Positions 1 to 64,000 of a stretch of DNA of 64,000 bases are shown one piece after another. Every line of letters begins with the position of its first letter. The stretch's first letter is position 1. The notes beneath the pieces are model-generated. The model was not told the DNA's origin. It saw only the letters and a list, made by a program, of their open reading frames with translations, and searched no databases. Source of the DNA: Thermobacillus sp. ZCTH02-B1 (GTDB lineage: Bacteria > Bacillota > Bacilli > Paenibacillales > Paenibacillaceae); contig NZ_LZRU01000035.1 of assembly GCF_002159085.1 (NCBI RefSeq), positions 19,866-83,865 on the forward strand. The letters are read 5' to 3'. The translations under genes and the position numbers were made by a program.

Positions 1-876
1 CCGCTGCAGGAATGGATAAACCATGATGATCGGCAAACTCGCGACGATCGTCATCGTCGCGCGGATCGATGTCGGCGTCACCGTCCGCGTTCTGCCCCCC
101 ATCGCATCGGCATACTGGTCGGCCGGACTCAGATGCGAGGTGTTCGTGCTGGCCAGGATTTTCACCAATTCATATTGCAGGGTGCTGAGATCGGCTCTCG
201 AAGAGTTGTACAGGAACACGTCGAACCAGGAGTTCCATTGGTAGACGGCCACGAACAACGAAACGGTGGCGAGAGCCGGCACAATCAGCGGAAGGACGAT
301 CCGGATGAACACGGTGAAATCCCCGGCACCGTCGATCCTGGCCGATTCCAGGATGCCTTCCGGCAGACCGTCGATAAAGGAGCGAATGACGATCATATTG
401 AACACGCCGATGATGCCCGGGACGATGTACACCCAGAAGGTGTTCAGCAAATCGAGATTTTTGATCAGCAGGTACTCGGGAATGAGGCCGCCGCTGAAAT
501 ACATCGTAAAGATGAAGACAATGGAAACGAATTTTCTCAGCTTGTATTCGGGACGGCTCACGGCATAGGCCAGCATCGCCGTGCAGAACACGGAGACGAG
601 CGTCCCGATGATCGTCCTGGCCGCGGAAATGAAGGTCGCGAAGTACACGTTGGTTTCGCTGAACACGTATTCGTAATTTCGCAGCGTCCAAACCCTTGGC
701 CACAGATAAATGCCGCCCCGGATGGAGTCGTTCGCGTCGTTGAGCGACAGGGCCAGCATATTAATGAAAGGATACAGGGTTACGACGATCAGAAAAATCA
801 TGAAAATGTAATTGCAGAAATCAAACACTTTGTCTCCGAATGAAGACGCAACGGAGGAACGGGTCCGCGACATCAT
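1..876 (-). CDS. Carbohydrate ABC transporter permease (LplC/MalG-type), 3' end outside window
   Basis: Not in ORF track. Manual translation from ATG 876 (SD AAAGGAGG) gives MMSRTRSS...TLYPFINMLALSLND...MYFSGGLIP...ILESARIDGA (EAA loop)...VYPFLQR, open to base 1. Confidence 0.93.
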   Translation of the reverse strand, partial: MMSRTRSSVASSFGDKVFDFCNYIFMIFLIVVTLYPFINMLALSLNDANDSIRGGIYLWPRVWTLRNYEYVFSETNVYFATFISAARTIIGTLVSVFCTAMLAYAVSRPEYKLRKFVSIVFIFTMYFSGGLIPEYLLIKNLDLLNTFWVYIVPGIIGVFNMIVIRSFIDGLPEGILESARIDGAGDFTVFIRIVLPLIVPALATVSLFVAVYQWNSWFDVFLYNSSRADLSTLQYELVKILASTNTSHLSPADQYADAMGGRTRTVTPTSIRATMTIVASLPIIMVYPFLQR

Positions 877-891
877 ACCGCCTCCTTTCTT

Positions 892-1821
892 CTAGTACAA
901 TCTGCTCTGGCCGAGACGCTTGGCGATGTGGTTGGCCGAGATGATGAAAATGAAGCTGACCACGGTCTTGAAGATGCCGGCGGCGGTCGCCAGACCGTAG
1001 TTGTTCAGCTGAATCCCGTACTTCAGCACGAAGATGTCAAGGTTTTCCGAGTATTCGATATTCATGCTGTTGCCGAGCAGGTATTGCGGCTCAAAACCGG
1101 ATTCGAGAATATGTCCGAGGTTCATGATGAGCAAAAGAACGATGACGGGCCGAATGCCCGGAAGCGTGATGTGCCACATCCGGCGAAAGCGCGACGCGCC
1201 GTCGATTTGGGCCGCTTCGTACTGCGTGGGATCAATGGTGGTGATGGCGGCCAGATAAATGATCGTGTTCCAACCGACGTTCTTCCACACCTCTGCGACA
1301 GCCAGAATGCCCCAGAAGTACTCGCCGACGCCGAGCCACAAGATGGGCCGTTCGATGATGTTCAGCTTGAGGAGCAGGTTATTGATGATGCCCTCCGGCG
1401 CCAGCGTCTCCTGGACGATGTTGGCGGCCACGACCCACGAGACGAAGTGCGGCAAATAGCTGATCGTCTGCACGGTCCGCTTGAAATACACCCGGCGAAG
1501 CTCATTCAGGAGCAACGCCAGCGTGATAGCGGTTACGAAGCCCAGCACGAGGTTGAGGCTGCTCATGACGAGCGTGTTGCGCAAGACGCGGTAAAAATGA
1601 TGGTCCTGAAACAGCATCCTGAAATTTTCGAGGCCCACCCACGTCTGGTCGAACAGACCTTTTCCCAGCCGGTATCGCTGAAAGGCAATCAACCAGCCCC
1701 AAAGCGGGAGATATTTGAAGACAATGACCCACACGAGAAACGGCAGCGACATCAGCATCAACGTTTTCTGATTGGACAACGACTTGAAAAACTGCCTGAT
1801 GCGCGACTTTTCAACCACCAA
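892..1821 (-). CDS. Carbohydrate ABC transporter permease (LplB/MalF-type)
   Basis: YLPHFVSWVV and YEAAQIDGA motifs; TTG start at 1821 behind GAAGGGAG (ORF track start 1848). Confidence 0.93.
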   Translation of the reverse strand: MVVEKSRIRQFFKSLSNQKTLMLMSLPFLVWVIVFKYLPLWGWLIAFQRYRLGKGLFDQTWVGLENFRMLFQDHHFYRVLRNTLVMSSLNLVLGFVTAITLALLLNELRRVYFKRTVQTISYLPHFVSWVVAANIVQETLAPEGIINNLLLKLNIIERPILWLGVGEYFWGILAVAEVWKNVGWNTIIYLAAITTIDPTQYEAAQIDGASRFRRMWHITLPGIRPVIVLLLIMNLGHILESGFEPQYLLGNSMNIEYSENLDIFVLKYGIQLNNYGLATAAGIFKTVVSFIFIISANHIAKRLGQSRLY

Positions 1822-1861
1822 GGTCAGACTCCCTTCAGGCCGCAACATGCGCCAATTTCGG

Positions 1862-1902
1862 AAAAAATGGGATGGGAAAAGCGAGCCGGGCCCGCTTTTC
1901 CC
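1862..1902 (-). terminator. Intercistronic stem-loop / partial terminator after binding-protein gene
   Basis: GGGAAAAGCG (1874-1883) pairs with CGCTTTTCCC (1893-1902); T-run follows on the minus strand. Confidence 0.65.
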
Positions 1903-1936
1903 TCCCTTATGGCATCGTGGAAATCGGCACTGTTGA

Positions 1937-3634
1937 TTACCATTTCCCCGCGACGCGATCGCGTACTTTCCGGGTCATGAACTCTTCGTAACCCGCGGCA
2001 TTCAGCTTGCCGAACTCCCGCATGTACTCTTCCCAGACGGCTTCGAACTGTCCCTCCGGAGCAAGCACCATTTTCGGATAGTACAGCATCATGAGGTCGT
2101 TTGCCTGCTGGCTGAACATCGCCTCCGGAGAGCCCTGGGGTTTCTCGATGCTCCACGCCGGGTACCACGGTCTTTCGACGGGCGTGGCGTAGAGATCCGC
2201 AAACGTCTCGACGCCCCAGGCCTTCAGCAGCTCTTTGTCGCCTTCCGTATAATTGACCCTCGCGACTTCCGGCTGATAGAACGGCCAGTGCGCGTTGCCG
2301 TCCTCATAGACCGAGTTGTTGCCGTAACGCGGCCATTCGTACTCGAAATAGGCGAAACCGTATTCGCGCCGGAAGTCATTGTCGTTCCGTTTGCGAAGCT
2401 GCTCTTCCGTCATATAGAAGCGGCCGTTTTCGTCCACCTCGTACGTAACGCCCGGTTCTCCCCATGTGGTGAGCTTCTGGTTCTCTTCCTTGAGCAGGTT
2501 GTCCCAGTATTTGATGATCCGGACCGGATCCTTGGCGCTGACGGAAATGCCGAGACCGCGGTTGTTGACGAAGGACGGCGGATCCACATAGGCGTCCGTG
2601 ATGTCCTCGTCGAACACGATCGGCAGCGATACATATTGCAGGTCGTCATTGCCGGCCGTCTTCAGGTTGTTGATGGCGTCGCCGATCTGCCAGATATAGG
2701 CGGCAAACCCGAGCATGCGGCCGGAGGTGATTTTGGCCATGAACTGGTCGCCGTTGGCGGTAAAGCTTTCCGGATCCAGCAGTCCTTTGTTGTACAGGTC
2801 ATGCAGCGCTTTCAACCAACGCTTCTCGAGTTCGGTTCCCTGATACAGCTTGGCTTCGTGGGTTTCCAGGTCCACGAGGACGTTGCCGTCGTTCGGATAC
2901 CCGGCCAGGTGCATCGGCGGGTTCGTGATCGTGTAATACTGGGCGGCGTCGCCCGCGTAAATGCCGAAGCCGATCGTTTCTTTGCCGTCGATGACGGGAT
3001 ATTTCTCATGAAACTTTTCGATGAGTTCGAAATACTGGTCGAGCGTCTTGATTTTCGGATAACCGAATTCCTTCAGCACCCTGCGCTGAATCCAGAAGTT
3101 CGTCACGGGATTCGGGTCCGAAATGTAACCGCCGACATTGGCCGTAAACGGCAGGATGTAGATGTTGCCGTCTTCATGCTTCATCTTGTCCAGGTACGGA
3201 CCGTACACGCGCATGATGTTGGGTCCGTGCTGTTCGATCAGATCGTTGAGCGGGATGAACGCGCCGGCGTCCACCAACTTGGCGTACTCGCTGACCGGAG
3301 ATATGACGTCGGGGTATTCTCCGCCGGAGATCATGACGCCCGCCTTGATGGCCGGATCGCCCACGACGAACTCCATCTTCCAGTCGACGCCCGTCTGTTC
3401 CTTGAGAATCTGGCCGATCCTGGTTTCGCTCGCCAACTTGTCGATGTTCGATCCGAAGGCGAAATACGTGAACGTGACCGGGCTTTTGTCGTCTCCGCTT
3501 GCGGTACCGGTCGTTCCTGTGCCGTTGCCGGTTCCGGCCCCGTTTTCCTTGGCGCCGCGCGAACAACCGGCGAAGATCAGCGAAGCGGTCAGCATCGCGA
3601 TCAAACCGATGCGCAGCCAGTGTCTCCGTCTCAT
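1937..3634 (-). CDS. Carbohydrate ABC transporter substrate-binding lipoprotein (LplA-like)
   Basis: ATG 3634 after GGAAAGGGG; signal MRRRHWLRIGLIAMLTASLIFAGC with lipobox; family-1 SBP sequence pattern. Confidence 0.92.
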   Translation of the reverse strand: MRRRHWLRIGLIAMLTASLIFAGCSRGAKENGAGTGNGTGTTGTASGDDKSPVTFTYFAFGSNIDKLASETRIGQILKEQTGVDWKMEFVVGDPAIKAGVMISGGEYPDVISPVSEYAKLVDAGAFIPLNDLIEQHGPNIMRVYGPYLDKMKHEDGNIYILPFTANVGGYISDPNPVTNFWIQRRVLKEFGYPKIKTLDQYFELIEKFHEKYPVIDGKETIGFGIYAGDAAQYYTITNPPMHLAGYPNDGNVLVDLETHEAKLYQGTELEKRWLKALHDLYNKGLLDPESFTANGDQFMAKITSGRMLGFAAYIWQIGDAINNLKTAGNDDLQYVSLPIVFDEDITDAYVDPPSFVNNRGLGISVSAKDPVRIIKYWDNLLKEENQKLTTWGEPGVTYEVDENGRFYMTEEQLRKRNDNDFRREYGFAYFEYEWPRYGNNSVYEDGNAHWPFYQPEVARVNYTEGDKELLKAWGVETFADLYATPVERPWYPAWSIEKPQGSPEAMFSQQANDLMMLYYPKMVLAPEGQFEAVWEEYMREFGKLNAAGYEEFMTRKVRDRVAGKW

Positions 3635-3666
3635 CTTCTGTCCCCTTTCCATGCTGAACAGTGTGT

Positions 3667-3720
3667 TGTAAGCACTTTCAGTATAGAAGGGGATGCAAAA
3701 CGAATTGTACATTGCAAAAC
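3667..3720 (-). promoter_or_regulatory. SBP promoter: cre-like site, -10 TATACT, upstream direct repeats
   Basis: TGTAAGCACTTTCA (3667-3680) has 1 mismatch to cre TGWNANCGNTNWCA; TATACT at 3685-3680; TGCAAAAC at 3694 and 3713. Confidence 0.55.
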
Positions 3721-3741
3721 TTAGATCCGGCTTTGAATAAT

Positions 3742-5511
3742 TTAAGCGCCCGGTTTTTCCAATCCGCGCCCCGTGTGCGTGACGGGCAGGCGAAGCATGA
3801 TCCGCGTGCCCTTGTTTCGGCTGCTGGCGATGCTGAAATCGAACGATTCTCCGTAACAGATTTTCAGGCGCGTGATGACATTTTTCATGCCGATCGAATT
3901 GTCCATGGGCGTTTCTTCCCGGAAATACCGGTAAAGCTCGTCGATTTTCTCCTGATCCATCCCCGCCCCGTTGTCCGAAACGATGAACACGATCCGTTCG
4001 TTCTCCCGCCCGATCTGGATCGAGATATAGCCGATGCCCGGCACATTCTCGATCCCGTGAATGCTCGCATTCTCCACGAAAGGCAGAAAAGCCATTTTCG
4101 GAATTTCCATGTCCAGCACGGCATGATCGACTTCGATGTGATACTCCAGCTTTTTGTCGAACCGGTATTTCTGGATTTCCAGGAAACACTCGATCAACTC
4201 CAACTCTTCCCGAATGGTGACGAAGCTTTTGTTCCACAGAATCGATTTCCGGAAAATGGTGGCCATGTTCTGGATCGTCTGGGCGGTCTGCGATTCGCCC
4301 TTCATCAGACTTCTCATCCGGATTGTTTCCAGCGCGTTGAACAGAAAGTGGGGATTGATCTGGCTGTGCAGCGCGTTCAACTGGGCTTGCCTTTCGCGCA
4401 GCAGGATTTCTTTTTTCTGGATTTCGGCGACGTAGACGTCATTGATCAGATTTTTGATCCGCTCGCTCATCCGGTTGAATTCCAGCGCGAGCTCGCCCAC
4501 TTCATCCCGTTCGCGGAGATGGGGGATCGGTTCGAAATGGTTGCCTCGCATCGATTTCATGTGTTTCAGAATCACTTGAATGCGCCTGTGGATCGAACGA
4601 TGGAAGAACAGGATGACGATCGTGGGAACGAGGAAGTTGATCCCCGCGAACCACAGGATGAACCGGCCGGATTTTCTGACATCGTACAGGATTTTTTCTT
4701 CATCGAGGATGCCGTAAAGCTTCCAGTTCCCGAGATAGCGGCCCGACTGGTACGGCTTCATGAGGACGATCGCCTTGTCCGGTCGGGGAATCTCGCGAAG
4801 ATCGACGGCACCGTGCGCTTCGATGAGCGGGCTTCGCCCGCCGCCCGCGAGACGGCCGAACCGCGCTTGATCGGAAGGGTCCAGCAGGTAGATGTCTCCT
4901 TCGAAACCGGACAATTGGAACATCTGCTCGACATGGTTCCGGTTCAGATCGATCTTGATCACATTGTCGTATCCCGTAAGCCGGCGATCCCACAGATTCT
5001 GCACCACGCTGATGCCGTCGTTGGTCACGTACAAATGCGGGTACGTATCGTTCGTTTCCTTGAGCAGACGATACCACTCCGCCCCGCGCACGTCGTCCTC
5101 AAGCCTGACAATTTGCTTCGAGGTCAGAATGGTCGGATTGTCGCTCATGATCGTGACGGAACTGATGGTTTTGTATTCCTTGTCGGAACGATTGAACAGA
5201 TGCGACACGCCGAGCAGCAATTCGATGTAGTGATCGTATGAAGGATGAGGGGTATTGAGCAGTTTTTTCAATTGATTGTCAATGGAATACAAGTAAGAAA
5301 TGCCGGCGGCTTCGTCGATCAGCGCCCCCAGTTCGGATTGCAGCAGGGTGATGGCCTGATCCGAATCGGACGTTTTCTGTTCCTTGATGTTCCGGATCGT
5401 CAGCTGATAGAAGATGACGTTCGTTAAGACGGTGGGCAGAAACACGCACACCATGTAGATGGCGATCATCTTGCTGAGCAAGTTCCAATCGTGCAACCGG
5501 AACATTTTCAC
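3742..5511 (-). CDS. Sensor histidine kinase, YesM/LytS family
   Basis: Two TM segments, HAMP, LHSQINPHFLFNALE, PFVENASIHG, DNGAG. Confidence 0.93.
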   Translation of the reverse strand: MKMFRLHDWNLLSKMIAIYMVCVFLPTVLTNVIFYQLTIRNIKEQKTSDSDQAITLLQSELGALIDEAAGISYLYSIDNQLKKLLNTPHPSYDHYIELLLGVSHLFNRSDKEYKTISSVTIMSDNPTILTSKQIVRLEDDVRGAEWYRLLKETNDTYPHLYVTNDGISVVQNLWDRRLTGYDNVIKIDLNRNHVEQMFQLSGFEGDIYLLDPSDQARFGRLAGGGRSPLIEAHGAVDLREIPRPDKAIVLMKPYQSGRYLGNWKLYGILDEEKILYDVRKSGRFILWFAGINFLVPTIVILFFHRSIHRRIQVILKHMKSMRGNHFEPIPHLRERDEVGELALEFNRMSERIKNLINDVYVAEIQKKEILLRERQAQLNALHSQINPHFLFNALETIRMRSLMKGESQTAQTIQNMATIFRKSILWNKSFVTIREELELIECFLEIQKYRFDKKLEYHIEVDHAVLDMEIPKMAFLPFVENASIHGIENVPGIGYISIQIGRENERIVFIVSDNGAGMDQEKIDELYRYFREETPMDNSIGMKNVITRLKICYGESFDFSIASSRNKGTRIMLRLPVTHTGRGLEKPGA

Positions 5512-7088
5512 GGCTGACCACCCGATGATTGCGCAAGCATCTTGTTGCGGTATTCCGTCGGCGTCATCTTCTCCCGTTTTTCAAATTGGACGGCGAAATA
5601 ATCCGCATTCTGGATGCCGACCATCTCCGCGATTTCGTATACCCGCTTCCTGGTTGTCCTCAGCAGCCGCTTGGCTTCCTCGATGCGAAGGGACAGCAGG
5701 TATTCGTTAAAATACATGCCGTAATGCTTGCGGAATAGCTGACCCAGGTAAATGGGGTTCATGCCGAATTCCATCGCGATCCCCTTGAGGTAGATGTTTT
5801 CCCTGAAGTTGGCGTCGATGTATTTTTTGACCTTCTCGATGATCGCCTCGCCTTTGTCTCCGCGCTTCCGCTCCATGTGGTCCGCGGCCTTCTCCAGGAA
5901 TCCGGCGAAGGCCCGCTTCAGTTGTTCCGGATTGCGGTATCGGGTTTGCCAATTCAGCATGTCTTCCATCCACTCATGCATTTCTTCGCTGCCGTCGATT
6001 TGCCGGATGCCGTTGATCACGGCGATGACGCATCGCCGGATGGTGTTCGCAACCGCGCCGGGCGCGAAGCGCCGTTCCCCGAAGGCTGCGAAAAAGGCGT
6101 CCACTACGGCGCAGATGCCTTCCTTGCGATTGGCCTCGACCTCGAACAACAGTTTGCCGTGCAAATCTTCTTCCACATCGAAGTGGTAAAGCGGCATTCC
6201 GTTCAATTCCGATGCCAGATACACTCCGCCGCCGTCCGAAGCGAAGCGGTAATTCAGGCAATTTTCCGCGCTGGCGCGGGAAGCGGCGATCTGTTTCAGG
6301 TGATCCGTCCGGTGTCCGACGAACAAGGCGAGCTTCGTCGACAGGCGGTTTTCCAGATATCCGAGCAGCTCCGTATATCCCGCTCGCTCCGCCTTGAGAC
6401 GCCCCTTCAGCCACCACGGGGGAACGATGAAGCCGTATTGATTGCAGCCGCGCGCATGAAGGAGCAGTTGGCGTTCGTCCATGCCAAAGTACCGCCGGAG
6501 GAACGTCTTCAGCGGCGGCAAATAATCGACGGTGTCATGCGGCAGCAAATCCTGGATTTCCGCAATGACATAGGCGTAGGGAGCGGCAAGGGGAAGCTCC
6601 AGCGTGCGCACGATTTGCGACAATACCTGTTCGTCGGGTTCGCTCTGGACCAGGCTTTCGATGACGATCTCGATAAGCGGTTTTTCTCTTGTTATCGATA
6701 ACAATTTTTGCCGATTCAACGCCGTGACGACTCTTTTCAGCGTCGTTTCAAGTTCCTGTTTGTTGACCGGCTTCAGGATGTAGTCCGACACGTGATACCG
6801 AAGGGCTTGTTGCGCGTAGGCGAAATCGGAGTACCCGCTCAGGATGATAAATTTCGGCTGATGCGCGTCCTCCCCGTGGATCCGCCGAATCAATTCCAGA
6901 CCGTCAAGCGCGGGCATCCGGATATCGACGATGACGAGATCGGGTGCCAGCTCCCGGATCATTGTCAGCGCTTGCAATCCGTTCTCTGCTTCACCGCAAA
7001 CTTCAAACTGAAGCGAGGCCCAGTCCAACAGACTGATGAGTCCCTTCCGAACGAAGACCTCATCATCCACGATCAGCACCTTGTACAT
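5508..7088 (-). CDS. Response regulator, YesN family (REC + AraC HTH)
   Basis: ATG 7088 after GGAGG; MYKVLIVDDE...DIRMP; C-terminal AraC HTH; stop overlaps kinase start. Confidence 0.93.
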   Translation of the reverse strand: MYKVLIVDDEVFVRKGLISLLDWASLQFEVCGEAENGLQALTMIRELAPDLVIVDIRMPALDGLELIRRIHGEDAHQPKFIILSGYSDFAYAQQALRYHVSDYILKPVNKQELETTLKRVVTALNRQKLLSITREKPLIEIVIESLVQSEPDEQVLSQIVRTLELPLAAPYAYVIAEIQDLLPHDTVDYLPPLKTFLRRYFGMDERQLLLHARGCNQYGFIVPPWWLKGRLKAERAGYTELLGYLENRLSTKLALFVGHRTDHLKQIAASRASAENCLNYRFASDGGGVYLASELNGMPLYHFDVEEDLHGKLLFEVEANRKEGICAVVDAFFAAFGERRFAPGAVANTIRRCVIAVINGIRQIDGSEEMHEWMEDMLNWQTRYRNPEQLKRAFAGFLEKAADHMERKRGDKGEAIIEKVKKYIDANFRENIYLKGIAMEFGMNPIYLGQLFRKHYGMYFNEYLLSLRIEEAKRLLRTTRKRVYEIAEMVGIQNADYFAVQFEKREKMTPTEYRNKMLAQSSGGQP

Positions 7089-7234
7089 CGGCCATCCTCC
7101 CGTCGTGCCGAACCGCTGCCGGATCCGGCCGTTCTTGCTGCTGTTGCCAGGCGCCCCGACGGCGTACGCGACGATTGGAACTTGTAACTTGTAAAGTAAA
7201 ATACAACAAATTGGGAAGCGGATTGTCAAGACCG

Positions 7235-7283
7235 AAAAAAAAGAATCCTTCCGCCGCCGTTTGCGCCGGCGCCGGAAGGATTC
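7235..7283 (-). terminator. Rho-independent terminator of esterase gene
   Basis: GAATCCTTCCG/CGGAAGGATTC stem followed by T8 on the minus strand. Confidence 0.8.
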
Positions 7284-7291
7284 CGTCCTCA

Positions 7292-9127
7292 TCAGCCCTT
7301 GAACAAATCGGGCAGGATGTTGTACAGGTATTGGTTCTGCCAGTACCAGGTGTGCGATCCGTCCTCGGCTTCCATGAAGTAGAAGTTGCCCTTCTCCGGT
7401 TTGGACGAATACCGGAATACATCGTCATGCTTCTTCATCGCTTCAATCTGCGGCTTCAGGTTCGGATAGGCGATGTCCTGCTTGCCCGTGGCGCTGAAGA
7501 TGTAGAAATCCTGTGCCTTGTAGCCCGACTCGCGGACCACCCGGGCGAGGAACGCCGCCGTTTCCTCCGGCTTGAGGCCGCCGCTCCTGTCGCCGAGCGC
7601 CCAGCTGTCGCCGCTGAGCGGGATGTAGTATTTGAAGTAGTCCAGGCCGCCCTTCGCGAACAGGTGCCAGGTCGTTACGGAACCCATGGAAAATCCGCCG
7701 AACGCGCGATGGGCCCGGGACGCCTTCAGATCGGCCGGCGCGGCCGATTTCGCGTACGTGTTGTACTTCGTCTCCACCAGCGGCAGAATCGTCCCGATGA
7801 GCTCCTCGTGGAACAGGGCGACGTCGTTCTTCCCGCCGTAGAAGGACGGCGTCACGACGATGAGCGGCTCGATGTCGCCGCGGGCGATCATGTTGTCAAT
7901 GATCCGCTTCAGCGCCCGGTTTTCCCCCGGACCGCCGAACAGCAGATCTTCGTTCTCGCCGCCGCCGTGCATCAGATACAGCACGTTGTACCTCACGCTC
8001 TTGTCGGACGCGTCGTAGCCGTACGGGAGGTACACATGCAGCTTTTTGCGGTCCTTGCCGCCTTCCGTGTTGTCGGCCTCGTACCACAGCGTTTCGATGG
8101 TACCCGGCCGGTCGCTGTCGGCCAGATAATCGGTCGGCATTGCGCGGAAATATTTCTCGTTCGCGGCTTCTTCCGTCATCTCCAGCGATTCGATCGCCGC
8201 TTTCAGCGCGGCATACCGTTCGTCGATCCACTCCTGCGTCACTTCCTGGCCGCCCAGCAGGTCCTCCGCCGTGACGTCCGGAATGGCGTTCTTTACGACC
8301 TCCGGATTTTTGTACAGCGTGAAATCCATCGACTGCGCCTCGCGGATCAAAATGAGCAGGTCGTACGGGTTGATGCCGCTCTGTTCATTGAATTTTTTCC
8401 CGGACAGCAGCACTTCGCCGAACAGGCCCGTATCGTTCCACGCCATGCCCGTCGAATCGAACAGATTGAGCGTACCGACCCGTTCCTCCCCGACCGCGTC
8501 GTTGATCTGCAGCTCGAGGCCCATGACGGTGCCGTTCACCGGCCGTTTCCGGAGGGCGACCCGGGCTTCGACGATATACCCGTCCTCCGTCTTGCTCACG
8601 GCGGTGTAGAATCGCGATGCGTCTCCCTTGTCCACGGTTTGGACGTTCTCGACGTTCACGCGGAATTGCAGGTCGTCCACGCCGTACTCCTGCGATTTGT
8701 TGTTGTCCTCGTCAAGGAAGATTTCAAGCGAATCCTGCATGTAGGGCGTCCCGGATTGAACGGACAGATGGCCGTCCTTCACCTCCGCCAGCACGTAGAG
8801 CGCGCGATCGTCCCACAACACCCTGAACGTGGCGGAAACCCGGGTGTCGCCGGATCGGTGCGGCGCCTGGTACGCCGGCACTTTCTCCCACACCGGATCG
8901 ATTTTGCCGTCGACGACCGGTGAACCGAAATAGGCGGCAATCCTTTTGGGCGCGATCGCATCGTTTCCTGCCGTTGTCGATATCGGTGTCATGGCTGCCT
9001 CCCGGGTCGTTTCATTCACTGCGGGCACGCCGGCCGCATTCCCGGCCTGCGCTTGGAACGGCAGCGCGCACAGAAGCGCTGACGCCGCCAACGCGGATAA
9101 AAACGTTTTAGCTCTTCGTCCTCGCAA
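7292..9127 (-). CDS. Secreted CBM9-containing CE1-type (feruloyl/acetylxylan) esterase
   Basis: TTG after AAGGAGG; signal peptide ending AQA; CBM9 (GSPVVDGKIDPVW...QDSLEIFLDE); esterase VYLPYGY, YLMHGGG, HRAFGGFSMGS (GxSxG) resembling the XynY FAE domain. Confidence 0.85.
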   Translation of the reverse strand: MRGRRAKTFLSALAASALLCALPFQAQAGNAAGVPAVNETTREAAMTPISTTAGNDAIAPKRIAAYFGSPVVDGKIDPVWEKVPAYQAPHRSGDTRVSATFRVLWDDRALYVLAEVKDGHLSVQSGTPYMQDSLEIFLDEDNNKSQEYGVDDLQFRVNVENVQTVDKGDASRFYTAVSKTEDGYIVEARVALRKRPVNGTVMGLELQINDAVGEERVGTLNLFDSTGMAWNDTGLFGEVLLSGKKFNEQSGINPYDLLILIREAQSMDFTLYKNPEVVKNAIPDVTAEDLLGGQEVTQEWIDERYAALKAAIESLEMTEEAANEKYFRAMPTDYLADSDRPGTIETLWYEADNTEGGKDRKKLHVYLPYGYDASDKSVRYNVLYLMHGGGENEDLLFGGPGENRALKRIIDNMIARGDIEPLIVVTPSFYGGKNDVALFHEELIGTILPLVETKYNTYAKSAAPADLKASRAHRAFGGFSMGSVTTWHLFAKGGLDYFKYYIPLSGDSWALGDRSGGLKPEETAAFLARVVRESGYKAQDFYIFSATGKQDIAYPNLKPQIEAMKKHDDVFRYSSKPEKGNFYFMEAEDGSHTWYWQNQYLYNILPDLFKG

Positions 9128-9485
9128 TTGGCTTTCCCTCCTTGCAGAGTGTTTTTTAACTATTATTATTGCAGGGGCTTATTCGTTTTAGCAAGCGCTT
9201 TCTTGCGTGATGATCCCCGCGGCGCGACGATCGGTTTCGGTTTGCCGGCCGCGGCCAATTGCAAATGGATAATACCGGAAGATGCTCCACAGATATGATA
9301 CTTTCGAACTTGCGCGATATGACTGCAAAGCAGGTGAACCGCACGGGAAGCAGGATGGGGGTTGCCGGCGTCGCCGCGGGTGTCCGGGCGCCGCGCATCT
9401 GCTGTACATCGGCTTGTCCCCGTCGGCTTCCATGGCGGATAACGGCAATGCTGCGCGCACCCTCGCATGACGACATGCCTTATCG

Positions 9486-9528
9486 AAAAAGCGGAAGGCC
9501 CTCCGGGCGCAAGCTGACAGGGCCTTCC
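9486..9528 (-). terminator. Terminator of the second ABC operon
   Basis: GGAAGGCCCT/AGGGCCTTCC stem then GCTTTTT on the minus strand. Confidence 0.7.
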
Positions 9529-9539
9529 AACATGCCGAA

Positions 9540-9590
9540 TCGATACCGCATCCACACCGCCATTTCGCCGCGATTCCTCCGCAGATCCAT
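9540..9590 (-). pseudogene. Possible deletion scar of a GH127-like glycoside hydrolase
   Basis: ATG 9590 reads MDLRRNRGEMAVWMRY; GEMxVWxR is the typical GH127 C-terminus; lies between last permease and terminator. Confidence 0.35.
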
Positions 9591-9667
9591 GGGGGATGCC
9601 TTCTTCTCCGTTACCTTCCACGATTCCTGCGGACGACCGGCTCCGGCAACCGTGCCGAAACTCCGGC

Positions 9668-10567
9668 TCATCCCTTGATCGAGCCGATCATGACGCCCTT
9701 CTCAAAATATTTCTGAATGAAGGGATATACGAGCAGGATCGGCAGCGTCGAGACGATGATGACGCCGTACTTGACCTGATCCGCATATCGCTGCGCGTAG
9801 CCGCCGGCATCGCCTCCGGTCCCCGCTCCGCTCTGGAATACCTGGTTCGAGAGCAGAATGTCGCGCAGCACGATTTGAAGCGGCTGAAGGTCGTTGTTCC
9901 GCACGTAGATCAGCGCGGTGAAGAAATCGTTCCAGTGCCCCACCGCGTAATACAGGCCGATGACGGACACGACCGCCTTCGACAGCGGCAGCGCCACGCT
10001 CCAGAAGAAGCGGAAATGTCCGCATCCGTCCATCGCGGCCGCTTCGTAGAGCTCGCGCGGCAGCGACGTCTCGAAGAACGTGCGCACGATGATGAGGTTG
10101 TAGACATTCACGCAGAACGGAAAAATGAACACCCAGATCGTATTCGTCATGCCGAGCCCCTTGATCAGCAGGTACGTCGGAATGAGCCCGCCGTTGAAGA
10201 ACATCGTCACGACGAACAGGAACATCAGCCAGCGCCTGGCCCTGAACTCCGGCCGGGACAGCGCATACGCCGCCGGCAGCGTGAACAGCAGATTGACGAA
10301 CGTGCCCAGCGTCGTGTACAGTACGGTGTTTCTGTATCCCCGCCAAATGCGCGTATCCCCGAAAATCTCGCTGTAGCCGAACAGACTGAATCCCCGGGGC
10401 CAGACCCACACCTTGCCCGTCGCCACCATGGTCGAATCGCTGACCGAAGCGATGACGACGAAATAGAGCGGGTAGGCGACGATCAGAAACACGAACACGC
10501 AGGCAACCGCGATCAACAGGTCAAACAACGCATCGCCGGCCGACCGTTTTCGCAACATCCATCCCAT
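9668..10567 (-). CDS. Carbohydrate ABC transporter permease
   Basis: MFFNGGLIP, LYEAAAMDG, YPFIQKYFEKGVMIGSIKG. Confidence 0.93.
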   Translation of the reverse strand: MGWMLRKRSAGDALFDLLIAVACVFVFLIVAYPLYFVVIASVSDSTMVATGKVWVWPRGFSLFGYSEIFGDTRIWRGYRNTVLYTTLGTFVNLLFTLPAAYALSRPEFRARRWLMFLFVVTMFFNGGLIPTYLLIKGLGMTNTIWVFIFPFCVNVYNLIIVRTFFETSLPRELYEAAAMDGCGHFRFFWSVALPLSKAVVSVIGLYYAVGHWNDFFTALIYVRNNDLQPLQIVLRDILLSNQVFQSGAGTGGDAGGYAQRYADQVKYGVIIVSTLPILLVYPFIQKYFEKGVMIGSIKG

Positions 10568-10586
10568 GGTCGCGTCCCTCCCCGGC

Positions 10587-11549
10587 CTACCACAGGCTGA
10601 TGTTCGAAACGCGCCGGGCGATATAGTTCGTGGCGACCAGGAAGAAGAAATTGATCACCGTGTTGAACAGCCCGATCGCCGCCGAATAGCTGAACTGGTT
10701 CGACAGGATGCCGACCTTGTACACGTAGGTCGAGATCACTTCCGATACGGGCAGGTTGAGCGTATTCTGCATCAGGAAAATTTTCTCGAACCCGGTCGTC
10801 AGCACGCCGCCCATGCTCAGGATGAACAGAATGACGATCGTCGGCGCGATGGCGGGCAGGTCAATATGGCGGATCATCTGCCATTTGCCCGCTCCGTCGA
10901 TTTTGGCCGAATCATAAAGCTGCGGATCCACGGTGGACAGCGCCGCGAGATAGATGATGCTGTTCCATCCGCAATGCTGCCAGATGTCCGAGAGGACATA
11001 GACCGGCACGAATGCGGTCGTCGAGGCAAGCAGATTGACCTCGTAACCCATGGATCGGAGCAGATAGCCGACGATGCCCGTATTCGGCGAGAGCAGCACG
11101 TTCAGAAGGCCCACCAGCACGACGATCGAGATGAAATGCGGCATGTAAACGACCGTCTGCAGCACCTTCTTTCCCCGCTTCCATCGCACCTGGTTCAGGA
11201 TGAGCGCCAGGATGATCGGGGCCGGGAAGCCGAGCAAAATCGTTGCGAGGCTGATCGTCACCGTATTGCGCATGATGTCCCAGAAAAGGTAGCTGTCGAT
11301 GAACTGCCGGAAATAGTGCAGCCCCCGCCATTCGCCCCCCGTCAGTCCCTTCGTGAAATCGTAATCGCGGAAAGCGAGCTGGATCCCGTACATCGGGACG
11401 TAATTGAACAGAAAAATGACGACGATCGCCGGCAATATCATGATCCAGAGCTGCCGGTCGCGCCAGACCGTCTGCCATATCGTCCTTCGTCCGCCCGTTC
11501 CGGCGGCCTTCCGGACGACGCCGGCCGCTGTCCGGGTGGCTTGCGCCAT
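10587..11549 (-). CDS. Carbohydrate ABC transporter permease
   Basis: YVPMYGIQLAF, YMPHFIS, LYDSAKIDGA. Confidence 0.93.
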   Translation of the reverse strand: MAQATRTAAGVVRKAAGTGGRRTIWQTVWRDRQLWIMILPAIVVIFLFNYVPMYGIQLAFRDYDFTKGLTGGEWRGLHYFRQFIDSYLFWDIMRNTVTISLATILLGFPAPIILALILNQVRWKRGKKVLQTVVYMPHFISIVVLVGLLNVLLSPNTGIVGYLLRSMGYEVNLLASTTAFVPVYVLSDIWQHCGWNSIIYLAALSTVDPQLYDSAKIDGAGKWQMIRHIDLPAIAPTIVILFILSMGGVLTTGFEKIFLMQNTLNLPVSEVISTYVYKVGILSNQFSYSAAIGLFNTVINFFFLVATNYIARRVSNISLW

Positions 11550-11621
11550 GATCCATCATCTCCCGTGAATGACGGGGCCGCGCCCGGGATTGCCGAGCGC
11601 GGTCGCCCGTGCCAGGATGCA

Positions 11622-13259
11622 TCATCGGTTCCGCTTGTACTCGTCCACATACCGCTGGAGGATTTCCAGATTTTGCGGCAAACCGGTCCGCTCCGCTTCT
11701 TTGACGTAACCGTCCCATTCCTTCTCGATGCCGCCGGACGTGATCCATTGCGAAAATTTCGCCATGGCCAGATTCATCAGGTTCGTGTTGTTCAGCGCCA
11801 TCGTGCTGTTGTCCTCCGGCGTGAACTTGATGAACATGGTCGGCAGCACGTCGTTCTCCTTGTCGATCGCGTTCAGCGCCGGCATGAGCGGCTCCGTTTG
11901 GGCACCCACCGACTGCATGTCGGTGCCGAGCGTCAGCTGGAGATCGTCGGATATGTACATCGGGCCGTTGTCCGCCCAGGTGGACGTCCATTTCCAGGTG
12001 CCGGGGTCCATGTTCGGGTCGGCCGGCGGGAGCACTTCGTACGTGCCGTCCCCGTTATCCTTGATGTTCGGGCCGATCGATCCGAACAGCACCTGCATGC
12101 TGACGATCGGATCATACAGCTCGTTGATGAACCGCATCGCCGCTTCCTTGTTCTTCGACTTGGCCGACATGACCACCATGTTGACGCCGTAATTGAGCGC
12201 TTCATACGAGTAATCCCACGACACCTGCACATCCGAATCGGCCGTCTCCTTCAGCGGAGGCATGGACACATACTGGGGCGCGAGCGTGTTGCCGAACCGG
12301 TCCGTTACCTCCCAGCCCCAGGTGAAACCGACCTTTGCGATGTCGCCTTCTCCGCGGGCGACCGCCTGGAACTTCGTGTAGTCCTGGGTGAACACCTCCG
12401 GGTTGATGAGCCCGGCCGCAAAGCATTTCGCGAGAAACTGTACGACCCGCTTGTAACGCTCGTCGACGAAGAAGTTTTTCACCACGCCGTCTTCCATGAA
12501 ATAACCCTGACCGCTTCCGTTCGTGAGTGTAATGCCCGTGCTGCCGAGCAGCACCGTCGGATGGAAGAACCCGAATCCGCCCGTCCCGACCGGGGCGAAG
12601 TCCATCGGAATTTCGTCGTTCGGATCGCCGTTGCCGTTTGCGTCCTGCTCCTTGAAAGCCACCAGCACGTCGTACAATTCGTCCCAGGTCGTCGGCATTT
12701 CCAGGCCGAGCCGGTCAAGCCACTCTTTGTTGATGTATTGCCGCGTGGCGGTCGCCGGCCAATACCGTTGGTACTTCGGCAGGCCGTAGATGGAACCGTC
12801 CGTCTGCGTCGCCAGCACCCGCGTCTCCGGCTTTTCTTCGAACATCCGCCTGACGTTGGGCCCGTGGCTTTCGATCAGGTCGCGGAGATCCTGGAACAGC
12901 CCGGGAAACATCGCGATGTCCGCGTCGGTGATCGCGTTGGGTCCGATGATCAGATCCGGGATATCGCCTGCGGAGAGCAGCGCACCCTTCTTCTGATCCC
13001 AGTCCGCGGTCACTTCCTCCCATTCGATGTCGACGCCCGCGCGCTCTTCCGCCGCCTGCAGCCATTCCATCTCCGACAACGGCTTCGTCAGCGCGTGCTT
13101 GATCATAATGGCGGTCAATTTCACCCGCCGGCCCGCATCTCCCTCCGCGCTTCCGCCGGATGACCCGTCCCCTCCGTTGTCGTTTTTGCCGCCGCTGCAG
13201 GCCGCAAGCGCAGATGCGGCGAGCAGGATCGCGAGAAACAAAGACCACGCCCTTTTCAT
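11622..13259 (-). CDS. Carbohydrate ABC transporter substrate-binding lipoprotein
   Basis: Lipobox LAAC; PTTWDELYDVL...DANGNGDPNDEIP motif. Confidence 0.92.
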   Translation of the reverse strand: MKRAWSLFLAILLAASALAACSGGKNDNGGDGSSGGSAEGDAGRRVKLTAIMIKHALTKPLSEMEWLQAAEERAGVDIEWEEVTADWDQKKGALLSAGDIPDLIIGPNAITDADIAMFPGLFQDLRDLIESHGPNVRRMFEEKPETRVLATQTDGSIYGLPKYQRYWPATATRQYINKEWLDRLGLEMPTTWDELYDVLVAFKEQDANGNGDPNDEIPMDFAPVGTGGFGFFHPTVLLGSTGITLTNGSGQGYFMEDGVVKNFFVDERYKRVVQFLAKCFAAGLINPEVFTQDYTKFQAVARGEGDIAKVGFTWGWEVTDRFGNTLAPQYVSMPPLKETADSDVQVSWDYSYEALNYGVNMVVMSAKSKNKEAAMRFINELYDPIVSMQVLFGSIGPNIKDNGDGTYEVLPPADPNMDPGTWKWTSTWADNGPMYISDDLQLTLGTDMQSVGAQTEPLMPALNAIDKENDVLPTMFIKFTPEDNSTMALNNTNLMNLAMAKFSQWITSGGIEKEWDGYVKEAERTGLPQNLEILQRYVDEYKRNR

Positions 13260-13286
13260 CCCGTCGCTTCCTCCGTTTCCGTCTCA

Positions 13287-13300
13287 TGATATCGTTTACA
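13287..13300. promoter_or_regulatory. cre (CcpA operator)
   Basis: TGATATCGTTTACA fits TGWNANCGNTNWCA exactly, 28 bp upstream of the SBP start. Confidence 0.75.
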
Positions 13301-13434
13301 ATCGCCGGCGCTTGCTGCCGGATGTCCTGCAGTCCCAGCCTAACAGGCGATGCCGGACGATTACAACGCGCACAATGATTGGAAACGGGGGACAACGATT
13401 GGATGATGGCGCGGTCGGAAAAACCGGGAATCCT

Positions 13435-14793
13435 TCAGCGGTAGAGCCCGCGGAACTCGGCCTGCACTTCCGCCGACACGGAGCTGAACGCTTCGCGGAC
13501 CGACATGCGGCCGAGCCACACCTGATCGAGCACCGGATTCATGATCGCGGCAATCTTTTCGTTATTGCGGAGGTAATAGTCGAAGGAGTTGACACCGTTC
13601 TCGATCGTCTGGCGCATGACGGCGTCCTCATACCCGGCCGGATGTCCGGGCTTGACGGTCGCCCATCGGGCGATCAGTTCGGGTTCCGTATAATAGTCGA
13701 GCATGATCGGCATCCACAGCCCGTCGGCATACAGCTCGATCGCGTTTTCGGGGTCCAGCAGCCATTTGAAGAACAGCCAGGCCTCCTGCGGATGGCGGGT
13801 CGTAGCCGACATGACCAGCGGTTCGCCGAATTGGATCGTGTGGCTCTTCTTGAGTTTGGGAAGCACGCCCACGCCGTAATCGGCCCCCGCTGCGCCGAGA
13901 TCGAGCTGAATCCACTGACCGTCCAGGTTCATGGCGACCATGCCGCTTTCGAGCGCCAGCGCCGGCTGCGGCAAATGTTTCTCCTGAAGCGGATTCGGCG
14001 CGACATGGTGGACGTACATCAGATCGGCCAGCCGCTGCACGGCGTCCATGACGTCCGGATCTTCCAGATTCATGCCGCTGCCGTCCGGCTTGACGACCGA
14101 CGTGCCGTTGGATGGCACCATCAGGTGCCACATCCAGGTGTTGAACCGGACGCCGTACTGGACGATCCCGTCCGGATCAAACGCGGGATGGAACGCGTCG
14201 CGCCCGGCGCTGTCAATCGTCAACCGCTTCGCGACACGGACGAACTCATCCCAATCCCAGGCCTCCTCCGCCCGCGTCGGGGGCGGATCGAGACCGGCCT
14301 TGCGGAACAATTCGACATTGTAATAGAGCGCGAACGATTCCTCCGTCGCCTTGATGCCGATCACGCTGCCGCCGTCCCCGTGCATGACGGCGTTCGGAAT
14401 GAACGACGATTCGCCGATGGCCGGATCGGCTTCCAGCAGCGGACGCAGATCGTACAGTTTGCCCTGCTCCGCCCATTGAACGGCGGTATGCTTGTAGAGC
14501 ATGTACACGTCCGGCGCCTTGTTGCCCGCATAGAGCGTGGTCAGCACTTTGACGTAATCTTCCGGAATGTGCCGGTAGACGACTTCGATATGCGGGTACC
14601 GCTCCATGAACTTGCGCACGATTCGCTCATGCGCCGCCCGTTCGTTCGGCGACCCCCAGGTCGCGTAGGTGATGGTGACGCGCTCCCCGCCTGCGGACGC
14701 CCGGAGGTCCAACGCCATCCGACCGCAACCGCCCGCAAGGAACGAGGCCAGCAACAGAAGAATCAGCGCCGTCCGCCGGCGCTCCCCTTTCAT
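13435..14793 (-). CDS. Sugar-binding lipoprotein co-encoded with two-component system
   Basis: ATG 14793 overlaps kinase TGA (ATGA); MKGERRRTALILLLLASFLAGGC lipobox; ALYYNVELFRKAG motif. Confidence 0.88.
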   Translation of the reverse strand: MKGERRRTALILLLLASFLAGGCGRMALDLRASAGGERVTITYATWGSPNERAAHERIVRKFMERYPHIEVVYRHIPEDYVKVLTTLYAGNKAPDVYMLYKHTAVQWAEQGKLYDLRPLLEADPAIGESSFIPNAVMHGDGGSVIGIKATEESFALYYNVELFRKAGLDPPPTRAEEAWDWDEFVRVAKRLTIDSAGRDAFHPAFDPDGIVQYGVRFNTWMWHLMVPSNGTSVVKPDGSGMNLEDPDVMDAVQRLADLMYVHHVAPNPLQEKHLPQPALALESGMVAMNLDGQWIQLDLGAAGADYGVGVLPKLKKSHTIQFGEPLVMSATTRHPQEAWLFFKWLLDPENAIELYADGLWMPIMLDYYTEPELIARWATVKPGHPAGYEDAVMRQTIENGVNSFDYYLRNNEKIAAIMNPVLDQVWLGRMSVREAFSSVSAEVQAEFRGLYR

Positions 14794-16724
14794 CCGCACG
14801 GCGCTTCCCTCCGTTCGCCTGCCCGCGACGCTTCCGACTCCTCCGAAGCGAAGGGCGCCCTGCGGGCGTCGCGGGAGACCGCCAGCCGGATCACCACCTT
14901 CGTGCCGCACCCTTCGCGGCTTTCGACGTGCACGCCGTACTCCGGTCCGTAGAGAATCCGGATCCGCTTCCCGACGTTCGCGATGCCCGTCGACTGGGCT
15001 TCGCCGTTCATCATGCGCGACAGCCGTTCCGTGGAGAACCCCCGCCCGTTGTCCTCGACCGTGAACACCGCCGCGTCGCCTTCGCGCCGGCCGCGGATCC
15101 GGATGACGCCGCCGCCCGTCATTTCCGCAAAACCGTGAATGATCGCGTTTTCGACGAAAGGCTGAAGGAACAGCTTGGGCACGTCCATGTCGAGCAGTTC
15201 CTCCGCAACGTCGACCTCCATCGTGAACAATTCTTCAAACCGGGTTGACATGACGTATGCGTATTTTTCGAGCCAGTCCAGATCGGTGCGGAGCGGCCAC
15301 ATTTCACGCTTGTGGCGCGCCGTCATCTGAAGCATGTCCGACAGATTGAGCATGACGCGGGCCATCTCCTGCTGGCCGTTCTCGATCGCAATCCAGTACA
15401 ACGTCGTCAGCGTGTTGTACAGGAAGTGCGGGTTCAGCTGCAGATTGAGCGCCATCAGCTCCGCCTCCTTCTCCCGCAGCCGGACGGCATAATTCTCCTC
15501 GATCAGCGCCGCGATCCGGCTGTTCATCTGGTTGAACAGCCGGATGACGTGTCCGAATTCGTCCCGGCCGCCTTCCGGTATGCGCACGCCGAACCTTCCC
15601 CGCTCCACCATCAGGATCGCCTGTTTGATCCTGATGAGCGGCTTCGTGACGACGAACGACATCAGATAGGCAATCAGCGCGGAGACCGACAGCATGACGG
15701 CAAGAAACAGGATCGTGTAGCCCTTCAGCGCGCCGATCCCGTGCAGCGCATCCCGGACGGGAATTTCGATCCAGGACAGCCATCCGGTGCTCGCCATCGT
15801 GTCGTAACGGACCAACAGGTCCCGACCTTCGCGCTCGAAACGCAGCATGCCGCGCTTCCGCTCGAGCGCTTCCGCAAGCCATGGCGGCGACCCGGCGGTT
15901 CCGGCCCGCTCCGGTTCCGACGCCGCGATGATGGTGCCGTCCGGCGCCGCGATGCCGTAGGAGAGACGCCGGTAACCGTTGCTTCCCGCGAACTCCTCGA
16001 ACAGCCGGCTGAAATAGTCGACGGTCAGATTCACCATCAGCACCGGCTTTTCCCGGTCGTCCGGCAACGTGTGAAAAATGCCCCGCTCGTCGATGTAGGT
16101 CAGGTTGAGCTGCTTCACCGCCGACACAAGCCGGTCATACTCGAAGCGAAATCCCTCGAGGCGGGGCTCGTTCATGACGTCCGCGAACCGGTAGGTCGGA
16201 ATCCAGACGAGATCCCCGCCCGCCGCTTCCGCGGCCGCGCGCAGTTCGGATGAAAAAAAGCCGCCGGGCGGCACGAACATGCGCGCCGCGCTGCCGAAGG
16301 CGTAATTCGGCGTCATGATGAACACCGAATAGATGCCGTCGTTGCCGCCGAAATAGCGGAACAAAATCTGGGTGATGCGCCGGTCGGCCTTCAGCAGCGA
16401 TTCGTTGTCCTCCGGTTCGATGGCCGCGAACGTTTCATACAGTTCCGCGTCGATCGGCAGCACTTCGCTCTTGTCCGCAATGTCAAACAGGGCCGCGTCC
16501 AGCTGCAGATTCTGGTTCAGGACGACATCTCCCAGACTTTCGCTGACGTTCGCGAGCATGTTGCGCGCGCTGATCTCGTAATAGACGAACCCGAGCAGCA
16601 GAATGATGAAGCTGACCAGCGCGAAATAGGACGCGAACAGTTTCATCCGGAAGCCGGCACCCGCGGCCGCTTCCCGCATGCCGCGAGCGAGCCGGCGGGC
16701 GGCCCGAACGGCGGATCGCATCAA
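14790..16724 (-). CDS. Sensor histidine kinase, YesM/LytS family
   Basis: LQLNPHFLYNTL, QPFVENAIIHG, DNGRG; two TM segments + HAMP. Confidence 0.92.
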   Translation of the reverse strand: MMRSAVRAARRLARGMREAAAGAGFRMKLFASYFALVSFIILLLGFVYYEISARNMLANVSESLGDVVLNQNLQLDAALFDIADKSEVLPIDAELYETFAAIEPEDNESLLKADRRITQILFRYFGGNDGIYSVFIMTPNYAFGSAARMFVPPGGFFSSELRAAAEAAGGDLVWIPTYRFADVMNEPRLEGFRFEYDRLVSAVKQLNLTYIDERGIFHTLPDDREKPVLMVNLTVDYFSRLFEEFAGSNGYRRLSYGIAAPDGTIIAASEPERAGTAGSPPWLAEALERKRGMLRFEREGRDLLVRYDTMASTGWLSWIEIPVRDALHGIGALKGYTILFLAVMLSVSALIAYLMSFVVTKPLIRIKQAILMVERGRFGVRIPEGGRDEFGHVIRLFNQMNSRIAALIEENYAVRLREKEAELMALNLQLNPHFLYNTLTTLYWIAIENGQQEMARVMLNLSDMLQMTARHKREMWPLRTDLDWLEKYAYVMSTRFEELFTMEVDVAEELLDMDVPKLFLQPFVENAIIHGFAEMTGGGVIRIRGRREGDAAVFTVEDNGRGFSTERLSRMMNGEAQSTGIANVGKRIRILYGPEYGVHVESREGCGTKVVIRLAVSRDARRAPFASEESEASRAGERREAPCG

Positions 16725-18466
16725 ATACCCCCCGCTTCATGGCGAGCCGCGAACATCCGTCGGAACTCGTCGGGCGAACAGAGAAACATTTTGCGGAACA
16801 CTTTGTTGAAATATTTCGTGTCCTTGTACCCCACCCGGCACGCGATCTCCGCCACCCGCAGATTGGTGTTGAGGAGCAGTTCCCGCGCCTTCCGCATCCG
16901 CGCCTGCGCGAGGTATTCCGAGAACGGCATGCCGGCGTGCTGCTTGAACAGGATGCTGAAATAGGACGGATTGTAGTAAAACCGCTGCGCCACCGCCTCC
17001 AGGCCGAGGTTCTCGTGCAAATGCGCGTCGATATACTCACGGCATTTTCGCATGATCAGCTCGATTCGGGATTGCCTGGATACCTTGAGCCGGCAGATCA
17101 GATCACACAGCAATCGTTCGGCGGCAGCCTTCACGTCCGCCCATGACGGGGAAGCCAGGATCTGCCGTTCGATCCGCTCGGACAATTCGCGGCTGTCGGC
17201 TTCGTCCAGCACGAATTCCGTCCGCTGCATGCAGCCGAGCAGAAGCTGCATCGCAGCCAGCTTCGCCCGCATCGGCGGCGGGCCGGAACGGGCAATCCGA
17301 TCGAGTGCCTCCGCGAGCAGCCCGGCAGCCTTCGCCTCGTCGCAAGAAGCCGCCGCCTCTTCCAGCGCGTCGATGTCCCGGGCGGACGGCAGCGGTCCGA
17401 CATCTGCGTGCTGCTTCGCATCGCCCGGGACGCCGGCGTCCAGCCATGTCCCCGGCCGCGCATAGAACAGCCGGTCCAGTGCTTCGATCGCGTTTCGATA
17501 CGATTCGTGCGCATCCCGCTCGATCCGGGGCACCTCGCGGCCGATCGCCGCGCCGACGGTGCGGCCGTACACCCGGGCAAGCCGCTGCACCGCATCCCGC
17601 AGCCTGCCGAGCGCTTCGGCCGGACTGCATCCGGTCTTCCAGGCCGCCGCGATGTACAGCCGTCCGGGTTCGTGATCCGGAGCCGATGCGGCCGCATCCG
17701 CATAAGAAGCCAGCGCCCGGAGCGCCGTTTGCCTGAGCATCCCGCGCCATTCCTCCTCCCGGACGAACCCCCCGTCCGACGGTTCCGGCGTCCCGCCGCC
17801 CGGACCGGACGTCTCCAACAGGATCACGCGACCCGGTCCGGCCAGGCCGAAGCGGCTCTCCCACTCCTCCCGCTCGCCGGCGGTCAGTTCGCCGGAGGCC
17901 ATCCACTTGTGGAGCAGATGTTCGGCGTACAACCGCGATGCCACCGTGTCCGGCGCGGCCGGCCGCCGCGCATGATCGGCTTCATGCCGCGCGTCTTCCG
18001 CGGAACCCTGGACGGCTTCCCTTCCCGCCGCCGTTCCAGGAACCCGCCATTTCTGTTCCGCCGGGCTTCGCTCCCGCTCCCGCACGAGCTGCTCCTCCAG
18101 CTTCTCCAGCACGTCCGCCAATTGTTCCGGCCTTACCGGCTTCAGCAAATAGTCCTTCGCGCCGAGCCGCAGCGCTTGCTGGGCGTAGCTGAATTCACTG
18201 TATACGCTTACAAGAACGACCTTCGGCCGTCCCTGCGGCAGGCGGCCGACCGCTTCGAGAAACTCGAGGCCGCTGGCCAGCGGCATCTGGATATCCGTGA
18301 ACACGAACTCCGGGGCGGATTCCCGTACCAGCTTGAGCGCCTCCTTCCCGTTCCTCGCCTCATATACGCGGTAAGCGGGTCGGAGCGAGCGAATGAGCGC
18401 AGCCAGCCCGCGCCGTTGCCGCGGCTCGTCGTCCGCCACCAGTACGCCGATCGGTTCTGCCAGCAT
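16721..18466 (-). CDS. Response regulator, YesN family
   Basis: VLVADDE...TDIQMP; C-terminal AraC HTH. Confidence 0.92.
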   Translation of the reverse strand: MLAEPIGVLVADDEPRQRRGLAALIRSLRPAYRVYEARNGKEALKLVRESAPEFVFTDIQMPLASGLEFLEAVGRLPQGRPKVVLVSVYSEFSYAQQALRLGAKDYLLKPVRPEQLADVLEKLEEQLVRERERSPAEQKWRVPGTAAGREAVQGSAEDARHEADHARRPAAPDTVASRLYAEHLLHKWMASGELTAGEREEWESRFGLAGPGRVILLETSGPGGGTPEPSDGGFVREEEWRGMLRQTALRALASYADAAASAPDHEPGRLYIAAAWKTGCSPAEALGRLRDAVQRLARVYGRTVGAAIGREVPRIERDAHESYRNAIEALDRLFYARPGTWLDAGVPGDAKQHADVGPLPSARDIDALEEAAASCDEAKAAGLLAEALDRIARSGPPPMRAKLAAMQLLLGCMQRTEFVLDEADSRELSERIERQILASPSWADVKAAAERLLCDLICRLKVSRQSRIELIMRKCREYIDAHLHENLGLEAVAQRFYYNPSYFSILFKQHAGMPFSEYLAQARMRKARELLLNTNLRVAEIACRVGYKDTKYFNKVFRKMFLCSPDEFRRMFAARHEAGGI

Positions 18467-18581
18467 TCCCCGTAACCCCCATCTGGATCAAGCTGTACCC
18501 ATAATTGTACGAAAAGCCCGGTATTCCGTGAAACGGACATACCGGGCAATTTCATTGGAAAAAGGGTACATGAATTGGATT

Positions 18582-19347
18582 TTATCTTCCCGCCGACACC
18601 CCGATATCCCCCGTTTTCGAGACGAGGCGAACAAGCGGCATCTCCGGGCCGGGGGAGACGACCTCCGTGCCGGGCAGCCCGATCTTTTGTTCGCCGAGGA
18701 GCGTCCTCAGGTCGAGCGCCACCTGCTCCGGCGCCTCCTCCGTGACGACCTCGATGTCGCCCAACCCGGTTTCGGCGAAGATGTCCCCCTCGATGGCGGT
18801 TACGCCCAGCTCGATGTCGCCCGCTTCGGTCCGGGCGTCGATGCTGCCGGACAGCCCGGACGTCTTGATTTCGCCGCTGACGCTCTCCATCCCGAACCGG
18901 TTGGCCCGCACGGCCTCAACCGTGATTATCCGCGGCCACCGTGACGATCTCCACCTGCTCGTACCGCCGATCCGGGAGCTCCACCAGCAACCTGTACTCG
19001 CCGGGGTTGAGCGAAATCAGCCTGCGCTTTGCCTCGCGCGACGCCTCGATGACCACCTTGCCGTCGCGCTCGCTGACCTCCAGCCTGATCTCGTCCTTAT
19101 GCAGGCGACCGGTTCTGCCTTCGACCGTCGCCGTAATCGCTTCTCCCCCGCCGACGACGACGCGGACATCGCCGTCTTCGGAGCGGATTTCGATCCGGCT
19201 CCCGTCTGCCGCAACCGACCGGGATTCCCGGATTTCCGTCATGTTGAACGGCGACACGCCGGACGCGTACAGCACTCCGTTGATCGCGATGGCCGCCCCA
19301 ATCAACAGCAGTCCGATCACGACCATTTTGCCGAATCTTCCTGTCAT
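18582..19347 (-). pseudogene. DUF4097 (adhesin-like beta-strand repeat) protein, frameshifted
   Basis: ORFs 18916..19347 and 18582..18911 join if one A at ~18927 is removed (GAT-A-ATC-ACG-GTT-GAG); repeated xxGDI motifs; N-terminal TM. Confidence 0.75.
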
Positions 19348-19888
19348 GCCTTGTCCTCCGTTCTCAATTTGACATTGTGCTGCAGCCTGTCGAGCATCAG
19401 CCTGACGAAAAAGGACGCGAATTTCGCCGCCGCCGTCCAGACGATCAACCCCAAGCCGAACAGCCCCGCAAGAAGCGGCAACTCCAGGAAATAGGTTGTC
19501 GTCGGTCCGTCCTGCACGAACGCCAGCAACGGCGACGCGATCAGGAAGATCGCAACGAGGAACAGCGCCGCCGTGAGCAACATCCCGACCAGAAAAGGAA
19601 CCAGCAGCGCCAGCGCGTTTGCGAGCCCGAGCCCGACGCCGGCGAACACTGCGCGGGATATCCGGCCCAGCGTCGGTCGGGCCTGCGCCCGGTCGACGCT
19701 GAGCTGGTACAGGATTTCCCGCGCCACCATGTGCGGCGGTCCGAGCCGCCGCGCGATCTCCTCGTCCGTCCGCCCGCCCGGCCGTGCGCGAAATGCGCCT
19801 CGTAATCGGCCAGCAGCTCCTCGCGCTCCTCCTCGCCCAGAGCGCCGAGCCGCTTCCTGAGTTCCGCGAGATATTCCGCCTGGGTCAT
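19344..19888 (-). pseudogene. DUF1700/HAAS-domain membrane protein, frameshifted
   Basis: MTQAEYLAELRKRL...DYEAHF...G then GRTDEEIARRLGPP in another frame; shift at ~19775 in a GGCG repeat. Confidence 0.78.
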
Positions 19889-19892
19889 CGGT

Positions 19893-20204
19893 TCATTTCC
19901 CCTCCAACACGTTCTGCACGCCCTGAACGAATGCCTCCCATTCCCGGAGAAGCCGCTGCTGGACCTCGCGGCCGGCCGGCGTCAGCCGGTAATATTTCCG
20001 CGGCGGGCCTTCCATCGACTCCGCCAGATAGGTGGTGCAGAGGCCTTCCTTCGTCAGCCTCCGCAGCAGCGGATAGATCGTCCCTTCGGCGATCTCGATG
20101 TTCCGGGAAATGAGCTCCACGAGCTCGTAGCCGTAGCGGTCCTTCCGGGCAATCAGGCTGAGGACGCACAGCTCGAGCACACCCTTCTTGAATTGCACGT
20201 TCAT
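19893..20204 (-). CDS. PadR family transcriptional regulator
   Basis: [12 protein letters not shown]...YGYEL...[11 protein letters not shown]...RKYYRLT. Confidence 0.93.
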
Positions 20205-20450
20205 CCTTCGTTCCCCGCCTTGTTCACCGACTGCTCATGGGTGGAGCCTGCGCTTCCGGACCGCCGTACCGGCTCCCTTGCTTGACCGCGCGATGACGGG
20301 ATGCAGGACCCTGTCCCGGTCCCCGGTCCGCGTCGGCTCGAACCGCGCGTCATGTTCCTTCGCCTCGTCGATATGGTCATGCCATCGATTCGATCGCGCG
20401 CCCGGAAAGCCCGGCGCGCCGCCCCGCCGGCGACTCCTTCGCCCGCCGGG

Positions 20451-22000
20451 TCACGCCTCCTCCGGCAGCGGCCGCACCGGCTGACGCGTGATGGCGCCCG
20501 ACGCGAGCCAGGTGCCGAGGAGCATCGCGGCGCAACACGCCGCGGCCGCGGCCGCCAGGGCGCCCGCATCCCGGACTGCCGGGAAATCGGCAAGCCCGTA
20601 GCTGCGAAGCGCGGCGTCCAGCAGATGAGGCGTGAAGATCGCGCCGATCGTCAGCCCTGCCGCCGCGCCGGCGATCGCAGGCGGCGCCGTGCCCGACAGG
20701 ATCGCGAGCCGCAGCCGCCCGGCCGTCATGCCGAGCGCCCGGTACATCGCCAGCATCCATCCGTCCCGCCTGACTTGCAGGCGGCTGACGCTGTATGTGA
20801 TGCCGCAGGCGACGCCGAGGATGAACAGTCCCATCGCGCCGAGCGGCCAGACCAGCAAGCCCAGCGCCTGGCCGAACGCTTCCCGGACCAGCGTCTCCTG
20901 CGACGCCGCGTAGATCGCGTCCCCGAACCGGCCGCGCAGCTCCGCGATGAACGCCTCCGGATCCGCGTTCTCCCCGAGCCGGACGAAGAACAGCGGAGCG
21001 GACGGCTCCTCGTCGAGTCCAAGCCGCGCGATGCCGTCCGACGTCAGGCGGGCCGTCAGCGACCGGTTCGCGATCGACTGATAGATGCCCGTGACCGTGT
21101 AATCGGCCTTCCGCCCCTGGATATAGAGCCCGACCACATCCCCGACCCGCTTGCCGAGCAGCTCCGCCGCGCGGACGCCGAGCGCGATCTCGGTTCCGGC
21201 GGCCGGATTCCGCCCCTCGATCGTCTCGTACCCGATGCGGTCCATGTCGCCGTCCAGGAACGTGACGTGAAGGCCGGTAACGCCGGCGCCCCTCGGCAGC
21301 TCCGCCGGCACGGCATATACGCCGCCGGTCCTCGCGACATGATCCGCCGCCGGATGCGCCCGCAGCGCCCGGCCAATCGCTTCCGCCCCGTCCGCGGATT
21401 CATTCACGAGCTGCACGCTGACGTCCGCGTTGTCGTAGCCCCATTGCGGCGGATGCATGCCTTTCACGCTAGCGACCGGCAGATGCCGATCGTCCGGTAG
21501 CGGGACAGGATCGTGTCGGAGATCGTGAAGCCGACGGCATGGAGCGCGATCGCCAGCATGACGAGCGACATGGCGGTCATCAGCAGGCTCAGCACCGTTC
21601 CGATCATGTAATAGAACGAGGTCAGCCCGGCGAAATCCGTGACCGTCTCGAGGAACGGAGTGCCGAAATGCGCCGCAAAATGCGCCCAATGTGCGGGTTC
21701 ATCGGCCGCATCCGCGAACCGGATCCCCATCATCGCCTTCTCCCGCGCATCGCCGGCGGCCGCAAGACGCGCGTAATCCGACGCATTCATCCAGATTCTC
21801 GCCGTCACGGTGAACGGCTGGCTGAACGGAAGGTCGACGACGATGCCGGCCACGCGGTAGCTGAACGTTTCATCTCCCCATTGGAAGCCGATCCGGTCGC
21901 CGAGGCGGATCGATTTCGAGCGGGCCAGCGACGTCGGAATCCACACCGTTCCCGGTTCCGGTGCGGGAGACGAGCCGCTCCGCTCCGCGAAGAGGAGCCG
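20451..22000 (-). pseudogene. FtsX/MacB-type ABC exporter permease remnant (N-terminus lost, internal deletion at ~21468)
   Basis: Fragments VWIPTSLA...LGDRI...TIGICRSL and WGYDNADV...EGRNP...AMYRALGMT are in different frames with intervening TM segments missing. Confidence 0.75.
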
Positions 22001-22305
22001 GTCGACCGGAGAAGCTCGCGGGGCGTCATGTCGTTCAGCCTGCGGCCGCGGAACAGGACTTCGCCCGACGTGGGCCCTTCGAGTCCGCCGAGCAGACCGA
22101 GCAACGTCGACTTGCCGGAGCCGGAGGCGCCCATGATGACGGTAAAGTCACCCTCGCGGCATTCCAGGTCGACGCCGCGCACGGCCGGATACGCTTCACC
22201 GCCGTTCCGGTAAACCTTCACGAGGTTGACGGCCTTCAGAATGACGCCGGTTCCTCCGGATCCGGAAGACGGCGTCGCCGTTCCCGTCGCTCCGGTCGTG
22301 GTCAC
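22001..22305 (-). pseudogene. LolD/MacB-type ABC ATP-binding protein, truncated
   Basis: LKAVNLVKVY...GASGSGKSTLL (Walker A)...PTSGEVLFRG; no signature or Walker B before it runs into permease sequence. Confidence 0.8.
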
Positions 22306-22509
22306 GGCCAAGGCGCCCCCCTGTTCATTCAGGACCCAAACATGAACCAGTACTATACATAACAAGATACCTGATAACATAATGTCAGATTTCGCAGCAT
22401 ATTTCAAGGCTTTTTTCCATGATCATGCGATGCTTCCGGTTCCGTACGCCCGGTCCCCTGCGGGACATTCCGCCGCGTATGCCCTGACAAGGGCCGGGAA
22501 GGGCCGCTT

Positions 22510-22655
22510 CCGCCGGGCGTGAACAGGCTGCGGCCGGCGGCAATGTCCGGATCGATCCGCTCCACGTCAATGCCGATTTCGCCGGCACCCGCCGCCGTGC
22601 CCCGGTCGCCCGAATGCGAAAGGTCGGAAGGCAACAGGAAGGGCGTCCCTGAAAC
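22510..22655 (-). pseudogene. Sfp-type 4'-phosphopantetheinyl transferase relic
   Basis: In-frame GTPFLLPSDLSHSGD...EIGIDVERI matches the Sfp motifs GKP, xSHSG and GxDxE; no start and no WxxKEA motif. Confidence 0.6.
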
Positions 22656-22712
22656 GCGGCAAGCCCGGCACCGCGGGGGGTGCCGGGCCGTGCGTTCACG
22701 GGTGATGTGCTG

Positions 22713-23963
22713 TTACCGGTTTGTGTCCGCGCGCGCATCGCCGTCGAGCGCGGCGTTGAGCGCGCGGAGCAGCGTGTGCCGGTTCGGCCGCACCGTATGC
22801 GCCCGACGCAGCGCCTCGTCGAGCAGCTCCGGACCGATGCCGAGCTCGGCCGGATCGGCGGGGCCGCCCGCGACGCGGAGCAGGCGGCGCAGCTCCGCGC
22901 CGTCCGGCAATTCCGCCAGCATCACGCGGCACGCTTCGGGCAGCGGGAAGCCTTCCGCCACGCGCCGCTTGTACAGGTCCGCGATCACCGCGCAGGCGAC
23001 GCCCACCTTCGCGCCGTGCAGCACCTGCCGGCGTCCGGTGCGGAGGAAATGCATCTCCCAGTAGTGGGAAATGTGATGCTCCGCGCCGGACGCGGGATGC
23101 GACTGCCCGAACCGGAGCATCGCGATGCCGGATTCGATGAGCGACTGCATCAGGACGCGCACGCCCTCCTCCGAGCCCCGGCCGATCGCTTCGGCGTGGG
23201 CCGCGCAGCGCTCGAGCGCGCCCCGCGTGACCGCCGCCACCTCCTCGTCGTACGGCTCGCCCGCCGTCTCGCGGCCGTACATCCAGTCGAACAATGACGT
23301 GTACTTGCCGAGCATGTCGCCGAATCCGGCCGCGATCAGCGGACGCGGCGCCTCGAGAAGCACGTCCAGGTCAGCGAACAGGGCGACCGGTGCGGACGCC
23401 GGCAGCGTGATCTTCTCGCCGCGCAGGATCAGCGGCGCTCCCTTCGACGTGAAGCCGTCGACCGACGGCGCCGTCGGCACCGACACGAACGGCACGCCGA
23501 GCGTATAGGCGGCATAGCGGACGATGTCGTGGATCGTGCCGCTTCCCGCCGCGACGAGCACGTCCGCCCCGTGCCGCTGCGCCGCGATGATCGCCTGCAG
23601 CACCGACGCCTCGTCGGCAACGACGTCGCCCGCCGCGTTCGGCCGGATGATCTCGAGGCCCGCCCGGCCGCCCGCCGCGCCGTATCGCTCCGCCAGCCGG
23701 CGGCCGATCACCTCCGCCGTCGTCCCGTCCGCAACGAAGAGCGCCGTTCCGAAGCCGGCTTCGATCAGATAGACCGCCGCCTCGTCCGCGGCGCCCCGCG
23801 CGAGCCGGATCGGCCCCGGCAGCGCGGAATCCGCCGCCCGGCCGCCGGCGCCCGCACCGGCTCCGGCGTTGTTCATCGTGCCGCCTTGGGCCGTTTTGCC
23901 GCCGTCGGCCTTTGAGCCGATGTCCATTTTCTCGCCACCGCGCATATCCGCCGCTTCGTTCAT
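22713..23963 (-). CDS. araM: sn-glycerol-1-phosphate dehydrogenase (AraM/EgsA family)
   Basis: GSGTIHDI, PTAPSVDGFTS, GFGDMLGK, PASGAEHHISHYWEM, LHGAKVG; ATG 23963 overlaps upstream TGA. Confidence 0.9.
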   Translation of the reverse strand: MNEAADMRGGEKMDIGSKADGGKTAQGGTMNNAGAGAGAGGRAADSALPGPIRLARGAADEAAVYLIEAGFGTALFVADGTTAEVIGRRLAERYGAAGGRAGLEIIRPNAAGDVVADEASVLQAIIAAQRHGADVLVAAGSGTIHDIVRYAAYTLGVPFVSVPTAPSVDGFTSKGAPLILRGEKITLPASAPVALFADLDVLLEAPRPLIAAGFGDMLGKYTSLFDWMYGRETAGEPYDEEVAAVTRGALERCAAHAEAIGRGSEEGVRVLMQSLIESGIAMLRFGQSHPASGAEHHISHYWEMHFLRTGRRQVLHGAKVGVACAVIADLYKRRVAEGFPLPEACRVMLAELPDGAELRRLLRVAGGPADPAELGIGPELLDEALRRAHTVRPNRHTLLRALNAALDGDARADTNR

Positions 23964-24769
23964 CGTTCCATCTCCTCCAGCAGCCGGCGAAGATCCGCCA
24001 GCGAATCGAGCATCCAATCCGGCCGCTCCGCGGGAGCCATCGCCTCCGCCTCTTCCCGCGTCACCGAGCCGCTCAGCACGAGCGCCGTCCGGATGCCGGC
24101 CCGCTTGCCCAGCGCGATGTCCGACCCCGGGCTGTCGCCCACGATCAGGCACCGCTCCGGCGGCAGGCCGAGCCGGTCCAGCGCGGCGCGCGCCATCGCG
24201 GGCGACGGCTTGCCCACGACCACGTCCGCCGCCACGCCGGTCGCATGTTCGAGCGCCGCGAGCACCGCGCCGACATCGATCGATTCCCCGTCCTCGCCGG
24301 GAAACGTCTTGTCCCTGTTCGTCGCAATGATCCGGGCGCCGGCCCGCACCGCGCGGAACGCGTCATTCAGCTCCGCGTAGGTCAGCGTCTCGTGCAGCGT
24401 CACGACGAGCCGGTCCGCGTCCTGCGGCCTCACGGCGAACCGGACGCCGTGCAGGGCCAGCTCGTCCCTCAGCCCCTGCTCGCCGAGCACCCAGACGCGC
24501 GCATCCGGTTCATGCTCCCTCAGATACCGCGCGACGACCGAAGAGGTCAGGATGATGTCCTCCGCCTCGCACGGAATGCCCATCGCCGCCAGGCGCTCCC
24601 GGCACATGCGCCGCGAGATGTTCCCCCGGTTGCTCAGGAAGACGACGCGCTTGCCCCGCGATCGCAGATAGCCGATCGTCTCCGCCGCGCCGTCGATCGG
24701 CCGGCTGCCCGCGTATACCGTGCCGTCCAGGTCCAGGATGAACCCGTCCGGCGTCCAGCTTCCCGCCAT
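23960..24769 (-). CDS. HAD-IIA sugar-phosphatase (AraL/NagD family)
   Basis: DLDGTV, LSN, GKPS, VGDSPGSDI motifs. Confidence 0.9.
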   Translation of the reverse strand: MAGSWTPDGFILDLDGTVYAGSRPIDGAAETIGYLRSRGKRVVFLSNRGNISRRMCRERLAAMGIPCEAEDIILTSSVVARYLREHEPDARVWVLGEQGLRDELALHGVRFAVRPQDADRLVVTLHETLTYAELNDAFRAVRAGARIIATNRDKTFPGEDGESIDVGAVLAALEHATGVAADVVVGKPSPAMARAALDRLGLPPERCLIVGDSPGSDIALGKRAGIRTALVLSGSVTREEAEAMAPAERPDWMLDSLADLRRLLEEMER

Positions 24770-24916
24770 GCGTCACCGCCCCGCCAATCCGTGTGGTTGT
24801 TGCGGCAACCGCCGCGATCCGTGCCGCCCTGCCCGCAAGGCCGCCATGCGAATGCGCCCCGCGTATGCGGAACGGCCGGGGCTGCGGAAGCGCCGCCATC
24901 CCGGCCGCCCGAAACT

Positions 24917-24933
24917 TGTAATAAAACTGTAAT
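24917..24933 (+). promoter_or_regulatory. WalR (YycF)-type direct repeat box
   Basis: TGTAAT-AAAAC-TGTAAT equals consensus TGTWAH-N5-TGTWAH. Confidence 0.6.
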
Positions 24934-24977
24934 ATATCTTTCAGATTTCATTCATGTTGGGCGGTTATGATGATAAC

Positions 24978-25048
24978 CGAAACCCCCCATTTTCATAGAC
25001 CCTTTCCTTGATTCCGCGGCACGGTTGGACCTGCCGCGGACTTTTTTT
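24978..25048 (+). ncRNA. Candidate C-rich small regulatory RNA
   Basis: TATGAT at 24966-24971, C-rich tracts, and a strong plus-strand terminator with no credible plus-strand gene upstream. Confidence 0.45.
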
Positions 25049-25056
25049 CTTTTTTT
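25013..25056 (+). terminator. Rho-independent terminator (plus strand)
   Basis: TCCGCGGCA/TGCCGCGGA stem followed by T7-C-T7. Confidence 0.8.
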
Positions 25057-25283
25057 ATTTCGCTTCCGGCAGGGCGTGTTCCTGCAGCGCGCCACCCCCG
25101 CCGCGGCCCGCCCCTGCCTGTCGGCCCGCCGTCCGGGATGGCGGCACGGCACACATCCGAACAAAACGTCCGCCGCGTCCGAACCGTCACGCTCCGCACT
25201 CGCGATCATCCGCGCATGACCGATACGCATCGCTCCCGCATCGCCTGCACCACTCAAGACCTTCGCACGCCGATCCCGGACCG

Positions 25284-26225
25284 TCACGCGCCGATTACGC
25301 CGTCATCCGTCGTCCGGGGCGATCCGCCTCCGCCCAGGTGCCGCTCGAGAAACGGCAGCACGGTCTCCCAGAACGCGGGATCGCGCTCGGAGCTGCTGTG
25401 CCCGTCGACCTCGACGAACCGGTGCTCGACCGGCGCGCGGGCCGCCACGCGGCGCAGCTCGTCCGCCGGAACGATCGGATCGCCGGTTGCGTGGATCATG
25501 AGCACCGGCGTTCCCCGTCCCTCGCGGACCGCTTTGGCGTTGGCCATCACCCAGGCGGGCATGTCGATGCCCGCCACCGCCGAATACGGAATGCCCGCCC
25601 TGAACAGCCAGACGCGCGGCATGATCCGGTCGAGCGGAAACGCCGGCAGCTTCCGCCGCCGGAGCTCCGAGCGGATGATCGTCTCGAGCGTGAGCGGCGC
25701 ATTGTCCGTGACGACGGCGCGCACCCCGAGCCCGTCGGCGCAGGCGAGCAGCGCGCCGAGTCCGCCCATCGAATGGCCGAGCACCGCGATGCGCGACGCG
25801 TCGACGCCGGGCAGCTTCGCCGCCGTCTCGACGGCCGCCCGGATGTCCGCCTTGAACATGAGTCCGGTCGGCGCCTTGATCGAGCCGCTTTCGCCGTGGC
25901 ATCGCGCGTCATACACGAACACGTTGTACCCGGCGTTGACGAGCGGATGCGCATAGCGCAGCACGCGCGACCGGTTCGAGCCCCAGCCGTGCGCGACGAC
26001 GACGGTCGGCCGCGGCGCCGCCGCATCCGCCCCCGCCGACGGAGGGCGGATGAGCCAGCCCGCCATCGGAACGCCCTCGCTCTCGAACCGCACCGTCTCG
26101 TACGGCGCCTGCGGCACCGCCTCGATCGGGCGCCGCTTCGGCTGCTGCATCTTCGCGCTCACCGCATACGCCCCGCCGCCCGCCGCCGCGATGACGGCGG
26201 CCGCGCCGACTGCCCAGCCCCACAT
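25284..26225 (-). CDS. Alpha/beta hydrolase with N-terminal membrane anchor
   Basis: AHGWG, DARCHGES, GHSMGG nucleophile elbow, IHATGDPIVP; ATG 26225 after GAAGGAGG. Confidence 0.88.
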   Translation of the reverse strand: MWGWAVGAAAVIAAAGGGAYAVSAKMQQPKRRPIEAVPQAPYETVRFESEGVPMAGWLIRPPSAGADAAAPRPTVVVAHGWGSNRSRVLRYAHPLVNAGYNVFVYDARCHGESGSIKAPTGLMFKADIRAAVETAAKLPGVDASRIAVLGHSMGGLGALLACADGLGVRAVVTDNAPLTLETIIRSELRRRKLPAFPLDRIMPRVWLFRAGIPYSAVAGIDMPAWVMANAKAVREGRGTPVLMIHATGDPIVPADELRRVAARAPVEHRFVEVDGHSSSERDPAFWETVLPFLERHLGGGGSPRTTDDGVIGA

Positions 26226-26247
26226 GATGCCGTTCCCTCCTTCCGGC

Positions 26248-26883
26248 TCAGGCCAGCGACCGGACGATTTCGACATAACGGCGGGCGTTCTCCTCCAGCT
26301 TGCCGTATTCGCCCGCCTCGATCCATTCCCGATTCAGCAGACGGCTTCCGATGCCGACCGCGGCCGCCCCCGCCTCGAAATACGACCGGATCGTCGCGAG
26401 ATCGACGCCCCCCGTCGCGATCATCGGGATATGGTTCAGCGGCGCGCGGATCTCCGCCAGATAGTTCACGCCGAGCGACGCCATCGGGAACACCTTGACC
26501 GCCTCGGCGCCCGCCTTCCAGGCGCGCACGATCTCGGTCGGCGTCATGGCTCCCGGCCAGACGGAGATGCCCCGCTCCGCGCCGAAGGCGATCACCTCTT
26601 CGTCGAGATTCGGCGAGATCAGATACAGGGCGCCGGCCGCCGCCGCTTCCCTCGCCATCTTCAGGTCGAGCACGGTGCCCGCGCCGACCGCCGCCCGGCC
26701 GTCGAACTTCTCCCGCCAGGCGGCGATCGTCCTCGTCGCGTCCGGCGTGTTCATCGTCACCTCGATCAGCCGGATGCCGCCCGCGACCAGCGCTTCGGCG
26801 GCCCGGTCCGCCGCTTCGCCCCCGAGCCCCCGGACGATCGCCACGATGCGCTCCCGAAGGAGCAGATCCAGCATGCCGCTCAC
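26248..26883 (-). CDS. eda: KDPG/KHG aldolase
   Basis: IVAIVRG, IEVT, GAGTVL, PGAMTPTEI, VKVFP, TGGV; GTG 26883 after AAAGGGGG. Confidence 0.9.
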   Translation of the reverse strand: MSGMLDLLLRERIVAIVRGLGGEAADRAAEALVAGGIRLIEVTMNTPDATRTIAAWREKFDGRAAVGAGTVLDLKMAREAAAAGALYLISPNLDEEVIAFGAERGISVWPGAMTPTEIVRAWKAGAEAVKVFPMASLGVNYLAEIRAPLNHIPMIATGGVDLATIRSYFEAGAAAVGIGSRLLNREWIEAGEYGKLEENARRYVEIVRSLA

Positions 26884-26989
26884 GTGCGCTCCCCCTTTCA
26901 GCGACAAGGGCGGCCTTCCGGTCGCCGCCTGTCATCCGTCGTTTCTTCCATTGTACCCCATCCGCGTCGACGCGCAAGAGCCGGGCATA

Positions 26990-27018
26990 CACCCGGTAGG
27001 CGCAAGCCGCATACGATA
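26990..27018 (+). promoter_or_regulatory. Sigma-K-type promoter
   Basis: CACC-N16-CATACGATA matches mACm-N16-CATAnnnTA. Confidence 0.55.
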
Positions 27019-27056
27019 TCCCGAAACCAAATCTTGCGCGAAGGAGCAATCGAGCG

Positions 27057-27626
27057 ATGGAAGTTCAGCAAGCCTATCCGACCGTCGACGCCGGATGCGG
27101 CTGCGATGCGTCGCGCGCGTTCCCGGCTCCCCAGACTCCCATGCAGCAGGGTCCGGGTCAGGCGCCCGGCCAGCAATTCGGCCCCGGCTTCGGTCCCGGA
27201 CCGTTCCCGCCCTTCCCCGGTCCGGGTCCGTTCCCGCCGTTCCCCGGTCCGGGCCCGTTCCCGCCGTTTCCCGGACCCGGACCGTTCCCGCCGTCTCCCG
27301 GACCCGGGCCGTTTCCGCCGTTCCCGGGCCAGCGGCCCGTGACCGTGTTCATCAACGGCGGTCGACAGTTCCCCTGGCTGACGCGGTCCTACAGCATCCC
27401 GCACCGGTTCGGGCTCACGGTGCGCCAGGCGCTCGCCGCGACGGAGGTCGTGCAGTTCGGGCTCAGCGGCCAGATCGTGTCGGTCGGCGGCGTCTACACG
27501 GGCCCCGGCAGCAACATCCGGACAACCGTCCGGCTGAACGGCCGCGAGCTGCAGCCCGGCTTCCTGAACGCGCCGGTGACGCCGGGAAGCTTCATCTCGC
27601 TGGAACTGAGCCGGTTCTTCACCTGA
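27057..27626 (+). CDS. Pro/Gly/Phe-repeat protein with small C-terminal beta-grasp-like domain; probable late-sporulation/coat protein
   Basis: SD AAGGAG; (GPGPFPPFP)x5; C-terminal GLTVRQAL...IVSVGG...RLNGR resembles DUF4430/ubiquitin-like folds; sigma-K promoter upstream. Confidence 0.7.
   Translation: MEVQQAYPTVDAGCGCDASRAFPAPQTPMQQGPGQAPGQQFGPGFGPGPFPPFPGPGPFPPFPGPGPFPPFPGPGPFPPSPGPGPFPPFPGQRPVTVFINGGRQFPWLTRSYSIPHRFGLTVRQALAATEVVQFGLSGQIVSVGGVYTGPGSNIRTTVRLNGRELQPGFLNAPVTPGSFISLELSRFFT
27192..27326 (+). repeat. Coding tandem repeat, 5 x 27 bp
   Basis: Units such as GGTCCGGGTCCGTTCCCGCCGTTCCCC with mostly synonymous variation. Confidence 0.9.
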
Positions 27627-27783
27627 TGCCGGAGGCGCGGCGGTCCGGGCGCATGCCGGGACGGCCGCGCCCGCCGGCGGATGTCCGCGCCGCGCCGGTC
27701 GTCCGCTTCGAACCCGCGCGGCCGGATCCGCCGATTGACGCTGCCCGCCCGGAACGCGGGACGGACCGTCCCGCATCGCCCCG

Positions 27784-28662
27784 CTATTCGTCCCCGAGCA
27801 GCCGTTGCCGCAGGAACGCCCTCACCCGGTCCGCCAGATCCGGCCGTTCGAGCGCCAGATCGACGGTCGCCTGCACGAAGCCGAACTTGTCGCCGATGTC
27901 GTACCGCCTGCCGTGGAACGGATAGGCGACCATCGGCTGCTCGGCGTTCATCTGCTGCATGCTGTCCGTGAGCTGGATCTCGCCTCCGCGGCCGGGCGCG
28001 GCCTTCTCGAGATACCGGAAAATGTCCGGCGTGAAGATGTATCTCCCGACGACCGCCCAGTTGGAGGGCGCCTCGCCGCGCGGCGGCTTCTCGACGAGGC
28101 CGCGGATCCGGCGGTCGCCGGACTCCGCGTCGAAATCGGCGATGCCGTATTTCTCGGTTTCCTCCCAGGGCACCTGCATGACGGCGACGACGGACGAGCC
28201 CGTCTGCTCGTACACGTCGATCATCGCCCGGAGGCACGGCGGATCCGAGATGAGGATGTCGTCGCCGAGCAGCACCGCGAACGGCTCGTCCCCGATGAAA
28301 TGCCGCGCGCTGTAGACGGCGTGCCCGAGCCCGAGCGGCTCCTTCTGGCGTATGTAGTAGATGTCCGCCATGTTCGATATGCCGCGGACGATATCGAGCA
28401 TTTCCCCGTCGCCCTTCGCTGCCAGCGCCATCTCCAGCTCGACGGATTTGTCGAAATGATCCTCGATCGCCCGCTTGTTCCGTCCCGTGACGATCATGAT
28501 GCTTTCGATGCCGGACTTCACCGCTTCTTCGACGATGTACTGGATCGCCGGCTTGTCGATCAGCGGCAGCATCTCCTTCGGTTGCGCCTTCGTCGCCGGC
28601 AGGAATCGCGTGCCGAGGCCTCCCGCCGGAAGCACGGCCTTGCGGATACGGGTTCTGTTCAA
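27784..28662 (-). CDS. galU: UTP--glucose-1-phosphate uridylyltransferase
   Basis: KAVLPAGGLGTRFLPATKAQPKEMLP, RQKEPLGLGHAV, GGEIQLTD; TTG 28662 after GAAAGGGG. Confidence 0.95.
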   Translation of the reverse strand: MNRTRIRKAVLPAGGLGTRFLPATKAQPKEMLPLIDKPAIQYIVEEAVKSGIESIMIVTGRNKRAIEDHFDKSVELEMALAAKGDGEMLDIVRGISNMADIYYIRQKEPLGLGHAVYSARHFIGDEPFAVLLGDDILISDPPCLRAMIDVYEQTGSSVVAVMQVPWEETEKYGIADFDAESGDRRIRGLVEKPPRGEAPSNWAVVGRYIFTPDIFRYLEKAAPGRGGEIQLTDSMQQMNAEQPMVAYPFHGRRYDIGDKFGFVQATVDLALERPDLADRVRAFLRQRLLGDE

Positions 28663-28794
28663 CGGTGAATCCCCTTTCATTTCCAACCGGAAAATCGAAA
28701 CCGCGACTGTCGACCGACGCCTGCCGCAAATTGACAAAACGCCCGCCTTCCCTGCACAATGGGGCTGACGAAGAGGAAGAAGGAGTAGAGGACG

Positions 28795-29196
28795 ATGCTG
28801 ACGACCGAAACGCTCCACACATCGCGACGCGAGGAAATGATCGACATCACCCGCCAGGTGCGAGCAGCGGTCCAGCGCTCCGGCGTCCGGGACGGCATCG
28901 CCGTCGTCTATTCGCCCCACACGACGGCCGGCATCACGATCCAGGAGAACGCCGACCCCGACGTCCGGCACGATGTGCTGCTCCGGCTGGGCGAAGTGTA
29001 TCCCTGGCAGCATCCGGGATACCGGCACGTGGAGGGCAACACCGCCGCGCACCTGAAGGCGATCACCGCCGGCGCCTCGCAGACCGTGATCATTTCCGGC
29101 GGGCAGCTCCTGCTGGGCCGGTGGCAAGGCATCTATTTCTGCGAATTCGACGGCCCGAGGACCCGCACGTTCATGATCAAGATCATCGCCGGCTGA
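28795..29196 (+). CDS. yjbQ: YjbQ/UPF0047 family protein
   Basis: [33 protein letters not shown]; TTGACA-N18-CACAAT upstream (28731-28760). Confidence 0.9.
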
Positions 29197-29355
29197 AGGC
29201 GGCCGTTCCGGGGCGGCGTGCCGGGACGGGCATTCCGGCCTTTCCGGCGGCCGGGCCGCTCCGTCGCGTCCGGCGTTCCCTCCCGCCCCGCGATTGCGGC
29301 AAGACCGCCGCATCCGCCCGGCAGGCGGTCGGCGGTCCCGTATCGGACAGGGGCG

Positions 29356-29943
29356 TCAGTCTTTGTCCACGAGTCCCCGGTTCAGGTATTTCTCGAGCGT
29401 ATTCGTGATATCGAACACCGTGTGCGCAAGATCGTAGTTCTCGAACGCGTGCTCGCACTGCGACATATATTCCATGTCGTAATCGTAACGGCTCAGATGC
29501 GCCTGGATCACATCTTCGGGCAACCCGAGCGCGCGCTGCCGTTCCTCCACCGTGCGGCGGTCCGCATAAATGAACAGCCGGATGCAGTGATCGCCGTACT
29601 TTTCCTTCAGAATGTCCGCGCCTTCCCGGTTCAGGATCAGGTAGACCGATCCGCTTTTTTCGAACGCCCGGGCGACATCCCGGTCGCGGATGCCGTACTT
29701 GTTCCCGCGGAGCTCGATGCTTTCGAGAAACTCGCCGTCTTCTTCCATCTGGTCGTACAGCGCCCGCGAGATGAAATGATAATCGACGCCGTCCACTTCG
29801 CCCGGGCGCGGCTTGCGGGTCGCGTAGCCGGGCACCTTCGTGATGCCGAGCGTCTGCCCGACCGCGTCGGCCACGGTCTTCCGTCCCGACCCGTCCGGAC
29901 CCGTGAAGACGAACATGTATTCCGAGTCCTTCATGACATACAT
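29356..29943 (-). CDS. Guanylate kinase-like protein
   Basis: TRKPRPGEVDGVDYHF signature; atypical P-loop GPDGSGRKT; ATG 29943 after GGAGGAGG. Confidence 0.85.
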   Translation of the reverse strand: MYVMKDSEYMFVFTGPDGSGRKTVADAVGQTLGITKVPGYATRKPRPGEVDGVDYHFISRALYDQMEEDGEFLESIELRGNKYGIRDRDVARAFEKSGSVYLILNREGADILKEKYGDHCIRLFIYADRRTVEERQRALGLPEDVIQAHLSRYDYDMEYMSQCEHAFENYDLAHTVFDITNTLEKYLNRGLVDKD

Positions 29944-30166
29944 CCCGATCTCCTCCTCCTTCTTGAAATTTTCGTGAAAAACCGTGACATCCTCTCCAGG
30001 ATGGGACAAAATACGGACAAAACCGTTGCTCCCAACCATTTGTGTTTCCCTATTGTAACGAATTTGCTCCTCCACGGTCAATAACGGGACGGCACCTCGT
30101 CCGTGCCCGCGAATGCTTCCGAAAGCTTGCAATTGCTGGCCTTTCCGATCCGTGTGAAGGAACGGT

Positions 30167-30203
30167 TTGACAAGGCGTCCGAGCTAAATTATAATAATTA
30201 TAA
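30167..30203 (+). promoter_or_regulatory. Consensus sigma-A promoter overlapped by Per box
   Basis: TTGACA (30167)-N17-TATAAT (30190); TTATAATAATTATAA (30189-30203) equals the PerR consensus TTATAATnATTATAA. Confidence 0.9.
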
Positions 30204-30327
30204 AATTAAAATAAGTTTAATTAAAAGTTCGGCATAAACCCGCCGGATCGGCGCAACCTAACCGGAGCGAAGCCGTCCGCGGCGGGATGCGATCCATCCC
30301 ATACGACAAGCGAGGAGGAAATGCGAC

Positions 30328-30798
30328 ATGGCGTCCCTGCATGAAGTGTTGAACCGTCAGATCGCCAATTTCAGCGTGCTCTACGTCAAGCTTCACCATT
30401 ATCATTGGTATGTGAAAGGCCCGTCGTTCTATACGCTGCACGCCAAGTTCGAGGAATTGTACGACGAAGCGGCGGGATATGTCGACGAGCTGGCCGAGCG
30501 GCAGCTGGCCCTGGGCGGCCGGCCCGTCTCGCGCATGGCCGACTTCCTGAAGCTCGCCACGGTGAAGGAAGCCTCCGGCGAGGAGGACGCGGACGCGATG
30601 GTGCTCGCGATCGCGGACGATTTCCGCAGGATCGCCGCCGAGCTGGACGAAGGCATCCGCGCCGCGGAAAGCGAAGGCGACAGCGCGACGGCCGATCTCC
30701 TGACCGGCATCCGGAAGAGCCTGGACAAGCACGCGTGGATGCTGCGCGCCTTCGCCGGTCAGACCGGCGTCCCGGCCGCCGGCGTCCGCACCGTCTGA
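30328..30798 (+). CDS. dps: Dps/MrgA mini-ferritin
   Basis: KLHHYHWYVKG...LHAKFEELY...DELAER...KHAWML. Confidence 0.95.
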   Translation: MASLHEVLNRQIANFSVLYVKLHHYHWYVKGPSFYTLHAKFEELYDEAAGYVDELAERQLALGGRPVSRMADFLKLATVKEASGEEDADAMVLAIADDFRRIAAELDEGIRAAESEGDSATADLLTGIRKSLDKHAWMLRAFAGQTGVPAAGVRTV

Positions 30799-30814
30799 AC
30801 CGCCGGAAGAAGCG

Positions 30815-30864
30815 GCAAACGGCCCTCCCGCCCGCCCGAGAGGCGGGCCGGGAAGGCCGTTTGC
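30815..30864 (+). terminator. Stem-loop between convergent dps and kinase
   Basis: GCAAACGGCC...GGCCGTTTGC long inverted repeat. Confidence 0.7.
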
Positions 30865-30963
30865 GTTCCAATGGACGTAAGGGGCGGAACCGCGCCCGGT
30901 TCCGTCAAAGTTCCGCGCCGGCCCCGGCCGTATCGCCCCCCGGAACCGCCGCGCCTTCCGCCG

Positions 30964-32088
30964 TCACCGCACGGCCGCCTGGTCCTTCGGCACGACGAGC
31001 CGGACCTCGGTCCCCCGGTCCGGCGCCGACCGGATCGTCAGCGACCCGCCGACCGCCCGCGCCCGCTCCTCCATCGAGAACAGGCCGACGCCGTTCCGGC
31101 TCGCGGCCGGATCGAAGCCCACGCCTTCGTCCCGAATGACGGTCTCGACCCGGTCGTCCGTCTCCCGGATCGTCACCTCGCATTCCGCCACGTCGGCGTG
31201 TTTCGCGATATTCGTAAGCGCTTCCTGCACGACGCGGTAGATCGTCGTCTCCGCGGCGTGATCGAGCCGGCTGTGCAGATCCATCGTGAGGCGCACCTCG
31301 ATGCCGTAATGATCCGAGTAATTCTCGATGTAGGTGCGGACGGCCGGACCGACGCCGAGATCGTCCAGCACCGACGGCCGAAGATCCCGGGCCATGCTGC
31401 GGATGTCCTCCATGATGTCCGCCACATCCCGGCGCAGGCCGCGAAGCTCCTCCAGCTCCGGATGTTCGTCGATCAGCCGGTCGAGACGGATGAGCAACGA
31501 GAACAGGCTCTGCCCGACCCCGTCGTGCAGTTCGCGCGAGATCCGCTTCCGCTCCTCCTCCTGCACTTCGATGACGCGGGTCATCATTTCCTTCAGTTCC
31601 TGCTCCACCTGCTTCAGCTTCGTCACTTCGTTGCGGATGGACAGGTACTGGTACGGTTTCCCGTTCTCGTCGAGGAACGGCACGATCGTCGTGTTGACCC
31701 AGTAGTAGGTGCCGTCCTTCGCGCGGTTGCGGATTTCGCCGCGCCACACCTCCCCGCGCTGGATCGTCCGCCACAGATCCCGCATGAATTCCTTGCTGTG
31801 ATAGCCGGAATTGACGATCCGGTGATCCTGGCCGATCAGCTCCTCGCGGCTGTATTTCGAGATTTCGACGAACTTGTCGTTCACATACTGGATGATGCCC
31901 CGCGCATCCGTGATCGCGACGATCGCGGACTCGTCCAGCGCGAACTTCACGTCCGCGAGCTGCTTGAGCGCGGTCTTGAGCTGCCGGCGCACCTCCGCGT
32001 CCGCGATGTGCGCATCGATCTCGCGCAGCAGGCGCGCGGCGAGCTCGGCTTCCTGCTTGCCCGGCTTCGCGCCGCTCACGTCACTCAA
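30964..32088 (-). CDS. nreB: Cytoplasmic PAS sensor histidine kinase (HisKA_3, NreB-like)
   Basis: PAS/PAC; [18 protein letters not shown]; [11 protein letters not shown]; no TM segments. Confidence 0.8.
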
Positions 32089-32737
32089 AGTTCAACAATC
32101 CTTTCTTCAGCGCGAATTTGATCAGTTCGGGCCGCGACCTTAAGCCCAGCTTTTCCATCAGGTTCGCCTTGTGCGTCTCGACCGTCTTGACGCTGATCAC
32201 GAGACGGTCGGCGATTTCCTTGTTCGAGTACCCCTTCGCGATCCAGCCGAGGATCTCCTTTTCCCGCTCCGACAGCGTGTCGTAGGCGTCCCTCGGCTCG
32301 TCGCCGGATTTCAGGCGGTTCAGATACTCGCTCATCAGCCGCTTCGTGGCCGTCGGATACAGATAGGCGTCTCCCGCCGCCACGGACCGGATGGCGGACA
32401 CGAGCTCCTCGTGCGGCGCGTTCTTCAGGATGTAACCCGAAGCGCCGTTCTGGATCGCCCGGAACAGATATTCTTCGTCGTCATGCATCGTCAGAATGAG
32501 GATGTTCGTCTCCGGCAGCCGATGCTTGAGCTCCCGGGTCGCGGCCAGTCCGTCCATGCCGTGCGGCATGCTGATGTCCATCAGGACGACATCGGGCTTC
32601 GTCTCCAGCGCCAGACGGATCGCCTCGGCGCCCTCCGAAGCCTCGCCGACCACCTCGATGCCGTGCCTGCCGTCGAGCAGCATGCGCAATCCCGAGCGAA
32701 CCACCGCGTGATCGTCGCACAGGAGCAGCTTGATCAT
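32081..32737 (-). CDS. nreC: NarL/LuxR response regulator (NreC-like)
   Basis: [39 protein letters not shown]...VKTVETHK. Confidence 0.85.
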
Positions 32738-32818
32738 CTCCGATTCCTCCGTCCCAACGCCGCCTGTTATCCGACATTGTAACAAAGGGGACGAACGAAC
32801 GGCAACGACCGCGATCGT

Positions 32819-33295
32819 CTATCGCTTCGGCCAGCCCGCCGCCTCCGCCGACAGTTCCCGCCACCATTCCTCCTGGGCGCCGAGCGCCCTGGTGCCGCGC
32901 ACCGCGCGGGCGATCTCCGCGTCCGTGTAATCCTTCGTCAGCCGCCGGCCGAGCAGCAGGACACCGGCGGTGTCCGAACCCGTCCGGACGGGGAGGAAAA
33001 CGGCGGCGGCCAGGCCTTCCGCGAGCAGAATCGGATCCTCGGTCCGCGCCCGCTCTGCGCCCGGGCGGCTCGGATCGAAGCAGACCGGCGTTCCGGAACG
33101 GATCGCCATGCCGAGCAGCCCGACGCTCGGGCGCTGCGTCATGTTCGGCGTCCGGCTGCTGACGCTGCCGACCACGATCCGCCATGTCACGCGCCGGCTG
33201 GCCGGGTCCAGCAGTCCGAGACCGGCGAAGTCGCTCTCGGTCTCGCGGCGCAGCTTCTTCACTTCGCGCAAAATCGCTTCCTTGGCCCTCTCCAT
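32819..33295 (-). CDS. nreA: Stand-alone GAF domain protein (NreA-like)
   Basis: ATG 33295 after AAAGGTGGGAG; SDFAGL...W...G...PILLAEGL...GVLLLGRR; first gene of the unit. Confidence 0.7.
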   Translation of the reverse strand: MERAKEAILREVKKLRRETESDFAGLGLLDPASRRVTWRIVVGSVSSRTPNMTQRPSVGLLGMAIRSGTPVCFDPSRPGAERARTEDPILLAEGLAAAVFLPVRTGSDTAGVLLLGRRLTKDYTDAEIARAVRGTRALGAQEEWWRELSAEAAGWPKR

Positions 33296-33433
33296 CGTTC
33301 TCCCACCTTTCCTGCCGCATGGAAGGTCCGTTCCCGCGCGTTCGGCGGACGGGCATCCCCGATCGGAGTCCGCATCGGGGAATTCCCCGATGCCGTCCGG
33401 CGTGGTTGTACCGCATACGCTGCCGATACAGCC

Positions 33434-33476
33434 AGAATACGCGATTTTGCGGCCCGGATCTGTGATTTTCATCATC
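33434..33476 (-). promoter_or_regulatory. Fnr-type box and -10 of nreA-C-B operon
   Basis: TGTGA-N6-TCATC (33461-33476); minus-strand TATTCT at 33439-33434 puts the box centre near -41.5. Confidence 0.6.
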
Positions 33477-33586
33477 ATCCAAATCCGGATTCTTCCCCGC
33501 GAAATCTCCGTCAATTCCCCGATTAAATCCCCGCCGCGGAACGTGTATGCTAAAGGCAGGGGAGAGACGGAAGGAGGCGAGCCGCC

Positions 33587-34354
33587 ATGACGGTGAGAAC
33601 GTTGACGGGCCGGGAGGAATCCGTGGAGACCCCCGTCTGCCGCTTCGACTGCCGGCGTCCGCAGCCCGACAGTCCGTTCACGGAGCGTCAGATCAAGGCG
33701 CTGGAATCGATCATGCACTTCAGGCGATATGAAGCGGGCGCCTACCTGTTCTGGGAAGGCGATCCGGCCGAAGCCGTCTATTACATCCGCAAGGGCCACG
33801 TCAAGCTGCGCCGCACGACGGACGACGGACGCGACCTGCTGCTGACGATCCTGAAGCCGGGAGATTTCCTCGTCGATTTCGATCACTGGGATCCGAATCA
33901 CCGCAACAGCGGCCAGGCGTTGGACGAAGTGGAAGCCGGCGTCATTCCGCTGCCCGAGCTCGAGGTTCTGCTCAGCAAGGACGGCGAGCTTGCGTACCGG
34001 TTCGCGATGTGGATGAGCCTTCTGCGCCGCCGGATCGAGTCGAAGCTGTGCGACCTCATCATGCTGGGCAAACCGGGAGCCCTCGCGTCGACGCTGATCC
34101 GCCTGACGAACAGCTTCGGCGTCCTGCAGCCGGACGGCATCCTGATCCGGCTGAAGCTGACGAACACGGAGCTGGCCGAGCTCGTCGGCACGACGCGTGA
34201 AAGCATCAACCGGATGCTGAACGCGCTGAAGAGCGAAGGCATCATCGACACGGCGCCCGGCGGCAGGCTGCGCGTGCTGAAGCTCGAGAAACTGCGGGAG
34301 ATGGCCGGCTGCCCCGAATGCCCGGCCTGTCCGAAGGAAATCTGCAGCATCTGA
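33587..34354 (+). CDS. fnr: Fnr (Crp/Fnr family, Bacillus type)
   Basis: cNMP-binding fold, HTH TNTELAELVGTTRESINRML, C-terminal CPECPACPKEIC Fe-S ligands. Confidence 0.9.
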   Translation: MTVRTLTGREESVETPVCRFDCRRPQPDSPFTERQIKALESIMHFRRYEAGAYLFWEGDPAEAVYYIRKGHVKLRRTTDDGRDLLLTILKPGDFLVDFDHWDPNHRNSGQALDEVEAGVIPLPELEVLLSKDGELAYRFAMWMSLLRRRIESKLCDLIMLGKPGALASTLIRLTNSFGVLQPDGILIRLKLTNTELAELVGTTRESINRMLNALKSEGIIDTAPGGRLRVLKLEKLREMAGCPECPACPKEICSI

Positions 34355-34466
34355 CGCCCGCGTCGAGGCTGTCGGATTTTCGCGTTCCGGCATTCGGATC
34401 TTCGCGGTTCGGCTTTTCGGTGCGTTCCACCGCCGTGTCGCGCATGTCATAGCTTGCACGCAGGTT

Positions 34467-34509
34467 TGTGATTTTTTTCACTTACTGTGCGTCCAACGGA
34501 TGGTAACAT
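34467..34509 (+). promoter_or_regulatory. Fnr box and extended -10 of pflBA
   Basis: TGTGA-TTTTTT-TCACT (34467-34482); TGgTAACAT (34501-34509); box centre near -41.5. Confidence 0.75.
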
Positions 34510-34577
34510 GGTAACTGTCAAGGAAGCGCGGCCGTCCGGGACGGTTCGCGCAAAGCGACATGGGAGGGACATGCGCC

Positions 34578-36845
34578 ATGGCCATTGCGATCGAACAATC
34601 CCGCATCGAAGGCGTGCCGGACTGCTGGCGCGGATTCAGGCCTGGCCGGTGGATGGAGACGATCGACGTCCGCGACTTCATCCTGCGCAACGTGACGCCC
34701 TACGAGGGAGACGAGTCGTTCCTCGCGGGGCCGACCGAAGCGACGACCCGGCTGTGGGAGATCATCATGCGGCTCTCGCGGGAGGAGCGGGAGCGCGGAG
34801 GCGTCTGGGACGTCGATGTGAACACCCCGTCCACGATCACCTCGCACGGGCCGGGCTACCTCGACCGCGAGCTCGAGAAGGTCGTCGGCGTGCAGACGGA
34901 CGCGCCGTTCCGCCGCGCGATCTTGCCGTTCGGCGGCATCCGCATGGTGCAGGAGGCCTGCAGGGCCTACGGCTACGAGCTGCCGGAGGAGATCGTGCGC
35001 ATCTTCACGGAGTACCGCAAGACGCACAACCAGGGCGTGTTCGACGCCTATACCCCCGAAATGCGCCTCGCGCGCAAGGCGGGCATCATCACCGGCCTGC
35101 CGGACGCCTACGGGCGCGGCCGCATCATCGGCGACTACCGGCGCGTGCCGCTGTACGGCGTCGACCGCCTGATCGAAGCGAAGAAGGCGGACCTGGCGAC
35201 GATGGAGAAGGGGCCGATGACGGACGACGTCATCCGCGCCCGCGAGGAGCACACCGAGCAGATCCGCGCGCTGGAAGAACTGAAGAAGATGGCGCGGATG
35301 TACGGGTTCGACATCTCGCGGCCCGCGGCGAACGCCCGCGAAGCGGTGCAATGGCTCTACTTCGCGTATCTCGCCGCGATCAAGGAACAGAACGGCGCCG
35401 CGATGAGCCTGGGCCGCGTCTCGACGTTCCTCGACATCTACTTCGAGCGCGACCTCGCCGAAGGGACGCTGACGGAGACCGAGGCGCAGGAGCTGATGGA
35501 CCACTTCGTCATGAAGCTCCGGATCGTCAAGTTCCTCCGCACGCCGGAGTACAACGAGCTGTTCAGCGGCGACCCGACCTGGGTGACCGAGTCGGTCGGC
35601 GGCATGGCCGAGGACGGCCGCACGCTCGTGACGAAGAACAGCTTCCGCATCCTGCACACGCTGTACAACCTCGGCCCGGCGCCCGAGCCGAACCTGACCG
35701 TGCTCTGGTCGAAGGATTTGCCCGAAGCGTTCAAAAAATACTGCGCGAAGGTGTCGATCGAGACGAGCTCGGTGCAGTACGAAAACGACGATCTGATGCG
35801 CCCGATTTACGGCGACGACTACGGCATCGCCTGCTGCGTCTCGGCGATGCGGATCGGCAAGCAGATGCAGTTCTTCGGCGCCCGGGCGAACCTCGCAAAG
35901 GCGCTGCTCTACGCGATCAACGGCGGCGTCGACGAGAAGCTGGGCATCCAGGTCGGGCCGAAGGAAGAGCCGATCCTTACGGACCCGCTGGACTACGATG
36001 AAGTGCGCGAGCGTTTCGACCGCGTGCTCGAATGGCTCGCCGAGCTCTACATCAACACGCTGAACGTCATCCACTACATGCATGACAAATACTGCTACGA
36101 GCGGCTCCAGTTCGCGCTTCACGACCGCGACATCATCCGCACGATGGCCTGCGGCATCGCCGGCCTGTCGGTCGTCGCCGACAGCCTGAGCGCGATCAAG
36201 CACGCGAAGGTGCACCCGATCCGCGACGAGCGCGGCATCGCGGTCGACTTCCGCATCGAAGGCGATTATCCGCAGTACGGCAACAACGACCCGCGGGTCG
36301 ACGAGATCGCGGCCGATATCGTCCGGACCTTCATGGAGAAGCTGCGCAAACACAAGGCCTACCGCGACGCGATCCCGACGCAGTCGGTGCTGACGATCAC
36401 GTCGAACGTCGTCTACGGCAAGAAGACCGGCTCGACCCCCGACGGCCGCAAGGCGGGCCAACCGTTCGCGCCGGGCGCGAACCCGATGCACGGCCGCGAC
36501 CGGAAGGGCGCGCTGGCGTCGCTCGCGAGCGTGGCGAAGCTGCCCTACTGCGATGCGCTGGACGGCATTTCGAACACGTTCTCGATCGTCGGGAAGGCGC
36601 TCGGCCGCGATCCCGGGAGCCGGGTCGCGAACCTGGTCGCCATGCTTGACGGTTACATGACGCAGGGCGGCCATCACCTGAACGTGAACGTGTTCGACCG
36701 GTCGACGCTGCTCGACGCGATGGAGCATCCCGAGAAGTATCCGCAGCTCACCATCCGCGTTTCGGGCTACGCCGTCAACTTCATCAAGCTGACGCGGGAA
36801 CAGCAGCTCGAGGTGATCAGCCGGACGTTCCACGAGCGGATGTGA
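34578..36845 (+). CDS. pflB: Pyruvate formate-lyase
   Basis: IACCVS active-site cysteines, TIRVSGYAV glycyl-radical motif; ATG 34578 after GGGAGG. Confidence 0.97.
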
Positions 36846-36894
36846 TGCGGGCATTGCGAAGCGGAACAGGATTTGCGCGAACGGAGGGATCGGC

Positions 36895-37881
36895 ATGCGG
36901 CACCCGGACACACGGCAGACGAACGCATCGCACCCGGGCACACCGCCATCGGACACCCCAACGCCGGACACGGCACCGCGAACGGACACGACGCGAACGG
37001 ACACCGCAACGCATTCGCGCATCATGCATCCGGACACGCAGCCATCGGACGACCTGCAGGACACGACGAACGCCATGCATCCGGGCACGCTGCCATGCGA
37101 CACTCCGCGGCGATACCGTTCCGACGCGTCCGTCAGGGGACGGATCCATTCGATCGAGACGTTCGGTACGATGGACGGACCGGGCATCCGGTTCGTCCTC
37201 TTCCTTCAGGGCTGCGCCCTGCGCTGCCGGTATTGCCACAACCCCGACACCTGGAGCGCCTCGGCCGGCCGGATCATGACCGTCGAACAGGTGCTGGCCG
37301 AGCTCGAGCCTTATCTGGACTATTACTGGCATTCCGGCGGCGGCCTCACGGTATCGGGCGGCGAGCCGGTACAGCAGGCGCCGTTCGTCGCCGCGCTGCT
37401 GCGCGAGGCGAAGAGGCGGTTCCATCTGCACACCGCGATCGACACCTCGGGCTTCTGCGAGCCGGTGCACGCGGAAGCCGGCGGCCTGCTGGACGCGGCC
37501 GACCTCGTGCTGCTCGACCTCAAGCTGATGGACGCCGCGCGGCACGTCGATCTCACGTCGCAGCCGAACGACCGCATCCTCCGGTTCGCCCGGCACCTGT
37601 CCGACACCGGCCGGAAGATGTGGATCCGCCACGTGCTCGTTCCCGGCATCACCGACAGCCGCGAGGATCTGCTGGCGCTCGGCCGGTTCATCGGCTCGCT
37701 GCGCGGCGTCGAAAAGTTCGAGCTGCTGCCCTACCACCGGATGGGCGTGTACAAGTGGCAGCAGCTCGGTCTTCCCTACCCGCTCGCGGACGTGCCGGAG
37801 CCGACGCAGCGGGAGATCGAGCGGGCGAAGGAAATCATCGAGGAAGGGCGGAAAGAGGCGGAAATGGCGCGGCCGGCGTGA
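36895..37881 (+). CDS. pflA: PFL activating enzyme (radical SAM) with low-complexity N-terminal extension
   Basis: GRIHSIETFGTMDGPGIR, CALRCRYCHNPDTW, SGGEP, LLPYH; SD GGAGGG before ATG 36895. Confidence 0.93.
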   Translation: MRHPDTRQTNASHPGTPPSDTPTPDTAPRTDTTRTDTATHSRIMHPDTQPSDDLQDTTNAMHPGTLPCDTPRRYRSDASVRGRIHSIETFGTMDGPGIRFVLFLQGCALRCRYCHNPDTWSASAGRIMTVEQVLAELEPYLDYYWHSGGGLTVSGGEPVQQAPFVAALLREAKRRFHLHTAIDTSGFCEPVHAEAGGLLDAADLVLLDLKLMDAARHVDLTSQPNDRILRFARHLSDTGRKMWIRHVLVPGITDSREDLLALGRFIGSLRGVEKFELLPYHRMGVYKWQQLGLPYPLADVPEPTQREIERAKEIIEEGRKEAEMARPA

Positions 37882-37901
37882 ACCATTCGCATGCGCTGTA
37901 C

Positions 37902-38108
37902 TGCCAGCATGCATCACCTCATGCTCCGGCTCATTGCTCCGGCCGCCCCGACAAACGCCATGTACCGCAAAACTGCATGATTTTCGGCCGCTTCTGCGAC
38001 AATCCGTCCATATAGAATGCAAATTTGCATGCCATGCCGTCGGGCGCGGAAATGACGTCGGAACAACCTGCATTGTTGCCTTATCGTTCGACCGCCCATT
38101 TCCGCGCC
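37902..38108. repeat. Degenerate intergenic repeat with periodic TGCA-N4-TGCA cores
   Basis: Cores at 37902, 37966, 38018, 38069; 12-bp inverted repeat 38043-38054/38097-38108. Confidence 0.45.
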
Positions 38109-38174
38109 GGCACAACAGAAGGCCGATGCGCCCCGCGGACCCGGCCGCGTGCGCACCGGCCTTTTCCTTCTTCC

Positions 38175-39119
38175 TCAGTCTTCCTTCAAAATCTCCTCGA
38201 TCCGCTCCAGCACGTCGGCCGACAGCTCGATGCCGGACGCCTTCGCGTTCTCCTCGACCTGCTCCGGCCGGCTTGCACCGACGAGCGCGCTCGCGACGTT
38301 CGGCTGCCGCAGGGTCCACGCCAGCGCGAGCTGGGCGACCGTGATGCCGAGTTCCGCCGCCAACTCCGACAGCTGGCGGACCTTCTCGATCTTGTCGGCC
38401 GTGATTCCCTTCCTCACCCATTCCAGCTTCGCCGCGCGGCTGTCCGGCGGGATGTCGTCCACCGATTTGTACTTGCCCGTCAGCAGCCCCTGCGCCAGCG
38501 GCGAGAACACGACCTGTCCGATGCCGCAGCGCTCCCCGAGCGGAATGACTTCCTTCTCGATGTAGCGGTTGAACATGTTGTACACCGGCTGATTGACGAC
38601 GATCCGGTCGAGCAGATACCGGTCGGCGATCGCCAGCGCTTCCGCCATCTGCGCCGCCGTCCACTCGCTGACGCCGATGTAGAGCACCTTGCCCTGCCGC
38701 ACGAGATCGTCCATCGCCCGCAGCGTCTCGTCGAGCGGCGTTTCGGGATCGTGACGATGGCAATAATAAATGTCGACGTAGTCATGCCCGAGCCGCTTCA
38801 GGCTCGCGTGCGCCTGCTCCATGATGTGCTTCCGCGACAGCCCGCGGTCGTTCGGCCCGTCGCCCATCGGCCAGAACACCTTCGTCGCGAGCACGTACGA
38901 CTCGCGCGGGAACTCGCGCAACACCGCTCCCATCAGCTCCTCCGCCGCGCCCCGCTCGTACACGTTCGCGGTGTCGAAGAAGTTGATGCCGAGCTCGTAG
39001 GCTTTCCGGATCGACTTCACCGCGTTCTCCCGTTCGACGTAGCCGCCGTAGGTCAGCCAGCTGCCCAAGCTGATCTCGCTCACCTTGAGGCCGGACCGCC
39101 CCAGTCTCCGGTACTTCAT
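38175..39119 (-). CDS. Aldo/keto reductase (Kv-beta-like)
   Basis: LGRSGLKVSEISLGSW, FDTANVY, IGVSEW, FSPLAQGLLTGKY. Confidence 0.93.
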   Translation of the reverse strand: MKYRRLGRSGLKVSEISLGSWLTYGGYVERENAVKSIRKAYELGINFFDTANVYERGAAEELMGAVLREFPRESYVLATKVFWPMGDGPNDRGLSRKHIMEQAHASLKRLGHDYVDIYYCHRHDPETPLDETLRAMDDLVRQGKVLYIGVSEWTAAQMAEALAIADRYLLDRIVVNQPVYNMFNRYIEKEVIPLGERCGIGQVVFSPLAQGLLTGKYKSVDDIPPDSRAAKLEWVRKGITADKIEKVRQLSELAAELGITVAQLALAWTLRQPNVASALVGASRPEQVEENAKASGIELSADVLERIEEILKED

Positions 39120-39254
39120 GCCGCATCTCCTCCCTGGGTTCCGTCTCGCGGCGGCGCGTGTCCGCCGTCCACTTTCAATTATAAAGCAGTTCCTATATCA
39201 TGGTAAGGCAAACCGTGTAAAAAACGGAACCGATTTGTACGGAGGACGCAACCG

Positions 39255-39610
39255 TTGACCGGGGAAGAATGGTTTGACGTTTACGACGGGAACATGCGGC
39301 CGGTCGGCGCCGCGCCGCGCAGCGAAGTGCATGCGCGGGGTTACCGGCACCGCTCGTTCCACTGCTGGCTCGCGGCGCCGCGCGGAGACGGCGGCCTGGT
39401 GATCCGCTTTCAGAGGCGCGCAGCCGGGAAGGACACCTTCCCGGACCATTACGACATCACCGTCGCGGGCCATCTGGCCTCCGGCGAGACGCACCGCTTC
39501 GGCCGGCCGCGGAACGCGTGACGGCGGACCGCTTCGTTCCGCGCGACGGATCGTACTACCTCGACGTGTTCCGCCGGCTCCTGAACCTGTCTCCGCCGGA
39601 CCGTGCCTGA
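39255..39610 (+). pseudogene. NUDIX hydrolase (IDI-like) with internal deletion
   Basis: TTG after GGAGG; EWFDVYD...RSEVHARG..HRSFHCW...DITVAGHLASGET breaks inside the Nudix box; C-terminal-like DRFVPRDGSYYLDVF...stop 39610 follows in another frame. Confidence 0.72.
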
Positions 39611-40275
39611 CCGCCCGCGCTCCCGCCGGAAGGCCGCCGACGGCGCGTGTACCGGCCGCGTCCGCGCGCGTGGCCGGCCGGCCGTTGCCGGCGTTTCGCA
39701 GGCCGGGCACACCGCTCCCGGGCGCACCGCACCCGGCCGCGCCGCCCTCTTCCCGCGGCGCCGGTCCGCACCCGACCGCCCGCAGCGATCGTCAGCGCCG
39801 GACCGCCCGCTGCTTCTTCCCATGCGCGGTACCAGTTGTCGATCATGCCGTGGATCTGGTAGAACACCGTGCTCATCGGCGCGACGTCAAAATCGTTCAG
39901 CTCGGGCTCCCCGTAAAGCAGCGCCGCCTGCTGATGGATGCAGTTGTGCAGCCCGGACGCCTCGATGAACCGTCCGAGCTCGTCGGCCGTCGCGAACGAC
40001 CGGGGCATCCGGAGAATGCGCGCCTCCGCGGCCCGGTCATAGCAGGGGGACTGCCGGATCGGCTCCGGCGGCACGATCCAGGGTGCGACGAGCCGCTCGT
40101 CGAGTCCGCGCCGGCGGTACCAGTCCAGCGCCCGCCGGATGAAGCTGCGGTGGAACTCGAGGAAATCGGCGCCGTATCCCGGCGGCGGATTCGCGGGATC
40201 GACGGCCATGCGCGCGCGGTGCCAGGTGCGGTGCTCCTCGAGCAGCCCGCGCGGAAAATCCGGAATGATCGGCAT
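39556..40275 (-). CDS. Minimal type-3 dicopper (hemocyanin/tyrosinase-like) protein with Arg-rich tail
   Basis: SD GGGAGG; H15xxxH19...GADFLEFH42R and H110NCIH114...PxxxxFYQIH142GMID. Confidence 0.72.
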   Translation of the reverse strand: MPIIPDFPRGLLEEHRTWHRARMAVDPANPPPGYGADFLEFHRSFIRRALDWYRRRGLDERLVAPWIVPPEPIRQSPCYDRAAEARILRMPRSFATADELGRFIEASGLHNCIHQQAALLYGEPELNDFDVAPMSTVFYQIHGMIDNWYRAWEEAAGGPALTIAAGGRVRTGAAGRGRRGRVRCARERCARPAKRRQRPAGHARGRGRYTRRRRPSGGSAGGQARSGGDRFRSRRNTSR

Positions 40276-40394
40276 GTGCGTACCTCCCTCGGGACGGCGT
40301 GGCCGTCCGGTATGATGCGGGATACGTCATGATATGCCGCGCATGGCCGTTCCGGACCCCGTCGACGCCGCCGGAGCCCCGTTCCGTCCGCCGT

Positions 40395-40508
40395 TCAGCC
40401 CGGCCAATGCCGGATCAGCCACCACACCGCCAGCCAGAACGGCGCGGACAGCAGCGCGCCGAACGCAAGGCCGGCGAGCGCGTTCCCGTCCTCACCCCTG
40501 CGCCGCAA
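40395..40508 (-). CDS. 37-aa single-pass membrane microprotein
   Basis: TAAGGAGTG SD, TTG 40508; MRRRGEDGNALAGLAFGALLSAPFWLAVWWLIRHWPG. Confidence 0.6.
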   Translation of the reverse strand: MRRRGEDGNALAGLAFGALLSAPFWLAVWWLIRHWPG

Positions 40509-40602
40509 GCCGGACCACTCCTTATCCGATGGTTTCTTACCGACATCTTGTCCCCGCGGTTCCGGCGATATACGTTTTCCGAAAAAAACCGTCCGCAACC
40601 TG

Positions 40603-40631
40603 TTGACACGGCGACCGAAGCCTGATATTCT
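40603..40631 (+). promoter_or_regulatory. Sigma-A promoter of tRNA
   Basis: TTGACA-N17-TATTCT with TG extension. Confidence 0.8.
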
Positions 40632-40662
40632 ATAAGAGTCGCGTGCAACAAAGGCGCAACAC

Positions 40663-40738
40663 GCTGAAGTAGCTCAGCTGGTAGAGCAGCGCATTCGTAA
40701 TGCGCGGGTCGGGGGTTCGAATCCCTTCTTCAGCACCA
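40663..40738 (+). tRNA. tRNA-Thr(CGU)
   Basis: 76-nt cloverleaf: acceptor GCTGAAG/CTTCAGC, anticodon arm GCGCA-TT-CGT-AA-TGCGC, GGTTCGAATCC, encoded CCA. Confidence 0.97.
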
Positions 40739-40750
40739 TATTCGAAAGCC

Positions 40751-40794
40751 GCGGCGCGGATTCCGGATGCACCGGAACCCGCGCCGCTTTTTTT
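40751..40794 (+). terminator. tRNA terminator
   Basis: GCGGCGCGG/CCGCGCCGC stem + T7. Confidence 0.85.
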
Positions 40795-40863
40795 GCTCGC
40801 CGCCGAACCGGAAAATCCCGCAACCAGCGCGTTGCCGCACAACGCGGCGGCGCGCATGCCGCG

Positions 40864-42453
40864 TTACAGCGGCTCCGCGAACTCCCCTTTCGCCGCGGCG
40901 ACGGCCGCGTGGCGCTGCCGATACTCGAGCGCCGTGATCCCCTCGAGCTCCTTGAACACGCGGTTGAAATGCTTCACATTCTCGAATCCGACGCGCCGGG
41001 CGATCTCGTACACCTTCGCGTCCGTATGGACGAGCAGCTCCTTCGCCTTCTCGATGCGCACGCGGCGCAGATAGGAAACGAAGCTTTCGCCCGTATATTC
41101 CTTGAACAATTGGCCGAAATAGGCGTAATTGAGCGAGACGTGGTTCGCCGCCATGGCCATGTTCAGATCCTTCCAGTAATTTTCCCGGATGTACTGAACG
41201 GCGGCGCGCATTTCCCTGTGCTCCGCGTGCGCCGACCGGAGCGAGCGGATGTAGTCCGACAAGAGGAGCAGGAGCTCCTCGACGTCGCGCCGGTAGTCCG
41301 CAAGCGACGCGTAATGGTCGAGGCTGCCGACGCGCCGGTACAGCTTCAGCACCTCCACCGATTCTTCGCCGTACGTGCGGAACACCTGGTCGAACACCTG
41401 CTCGTTCAGGGCCCGGCTGAGCGCCTCGAGATAGGCGACGCCGCCGTCGGGCGACTCCGGCAGCTCGAACAGGCGGCCTGCAAGCGCGAGCATCTCCCGG
41501 TCGCGTCCGGTTCCGAGCATGTTCGCGAGCTTGCGCACGAGATCCTGCGGCACATGCCGGACGGGCATGGCCGCCCCGTCCCCCTCGCCGGGCTCGGCCC
41601 TCAATAGCGCCGAACGGACCGGCGGCATGACGAGGCTCCGCTTGAGCGCCCGCTTCGCCTGCCGGTACCGCCGGACCAGCCGGACCGCGGAAGTCTCGCG
41701 CCCGCTGAGGCCGATATAGACCGGCGGCTCGCAGATCTTCCCGAGCTCCCCGGCCAGCGCCTCCGCCAGGCCGGGATCGGGGGAGGCGAAGACGAGCAGC
41801 CCGTCCCGGTCGGTCGTCCAGATCGCTTTGAGTCCGTCCGCCGCGCGCTGCCGGAGCCAGTCCTCGGCCTTCGCCCGACCGAGCGGATCGCCGGCCGGCT
41901 TGAGCACGCCGACCGCGTAATCCGGCGCAAGCAGTTCCGTCAGCCCGGCGGCTTCGATCCGCTCCATGACGGCCGCCTCGTCCTCCGGTTCTCCGACGAG
42001 CAAATACGCCAGCACGCTGGCCGCCATGCCCGACCGATACCGCTCGGCCTCCCGCCGGAGCGACTCCGTCTGCTCGGCCCGGCGCAGCGCTTCCTCCACC
42101 CGGTCCAGCGCCCGGTACAGCTCCTCGCGCACGATCGGTTTCAGCAGATACTCCTTCACGCCGTATTGGATCGCCTCGCGCGCGTAGTCAAAATCGTCGT
42201 ATCCGCTCAGAATGATGACGGCCGGCCGATACCCTTCATCCGCCGCCTTGCGGATCAGGGCGAAACCGTCCATCTCCGGCATCCGGATGTCGGTGATCAG
42301 CACATCGATCCGCCCCGTCCGGATGATCTCGAGCGCCTCCCGGCCGCCCTCCGCCGTCAGCGTCTCGTAGCGTCCGGCACACTCCCGGTCGATCATCGCC
42401 TTCACGCCCAGCCGAATGTTCCGTTCATCGTCGACGATGAGCAATCTCCGCAT
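40864..42453 (-). CDS. Response regulator, YesN family
   Basis: LLIVDDE, TDIRMPEMDG, C-terminal AraC HTH. Confidence 0.92.
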   Translation of the reverse strand: MRRLLIVDDERNIRLGVKAMIDRECAGRYETLTAEGGREALEIIRTGRIDVLITDIRMPEMDGFALIRKAADEGYRPAVIILSGYDDFDYAREAIQYGVKEYLLKPIVREELYRALDRVEEALRRAEQTESLRREAERYRSGMAASVLAYLLVGEPEDEAAVMERIEAAGLTELLAPDYAVGVLKPAGDPLGRAKAEDWLRQRAADGLKAIWTTDRDGLLVFASPDPGLAEALAGELGKICEPPVYIGLSGRETSAVRLVRRYRQAKRALKRSLVMPPVRSALLRAEPGEGDGAAMPVRHVPQDLVRKLANMLGTGRDREMLALAGRLFELPESPDGGVAYLEALSRALNEQVFDQVFRTYGEESVEVLKLYRRVGSLDHYASLADYRRDVEELLLLLSDYIRSLRSAHAEHREMRAAVQYIRENYWKDLNMAMAANHVSLNYAYFGQLFKEYTGESFVSYLRRVRIEKAKELLVHTDAKVYEIARRVGFENVKHFNRVFKELEGITALEYRQRHAAVAAAKGEFAEPL

Positions 42454-42454
42454 C

Positions 42455-44341
42455 TCACTCCGCCCCTCCGTTCGCGATGCGCATGGGAAGCCGCATGGTC
42501 ACGCGCGTATACCGTCCCGCTTCGCTTTCCACGGCGAGTCCGCAGTCCGGGCCGTAATAGAGCCGGATGCGCTGCTGGACATTGAGCAGGCCGATGCCGC
42601 CGGTTGTCCCGCCGGCGGCCGGACCGCCCGGCGCCGCGGTCCCCCCGGTCCGTTCCAGCCTGTCGTTCAGCGCGGCGGTCTGCTCCGGCGTCATCCCCCG
42701 GCCGTCGTCCTCGACCGTCAGCAGGAGGAAACCTTGTTCTTCCCGGCACGCGATCGAAATCCCGAGGCCGCGCCCGCCGCCTTCCCAGAGGCCGTGCTTC
42801 ACCGCGTTTTCCACGATCGGCTGCAACGTCAGCTTCAGCATTTCACAATCCAGGAACCGCTCCGGAATATCGGTTGTGAGCCGGATCTTGCGCTCGAACC
42901 GGATGTTCATGATCGCCACGTAATTCGACACATGCGCCAGCTCATCGCGCAGCAGCGCGTATTCGCTCGTCCAGCGCAGGTTGTAGCGCATCAGCCCGCC
43001 GAGCGAGGTCAGCGCGTCGGAAATCTCGTACTGCCCTTCGATCTCGGCCAGCATCTTGATGCTCTCCAGCGTGTTGTACAGAAAATGCGAATCGATCTGG
43101 TTCTTCAGCGTCCGGAGCTCCGCCTCCTTCGATGCCGCCTGCTTCTGGACCGCGTCGGCGATCAGCTCGTTGATCTTCTTGAGCATCTTGCGAAAATGAT
43201 GCGCCAGTTCGCCGACTTCGCCCCCGCCCCGCACCGGTATGTCGAACGAGAAATCGCCCTGCCGCACCTTTTTCATCGAATCGCGCAGAATGACGAGCCG
43301 CTTCAGAATGAGCTTGACCGAAAAATAGGTGACCGTCGACAGAATCATGAGCAGCATGACGATCGCCGCGATCAGCTTGTTTCTCGCCTCGTTCATGTCG
43401 TGCAGCGCCTGTTCAAGCGAGACGACGTTGACCAGGTGCATGTCGAGCTGGTCGAACCAGGCGATCACCGCCAGCATCGGCCGGCCTTCGGCCCGGAACA
43501 GCACGCTCCGGATGCGTTCGGCGCCCGCCTCGGCCACGAGCTCGAGGAGCCGCTCCTCCGTCACGCCCGCTTCGGCCAGCCACGGATTCTCCCGGTTGTA
43601 ATACAGCCCTCCGTCCCGGTCTACCGCGGCCATCTGCGCCTGCCGTCCATCGTAGCCGGCATAGATCGACGGAAAAAAATCGCGCAGCCGCATGTCGACC
43701 TCGAGCACGCCCGCGTGGACGCCCGAAACGTACTCGAGCTCCCGGAGCAGCATCATCACCGGCACAGGCGTCACGTCATCCACCACGCCGCGCCGCACCA
43801 GCCCGTCGTCGTTCGGCGACACCTGCCAGTAAATCTGGCCGTTCAAATCGTTCACCGTCTCATACCACGGCTCTCCGGCGATCCTCGATTCGTGCCAGAA
43901 GACCGGGTACAGCTCCCGTACATTTTCGTTGTCCGAGAAAATGCGAATGTGGCGGATCTTCGGATTCGTGTTCTGCAGATGCGTCATGACCGAGACGAGA
44001 TGGTTCCGGATTTCCATCAGCTCCAGCGTCTCCGGCTCGCGGACCAGGCGCAGGTATTCCTCCACGTCCCTGTAGGTGTAGGCCAGTTCCGCCACGCGAA
44101 TCATCGTCTCGATGTTGCTTTCGACGTTTGCGCGCTCCAGCTCCATGGCGGATTCGTGTTCCAGCCGCGCCTTCTCGATGTAGTCCGCCGACATGTCCCG
44201 GAACAGCAGCCAGGCGATGATGAGGCTCGGAATCAGCAGGATGACGATGTACGTCATGATGAGCCGCTGCTGGATCGGCCATTGCTCCATTTTGTATGCG
44301 ATTTCACGAAACCATCTGCCGAACCGCTCTTTCATCGCCAT
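42455..44341 (-). CDS. Sensor histidine kinase, YesM/LytS family
   Basis: LKNQIDSHFLYNTLE, QPIVENAVKHG, DDGRG. Confidence 0.92.
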   Translation of the reverse strand: MAMKERFGRWFREIAYKMEQWPIQQRLIMTYIVILLIPSLIIAWLLFRDMSADYIEKARLEHESAMELERANVESNIETMIRVAELAYTYRDVEEYLRLVREPETLELMEIRNHLVSVMTHLQNTNPKIRHIRIFSDNENVRELYPVFWHESRIAGEPWYETVNDLNGQIYWQVSPNDDGLVRRGVVDDVTPVPVMMLLRELEYVSGVHAGVLEVDMRLRDFFPSIYAGYDGRQAQMAAVDRDGGLYYNRENPWLAEAGVTEERLLELVAEAGAERIRSVLFRAEGRPMLAVIAWFDQLDMHLVNVVSLEQALHDMNEARNKLIAAIVMLLMILSTVTYFSVKLILKRLVILRDSMKKVRQGDFSFDIPVRGGGEVGELAHHFRKMLKKINELIADAVQKQAASKEAELRTLKNQIDSHFLYNTLESIKMLAEIEGQYEISDALTSLGGLMRYNLRWTSEYALLRDELAHVSNYVAIMNIRFERKIRLTTDIPERFLDCEMLKLTLQPIVENAVKHGLWEGGGRGLGISIACREEQGFLLLTVEDDGRGMTPEQTAALNDRLERTGGTAAPGGPAAGGTTGGIGLLNVQQRIRLYYGPDCGLAVESEAGRYTRVTMRLPMRIANGGAE

Positions 44342-44509
44342 ACCCCTGTTCGCATCTTGTCGCGATCCGCTGCGGACCGCCGCCGGCCGGTTTGCCTTCT
44401 TTCAATTATAGTCATGCACGGTCATGCTGACGATGGCCGCGGAAGCGCCAAACCGCCGAAGGCCGCTCCACGGGGAGCGGCATCGGCGGTCCCGGGAAGC
44501 CGGACCGGT

Positions 44510-46231
44510 TCACTTCAGGAACTCGGCCAGCTTCTTGACATTTTCTTCATATTTCATTTGCCGGTAGGCCTGGAGTTTGTCCCAGCCGGCCTTCTCGCGC
44601 TCGGCGAGATAGTCGTTCCAGATCTTGTCGAATTCGGCTTCGCTCTTGGCGAGCAGCAACTTCGGCAGCGTCTTGCCGAACTCCTGGTCGATCTTCGTCT
44701 TCGCGATGCCTTCCTCGGAGTTCGCCGGCGGATCGAGCAGGTCGAACTGCGAGAAGCTGTAGGTTTTGCCCTTCGTCCAGTCCTCCATCTGCTTGAACGG
44801 TTCGACCGAAGGCGGCGTCCATTGCAGGCTCATGTTCGTATCCATCAGCATCCAGAACGTGTAGGACGCGCCGTACTGCTTGTCGAACGCCGAACGGTCG
44901 GTTTGCAGCAGCTCGAGCGCCTCCGGCAGGAACTGGTCCTTGCCGTCGATCGTGTCCCAGGTGACGCCCTTCTCGCCGAGATACAGGTCCTTCTGTCCTT
45001 CCTCGCTGATGAGGTACGTGAGGAACTGGATGGCGCGCGCCTTGTCCTTCACGTCCTTCGAAATGAGCGTCAGCGTCCAGCCGGAGATCGACGGTCCGGC
45101 CAGCGTCGGCGGATCGAGGTTCGCGTTCGCCGGGCCGTCGACCGCGATGTACACCGAATTCGGATCGTTTGCGTACAGCACGTTCTGCTGCGCCGTGAAG
45201 TCGGTGCGCTGATACAGCATCGCGAAATAGCGGCCCTGCGCGATCTTCTCCTCCATCTGCGGACGCTTGTCGATGAAGATGTCCTTCGCGAGCAGCCCTT
45301 CCTCGTTCGCCTGGCGGAGCACCTTCAGCCACCGCACGTATTCCGGATCGGTCTGCCGGTCATACAGCTTCCCGTCCTTCTCGTGCGGAATCGCGAGAAA
45401 GTTCTGCAGATAATCCTGCAGCGAATAGTTGCCGGTCTCGGTGAATTCGTGCAGGCCGAGCGGAATGAGCGGCTGCCCGTTCACCTCCGGGAACATTTCC
45501 TTCGCCCTTCTCAGCGCGTCGAGGAAGCCTTCCGGCGTCCGCATGTCCGGCTTGCCGAGCGCCTCGTACATGTCCTTGCGCACGACGAACGTCTGGTTCG
45601 AGACGTAATGCTCGCCGTACAGCTCGTAATCCTTCGGCGACGACGACGCGTTCGGGTAGCCGTACACGTTGCCGTCGGGCTGCGTGTACCACGCCAGCTT
45701 CGCCGGGTCGGCGACCTTGAAGAAGTACGGGTCGTACTCTTCCGCCAGCTTGTTGAGCGGCAGGACGAGACCGCCCTCGATCATCCGCTTCACGCCGTCC
45801 TCGTACCAGCCGAGCGTGATGAAGTCGGGCAGTTTGCCGGACGCGATCATCGCGTTCAGCTTCTCGTTCTCGTTGCCCGCCGGGACGATGAAGTTGATGT
45901 TCACGCCCGTCTTCCGCGTCACGTACTGGCTCGTCGGATCTTCGCCCCATTTGCTCGGGAACCAGGCGAAGTTGATGTACCAGTCGAACGTGATCGGATC
46001 GGTGTTCGACTTCCAGCCCGGCTCGTCGGCCGACGGCTTCGCGTCGCTTCCGCCGCCGCTGCCGCCGGCATCGCCCCCCGCATTCTGGTTCTGCGTTGCG
46101 CCGGTGTTCGACGATCCGCCCGATCCTCCGGAGCCCGCATTCTTGCCCCCGCCCGAGCAGGCGGCCGCGAGCGTCAGGATGAGCGCCAGGACGATCGCCA
46201 GGGCCGTGAATCGCTTGCTTTGCAACCGCAT
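44510..46231 (-). CDS. Carbohydrate ABC transporter substrate-binding lipoprotein
   Basis: ATG 46231 after GAGGGGG; lipobox AAAC; Gly/Ser linker; KTGVNI...MIASGKLPD. Confidence 0.92.
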   Translation of the reverse strand: MRLQSKRFTALAIVLALILTLAAACSGGGKNAGSGGSGGSSNTGATQNQNAGGDAGGSGGGSDAKPSADEPGWKSNTDPITFDWYINFAWFPSKWGEDPTSQYVTRKTGVNINFIVPAGNENEKLNAMIASGKLPDFITLGWYEDGVKRMIEGGLVLPLNKLAEEYDPYFFKVADPAKLAWYTQPDGNVYGYPNASSSPKDYELYGEHYVSNQTFVVRKDMYEALGKPDMRTPEGFLDALRRAKEMFPEVNGQPLIPLGLHEFTETGNYSLQDYLQNFLAIPHEKDGKLYDRQTDPEYVRWLKVLRQANEEGLLAKDIFIDKRPQMEEKIAQGRYFAMLYQRTDFTAQQNVLYANDPNSVYIAVDGPANANLDPPTLAGPSISGWTLTLISKDVKDKARAIQFLTYLISEEGQKDLYLGEKGVTWDTIDGKDQFLPEALELLQTDRSAFDKQYGASYTFWMLMDTNMSLQWTPPSVEPFKQMEDWTKGKTYSFSQFDLLDPPANSEEGIAKTKIDQEFGKTLPKLLLAKSEAEFDKIWNDYLAEREKAGWDKLQAYRQMKYEENVKKLAEFLK

Positions 46232-46310
46232 TCGGCAAATCCCCCTCAAGTCTGTTGTACGGCTGTACAGTATGGCATGAAGCCCGTTTCCCGGGACCGG
46301 AAACCTTGGA

Positions 46311-47198
46311 TCATCCTTTGATCGATCCGATCATGAGCCCCTTCACGAAATACTTCTGCAGGAACGGGTAGATGAACACGATCGGCATCGTCGTGACGAC
46401 CATCGTCGCCAGCTTGATCGACTGGCTCGTGACGGTCCGGTTGATCCCCGGCCCGACGCTGGCGACGATCTGGTTCGAGCTGCTCTGCGCGACGACCCGG
46501 TACAGAAACGTCTGGATCGGCTGCAGATCCGGATTGTTGATGTAGATCATCCCGGTGAAGTAGTCGTTCCATTGCCAGACGCCGTGGAACAGGGCGATCG
46601 TCGCCACGACCGGCGTCGACACCGGAATGATGATCCGGACGAAGATCGACAGGTCGTTCGCGCCGTCGATCCGGGCCGCTTCCTCGAGCCCGTCGGGAAT
46701 GTCCCGGAAGAAGGCGAGAAAGATGATCAGATCGAAGAAGCTGAACATCGCCGGAATGATGTAGACGGCGAACTTGTCGAGCAGGCCGAGATCGCGGATG
46801 AGCAGAAACGTCGGAATGAGCCCGCCGCCGAAGAACAGCGTCACCGTGCCCATCATCATGTAAAATTTCCGGCCGATCAGCTCCCGGCGCGAGTAGGCGT
46901 AGGCGACCATCGCGGTGAAAAAGACGTGGCAGATGACGCCGATCACCGTCTTGGCCGCCGTGACCCCCATCGCGGTCATGATGCCCGCGTTCTCGAACAC
47001 GGCCTTGTAGTTGTCGAGGCTGAACTTCCGCGGCAGCCAGTAAATGCCGCCCCGCATCGCGTCCTGCCCGTCGTTCAGCGAATTGACAAACACATACCAG
47101 ATCGGATAAAGCGTGATGAAGCAGAGCAGGAGCATGCCGATGACGTTGAGCGCATCGAACATTTTGTCGCCCGTGGACAGTTGCTTCCGGGTCGGCAT
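46311..47198 (-). CDS. Carbohydrate ABC transporter permease
   Basis: FGGGLIP, LEEAARIDGA, YPFLQKYFVKG. Confidence 0.93.
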   Translation of the reverse strand: MPTRKQLSTGDKMFDALNVIGMLLLCFITLYPIWYVFVNSLNDGQDAMRGGIYWLPRKFSLDNYKAVFENAGIMTAMGVTAAKTVIGVICHVFFTAMVAYAYSRRELIGRKFYMMMGTVTLFFGGGLIPTFLLIRDLGLLDKFAVYIIPAMFSFFDLIIFLAFFRDIPDGLEEAARIDGANDLSIFVRIIIPVSTPVVATIALFHGVWQWNDYFTGMIYINNPDLQPIQTFLYRVVAQSSSNQIVASVGPGINRTVTSQSIKLATMVVTTMPIVFIYPFLQKYFVKGLMIGSIKG

Positions 47199-47224
47199 GG
47201 GGCACACCTCTTTCCTCGCGGATG

Positions 47225-48190
47225 TCAGAACAGCCCGGTGCCGTTGATCCGCTTCGTGACCTTGTTCGCGGCCAGGAGCAGGATCAGGGCGACGATCGAT
47301 TTCAGCAGACCGAACGCCGTCGCGTACGAATACCTTCCGGACAGCAGACCGACGTGGTAGACGTAGATGTCGATCACGTTGCTGGCGCTCTCGTTCAGCG
47401 AATTGCGCAGGACGAGAATCTGGTCGAAATTCGAGTTCAGCACGCCGCTGACGGCGAGGATGAACAGGATCGTGATCGTGCCGCTGATGCCGGGGAGCGT
47501 GACGTAGCGCATTTTCTGGAACCGGTTCGCGCCGTCGATCGTCGCCGCCTCGTACAGTTCCGGCGACACGCTCGTGATCGCGGCCAGGTAGATGATCGCC
47601 GACCAGCCGAGCTCTTTCCAGATGTCCGACACGATGACGATCGGCCAGAACCAGGACGGCTCGGCGAGGAACCAGATCGGCTCGTCCAGGATGCCGAGCG
47701 CGATGAGCAGCCGGTTGACGAGGCCGACATCCGACAGCCAGGTCGCCAGAATGCCGCCGAGGATGACCCAGGACAGGAAGTGCGGCAGATAGGAGATCGT
47801 CTGCACCGCCTTCTTGAACCGGAGCGAACGCAGCTCGTTGAGCAGCAGCGCGAACAGGATCGGCAGCGGGAAACCGACCGCCAGCTTGATCAGGCTGATG
47901 CCGAGCGTGTTGCGGAGGATGCGCGGCAGCTCGTCATCCGTCAGCACGTCCCGGAAATGCTTCAGGCCGACCCACGGCGATTCGCCGATCGTGCGGATGA
48001 TGTCGTAATCCTTGAACGCGATGATGATGCCGTACATCGGAATGTAGTTGAAGACGAACATCCACGCCGCCCCGGCGAGCGCCATGAGCTGCAGATAGCG
48101 CTGCGCGGCCAGCTTGCGCAGCAGCTTGAGCAGCCGCTCCCCGCGCGGCGCGGACGCGGGCCGCAATTCGGCTCTGAATTCCGTGTCCAA
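47225..48190 (-). CDS. Carbohydrate ABC transporter permease
   Basis: TTG 48190 after GGGAGGG; YLPHFLSWV, LYEAATIDGA. Confidence 0.92.
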   Translation of the reverse strand: MDTEFRAELRPASAPRGERLLKLLRKLAAQRYLQLMALAGAAWMFVFNYIPMYGIIIAFKDYDIIRTIGESPWVGLKHFRDVLTDDELPRILRNTLGISLIKLAVGFPLPILFALLLNELRSLRFKKAVQTISYLPHFLSWVILGGILATWLSDVGLVNRLLIALGILDEPIWFLAEPSWFWPIVIVSDIWKELGWSAIIYLAAITSVSPELYEAATIDGANRFQKMRYVTLPGISGTITILFILAVSGVLNSNFDQILVLRNSLNESASNVIDIYVYHVGLLSGRYSYATAFGLLKSIVALILLLAANKVTKRINGTGLF

Positions 48191-48411
48191 TCGCGAATCC
48201 CTCCCGGTGCGGCCGCGCCGGCACCGGTGTCTTCCCCGGTCCGGCATGATCGTACCCCCATTGTAGAACGGCGGCCGGCGGGACATAAGGTCTCATTTTT
48301 TCAATCGGGTTGCAAAATTACAGGGTATCTTCTTTCCGCGCCGTCCACTATAATGACCGGCAGGGACACCATTTCGCGAATGGAACGAATGCACGGAAGG
48401 GGCATGGGACG

Positions 48412-49350
48412 ATGGACGCGATCCGCATCGCGGGAGTGGAGAAGCCGGTATCGAGGCTGATCAAGGGGACCGATTACTTCCGGCACGAAACTTACGAGCT
48501 GGCGGCCGCCAATCTCGACGCGTTTCTGGCGATCGGGGGCAACACGATCGACACCGCGCGCATCTACTGCGGCGGCGAAAGCGAGGAAGTGCTGGGGCGC
48601 TACATGGAGGAGCGGAAGGCGCGGGACCGCTTCGTCATTCTGACGAAGGGCGCGCACCCCGACGAGCGCGGGCCCCGCGTCAACCGGGAAGCGATCCGGG
48701 AGGATCTGTTCCGAAGCCTGGAGAAGCTCCGGACCGATCACGTGGAACTGTACGCCCTGCACCGGGACGACCCGGACGTGCCGGTCGGGGAAATCCTCGA
48801 GGAGCTGAACGAGCATATCGAAGCCGGCCGGATCCGGGCGATCGGCGGCTCCAACTGGACGTGGCGGCGGCTCATGGAAGCGAACGCGTACGCGGAGGCG
48901 CACGGGCTGATCGGTTTCTCGTTCAGCAGCCCGAACCTCAGCCTCGCGAAGGCAAAGGAGCCGTTCTGGCCGGGCTGCGTGTCGGCGGACCGGGAGACGA
49001 TCCGTTGGCACGAGGAGACGCAGATGCCGCTGCTCTCGTGGTCGTCGCTCGCGCGCGGCTTCCTGTCGGGAAGGTTCAGCCCCGATCGGCGGGACGACCC
49101 GGACATCGTCCGGGTGTACTACAGCGAGGCGAATTGGGAGCGGTTGCGCCGGGCGGAGGCGCTGGCGCGGAGGAAAGGGGTTTCGGTCGCGCAGATCGGG
49201 CTGGCCTGGGTGCTGAACCAGCCGTTTCCGACCTGTGCGCTGATCGGTGCCCGCAACGCGGAGGAGCTGCGCTCCTGCCGCGAAGCCATGGACATCCGGC
49301 TGACGCGGGAGGAGCTGGACTGGCTCGATCTGGCATCGGATGAACGGTGA
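48412..49350 (+). CDS. Aldo/keto reductase
   Basis: IDTARIY, TKGAHP, LHRDD, IGGSNW, SWSSLARG. Confidence 0.9.
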   Translation: MDAIRIAGVEKPVSRLIKGTDYFRHETYELAAANLDAFLAIGGNTIDTARIYCGGESEEVLGRYMEERKARDRFVILTKGAHPDERGPRVNREAIREDLFRSLEKLRTDHVELYALHRDDPDVPVGEILEELNEHIEAGRIRAIGGSNWTWRRLMEANAYAEAHGLIGFSFSSPNLSLAKAKEPFWPGCVSADRETIRWHEETQMPLLSWSSLARGFLSGRFSPDRRDDPDIVRVYYSEANWERLRRAEALARRKGVSVAQIGLAWVLNQPFPTCALIGARNAEELRSCREAMDIRLTREELDWLDLASDER

Positions 49351-49353
49351 CGA

Positions 49354-50823
49354 TCACCCGCACGTCGGCTCGGGCGCCGGGACGGACGGCACCGTCCCGG
49401 CCGCCGCCTTGCCGTGCATCGTGCGGAAAAACTCGGGATCGACCTCGGCCAGCGACATCCAGGCATCCACACACCGCGGGTCGAACTGCTTGCCGCTCTC
49501 CTGCTCGATGATCCGCATCGCATGCTCGTGGCTCATCGCGGGCCGGTAGGATCGCGAGGACGTCAGCGCGTCGTAGACGTCCGCCACCGCGGCGATCCGC
49601 GCGAGCAGGGGGATCTCCTCGCCCTTCAGCCGGTCCGGATAGCCGTTGCCGTCCCAGCGCTCATGATGCGAGCGGATGATCTCCAGTTCCTCGGTCATGA
49701 AACCGAGCTGCTTGCACAGATTGTATCCGTGCACGGGGTGCAGCTCGATGACGGCCCGCTCTTCCGGCGTCAGCCTGCCGGGCTTGTTCAGAATCTCGTC
49801 GGGGATGAACAGCTTGCCGACATCATGGACGATGCCGCCCTGCGCCAGCGCCCGCAGCATCCGCGGCTGCACGCCCATGTGCTCGGCGAGCCGCAGCGCG
49901 TACATCGCCACGCGGTAATTGTGCCCCGCCGTGTAGGCGTCCTTGCCCTCGGTCTGCGCGATGAGCGCCCGGACGCTCGGCGAGATCGACGATTCGATGA
50001 TGCGGCGCGGATCCGGGCGAAACAGCGTACTGAACAGGCCCGCGACGGACGGCTGGCCGACATACTGCGCGATGACGCCGACGACCATGCAGCCGATGGA
50101 CCCGAACAGGGTGAAATGATACAGCCACCAGCTCGCATCCCAGATGTCGCCGTAGACCATGATGATGATCGAGACGATGAGCAGGCTGGAGCTGCAGACG
50201 ATGCCGAGATGGATCGGAAAGCGGGTCATGACGTACAGCTTGCGGTAACGGTACATCGCGAACAGACCGGGGACCGCCGTGATCAGGCAGTACAGCCAGG
50301 GATGAACGGCGGGATTGGGGAACGCCCGGTCGAGGCGGGCGGAGCCCGCGAAAGCCGCGAAGATCAGCATCGCCAGGACGGCGACCCAAATCGGCACGAG
50401 CGCGCGCTGCGCTCGCGCCAGCCAGCGCACGAAGGCCAGGTCGGTCGGCAAGGCGGACAGGAAGACCCATATCGAAGCGATGACGACGCTGAGTCGGCCG
50501 GACAGGGCGGGCAGCGCGTCACCATCCTCCACGATGAACCCCGGCGTCGACAGGCCGTGCAGCATGAACAGCCCGGCCAGCGAGATGTAGCCGATGGACA
50601 GGAAGGTGACGTTCACGTTTCTCAGCCGGATCCCGGCCACGCCGACGGCGATCGACACCAGCAGCGCGAGGAGCGACACGATCGAAACGACATAGAAATG
50701 CCCGACCGGATGTTCCAGCCTCGCATGCCGATGGTGCGACACCCCGTCCATGATGAAAAAGGCGCCCATGGAGACGCCGAACAGCAGCCCGGGAGCGAGC
50801 CAGGACCACAGTTTCGCGCGCAT
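49354..50823 (-). CDS. Membrane-bound HD-GYP phosphodiesterase
   Basis: About 8 hydrophobic segments then KDAYTAGH, HDVGK, HHERWDGNGYP, ADVYDALT. Confidence 0.9.
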   Translation of the reverse strand: MRAKLWSWLAPGLLFGVSMGAFFIMDGVSHHRHARLEHPVGHFYVVSIVSLLALLVSIAVGVAGIRLRNVNVTFLSIGYISLAGLFMLHGLSTPGFIVEDGDALPALSGRLSVVIASIWVFLSALPTDLAFVRWLARAQRALVPIWVAVLAMLIFAAFAGSARLDRAFPNPAVHPWLYCLITAVPGLFAMYRYRKLYVMTRFPIHLGIVCSSSLLIVSIIIMVYGDIWDASWWLYHFTLFGSIGCMVVGVIAQYVGQPSVAGLFSTLFRPDPRRIIESSISPSVRALIAQTEGKDAYTAGHNYRVAMYALRLAEHMGVQPRMLRALAQGGIVHDVGKLFIPDEILNKPGRLTPEERAVIELHPVHGYNLCKQLGFMTEELEIIRSHHERWDGNGYPDRLKGEEIPLLARIAAVADVYDALTSSRSYRPAMSHEHAMRIIEQESGKQFDPRCVDAWMSLAEVDPEFFRTMHGKAAAGTVPSVPAPEPTCG

Positions 50824-50931
50824 GGAACCCCACCCTGACCTCCGGCAAGGGATGCTTTCCGTCCAAAATGGTCGATCCGTTTCCAATATACCGTGTCCCG
50901 GCATGCAACCAAATGTCGAAAATCACACCGT

Positions 50932-51435
50932 TCACACGCCGAATTCCAGCGCGCCGACGCGTTCCCCCCGCTCATCCGTGATCAGGATCGTGTAGGCCGC
51001 CTGCCCGTCGAGCGGATGCGCCAGCCTGAAATTGAGCTTCTGCAGCCGCTTCGCATGGAACCGGTCGCTGCCGGTCACCATCAAATCCCCCGGAACCTTC
51101 CGGCCTTCGGCGTCAAGCAGCGCGATATCGTACAGCGCCTGCCTGTCATCGCCGTAAATATAGCCGAAGGCGAGCTGCCCGAGCTCGCGGTAATACAGCA
51201 CGTTCGTCAGCCGGATCCCCTCGCGTTCGTAATCCGCGCGCCGGGTTTTCAACGCGAGGGGCTTTTCGGCGGTCCGCGGCGCGTCTCCGGGCAGTATGGC
51301 GTAAGAGCCGTACAGCTGGTAATGGCGGCTGATCACTTCGAGTTTGACGGCGGGATACCCGAGGTACACGAGCATGAACAGCGCGATGCCCGCCGCGCCG
51401 AGCAGCAAGATGCGGCGTGTCCTGCTTCCGTCCAT
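50932..51435 (-). CDS. Hypothetical membrane-anchored protein
   Basis: SD AAGGAGG; single N-terminal TM; 4 bp downstream of the ABC gene. Confidence 0.75.
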   Translation of the reverse strand: MDGSRTRRILLLGAAGIALFMLVYLGYPAVKLEVISRHYQLYGSYAILPGDAPRTAEKPLALKTRRADYEREGIRLTNVLYYRELGQLAFGYIYGDDRQALYDIALLDAEGRKVPGDLMVTGSDRFHAKRLQKLNFRLAHPLDGQAAYTILITDERGERVGALEFGV

Positions 51436-51439
51436 GCGT

Positions 51440-53245
51440 CTAATCCTCCTTTCCTTTCACCGCCGTCAGCTCAAGCCCGTGCGGGCTGCGGGAATGGCGG
51501 TACAGCTCGGCGTAATAGCCGTTTGCGGCGAGCAGCGATTCGTGGTTGCCCTGCTCGACGATGCGGCCGTCCCGCATGACGATGATGCGGTCGGCGTGCC
51601 GGATCGTCGACAGCCGGTGCGCGATGACGAGCGTCGTCCGACCGCGCGCGGCCCGGTCCAGCGCCTGCTGCACCAGCCGCTCCGTATGCGAGTCCAGGTT
51701 GGCGGTCGCCTCGTCGAGGATGAGGATTTTCGGCTGAAACACGATGATCCGCGCGAAGGAAATGAGCTGCCGCTCGCCGGCCGACAGGCCGCTCCCCCGC
51801 TCCGACAGCCGCGTTTCGTAGCCGTCCGGAAGGCGGGCGATCATCTCGTCCGCGCCGACGAACCGGCACGCCTCGATCACCCGCTCCCGACCGATCTCCT
51901 CCCGGAACAGGCGGACATTGTCGAGGATCGTCCCCGAGAACAGGAACGGCTCCTGCTGCACGAGCCCGACGATCCGGTGCAGCGTGCCTTGCGGAATCCG
52001 GCGGATGTCGACGCCGTCGATCTCCACGCTGCCGTGATCCACGTCGTAGAAGCGGGCGAGCAGGCTGACGAGCGAGCTTTTGCCCGCGCCGGTCACGCCG
52101 ACGATGCCGACGAACTCGCCGGGCCGGATGTGCAGGTCGAGATCGTGCAGCACCTCCGTACCTTTTAAGTAAGAGAACCGGATTTGGTTGAAATCGATCC
52201 GCCCTTTCACCCGTTCCGGCGACAAAGCAACCGCCGTCTCCGGCTCGGGGTCGCGCACCTCCGGTTCGGCGGAGAAAATCCGCCACAGCCGCTCCATCGA
52301 TACCATTGTCGACTGCAGCGTGTTCCATTGCTGCGTCAGCTGGTTGATCGGCTGGAAGAACTGCCGGATGTACGTGATGAACGCATAGAGCACGCCGAAC
52401 TCGAACTTCTGGTGCAGCACCGCGTACCCGCCGAGCCATACGGCCGCGGCCACGGCGGCGTTGCCGAGCAGTTCGAAGGAGCGGTTGAACAGGATCGTAG
52501 CGCGCACCTCGCGCAGGTTCTCCTTCAGGTAGGTCCGGTTCGTATCGGTGAACCGCCGGTATTGTTCCTCCTCCTGGTGGAACGCCTGGATCAGGCTCAT
52601 GCCGGACAGGTTCTCCGCCGTGAACGCGATCAGCCGCGAGAGCTGCGCCCGCGACCGGTGGTACGCATTCCGCAGCGCGCGGCGGAACAGCAGCGCGATC
52701 GCGCCGATGATCGGGATCAGGATCATGGCATAGAGCGCCAGTTCCGCGTCGAGCCAGAACATGAACCCGATGATCATGACGAGCATGAACCCGTCCCGGA
52801 CGAGGCTGAGCAGCACCTGCGTGAAGAACTGGTTGATCGTCTCCGTGTCGTTCGACTCGTTCGTCACGAGGCTGCCGATCGGGTGCCGGTCGAAGAACGA
52901 CATCGACTGGTTCGTGATGTGGCGGAACAGATCCTTGCGCAGCTGCGCGACGATCGCCTGCCCCGCCCGCTGGAGCAGATTGCTCTGCCAGTAGGAGAAG
53001 ACGAAGGCGACGATCGCAAGCAGCGCGTAAGCCGCCCCGAGCCCGATCAAAATCGGAATGCCGGATTCGCCGAGCGGGATCGTGTCGTCGATCGCCGTCT
53101 TGACGATGACCGGCTGCAGCAGATCGGCCGCGATCGCGAGGAACGTGCACAGGATGCCGAGCAGGAACTTCCGGCGATGCGGCCGCGCGTAGCCAAGCAA
53201 GGCGCGCAACGCGCGCCGGCGATGCAAGGGTTTCTCCTCAGCCAC
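51440..53245 (-). CDS. Heterodimeric ABC exporter subunit (BmrD/YheH-like)
   Basis: TMD + NBD; GVTGAGKSS, degenerate signature LSAGE, Walker B ILDE. Confidence 0.92.
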   Translation of the reverse strand: MAEEKPLHRRRALRALLGYARPHRRKFLLGILCTFLAIAADLLQPVIVKTAIDDTIPLGESGIPILIGLGAAYALLAIVAFVFSYWQSNLLQRAGQAIVAQLRKDLFRHITNQSMSFFDRHPIGSLVTNESNDTETINQFFTQVLLSLVRDGFMLVMIIGFMFWLDAELALYAMILIPIIGAIALLFRRALRNAYHRSRAQLSRLIAFTAENLSGMSLIQAFHQEEEQYRRFTDTNRTYLKENLREVRATILFNRSFELLGNAAVAAAVWLGGYAVLHQKFEFGVLYAFITYIRQFFQPINQLTQQWNTLQSTMVSMERLWRIFSAEPEVRDPEPETAVALSPERVKGRIDFNQIRFSYLKGTEVLHDLDLHIRPGEFVGIVGVTGAGKSSLVSLLARFYDVDHGSVEIDGVDIRRIPQGTLHRIVGLVQQEPFLFSGTILDNVRLFREEIGRERVIEACRFVGADEMIARLPDGYETRLSERGSGLSAGERQLISFARIIVFQPKILILDEATANLDSHTERLVQQALDRAARGRTTLVIAHRLSTIRHADRIIVMRDGRIVEQGNHESLLAANGYYAELYRHSRSPHGLELTAVKGKED

Positions 53246-54998
53246 GGACGACCGCCTCCTCTCCCTGCATCCGCGCCATCGCGGCGTAACGGCCGTCCAG
53301 CTCCATCAGTTCGCGGTGCGTCCCCCGCTCGACGATGCGCCCGCCCTCCATGACAACGATGAGATCCGCGTGCATGACCGCGCTGATCCGGTGCGCGATG
53401 ATCAACGTCGTCTTGCCGCGGCGGGTCTCCCGCAGGTTGCGCAGAATCCGCGATTCGGTCACGGTGTCGACGGCGCTGACGCTGTCGTCGAGGATGAGGA
53501 TCGGCGCCTCCTTGATCAGCCCGCGGGCGAGGCTGGTCCGCTGCCGCTGGCCGCCGGACAGCGTGAGCCCCCGCTCCCCGAGCTTCGTCTCGAATCCGTC
53601 CGGAAACCCGATGATGTTCTCGTACACGTCCGCGAGCCGGGCCGCGTGTTCGATCCGCTCCCGCGGCTCGGCCCGGTTGTGGAACGCGATGTTGTCCGCG
53701 ATCGTCGTGCTGAACAGAAAGCCGTCCTGCGGCACGTACCCGATCGACGTGCGCAGGCTCTCGAGCGTCGTCTGCCGGATGTCCCGTCCGCCGATCCAAA
53801 TGCTTCCGCGCGGCGGATCATAGATGCGCAGCAGCAGCTTCGCGAGCGTCGTCTTGCCGCTGCCGGTGCGGCCGACGATGCCGACCGTCTTGCCCGCCCC
53901 GATCTCGAGATCGATGCCCGTCAGAGCCGGCCGGCGGGCGCCCGGATAGGTGAAGGTGAGGCCGCGGATCTCGATGGATGCGGCTCCTTCCGGCAGCGGC
54001 CGGGCGCCTTCCTCGTCGGCAATGTCCGGCCGGATCGAGAGCAGTCCGTTCAGCCGCTCGAGCGAGGCGCGGGCGCGCTGCACCAGATTGATCACGTTGC
54101 CGATCTGCTGCAAGGGGGTCGCGATCATGCGCAGATACAGCGTCAGCTCGACGAAATGGCCGAGCGAGAGCTTCCCCTGCGACACGAGCACGCCGCCCCA
54201 GGTCATCGCCACCACAAGCGCCATCGCGCCCGCCAGCGGCAGCGATGCCTGGAACTTGCCGCTCAGACGGACGAGCCGATGCTGATGCTCGCGGATCCGG
54301 TCGACCGTCTCCCCGAACCGCGCCCGCGCGATTTCTTCCGCCGCAAAGGTCTTCGTCACCCTGATGCCGCCGAACTGCTCCTCGGCCGATTCGGTCATCG
54401 CCGCGAGCGACTCCTGCACCTTGAGCGACTGCCCGCGGATGCGCGGGCCGAAGTACGTGACGAGGAACGGAATGGCGCCGAGCGGCAGCACGCTGACGGC
54501 CAGAACGGGCAGCGGAATGCCGCTCAGCAACATGATGGTCACGGTCGACATCAGCAGGACGACGGCGTTCGTGAGCTGGTTGAATCCGTTCGCGATCGAT
54601 TCGCGCACCGTCGTCACGTCGCTCATCACGTAGCTGAGCAGTTTTCCGATGCCGTTCTTCGAGAGCCAGGCTTCACTTAGGTTCGTGAAATGCCGGAACA
54701 GCTTCTGGCGCGTCGAAAATTCAAAATAGCGTCCGAGCCGGTGGTTGATGTACTGGCCGATGCCGAACAGGACGCAATAACCGGCTCCGATCGCGAGCAG
54801 CCGGAGGCCGCTTGCGCGGACCGCCGCGGCGGTGAGACCTCCCGACTCCACCCGGTCGGCGAAGTCGCCGAGCACAGACGGGTACAGCGCATGCACGACG
54901 TTCGCCGCCCCGATGGAGAGAGCCGCGAGCAAGTACCAGAACCAATATTTTTTCAACTGCGCCGGGACGAGTCCGGATTTTCCCAACGGGCTTCTCAC
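53238..54998 (-). CDS. Heterodimeric ABC exporter subunit (BmrC/YheI-like)
   Basis: GRTGSGKTT, LSGGQ, degenerate Walker B ILDD; start GTG 54998 or TTG 54986 (ORF-track 1001 aa overextends into the MFS gene). Confidence 0.9.
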   Translation of the reverse strand: MRSPLGKSGLVPAQLKKYWFWYLLAALSIGAANVVHALYPSVLGDFADRVESGGLTAAAVRASGLRLLAIGAGYCVLFGIGQYINHRLGRYFEFSTRQKLFRHFTNLSEAWLSKNGIGKLLSYVMSDVTTVRESIANGFNQLTNAVVLLMSTVTIMLLSGIPLPVLAVSVLPLGAIPFLVTYFGPRIRGQSLKVQESLAAMTESAEEQFGGIRVTKTFAAEEIARARFGETVDRIREHQHRLVRLSGKFQASLPLAGAMALVVAMTWGGVLVSQGKLSLGHFVELTLYLRMIATPLQQIGNVINLVQRARASLERLNGLLSIRPDIADEEGARPLPEGAASIEIRGLTFTYPGARRPALTGIDLEIGAGKTVGIVGRTGSGKTTLAKLLLRIYDPPRGSIWIGGRDIRQTTLESLRTSIGYVPQDGFLFSTTIADNIAFHNRAEPRERIEHAARLADVYENIIGFPDGFETKLGERGLTLSGGQRQRTSLARGLIKEAPILILDDSVSAVDTVTESRILRNLRETRRGKTTLIIAHRISAVMHADLIVVMEGGRIVERGTHRELMELDGRYAAMARMQGEEAVVRG

Positions 54999-56251
54999 CT
55001 GCTTTCCGCCGGCTGCCGCGCCGGCTTCTCTACGAGAAAGAAGATCGGCATCTGCGTCAGAGCCGCCGCGAACAGGACGACGGGCAGCATCGCGGATTCG
55101 GGGTTGTCGGCGAACGCGAGCAGCGCCACGATGGACAGAACGCGGCCCGCGTTCAGGAACACTTCCCGCATGACAATGGCCTCGTTCCGGAGCTGGCCCC
55201 TGAGCGGCAGAAGCGCGATCCGGCGATAGTAGAAATTGGACAGGGTATTGTTCATGAGCGGATTGCCGAGCGAAAACAGGATCATGAACACGGCGACGGT
55301 CCAGAACGCGAAATCGATGAACAGGAAAGCGGCGCCGATCACGACGCCGGCCGACGACAACAGGACGTACAGCCTTCCGAAATGTTCCCGGCCGAAGCGC
55401 GAGACGAGGAAGCTGGACAGAATGACGAGGCCGGAAAAGAAGATCGTGAGATAGCCGACCCAATCCTCGCGCCCGACCGTCCGGTACAGCAAGATGTTGG
55501 GCAGGAACAGCGTAATGCCCTGAAACAGCCCCCACAGGAAGAAGGCGAAGAGCGCCCTGAGCCAGGCGGGCTGCCGGCGCATCACGTGCGGCACGAGCCC
55601 GATGTAGAACGTCTTGTGGCGGAAGCCGGACGGCCGCAGGCGCAGGCTGAGCGCGGCCGCGGCAACGAACAGGGCGAGGGACAGCGAGAACGTGACGAGG
55701 TAGCCCGTCAGCCCTTCCATCACGCCGATGATCGTGCCGGCGACCGCCGGTCCGGCCAACCCGGCCAGATTGAAGAACGTCGTGTTGAGCCCGAGGAACC
55801 GGATCCGGTTCGCGGGGGTGGACACGTCGTACATCAGGACGAGATAGGCCGTCCAGTACATGCCGGAAGCGATGCCGCTGAACAGCCCGAACCAGATGTA
55901 GTGCCGCACCACGGCCGTGCCGGCGAGGATGACCAGCAGATAGAACAGCGCCGTCAGCACGATGCCGATCCGGTACGTGACGAGCCGGTCGGTCCGCTTC
56001 GCGAGCCAGGCGCCGGCCAGAAAGCCGACCGGGGTCAGCAGGAACACGACGATGTTGTAGATGCCGTTCACGGCCAGATCCTCGGTCAGGCGCCAAAGGT
56101 ACAGGTTCAGGAACAGACCCGCCATCGATGCGCCGAACTGGAACAGGCTGTGGATGCCGATCGTCAGGACCGCTTCGCCCGACAGACGCCGGTCCGGATC
56201 GACGGGACCTCCCGCACCTGTAAACGCCTTCAACCGGGACCATAAACCCAT
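54995..56251 (-). CDS. MFS transporter (YqgE-like)
   Basis: About 12 TM segments; FLNLYLWR, REVFLNAGR. Confidence 0.88.
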   Translation of the reverse strand: MGLWSRLKAFTGAGGPVDPDRRLSGEAVLTIGIHSLFQFGASMAGLFLNLYLWRLTEDLAVNGIYNIVVFLLTPVGFLAGAWLAKRTDRLVTYRIGIVLTALFYLLVILAGTAVVRHYIWFGLFSGIASGMYWTAYLVLMYDVSTPANRIRFLGLNTTFFNLAGLAGPAVAGTIIGVMEGLTGYLVTFSLSLALFVAAAALSLRLRPSGFRHKTFYIGLVPHVMRRQPAWLRALFAFFLWGLFQGITLFLPNILLYRTVGREDWVGYLTIFFSGLVILSSFLVSRFGREHFGRLYVLLSSAGVVIGAAFLFIDFAFWTVAVFMILFSLGNPLMNNTLSNFYYRRIALLPLRGQLRNEAIVMREVFLNAGRVLSIVALLAFADNPESAMLPVVLFAAALTQMPIFFLVEKPARQPAESR

Positions 56252-56383
56252 GCCGCTTTTCTCCTTCCGGTGCTAGTCCGGTGATGCCGTTTTCCCCCTA
56301 TTGTAGATTCCCCCGCCGTGAAAGCAAACGGAACAAGGCCGGCTCAGGCTCGTTCTCGAGCCGTGCCGGCCCGTTATGCCGCG

Positions 56384-57847
56384 TTATCCGCCCCTTTTCA
56401 GCCAATTGAGCATGTCATCCAGCGTCGCCACGGGGACGATGTTGAGATCCGGTGCGCCGAGGCGGGCTTCCGTCTCCTGTCCGGCCGGCACGAAGAAGAC
56501 GTCCGCGCCCGTCCGGCTGACCGCGTACGCCTTCTGCCGGACGCCGCCGACCGGGCCGATGACGCCGCCCGGTCCGATCGTGCCGGTGCCCGCGACGTAG
56601 CGCCCGCCGGTGACGCCGCCCGGCGTCCACTGGTCGATCAGCGCCAGCGCCAGGATCGCGCCGTGCGACGGGCCTCCCTCGTGCATGAAATACCGCCGGT
56701 ACGCGATCCCGTCCGGCACGTCCGGGTCGAGGAGGGTCTCGATGACGATGCCGAAAACCGCCCGTTCCGGATCGTCCTCCGCCGGCCCCGTCGCCGCCGT
56801 GATCCGAAGCGCGGCCCCGTCCCGCAGCACGGCAAGCCCGACCGCCTCGCCCGGCCTGATCCGCCGCATCGCCTCCGCGAGATCGGCGGTCGAGCGGACG
56901 GCGGCGCCGCCGGCCGCCGTGATGATGTCGCCCGCATGCAGCGCGCCCGCGGCGGGAGCGTCCTTCATGACGGCGACAACCCGCGCGCCGCGCATGCGGA
57001 TGCCTTCGCCGCGGCCGGTCCGCTCGGCGGCGATCGCGGCTGCCGCGGCCTCCGCGTCCAGCTTCTGGCTGCGGACGAGCTCGTCGTATTCGGCGAGCGG
57101 CATGCCGAGCGACGCGATCGGCTCAAATTCGTAATGCGGGAACAGCCGCGCGTACAGCCGGTCGGCGAGGAAGGCCGGACGGCCGAGGACGAGCACGCCG
57201 TCGATCCGCCCCTTCGGCTCGCCGTCCGCGGCGCGGGCATAGCGGTTCACGTCGAACGTCAGGCCGGGCGTCGTCACGATCTCGCCCGTGGGCGTAAAGA
57301 GCAGGGCCAGAAGCGCGAGCATCCCCGCGAAGGCGCGCAGCGTGCGCGCGGGAAGCCGCCGCTTCCGGCGGCGACGCTCGGCGAAGGCGAGATCCGCGAA
57401 CGCCGCGAGCCATGCGGCCCCGAGCGCGCCGAGCGCCGTGAACATGCGCGCCGGTTCCAGGCTGATCGCGGAGACGCACGCGCAGGCGGCGGCGCCGAGG
57501 ACGGCCGCCGCCGCGGGCGGGATCAGCGCCCGCTTCGGCGCGCCCCCCAGCGCGCCTTCCGCGAGGCGGAAGGAAGCCGCCGCCGTCCAGAGCGCCGGCG
57601 GCAGCGCGAGCGCGTAGACGAGCACGTCCAGCGCCTCGATCCAGCGCACGCCGCCGGGCAGCGGCAGGGCGTCGGGCAGCCAGACGAGCTGCCCGGCGAC
57701 GCACAGCGCGACCGCCGCCGCCATGCCCGCCGCGTGCAGCCGCTCCGCCCGTCCCGGCCGCGCCGCCGGTCCGCGCTCCCCGGTTCCCGCGCCCCGGGTT
57801 TCGCCGCTTTCGGCCTGTCCGGTCCGCGAAGCCGTCGATTCCGTCAT
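56384..57847 (-). CDS. PDZ-containing Lon-like (S16, YlbL-like) protease with multi-TM N-terminus
   Basis: PDZ (APAAGALHAGDII), GGPSHG Ser, AGTGTI, GGVRQK Lys. Confidence 0.82.
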   Translation of the reverse strand: MTESTASRTGQAESGETRGAGTGERGPAARPGRAERLHAAGMAAAVALCVAGQLVWLPDALPLPGGVRWIEALDVLVYALALPPALWTAAASFRLAEGALGGAPKRALIPPAAAAVLGAAACACVSAISLEPARMFTALGALGAAWLAAFADLAFAERRRRKRRLPARTLRAFAGMLALLALLFTPTGEIVTTPGLTFDVNRYARAADGEPKGRIDGVLVLGRPAFLADRLYARLFPHYEFEPIASLGMPLAEYDELVRSQKLDAEAAAAAIAAERTGRGEGIRMRGARVVAVMKDAPAAGALHAGDIITAAGGAAVRSTADLAEAMRRIRPGEAVGLAVLRDGAALRITAATGPAEDDPERAVFGIVIETLLDPDVPDGIAYRRYFMHEGGPSHGAILALALIDQWTPGGVTGGRYVAGTGTIGPGGVIGPVGGVRQKAYAVSRTGADVFFVPAGQETEARLGAPDLNIVPVATLDDMLNWLKRGG

Positions 57848-57996
57848 CCCGATCGCTCCGTTTCCCTGGGATACCGCTTCTAAGATTACCATTTTATCAC
57901 GAACGGCCCGGTCCCTGACGGCCGGCAGCCGGACTTCTCACCCGCGCGCCCGTTGCGCTATGATGAATAGGGAGACAAGATAGGGGGATCAGGGCC

Positions 57997-59901
57997 ATGA
58001 ATCCTCGTGTACGTGCGGCGCTGCTCAACCCGTTCGTGCTGTTCACGCTGATCATGACCGTCAAGTTCTACCTGGCGTCGGCCGTCATATTCGACGGTTC
58101 CATATGGAATCCGCTCGTCACTTCATTGCCGTCGGTATGGGCGGCCTTCGCGCTGATCGAGCTTCTGGCGGACAGGCGCAAGACGCTTGCCTACGCGCTT
58201 GTGGACCTGGTCTATACCGCCATCTATTTCGCCGTCATCATGTACTACAAATACTTCGGCATCATCGTGACCTACCACGCGTTCTCGCAGATCGGACAGG
58301 TCAAGGAAGTGAAGGGAAGCGTCTTCCAGCTCCTGCATCCCTACTTCCTGCTCATTTTCGTCGATCTCGTCGTCATCGCCCTGCTGTTCGCCTCGCGGCA
58401 CCGCGGGTTCCGCCGCTGGGCGTCGCGGCCGAAGCCGGGCCGCGGACACCGCTTGGCCGCCGCCGCGCTGTTCGTCGCCATGACCGCGGTCTGCGCCATG
58501 CAGATCGTGCCGAACCGGAATATCCTGAACGAGCTGGCGCGGGCCGAACGGATGGGCATCATCAACTACGAGGTCGACGTCATGCTGACGTCGGGGCGGG
58601 AGACGCTGTTCGAGCCCGGCGCCGTCACGCCGGACGCCGTGCGGGAAGTGAAGCGGCTGCCGCGGAAGGCCGTGCCGGAAGCGTTTCGGGCGGCGGAGGG
58701 ACGGCATATCCTTTTCGTGCAGCTCGAGGCGTTCCAGACGATGCTGCTCGATCTGAAGGTAGACGGCGCCGAAGTCACCCCGGTGATGAACCGGCTCAAG
58801 GAGGAGGGACTGTTCTTCCCGCGGTTCTTCCAGCAGGTCGGCGCGGGCAACACGTCCGACGCCGAGTACGTGGCGAACACATCCCTGCTGACGCCGCCCG
58901 TCGGCGCCGCCTCCGAAACGTACGGGAAGAAGGCGCTGCCGAGCCTCGCGAAGCTGCTCCATGCGCGGGGGTACAAGACAGTCACGTTCCATACGAACGA
59001 CGTCGCCTTCTGGAGGCGCAACGATCTGTACGCCGCCATCGGCTTCGACCGGTATTACGACCAGCAGTTTTTCCAGGACGAAGACTTCGTCCATTTCGGC
59101 TCGTCCGACGAGGTGCTGTACCGGAAGAGCGTCGCCGAAATCGCGCGGCTGGCGGCAGACGGCGACAGGGTGTTCGCGAACCTCATCTCGATGTCCGCGC
59201 ACCATCCGTTCAATCTGCCCGCGCACAAGGACACCTTCGATCTGCCGGAGCGGTTCCGCGGCACGTTCGTCGGCGACTATCTCCGCTCGCAGCACTACGC
59301 GGACAAGGCGCTCGGCGTATTCGTCGAAGAAATGAAGGCGGCGGGCCTGTGGGAGAACAGTCTCATCGTCATTTACGGCGACCACATGGGTATGCCCGTC
59401 TACTCGCTGACGAAGGAAGACCGGAAGCTGCTGAAGGAGCTGCTCGGCCGGACGTACGGCTATTATGACATGCTGCGCGTGCCGCTCCTGATCATCGCGC
59501 CGGGCGCGCTCGAACCGCGAACGGTCGGGACCGTCGGCGGCCACAGCGACATCACGCCGACCGTTGCGAATCTCGCCGGCATCCGGCTGGACGACTGCAT
59601 CGCGTTCGGCCAGGATCTGCTGAATTACGACAGCAACCTGCTGCCGATCCGCTATTATCTGCCCACGGGATCGTTCATCAACGACCGCGCGATCTTCGTG
59701 CCCGGCGAGGCGTTCGGAGACGGGACGGCGTATCCGCTCGACGGCGGCGAACCGGTCGGCGCCGATGCCGCCGGACCCGACGGCAAGCCGCTGGTCACCG
59801 AAGACGAGTACCGGCGGGCGCTCGATCTGTTCCGCATGTCGCACAGCTACGTCTCGCAGCTGCCCGAACGGACGAAGGACGGCGGGCGGCGTTCCAGTTG
59901 A
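57997..59901 (+). CDS. ltaS: Lipoteichoic acid synthase family protein
   Basis: Five TM segments; VQLEAFQ, GNTSDAE catalytic Thr, AHHPF, YGDH. Confidence 0.9.
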   Translation: MNPRVRAALLNPFVLFTLIMTVKFYLASAVIFDGSIWNPLVTSLPSVWAAFALIELLADRRKTLAYALVDLVYTAIYFAVIMYYKYFGIIVTYHAFSQIGQVKEVKGSVFQLLHPYFLLIFVDLVVIALLFASRHRGFRRWASRPKPGRGHRLAAAALFVAMTAVCAMQIVPNRNILNELARAERMGIINYEVDVMLTSGRETLFEPGAVTPDAVREVKRLPRKAVPEAFRAAEGRHILFVQLEAFQTMLLDLKVDGAEVTPVMNRLKEEGLFFPRFFQQVGAGNTSDAEYVANTSLLTPPVGAASETYGKKALPSLAKLLHARGYKTVTFHTNDVAFWRRNDLYAAIGFDRYYDQQFFQDEDFVHFGSSDEVLYRKSVAEIARLAADGDRVFANLISMSAHHPFNLPAHKDTFDLPERFRGTFVGDYLRSQHYADKALGVFVEEMKAAGLWENSLIVIYGDHMGMPVYSLTKEDRKLLKELLGRTYGYYDMLRVPLLIIAPGALEPRTVGTVGGHSDITPTVANLAGIRLDDCIAFGQDLLNYDSNLLPIRYYLPTGSFINDRAIFVPGEAFGDGTAYPLDGGEPVGADAAGPDGKPLVTEDEYRRALDLFRMSHSYVSQLPERTKDGGRRSS

Positions 59902-59909
59902 CGGCCGCG

Positions 59910-59940
59910 GGACCGCCCGGTTTCCCGGGCGGTCCGTTTT
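59910..59940 (+). terminator. Terminator after ltaS
   Basis: GGACCGCCCGG/CCGGGCGGTCC stem + GTTTT. Confidence 0.75.
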
Positions 59941-60299
59941 GCATGTTCCGCACGCATTCCGAACCTGTTCCCTGCTCCATCGTCCCGCACCACACGCTTC
60001 CGGACCGCATCCCGCCAACAGAGCGCGCGATGCCTTCCCCTTTTCGATCACATCCCCTTCGCTCAACCGGTCCCGCCGCACGCTTCCGGACCGCCGCCCC
60101 TGCGCAGCCGGATCGCGCCCGGCCGGACCCGACCGTCCGGCTCCGCCCGGAGATGGGGTGCGTCCCCGACCCGGGTCCGGACCCGAAAACCGCCGACGGA
60201 CCGTTACGGGCATCTTTCGCCGGGCGCTACAATATGATCATCAAGAGATCAACCGGGAGCGACCGGAAATTCCGCCATCCCGCGAAAGGAGAATCGTCC

Positions 60300-60527
60300 A
60301 TGCAAAAGCTTTACCGCTCCAGAAGGGACCGCATGCTGACGGGGCTTTGCGGCGGCATCGCGGACTGGATGGGCGCGGATCCGACCTTCATCCGCCTCGC
60401 GGCGGTCATCGCGGCGCTCTTCAGCTTCGGCACCGCGCTGCTGGTCTATTTCCTGTGCAGCCTTGTCGTTCCGTCCGAACCGCATGCGTATCCCCTGCAC
60501 CCGTATCACGATTACCGGTACCGCTGA
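60300..60527 (+). CDS. pspC: PspC domain protein
   Basis: MQKLYRSRRDRMLTGLCGGIADW; SD AAGGAG. Confidence 0.88.
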   Translation: MQKLYRSRRDRMLTGLCGGIADWMGADPTFIRLAAVIAALFSFGTALLVYFLCSLVVPSEPHAYPLHPYHDYRYR

Positions 60528-60582
60528 CGGAAGCGGGGCGCGCGTCACCCCCCGACCGATCATACCGAAAGGAGCATGACCG

Positions 60583-61278
60583 ATGACGAGCATCTGGAAA
60601 CGCATCGCCGACGTCGCGAAGTTCACGGCCCACGAAGCGCTGGATCGTCTGGAAGATCCCGTCATGATGCTGAACCATTACATCCGTGAAATGGAGGAGG
60701 AACTGGAAGACGCGCAGGAAGCGCTGCTCAGCCAGCGGGCGATCGAGCGGACGGCGCTCCTCAGGCACCAGGAATACCTCCGGATCGCCGCGGACCTGGA
60801 GGCGCGCGCCGCCGAAGCGCTGACCGCCGGCCGGGAAGCCGAGGCGCGGGCCGCGATCGCGGATAAGCTGGCGTTCGAGCAGAAGGCCGCCCGTTACCTG
60901 ACCTGGCACGAGGAAGCCGGCGCGCGCGCGGCCGAACTGGAGGCGCAGGTCGAACAGGCGAAGGCGGAGCTGGAGCGGCTCCGCGCGAAGCGCGCCGAAC
61001 TGGCCGACCGGGCGGAAAAGGCGGCGGCCGCGGGCGCCGGGTCCGGCGGCACGGAACTCGGCGTCAGGTTCGCTTCCGGCGTCGCCGGAATCGGCCGGGC
61101 CGCGGTGCGCGGTTTCGAGCGGATCGAGGAGAAGATTCTGCGGTGGGAAGCGGAGAACGAGGCGCGCAGGGCAGGCGGAGGCTGGAATCCGACCGCGCCG
61201 CACGACGACGCCTCCATCGCCGAACGGGTCGACGAGCAGCTCGAAGCGCTCCGCCGCCGGCAGCCGGGCGCGAATTGA
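60583..61278 (+). CDS. pspA: PspA/IM30 (LiaH-like) protein
   Basis: SIWKRI...LDRLEDPVMMLNHYIREME coiled coil, FERIEEKI. Confidence 0.9.
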   Translation: MTSIWKRIADVAKFTAHEALDRLEDPVMMLNHYIREMEEELEDAQEALLSQRAIERTALLRHQEYLRIAADLEARAAEALTAGREAEARAAIADKLAFEQKAARYLTWHEEAGARAAELEAQVEQAKAELERLRAKRAELADRAEKAAAAGAGSGGTELGVRFASGVAGIGRAAVRGFERIEEKILRWEAENEARRAGGGWNPTAPHDDASIAERVDEQLEALRRRQPGAN

Positions 61279-61382
61279 CCGGCGATGACCGCCGCGGGAG
61301 GCTCCGTGCGCAGCGCGCGGGGCCTTTCCCCGCCCTTCGACGCCGGACGCGTCTCGAAAGGCGGCGCTCCCGATGGGCGCGC

Positions 61383-61452
61383 TTGACGAACCGCTGCGGC
61401 CATGATATATTCAACAACGGATATCCAATGTTGGATATACAACTTCGGAACG
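61383..61452 (+). promoter_or_regulatory. Sigma-A promoter with palindromic operator array
   Basis: TTGACG-N17-TATATT; ATATCCAA-TG-TTGGATAT at 61421-61438 with degenerate copies at 61407 and 61435. Confidence 0.75.
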
Positions 61453-61465
61453 GGAGCATGCCGTC

Positions 61466-62020
61466 GTGAACGCTACGAATCTCATCGTGCTCGGCTTTCT
61501 CCGTATGCGGCCGATGCACGGCTACGAAATCCAGCAGCTCATCCAGCAGAACCGCATGGACTCCTGGGCGAATCTGCTCTCCGGCTCCATCTACTACGCG
61601 CTCGGCAAAATGGAACAGGAAGGCCTGATCCGCGCCGAGGCGGAAGTGCGCACCGGCAACCGGCTTCGCAAGATTTACACGATTACGGAGAAGGGCGAAG
61701 CGCAATTCCGGGAGATGGTCCGCGAGTCGCTGCTCGCAAGTCCCCATTCCATGAAGTCCGATCTCGCGCTCGGGCTCACCTGGATCGACGCCGTGCCGCG
61801 GGATGAGGCCATACGGCTGCTCGAGCGGAATCTGGAGCAGGTGGAACGGACGCGGGATCAATGGCTGCTCGGCCGCAAGATCAAGAGCAGCTACGGCCTG
61901 TCGCCGATCGTCATGACCGCCTTCGACAACGCCATCGGCGTGATGGAGCTGGACATCGCCTATCTGAAACGTCTGATCGAGCTGCTGCGGGAAGAATCGC
62001 CGGGCGACGGAACGGGCTGA
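61466..62020 (+). CDS. PadR family transcriptional regulator (long form)
   Basis: PMHGYEI...GSIYYAL...RKIYTITEKG. Confidence 0.92.
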   Translation: MNATNLIVLGFLRMRPMHGYEIQQLIQQNRMDSWANLLSGSIYYALGKMEQEGLIRAEAEVRTGNRLRKIYTITEKGEAQFREMVRESLLASPHSMKSDLALGLTWIDAVPRDEAIRLLERNLEQVERTRDQWLLGRKIKSSYGLSPIVMTAFDNAIGVMELDIAYLKRLIELLREESPGDGTG

Positions 62021-62096
62021 ATTTCGCCGGACCGCAATCGCACCCGGACGCCTGTCTCCGCACGGGAACGTTCCCGCGCGGCTTGCTTCTGCTCGA

Positions 62097-62128
62097 ATAT
62101 CCAACATTGGTTATATAACATTGGATAA
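62097..62128 (+). promoter_or_regulatory. Second operator array upstream of ABC genes
   Basis: ATATCCAA-CA-TTGGTTAT (62097) and TTATATAA-CA-TTGGATAA (62111). Confidence 0.75.
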
Positions 62129-62143
62129 CAAGGAGTGTGTCCC

Positions 62144-62884
62144 ATGGCCAACCTGGCAACCCGCCGCGTCCTGATCCGCGCTTCGTCGCTGGTCAAGCGG
62201 TATGGCCGGCGCAACGTGGTGGACGGCATCAGCCTGGCCGTGAACGAGGGCGAGGTGCTGGCCGTCATCGGTCCGAACGGCGCCGGCAAATCGACGACGC
62301 TGGAGCTGATCCTCCGGCTGCGCCGGCCCGACGCGGGATCCGTCGAATATGCCGAACCGGAACTCCGGCGCCGCATCGGCGTCCAGCTGCAGACGGCGCC
62401 GATCTTCCCCGGCTATACCGCGCTCGAGAACATGCGCCTCGCCGCCGCGTTCCATCGCCTGCGGCCCGGAGATGACGAGCTGCTGCGCCGGCTTGCCGCC
62501 TGCGGACTCGCCGAGATGGCGCATACCGACGCCGCGCGCCTGTTCGGCGGCCAGCAGAAGCGGCTCGCCATCGCGATGGCGCTCGTGCACGACCCCAAAC
62601 TGCTCTTCCTCGACGAACCGACGGCGGCGCTCGATCCGCGCGCCCGGCTGGAAATCCGGGAACTCATCGGCTCGCTCGCGAAAGGCGGCACATCCGTCGT
62701 CTTCACGTCGCACGAGCTGGATGAGGTTCACCGCCTCGCCGACCGGATCGTGTTCATCGACGCCGGACGCATGCTGGCGGAAGGTTCGCCCGCGGCGCTG
62801 TTGGAACAATACAACGTTTCCGATCTGGAACAGCTCTATCTTCGGCTCACGCAGGAAGCGCCGAACGCCGTGGCCGTGCAATAA
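62144..62884 (+). CDS. ABC transporter ATP-binding protein
   Basis: GPNGAGKST, LDEPT, SH; signature reads LFGGQ. Confidence 0.9.
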   Translation: MANLATRRVLIRASSLVKRYGRRNVVDGISLAVNEGEVLAVIGPNGAGKSTTLELILRLRRPDAGSVEYAEPELRRRIGVQLQTAPIFPGYTALENMRLAAAFHRLRPGDDELLRRLAACGLAEMAHTDAARLFGGQQKRLAIAMALVHDPKLLFLDEPTAALDPRARLEIRELIGSLAKGGTSVVFTSHELDEVHRLADRIVFIDAGRMLAEGSPAALLEQYNVSDLEQLYLRLTQEAPNAVAVQ

Positions 62885-62929
62885 GCCGGTCGCCCGCAAT
62901 CATCCGCATCATGAAGGAGGATTCATGGC

Positions 62930-63679
62930 ATGACCACCGTTTTCCGCACGATGCTGATCGGCCAGTTCCGGGATCCGCATACGTTGTTCTGGACCATCGT
63001 GACCCCGTTCGTGCTGCTGCTCGGCCTCGGGTTCTGGTTCGACAAGCCCGGCTATGCCGAACGGCTGCTGGCCGGCGTGCTCGCGGTGAACGTCCTGTTC
63101 GGCCCCGGCATGGTCACGCCGTTCCAGGTGATGACGCTTCGCAACCGGGGCGTGTTCAAACTGCTCCGCACCGCGTCTCTGCCGACTTCGGCGTTTATCA
63201 CGGCATCCGCCGGCGCCCGCACGGCCCTGTCCCTCGTGGTCTGCGCCTGTCTGACGGCGGCGGGCTGCCTCGTCTTCGACGTCAGGCTCACGCTTCCCGG
63301 CCTTGCGCTGATGCTGGTCGCGGTCCTGATCGGCTCGCTTTGCTTCACCGCCGTCGGCTTCATCTCGGGCAACCTGGGCCGGAACGAGAGCGCCACCAGC
63401 ATGATCTCGAACCTGATCTGCATGCCGATGCTGTTCGCCAGCGAGGCTTTCTATTCCCTGGAACATGCTCCCCGGTGGGTCCAAATCGCAAGCCTTCTCC
63501 ATCCGTTCTCCCACTTCGTCAACGTGTTGTCCGACGGGGTGCGCGGCGGCTGGCAGGCTTCCACCTGGACTTCCCTGGCGGCGCTGGCCGCGTTCACGCT
63601 GCTCTGCCTGTCCATGGCGGCCGCCACATTCCGGTGGGATAACGAATCGTCCCGTTTCCGTATTTTGGGTAATCGTTGA
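62930..63679 (+). CDS. ABC-2 type permease
   Basis: SD AAGGAGG; six TM segments; RNRGVFKLL, FRW C-terminus. Confidence 0.88.
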   Translation: MTTVFRTMLIGQFRDPHTLFWTIVTPFVLLLGLGFWFDKPGYAERLLAGVLAVNVLFGPGMVTPFQVMTLRNRGVFKLLRTASLPTSAFITASAGARTALSLVVCACLTAAGCLVFDVRLTLPGLALMLVAVLIGSLCFTAVGFISGNLGRNESATSMISNLICMPMLFASEAFYSLEHAPRWVQIASLLHPFSHFVNVLSDGVRGGWQASTWTSLAALAAFTLLCLSMAAATFRWDNESSRFRILGNR

Positions 63680-63830
63680 AAAACATCCCTGGGTGATAGA
63701 TAATGAATACGGATCGAACGTCTTGAGAATCGCCATCCCGGAACGATCCTGACCGAGACCGCGCAACCGGCCGGATCCCGCTTGATCCAACCGGCCGGCG
63801 GTTATCCTGTGACGGGAGCATCCAATCAGA

Positions 63831-64000
63831 ATGGTGAATCTTCGGGACGATTTCCGGCTCTACAGGCTAGCCTACCACTTCGACCGAATCGGCAAAGCGT
63901 TCGTGGGACGCGACGGACGGCTGTCGTGCGCCAATCCCGCCCTGTGCGGCATGCTCGGACTCGAAGCTGACGCGATAGCCGGACGCCTCGCGTCGGAGCT
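63831..64000 (+). CDS. PAS-domain signalling protein, 5' part only
   Basis: MVNLRDDF...IGKAFVGRDGRLSCANPALCGMLG, a PAS-like start; open to the window end; GGGAG upstream. Confidence 0.6.
   Translation, partial: MVNLRDDFRLYRLAYHFDRIGKAFVGRDGRLSCANPALCGMLGLEADAIAGRLASE

Follow-up and report, generated by a model that had tools for sequence, protein, structure and literature searches.

A 239-residue protein encoded within a 64,000-nt stretch of DNA from Thermobacillus sp. ZCTH02-B1 (hereafter the window) consists of a domain of 154 residues, predicted to fold as the copper core of arthropod prophenoloxidases (PPOs) and hemocyanins, and a basic tail. Six histidines that are invariant among its close orthologs are arranged like the two halves of a type-3 copper site, CuA and CuB, and the domain likely binds two coppers. 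Its gene is likely transcribed by σK in the late mother cell. With a probability of roughly one half, we read the product as an unshielded dicopper phenoloxidase, timed by σK, that would serve in tanning or cross-linking the spore coat. The features on which this reading is built are collected in Table 1.

Table 1. Position of the gene, its upstream elements and its predicted sites, in coordinates of the window.
Feature	Position	Strand	Basis
Predicted minimal type-3 (coupled binuclear) copper domain with basic tail, 239-aa ORF	39556..40275	(-)	ATG start
Strong ribosome-binding site, GAGGGAGG	40283..40290	(-)	read from sequence
Residues 1-154, conserved domain, all-helical in the model, resembling domain II of arthropod prophenoloxidase/hemocyanin	39814..40275	(-)	alignment, AlphaFold2, VIA
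Predicted CuA ligands H15, H19, H42 (H-x3-H-x22-H; W18, G35, F38)	40150..40233	(-)	71/71 invariant
Predicted CuB ligands H110, H114, H142 (H-x3-H-x27-H; F138, D146); N111 = HisB1+1; C112	39850..39948	(-)	
E105, predicted "water keeper" general base	39961..39963	(-)	conservation, PvdP alignment
C78, possible disulfide partner of C112	40042..40044	(-)	both 71/71, close clade only
Residues 155-239, unconserved Arg-rich tail	39559..39813	(-)	
σK-type -10 element, CATATCAT (CATAnnnT)	40329..40336	(-)	ortholog versus control counts
Imperfect -35 element, TCC (orthologs mostly (A/C)AC), 17 nt before the -10	40354..40356	(-)	

The open reading frame is real and well conserved. Contigs from three other studies span positions 39497 to about 40500 with two to three substitutions each, all of them between 39569 and 39592, and one short contig of depth 2 from a single run lacks 1 nt of the tail, at 39630. 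A genome search found no second copy of the gene in Thermobacillus sp. The residues listed in an earlier, sequence-only reading of this DNA (H15xxxH19, GADFLEFH42, H110NCIH114, P133xxxxFYQIH142GMID, E105, and N111) are all exactly as written there, and the six ligand histidines are the only histidines within residues 1–154. The same reading had described a protein without signal peptide and with an Arg-rich tail; the N-terminus indeed has no hydrophobic stretch (best 10-residue Kyte–Doolittle mean 0.78), and the 85 residues from 155 to 239 comprise 26 Arg and 2 Asp/Glu. Separately, a run labeled as a metatranscriptome, but probably of DNA, holds one 169-nt contig that falls within the gene.

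Scanning species genomes gave 100 confirmed loci, of which 80 were kept (Thermobacillus, Cohnella, Paenibacillus, related Paenibacillaceae, and unclassified Bacillota), and all six histidines are present in every one of these 80. In an alignment of 71 rows, made up of the window protein and 70 of the 80 loci (the ten omitted lie mostly near kept ones), the six histidines are invariant, as are W18, G35, F38, F138, E105, C78, and C112. Position 111 is Gly in 47 rows, Ala in 16, Asn in 7, and Ser in 1. Most close orthologs have additional histidines beside CuA, at position 20 (64/71) and position 23 (69/71); the Thermobacillus sp. protein has R20 and M23 there. The closest named relative, from Thermobacillus xylanilyticus (locus L001), is 84% identical over the domain. 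The gene is found in 113 of 300 sampled genomes of the family and is nearly fixed in some genera, yet whole genera of this spore-forming family lacked it in the sample (0/38, 0/37, 0/24, and 0/21), and hence it is not a core coat enzyme. With a profile of the close clade, none of 400 genomes from a phylum-wide sample was matched (0/400), and tblastn searches of phages and plasmids as well as a viral structure library gave no supported match.

Beyond these close relatives, a HMMER search of 1.84 billion representatives places 239 clusters in the family at E ≤ 0.001. Our set of distant relatives comprises 151 rows (147 of the 150 listed and four others); 127 of the 130 rows that are gap-free retain all six histidines; the other 21, gapped in one of these columns, were left uncounted. 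Conservation of the six histidines in homologs, which the sequence-only reading had put forward as its own check, thus holds at both distances, and as a matter of sequence the pattern is confirmed to lie beyond chance. E105 is conserved in 128 of 149 distant rows. The residue after the first CuB histidine (HisB1+1) is Asn in 73 of 147 wide rows, Gly in 40, Asp in 13, and Ala in 8 (134/147 together), and Cys is found at position 112 in 13 of 147. The distance from first to last histidine is 120–164 residues (median 137), compared to 128 in the Thermobacillus sp. protein, and in 38 of 127 wide rows the first two CuB histidines are separated by four residues instead of three. Natural stand-alone members of about 155 residues exist, such as a 157-residue Cytobacillus protein encoded on a 1.1-Mb contig, and further named members come from Streptomyces, Kitasatospora, Pseudonocardia, and the B. 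cereus group; look-alike clusters from the Atlas are mostly from Pseudomonadota. Other members carry extra domains: of the 126 new representatives scanned (out of 140), 15 have FG-GAP repeats, three PPC, three PASTA, and two tectonin domains, one an H-type lectin domain, and one a fucose-lectin-like domain; member P0242 has an NCBIfam lectin match. Signal-like N-termini occur in 24 of the 37 wider-family members that have an N-terminal extension. Lectin or propeller domains and signal-like N-termini in the wider family would fit an oxidase that acts at surfaces.

A tree of 74 hand-picked rows, built by a quick method and labeled "Paenibacillaceae" by similarity where rows were unnamed, recovers the close clade as one group (SH-aLRT 96). 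A very long branch leads to its outgroups, and the tree therefore does not separate an ancestral from a reduced origin of the small domain.

Searches of the PDB with the single sequence and with the close-clade profile gave no match, and NCBIfam gave none for the Thermobacillus sp. protein. With profiles of the wide family, the top PDB match was PvdP (E 6.9e-5 and 7.4e-4); these profiles also align HxxWH and GxxFxxxH with the CuA motif of arachnid hemocyanin, although the stretches alone are not significant. Pfam Tyrosinase (PF00264) matches weakly over residues 95–154, the CuB half (E 0.0013), at scores of 19.6 and 20.8 bits, below the gathering score of 22.6, which some orthologs do reach, on the CuB half. 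Hemocyanin_M (PF00372) was matched by 0 of 71 sequences at E ≤ 1 and 0 of 126 at E ≤ 0.001, and, in a scan of 61 members, was absent among the best 25 of 29 families; in one Atlas look-alike cluster, 11% of the members have it. Full-length bacterial proteins with both Hemocyanin_M and Hemocyanin_C also exist.

At the level of individual residues, the marks of type-3 proteins given in the available part of a 2013 survey (PMC3658974) are Phe four residues before the third histidine of each site and Asp four residues after the last histidine. Here they are F38 and F138 (both 71/71) and D146 (66/71). The CuA histidines are spaced as in the beta subclass (H-x3-H-xn-H), namely H15-x3-H19-x22-H42, and not as in the alpha subclass (H-xn-H-x8-H), the position nine before the third CuA histidine being G33 here and His in only 7 of 127 rows. 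Pairing H19 with position 23 as the CuA ligands was considered and rejected: this protein has Met at position 23, where His occurs in 14 of 120 wide rows, compared to 135 of 137 at position 15. Judged from its sequence, the protein is not an alpha tyrosinase, nor is it a full member of the beta subclass, though its CuA is of the beta type. Domain I, which holds the placeholder Phe, and the Ig-like domain III are both lacking, the copper domain coming first and an unconserved tail last. The protein had earlier been called symmetric, which is apt for the motifs but does not extend to the two halves, as these do not align with each other as profiles (probability <1%).

The AlphaFold2 model of residues 1–154 is all-helical (pLDDT 96.3, pTM 0.92), and the ligands sit on helices 9–20 (H15 and H19), 34–55 (H42), 109–121, and 136–153. 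Comparison with 48,161 chains using VIA-align yielded 26 at Z ≥ 5, every one of which has a type-3 copper fold; the next, unrelated row has a Z of 4.2. Aedes PPO6 scored 13.6 (149 residues aligned, 3.0 Å) and Panulirus hemocyanin and a crustacean proPO 13.3, followed by fungal AsqI (11.5), a hexamerin (11.1), PvdP (10.6), and a Streptomyces tyrosinase (9.8). In a second VIA comparison, Manduca PPO reached 14.0 (149 aligned, 3.0 Å, residues 193–418 only) and Limulus hemocyanin 13.9, with PvdP at 10.2–10.9 and B. megaterium tyrosinase at 8.8–9.1. The ranking is thus arthropod PPO and hemocyanin (13.3–14.0), then PvdP (10–11), then the classic bacterial tyrosinases (8.8–9.8). The arthropod matches align 146–152 of the 154 residues, two such rows having scored only 10.1–10.3. 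Z values near 13–14 can occur by chance for helical bundles, but the matching histidine pattern and the clear gap to unrelated rows make this unlikely here. Foldseek, which the sequence-only reading had suggested for this comparison, returned nothing from the PDB at E ≤ 0.001 (best E 2.0). For P0265, a stand-alone member of 157 residues, the top eight rows are PPO/hemocyanin-type proteins or PvdP, although for this single-sequence model (pLDDT 64) the scores of 4.5–5.8 are within the noise range. Together with the CuA register, the fold ranking supports the earlier proposal that this is a minimal type-3 site of four helices whose CuA is arthropod-style, and the 154-residue domain is predicted to fold as the PPO/hemocyanin copper core.

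The element upstream of the gene that the sequence-only reading had likened to a mother-cell sigma -10 is present, and in its sequence it resolves to the σK rather than the σE type; CATAnnnT with (A/C)AC about 17 nt upstream is what we take to be the σK consensus. CATAnnnT occurs at most 130 nt upstream of the gene in 79 of 81 sequences compared to 62 of 571 ORFs taken from these loci as controls (11% background), although, the orthologs being kin, this count does not amount to 81 independent events. When the 79 sequences are aligned on CATAnnnT, position -18 is C in 92% and position -19 is A in 67%. This C had not been selected for, and its fixed spacing and frequency argue against the motif being something other than a σK promoter. 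The form AC-17-CATAnnnT is found in 48 of 81 sequences and C-17 in 73, while a σE-type form is found in 1. Both spoVFA and sigK, presumably σK targets, are present in the Thermobacillus sp. genome, and the AC-17 form precedes them as well. A spacing of 17 nt is compatible with that of σK promoters as given in the available part of PMC517825.

Conservation ends at residue ~153, and the ortholog tails that follow are about 15 to 160 residues long. In 44 loci they are basic and of low complexity; in 36, most of which are from Cohnella, they form a small beta domain that contains a DxDG motif. A second clade has Lys-rich tails. In the window, the last ~18 codons of the tail are antisense to the 3′ end of the convergent NUDIX gene. 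Basic tails are more charged than shuffled DNA in 36 of 44 cases (0.186 versus 0.110), 10 of the 44 being individually significant; L001 was dropped from this test because fewer than eight of its tail residues lie outside the NUDIX overlap. Pure high-GC read-through may still account for the tail, though this excess of charge speaks against it.

E105 aligns with the Glu five residues before HisB1 of PvdP. The available part of PMC4700666 describes the equivalent Glu as required for activity in Anopheles PPO8 and as conserved across type III proteins in general. At HisB1+1, the four residues that prevail in the wider family (Asn, Gly, Asp, and Ala) are types that a review lists for tyrosinases, and the same review, in the sections accessible, calls Asn untenable as a defining feature (PMC11608171). 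Limulus hemocyanin also has Asn at this position. Given a Glu that is general to type III proteins and an Asn that is present in a hemocyanin, neither residue separates an enzyme from a carrier. Of the E105/N111 pair that had been linked to monophenolase activity, E105 stands as an invariant residue, but N111, being rare in the clade and shared with Limulus hemocyanin, does not show such activity. An enzyme is favored over a carrier for a different reason: the placeholder Phe that blocks the site in PPOs and hemocyanins belongs to domain I, and hemocyanins turn into phenoloxidases once this Phe shifts, according to the portion of PMC4700666 available, and the Thermobacillus sp. protein lacks domain I.

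In the coat-oxidase reading, CuA (H15, H19, H42) and CuB (H110, H114, H142) would bind O2 in the form of a bridging peroxide, E105 would take a proton from the phenol or catechol that enters, and the resulting o-quinones would couple with side chains of coat proteins or polymerize to a pigment. As the enzyme has neither a signal peptide nor a shielding domain, timing and the supply of copper would control when it acts, and it would be anchored to the coat through its variable basic tail or, in the Cohnella orthologs, through the small beta domain. Expression late in the mother cell, a tail of basic character, and the lack of an export signal are compatible with a coat protein. Metal, chemistry, location, and substrate are all what we infer rather than observe. 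The genome also encodes a multicopper oxidase, which could supply pigment, and the closest characterized bacterial relative, PvdP, acts on a small molecule; both are counterpoints to a role in the coat.

That the protein is instead a PvdP-like dicopper tailoring oxidase, acting late in the mother cell on a single, specific small molecule or peptide, appears unlikely to us. PvdP, a tyrosinase of pyoverdine maturation according to the available text of PMC11608171, is the best sequence match among solved structures, fungal AsqI ranks high by fold, and one subfamily of the wider family shares a fixed operon with a gene resembling ATP-grasp peptide maturases. An hhalign comparison of the unknown gene g2 with the ATP-grasp gene (probability 0.9%) supported no relationship. 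However, ATP-grasp genes are missing both from the 80 close loci and from the Thermobacillus sp. genome. Nor do the 80 loci have a biosynthetic gene as a conserved neighbor or a conserved same-strand partner directly adjoining; the steady neighbors are instead the convergent NUDIX gene (72–74 of 80 loci) and an MscL-like gene (labeled by eye). Somewhat less likely still is a six-histidine site that holds another metal (Zn, Fe, or Mn) or that stores or buffers coat copper without catalysis. A zinc protein with the type-3 fold, TYRP2, is described in the part of PMC11803259 available, and the extra histidines at positions 20 and 23 of the close orthologs resemble added metal-binding capacity, but these histidines are missing from the Thermobacillus sp. 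protein and from most distant relatives. The six core histidines and both Phe at -4 are retained, as is E105, whose retention favors catalysis over storage.

A bacterial mini-hemocyanin, that is, a reversible O2 binder, sensor, or scavenger, is in our view improbable. By fold the domain is equally near to hemocyanins (Z 13.6–13.9) and prophenoloxidases (13.3–14.0), and its HisB1+1 Asn is common to Limulus hemocyanin; however, it has no domain I, from which the phenol-excluding Phe of hemocyanins comes in the account available from PMC4700666, and its promoter is of sporulation type. In connection with O2 binding, the sequence-only reading had pointed to nearby Fnr/pfl genes, possibly there by chance; Fnr-like, pflB, and pflA genes indeed lie 1.7–6 kb from the gene. 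These genes accompany it in only 1 of the 80 loci, that of the closest relative, so that they lend no support to such a role, and an O2-related or anaerobic gene context was rejected. Least probable, and very much so, is that the protein is a type-3 oxidase without any spore role and that the upstream motif is not a σK promoter. This would accommodate the imperfect -35, the missing strict -10 in L001 and L036, the second Bacillales clade, in which 0 of 6 near-identical loci have the strict motif, and the wider-family metagenome loci, of which only 4 of 71 have the -10. It would not readily account for the excess of the motif over background, the -35 C at fixed spacing, or the same motif form upstream of the genome's own spoVFA and sigK.

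Under the coat-oxidase reading, this protein would be a candidate for a copper oxidase that hardens or pigments the spore coat in some of the Paenibacillaceae. In the available part of PMC7944565, the enzyme that forms dityrosine links in the coat of B. subtilis is given as not yet known; tyrosinases, for their part, yield quinone links and not dityrosine. More generally, a bacterial family of at least 239 clusters carries an arthropod-type site in about 150 residues and nothing else, and so offers a small natural scaffold on which to ask how carriers, catecholases, and monophenolases come to differ at the type-3 site. One idea is that the type-3 site originated in the duplication of a single HxxxH...H unit, and the family provides a test case for such an origin. 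The bare form of ~150 residues, its breadth, and its link to σK appear to be new; the literature we searched (titles and abstract openings, with few subscription journals) contained no paper on this family. A wider proposal, which we regard as doubtful, is that the family is the smallest natural coupled-dicopper protein, near the building unit that gave rise to arthropod domain II and PvdP, and that it is a surface tanning module: timed by σK in the coat here, elsewhere secreted or directed by lectins, and equipped in one subfamily with a Lys/Glu tail for cross-linking by an ATP-grasp ligase. If a bacterial core of ~150 residues were indeed near the ancestral unit, the beta-type site would be bacterial and not a unikont invention.

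Earlier surveys had drawn the distribution differently. As far as their accessible sections go, one from 2013 found only the alpha subclass in bacteria (PMC3658974), two from that year confined the beta-type, Hemocyanin_M copper site to unikont eukaryotes (PMC3658974, PMC3730353), one of them regarding Hemocyanin_M as a likely unikont synapomorphy (PMC3730353), and a further analysis excluded PF00372 proteins (PMC11803259, available part). Full-length hemocyanin-like proteins do occur in bacteria, for example L087 (684 residues), in which Hemocyanin_M and Hemocyanin_C both score above cutoff, and a protein of Rhizobium indicum (WP_138333714.1, 634 residues). Like the Thermobacillus sp. protein, these are bacterial and have an HxxWH CuA, and profiles link them to the family (E 2.7e-5; hhalign probability 53.5, E 1.3e-4). 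A full-length protein of this kind was also the single match of the wide profile in 400 genomes sampled across the class. They differ in their histidine span, 213 residues in L087 and 182 in the Rhizobium indicum protein, and lie on a separate long branch of the tree. In role rather than in structure, the nearest parallel may be CotA laccase of Bacillus subtilis, a mother-cell copper oxidase for coat pigment and resistance with a multicopper-oxidase fold and four coppers; the role is probably the same and the fold unrelated, which makes this an analogy only.

The alpha tyrosinases of B. (Priestia) megaterium and Streptomyces (PF00264) share the four-helix core with our protein (Z 8.8–9.8, 130–136 residues aligned), as well as the Phe (-4) and Asp (+4) of the CuB motif, and they too have no shielding domain of their own. 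Their CuA, in contrast, is H-xn-H-x8-H with a histidine on a loop, where our protein has Gly and would instead take its extra ligand, H15, from a helix, in about half their length. The sequence-only reading had attributed an H-x8-H CuA to characterized bacterial tyrosinases as a group, which is overstated: PvdP of Pseudomonas is an exception. In the sections available of a 2024 review (PMC11608171), PvdP is a characterized bacterial tyrosinase with two CuB-type sites that acts in pyoverdine maturation, and is named as the bacterial enzyme of insect-type architecture. PvdP of P. aeruginosa (6EYS, 6RRP) resembles our protein in the Glu five before HisB1, in being the top PDB sequence match, and in fold (Z 10.2–10.9). 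It is, however, a periplasmic protein of 536–544 residues that has an N-terminal shielding domain and matures pyoverdine, whereas the Thermobacillus sp. protein has 239 residues, one bare domain beginning at residue 1, and a sporulation-type promoter; pyoverdine-type neighbors were found in none of the 80 loci. The best fold match, over nearly the whole domain, is domain II of arthropod PPO and hemocyanin (beta subclass, PF00372; 3HHS, 1LLA, 8JIB). Both have the HxxWH and GxxFxxxH register of CuA, six histidines on helices, and no signal peptide; unlike its arthropod counterparts, the protein described here is bacterial, has no PF00372 match and no domains I and III, and would hold its copper site in 154 residues compared to 220–226 there.

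The dicopper domain recurs in the wider family in several architectures. In one subfamily, found at metagenome loci, it is fused to repeats rich in Lys, Glu and Asp, with FIRxxERPxVG as a C-terminal motif. The fusion gene is directly followed by an unannotated gene encoding ~230 residues and by an ATP-grasp gene resembling peptide maturases, whose matches to TIGR04187 (E values of 1e-32 to 1e-40) lie below the cut-off of that model. Among 56 loci, each with at least 300 nt of downstream sequence, motif and partner gene occur together in 23 and are both missing in 26; the partner gene is present without the strict motif in seven, and the motif was never found without the partner (0/56). The repeat-fusion protein resembles an oxidase joined to a graspetide-type precursor whose recognition motif is a trailing one. 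The main text of a graspetide survey (PMC8939145) contains neither the word "tyrosinase" nor "hemocyanin". Several wider-family dicopper genes, moreover, adjoin bacterial lysyl-oxidase genes that match PF01186 above its cut-off, a second type of copper cross-linking enzyme sharing loci with dicopper genes.

The region following the dicopper domain also varies closer to the window protein. In 36 of 80 sequences, the basic tail is replaced by a conserved Trp-rich beta domain of ~110-130 residues with a DxDGDG motif, for which a scan of a single sequence (the member protein P0096) returned no Pfam match. A second clade (L177-L182), comprising ~172-residue proteins with Lys-rich tails and ~40% identity to the window protein, is encoded in six Paenibacillaceae genomes; the main ortholog is present as well in four of them. 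The neighbors of these second-clade genes differ from locus to locus, and no strict sigmaK -10 was found upstream of them.

Features of the window and of related loci (L-numbers: loci from other genomes or metagenomes)
Feature	Location	Strand	Remarks
tRNA-Thr(CGT)	window 40663-40738	+	upstream of dicopper ORF
67-aa ORF	window 40395-40598	-	hydrophobic C-terminal stretch; just upstream of dicopper ORF, same strand
NUDIX gene	window 39255-39610	+	convergent; internal stretch missing, frameshift at about 39497
pflA ORF	window 36895-37881	+	radical SAM domain from residue ~94
Repeat-fusion subfamily	L096:3708-6132; L098:1111-3698; L101:5001-7502		metagenome loci; also L146, L151, others
Lysyl-oxidase gene	L096:2607-3659; L101:7641-8693		PF01186; related ORFs in L097, L120
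Trp-rich beta domain	after residue ~155		L007, L010, L012, other Cohnella loci
Full-length hemocyanin/prophenoloxidase-like bacterial proteins	L087:520-2574; L176:2872-4776

A tRNA-Thr gene lies within 6 kb upstream of the dicopper gene in 23 of 60 loci checked, phage-like genes (called by eye) are found upstream in many loci, and in several of seven IMG/VR contigs the dicopper gene is close to the contig edge. Together, these observations suggest that a prophage integration site adjoins the dicopper gene. The 67-aa ORF matches neither Pfam nor NCBIfam.

At the frameshift site in the NUDIX gene, a contig from another study carries ~294 extra bases, and contigs from two further studies also diverge there, so the lesion is either a deletion in the ZCTH02-B1 strain or an error in its genome assembly. 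The long Thr/Pro/Asp-rich N-terminal extension of pflA may reflect a miscalled start or a repeat region.

Bacteria also encode full-length proteins that resemble hemocyanin/prophenoloxidase: a 684-aa protein from Bacilli contains both the Hemocyanin_M and the Hemocyanin_C domain, and relatives are encoded on two Rhizobium indicum plasmids.
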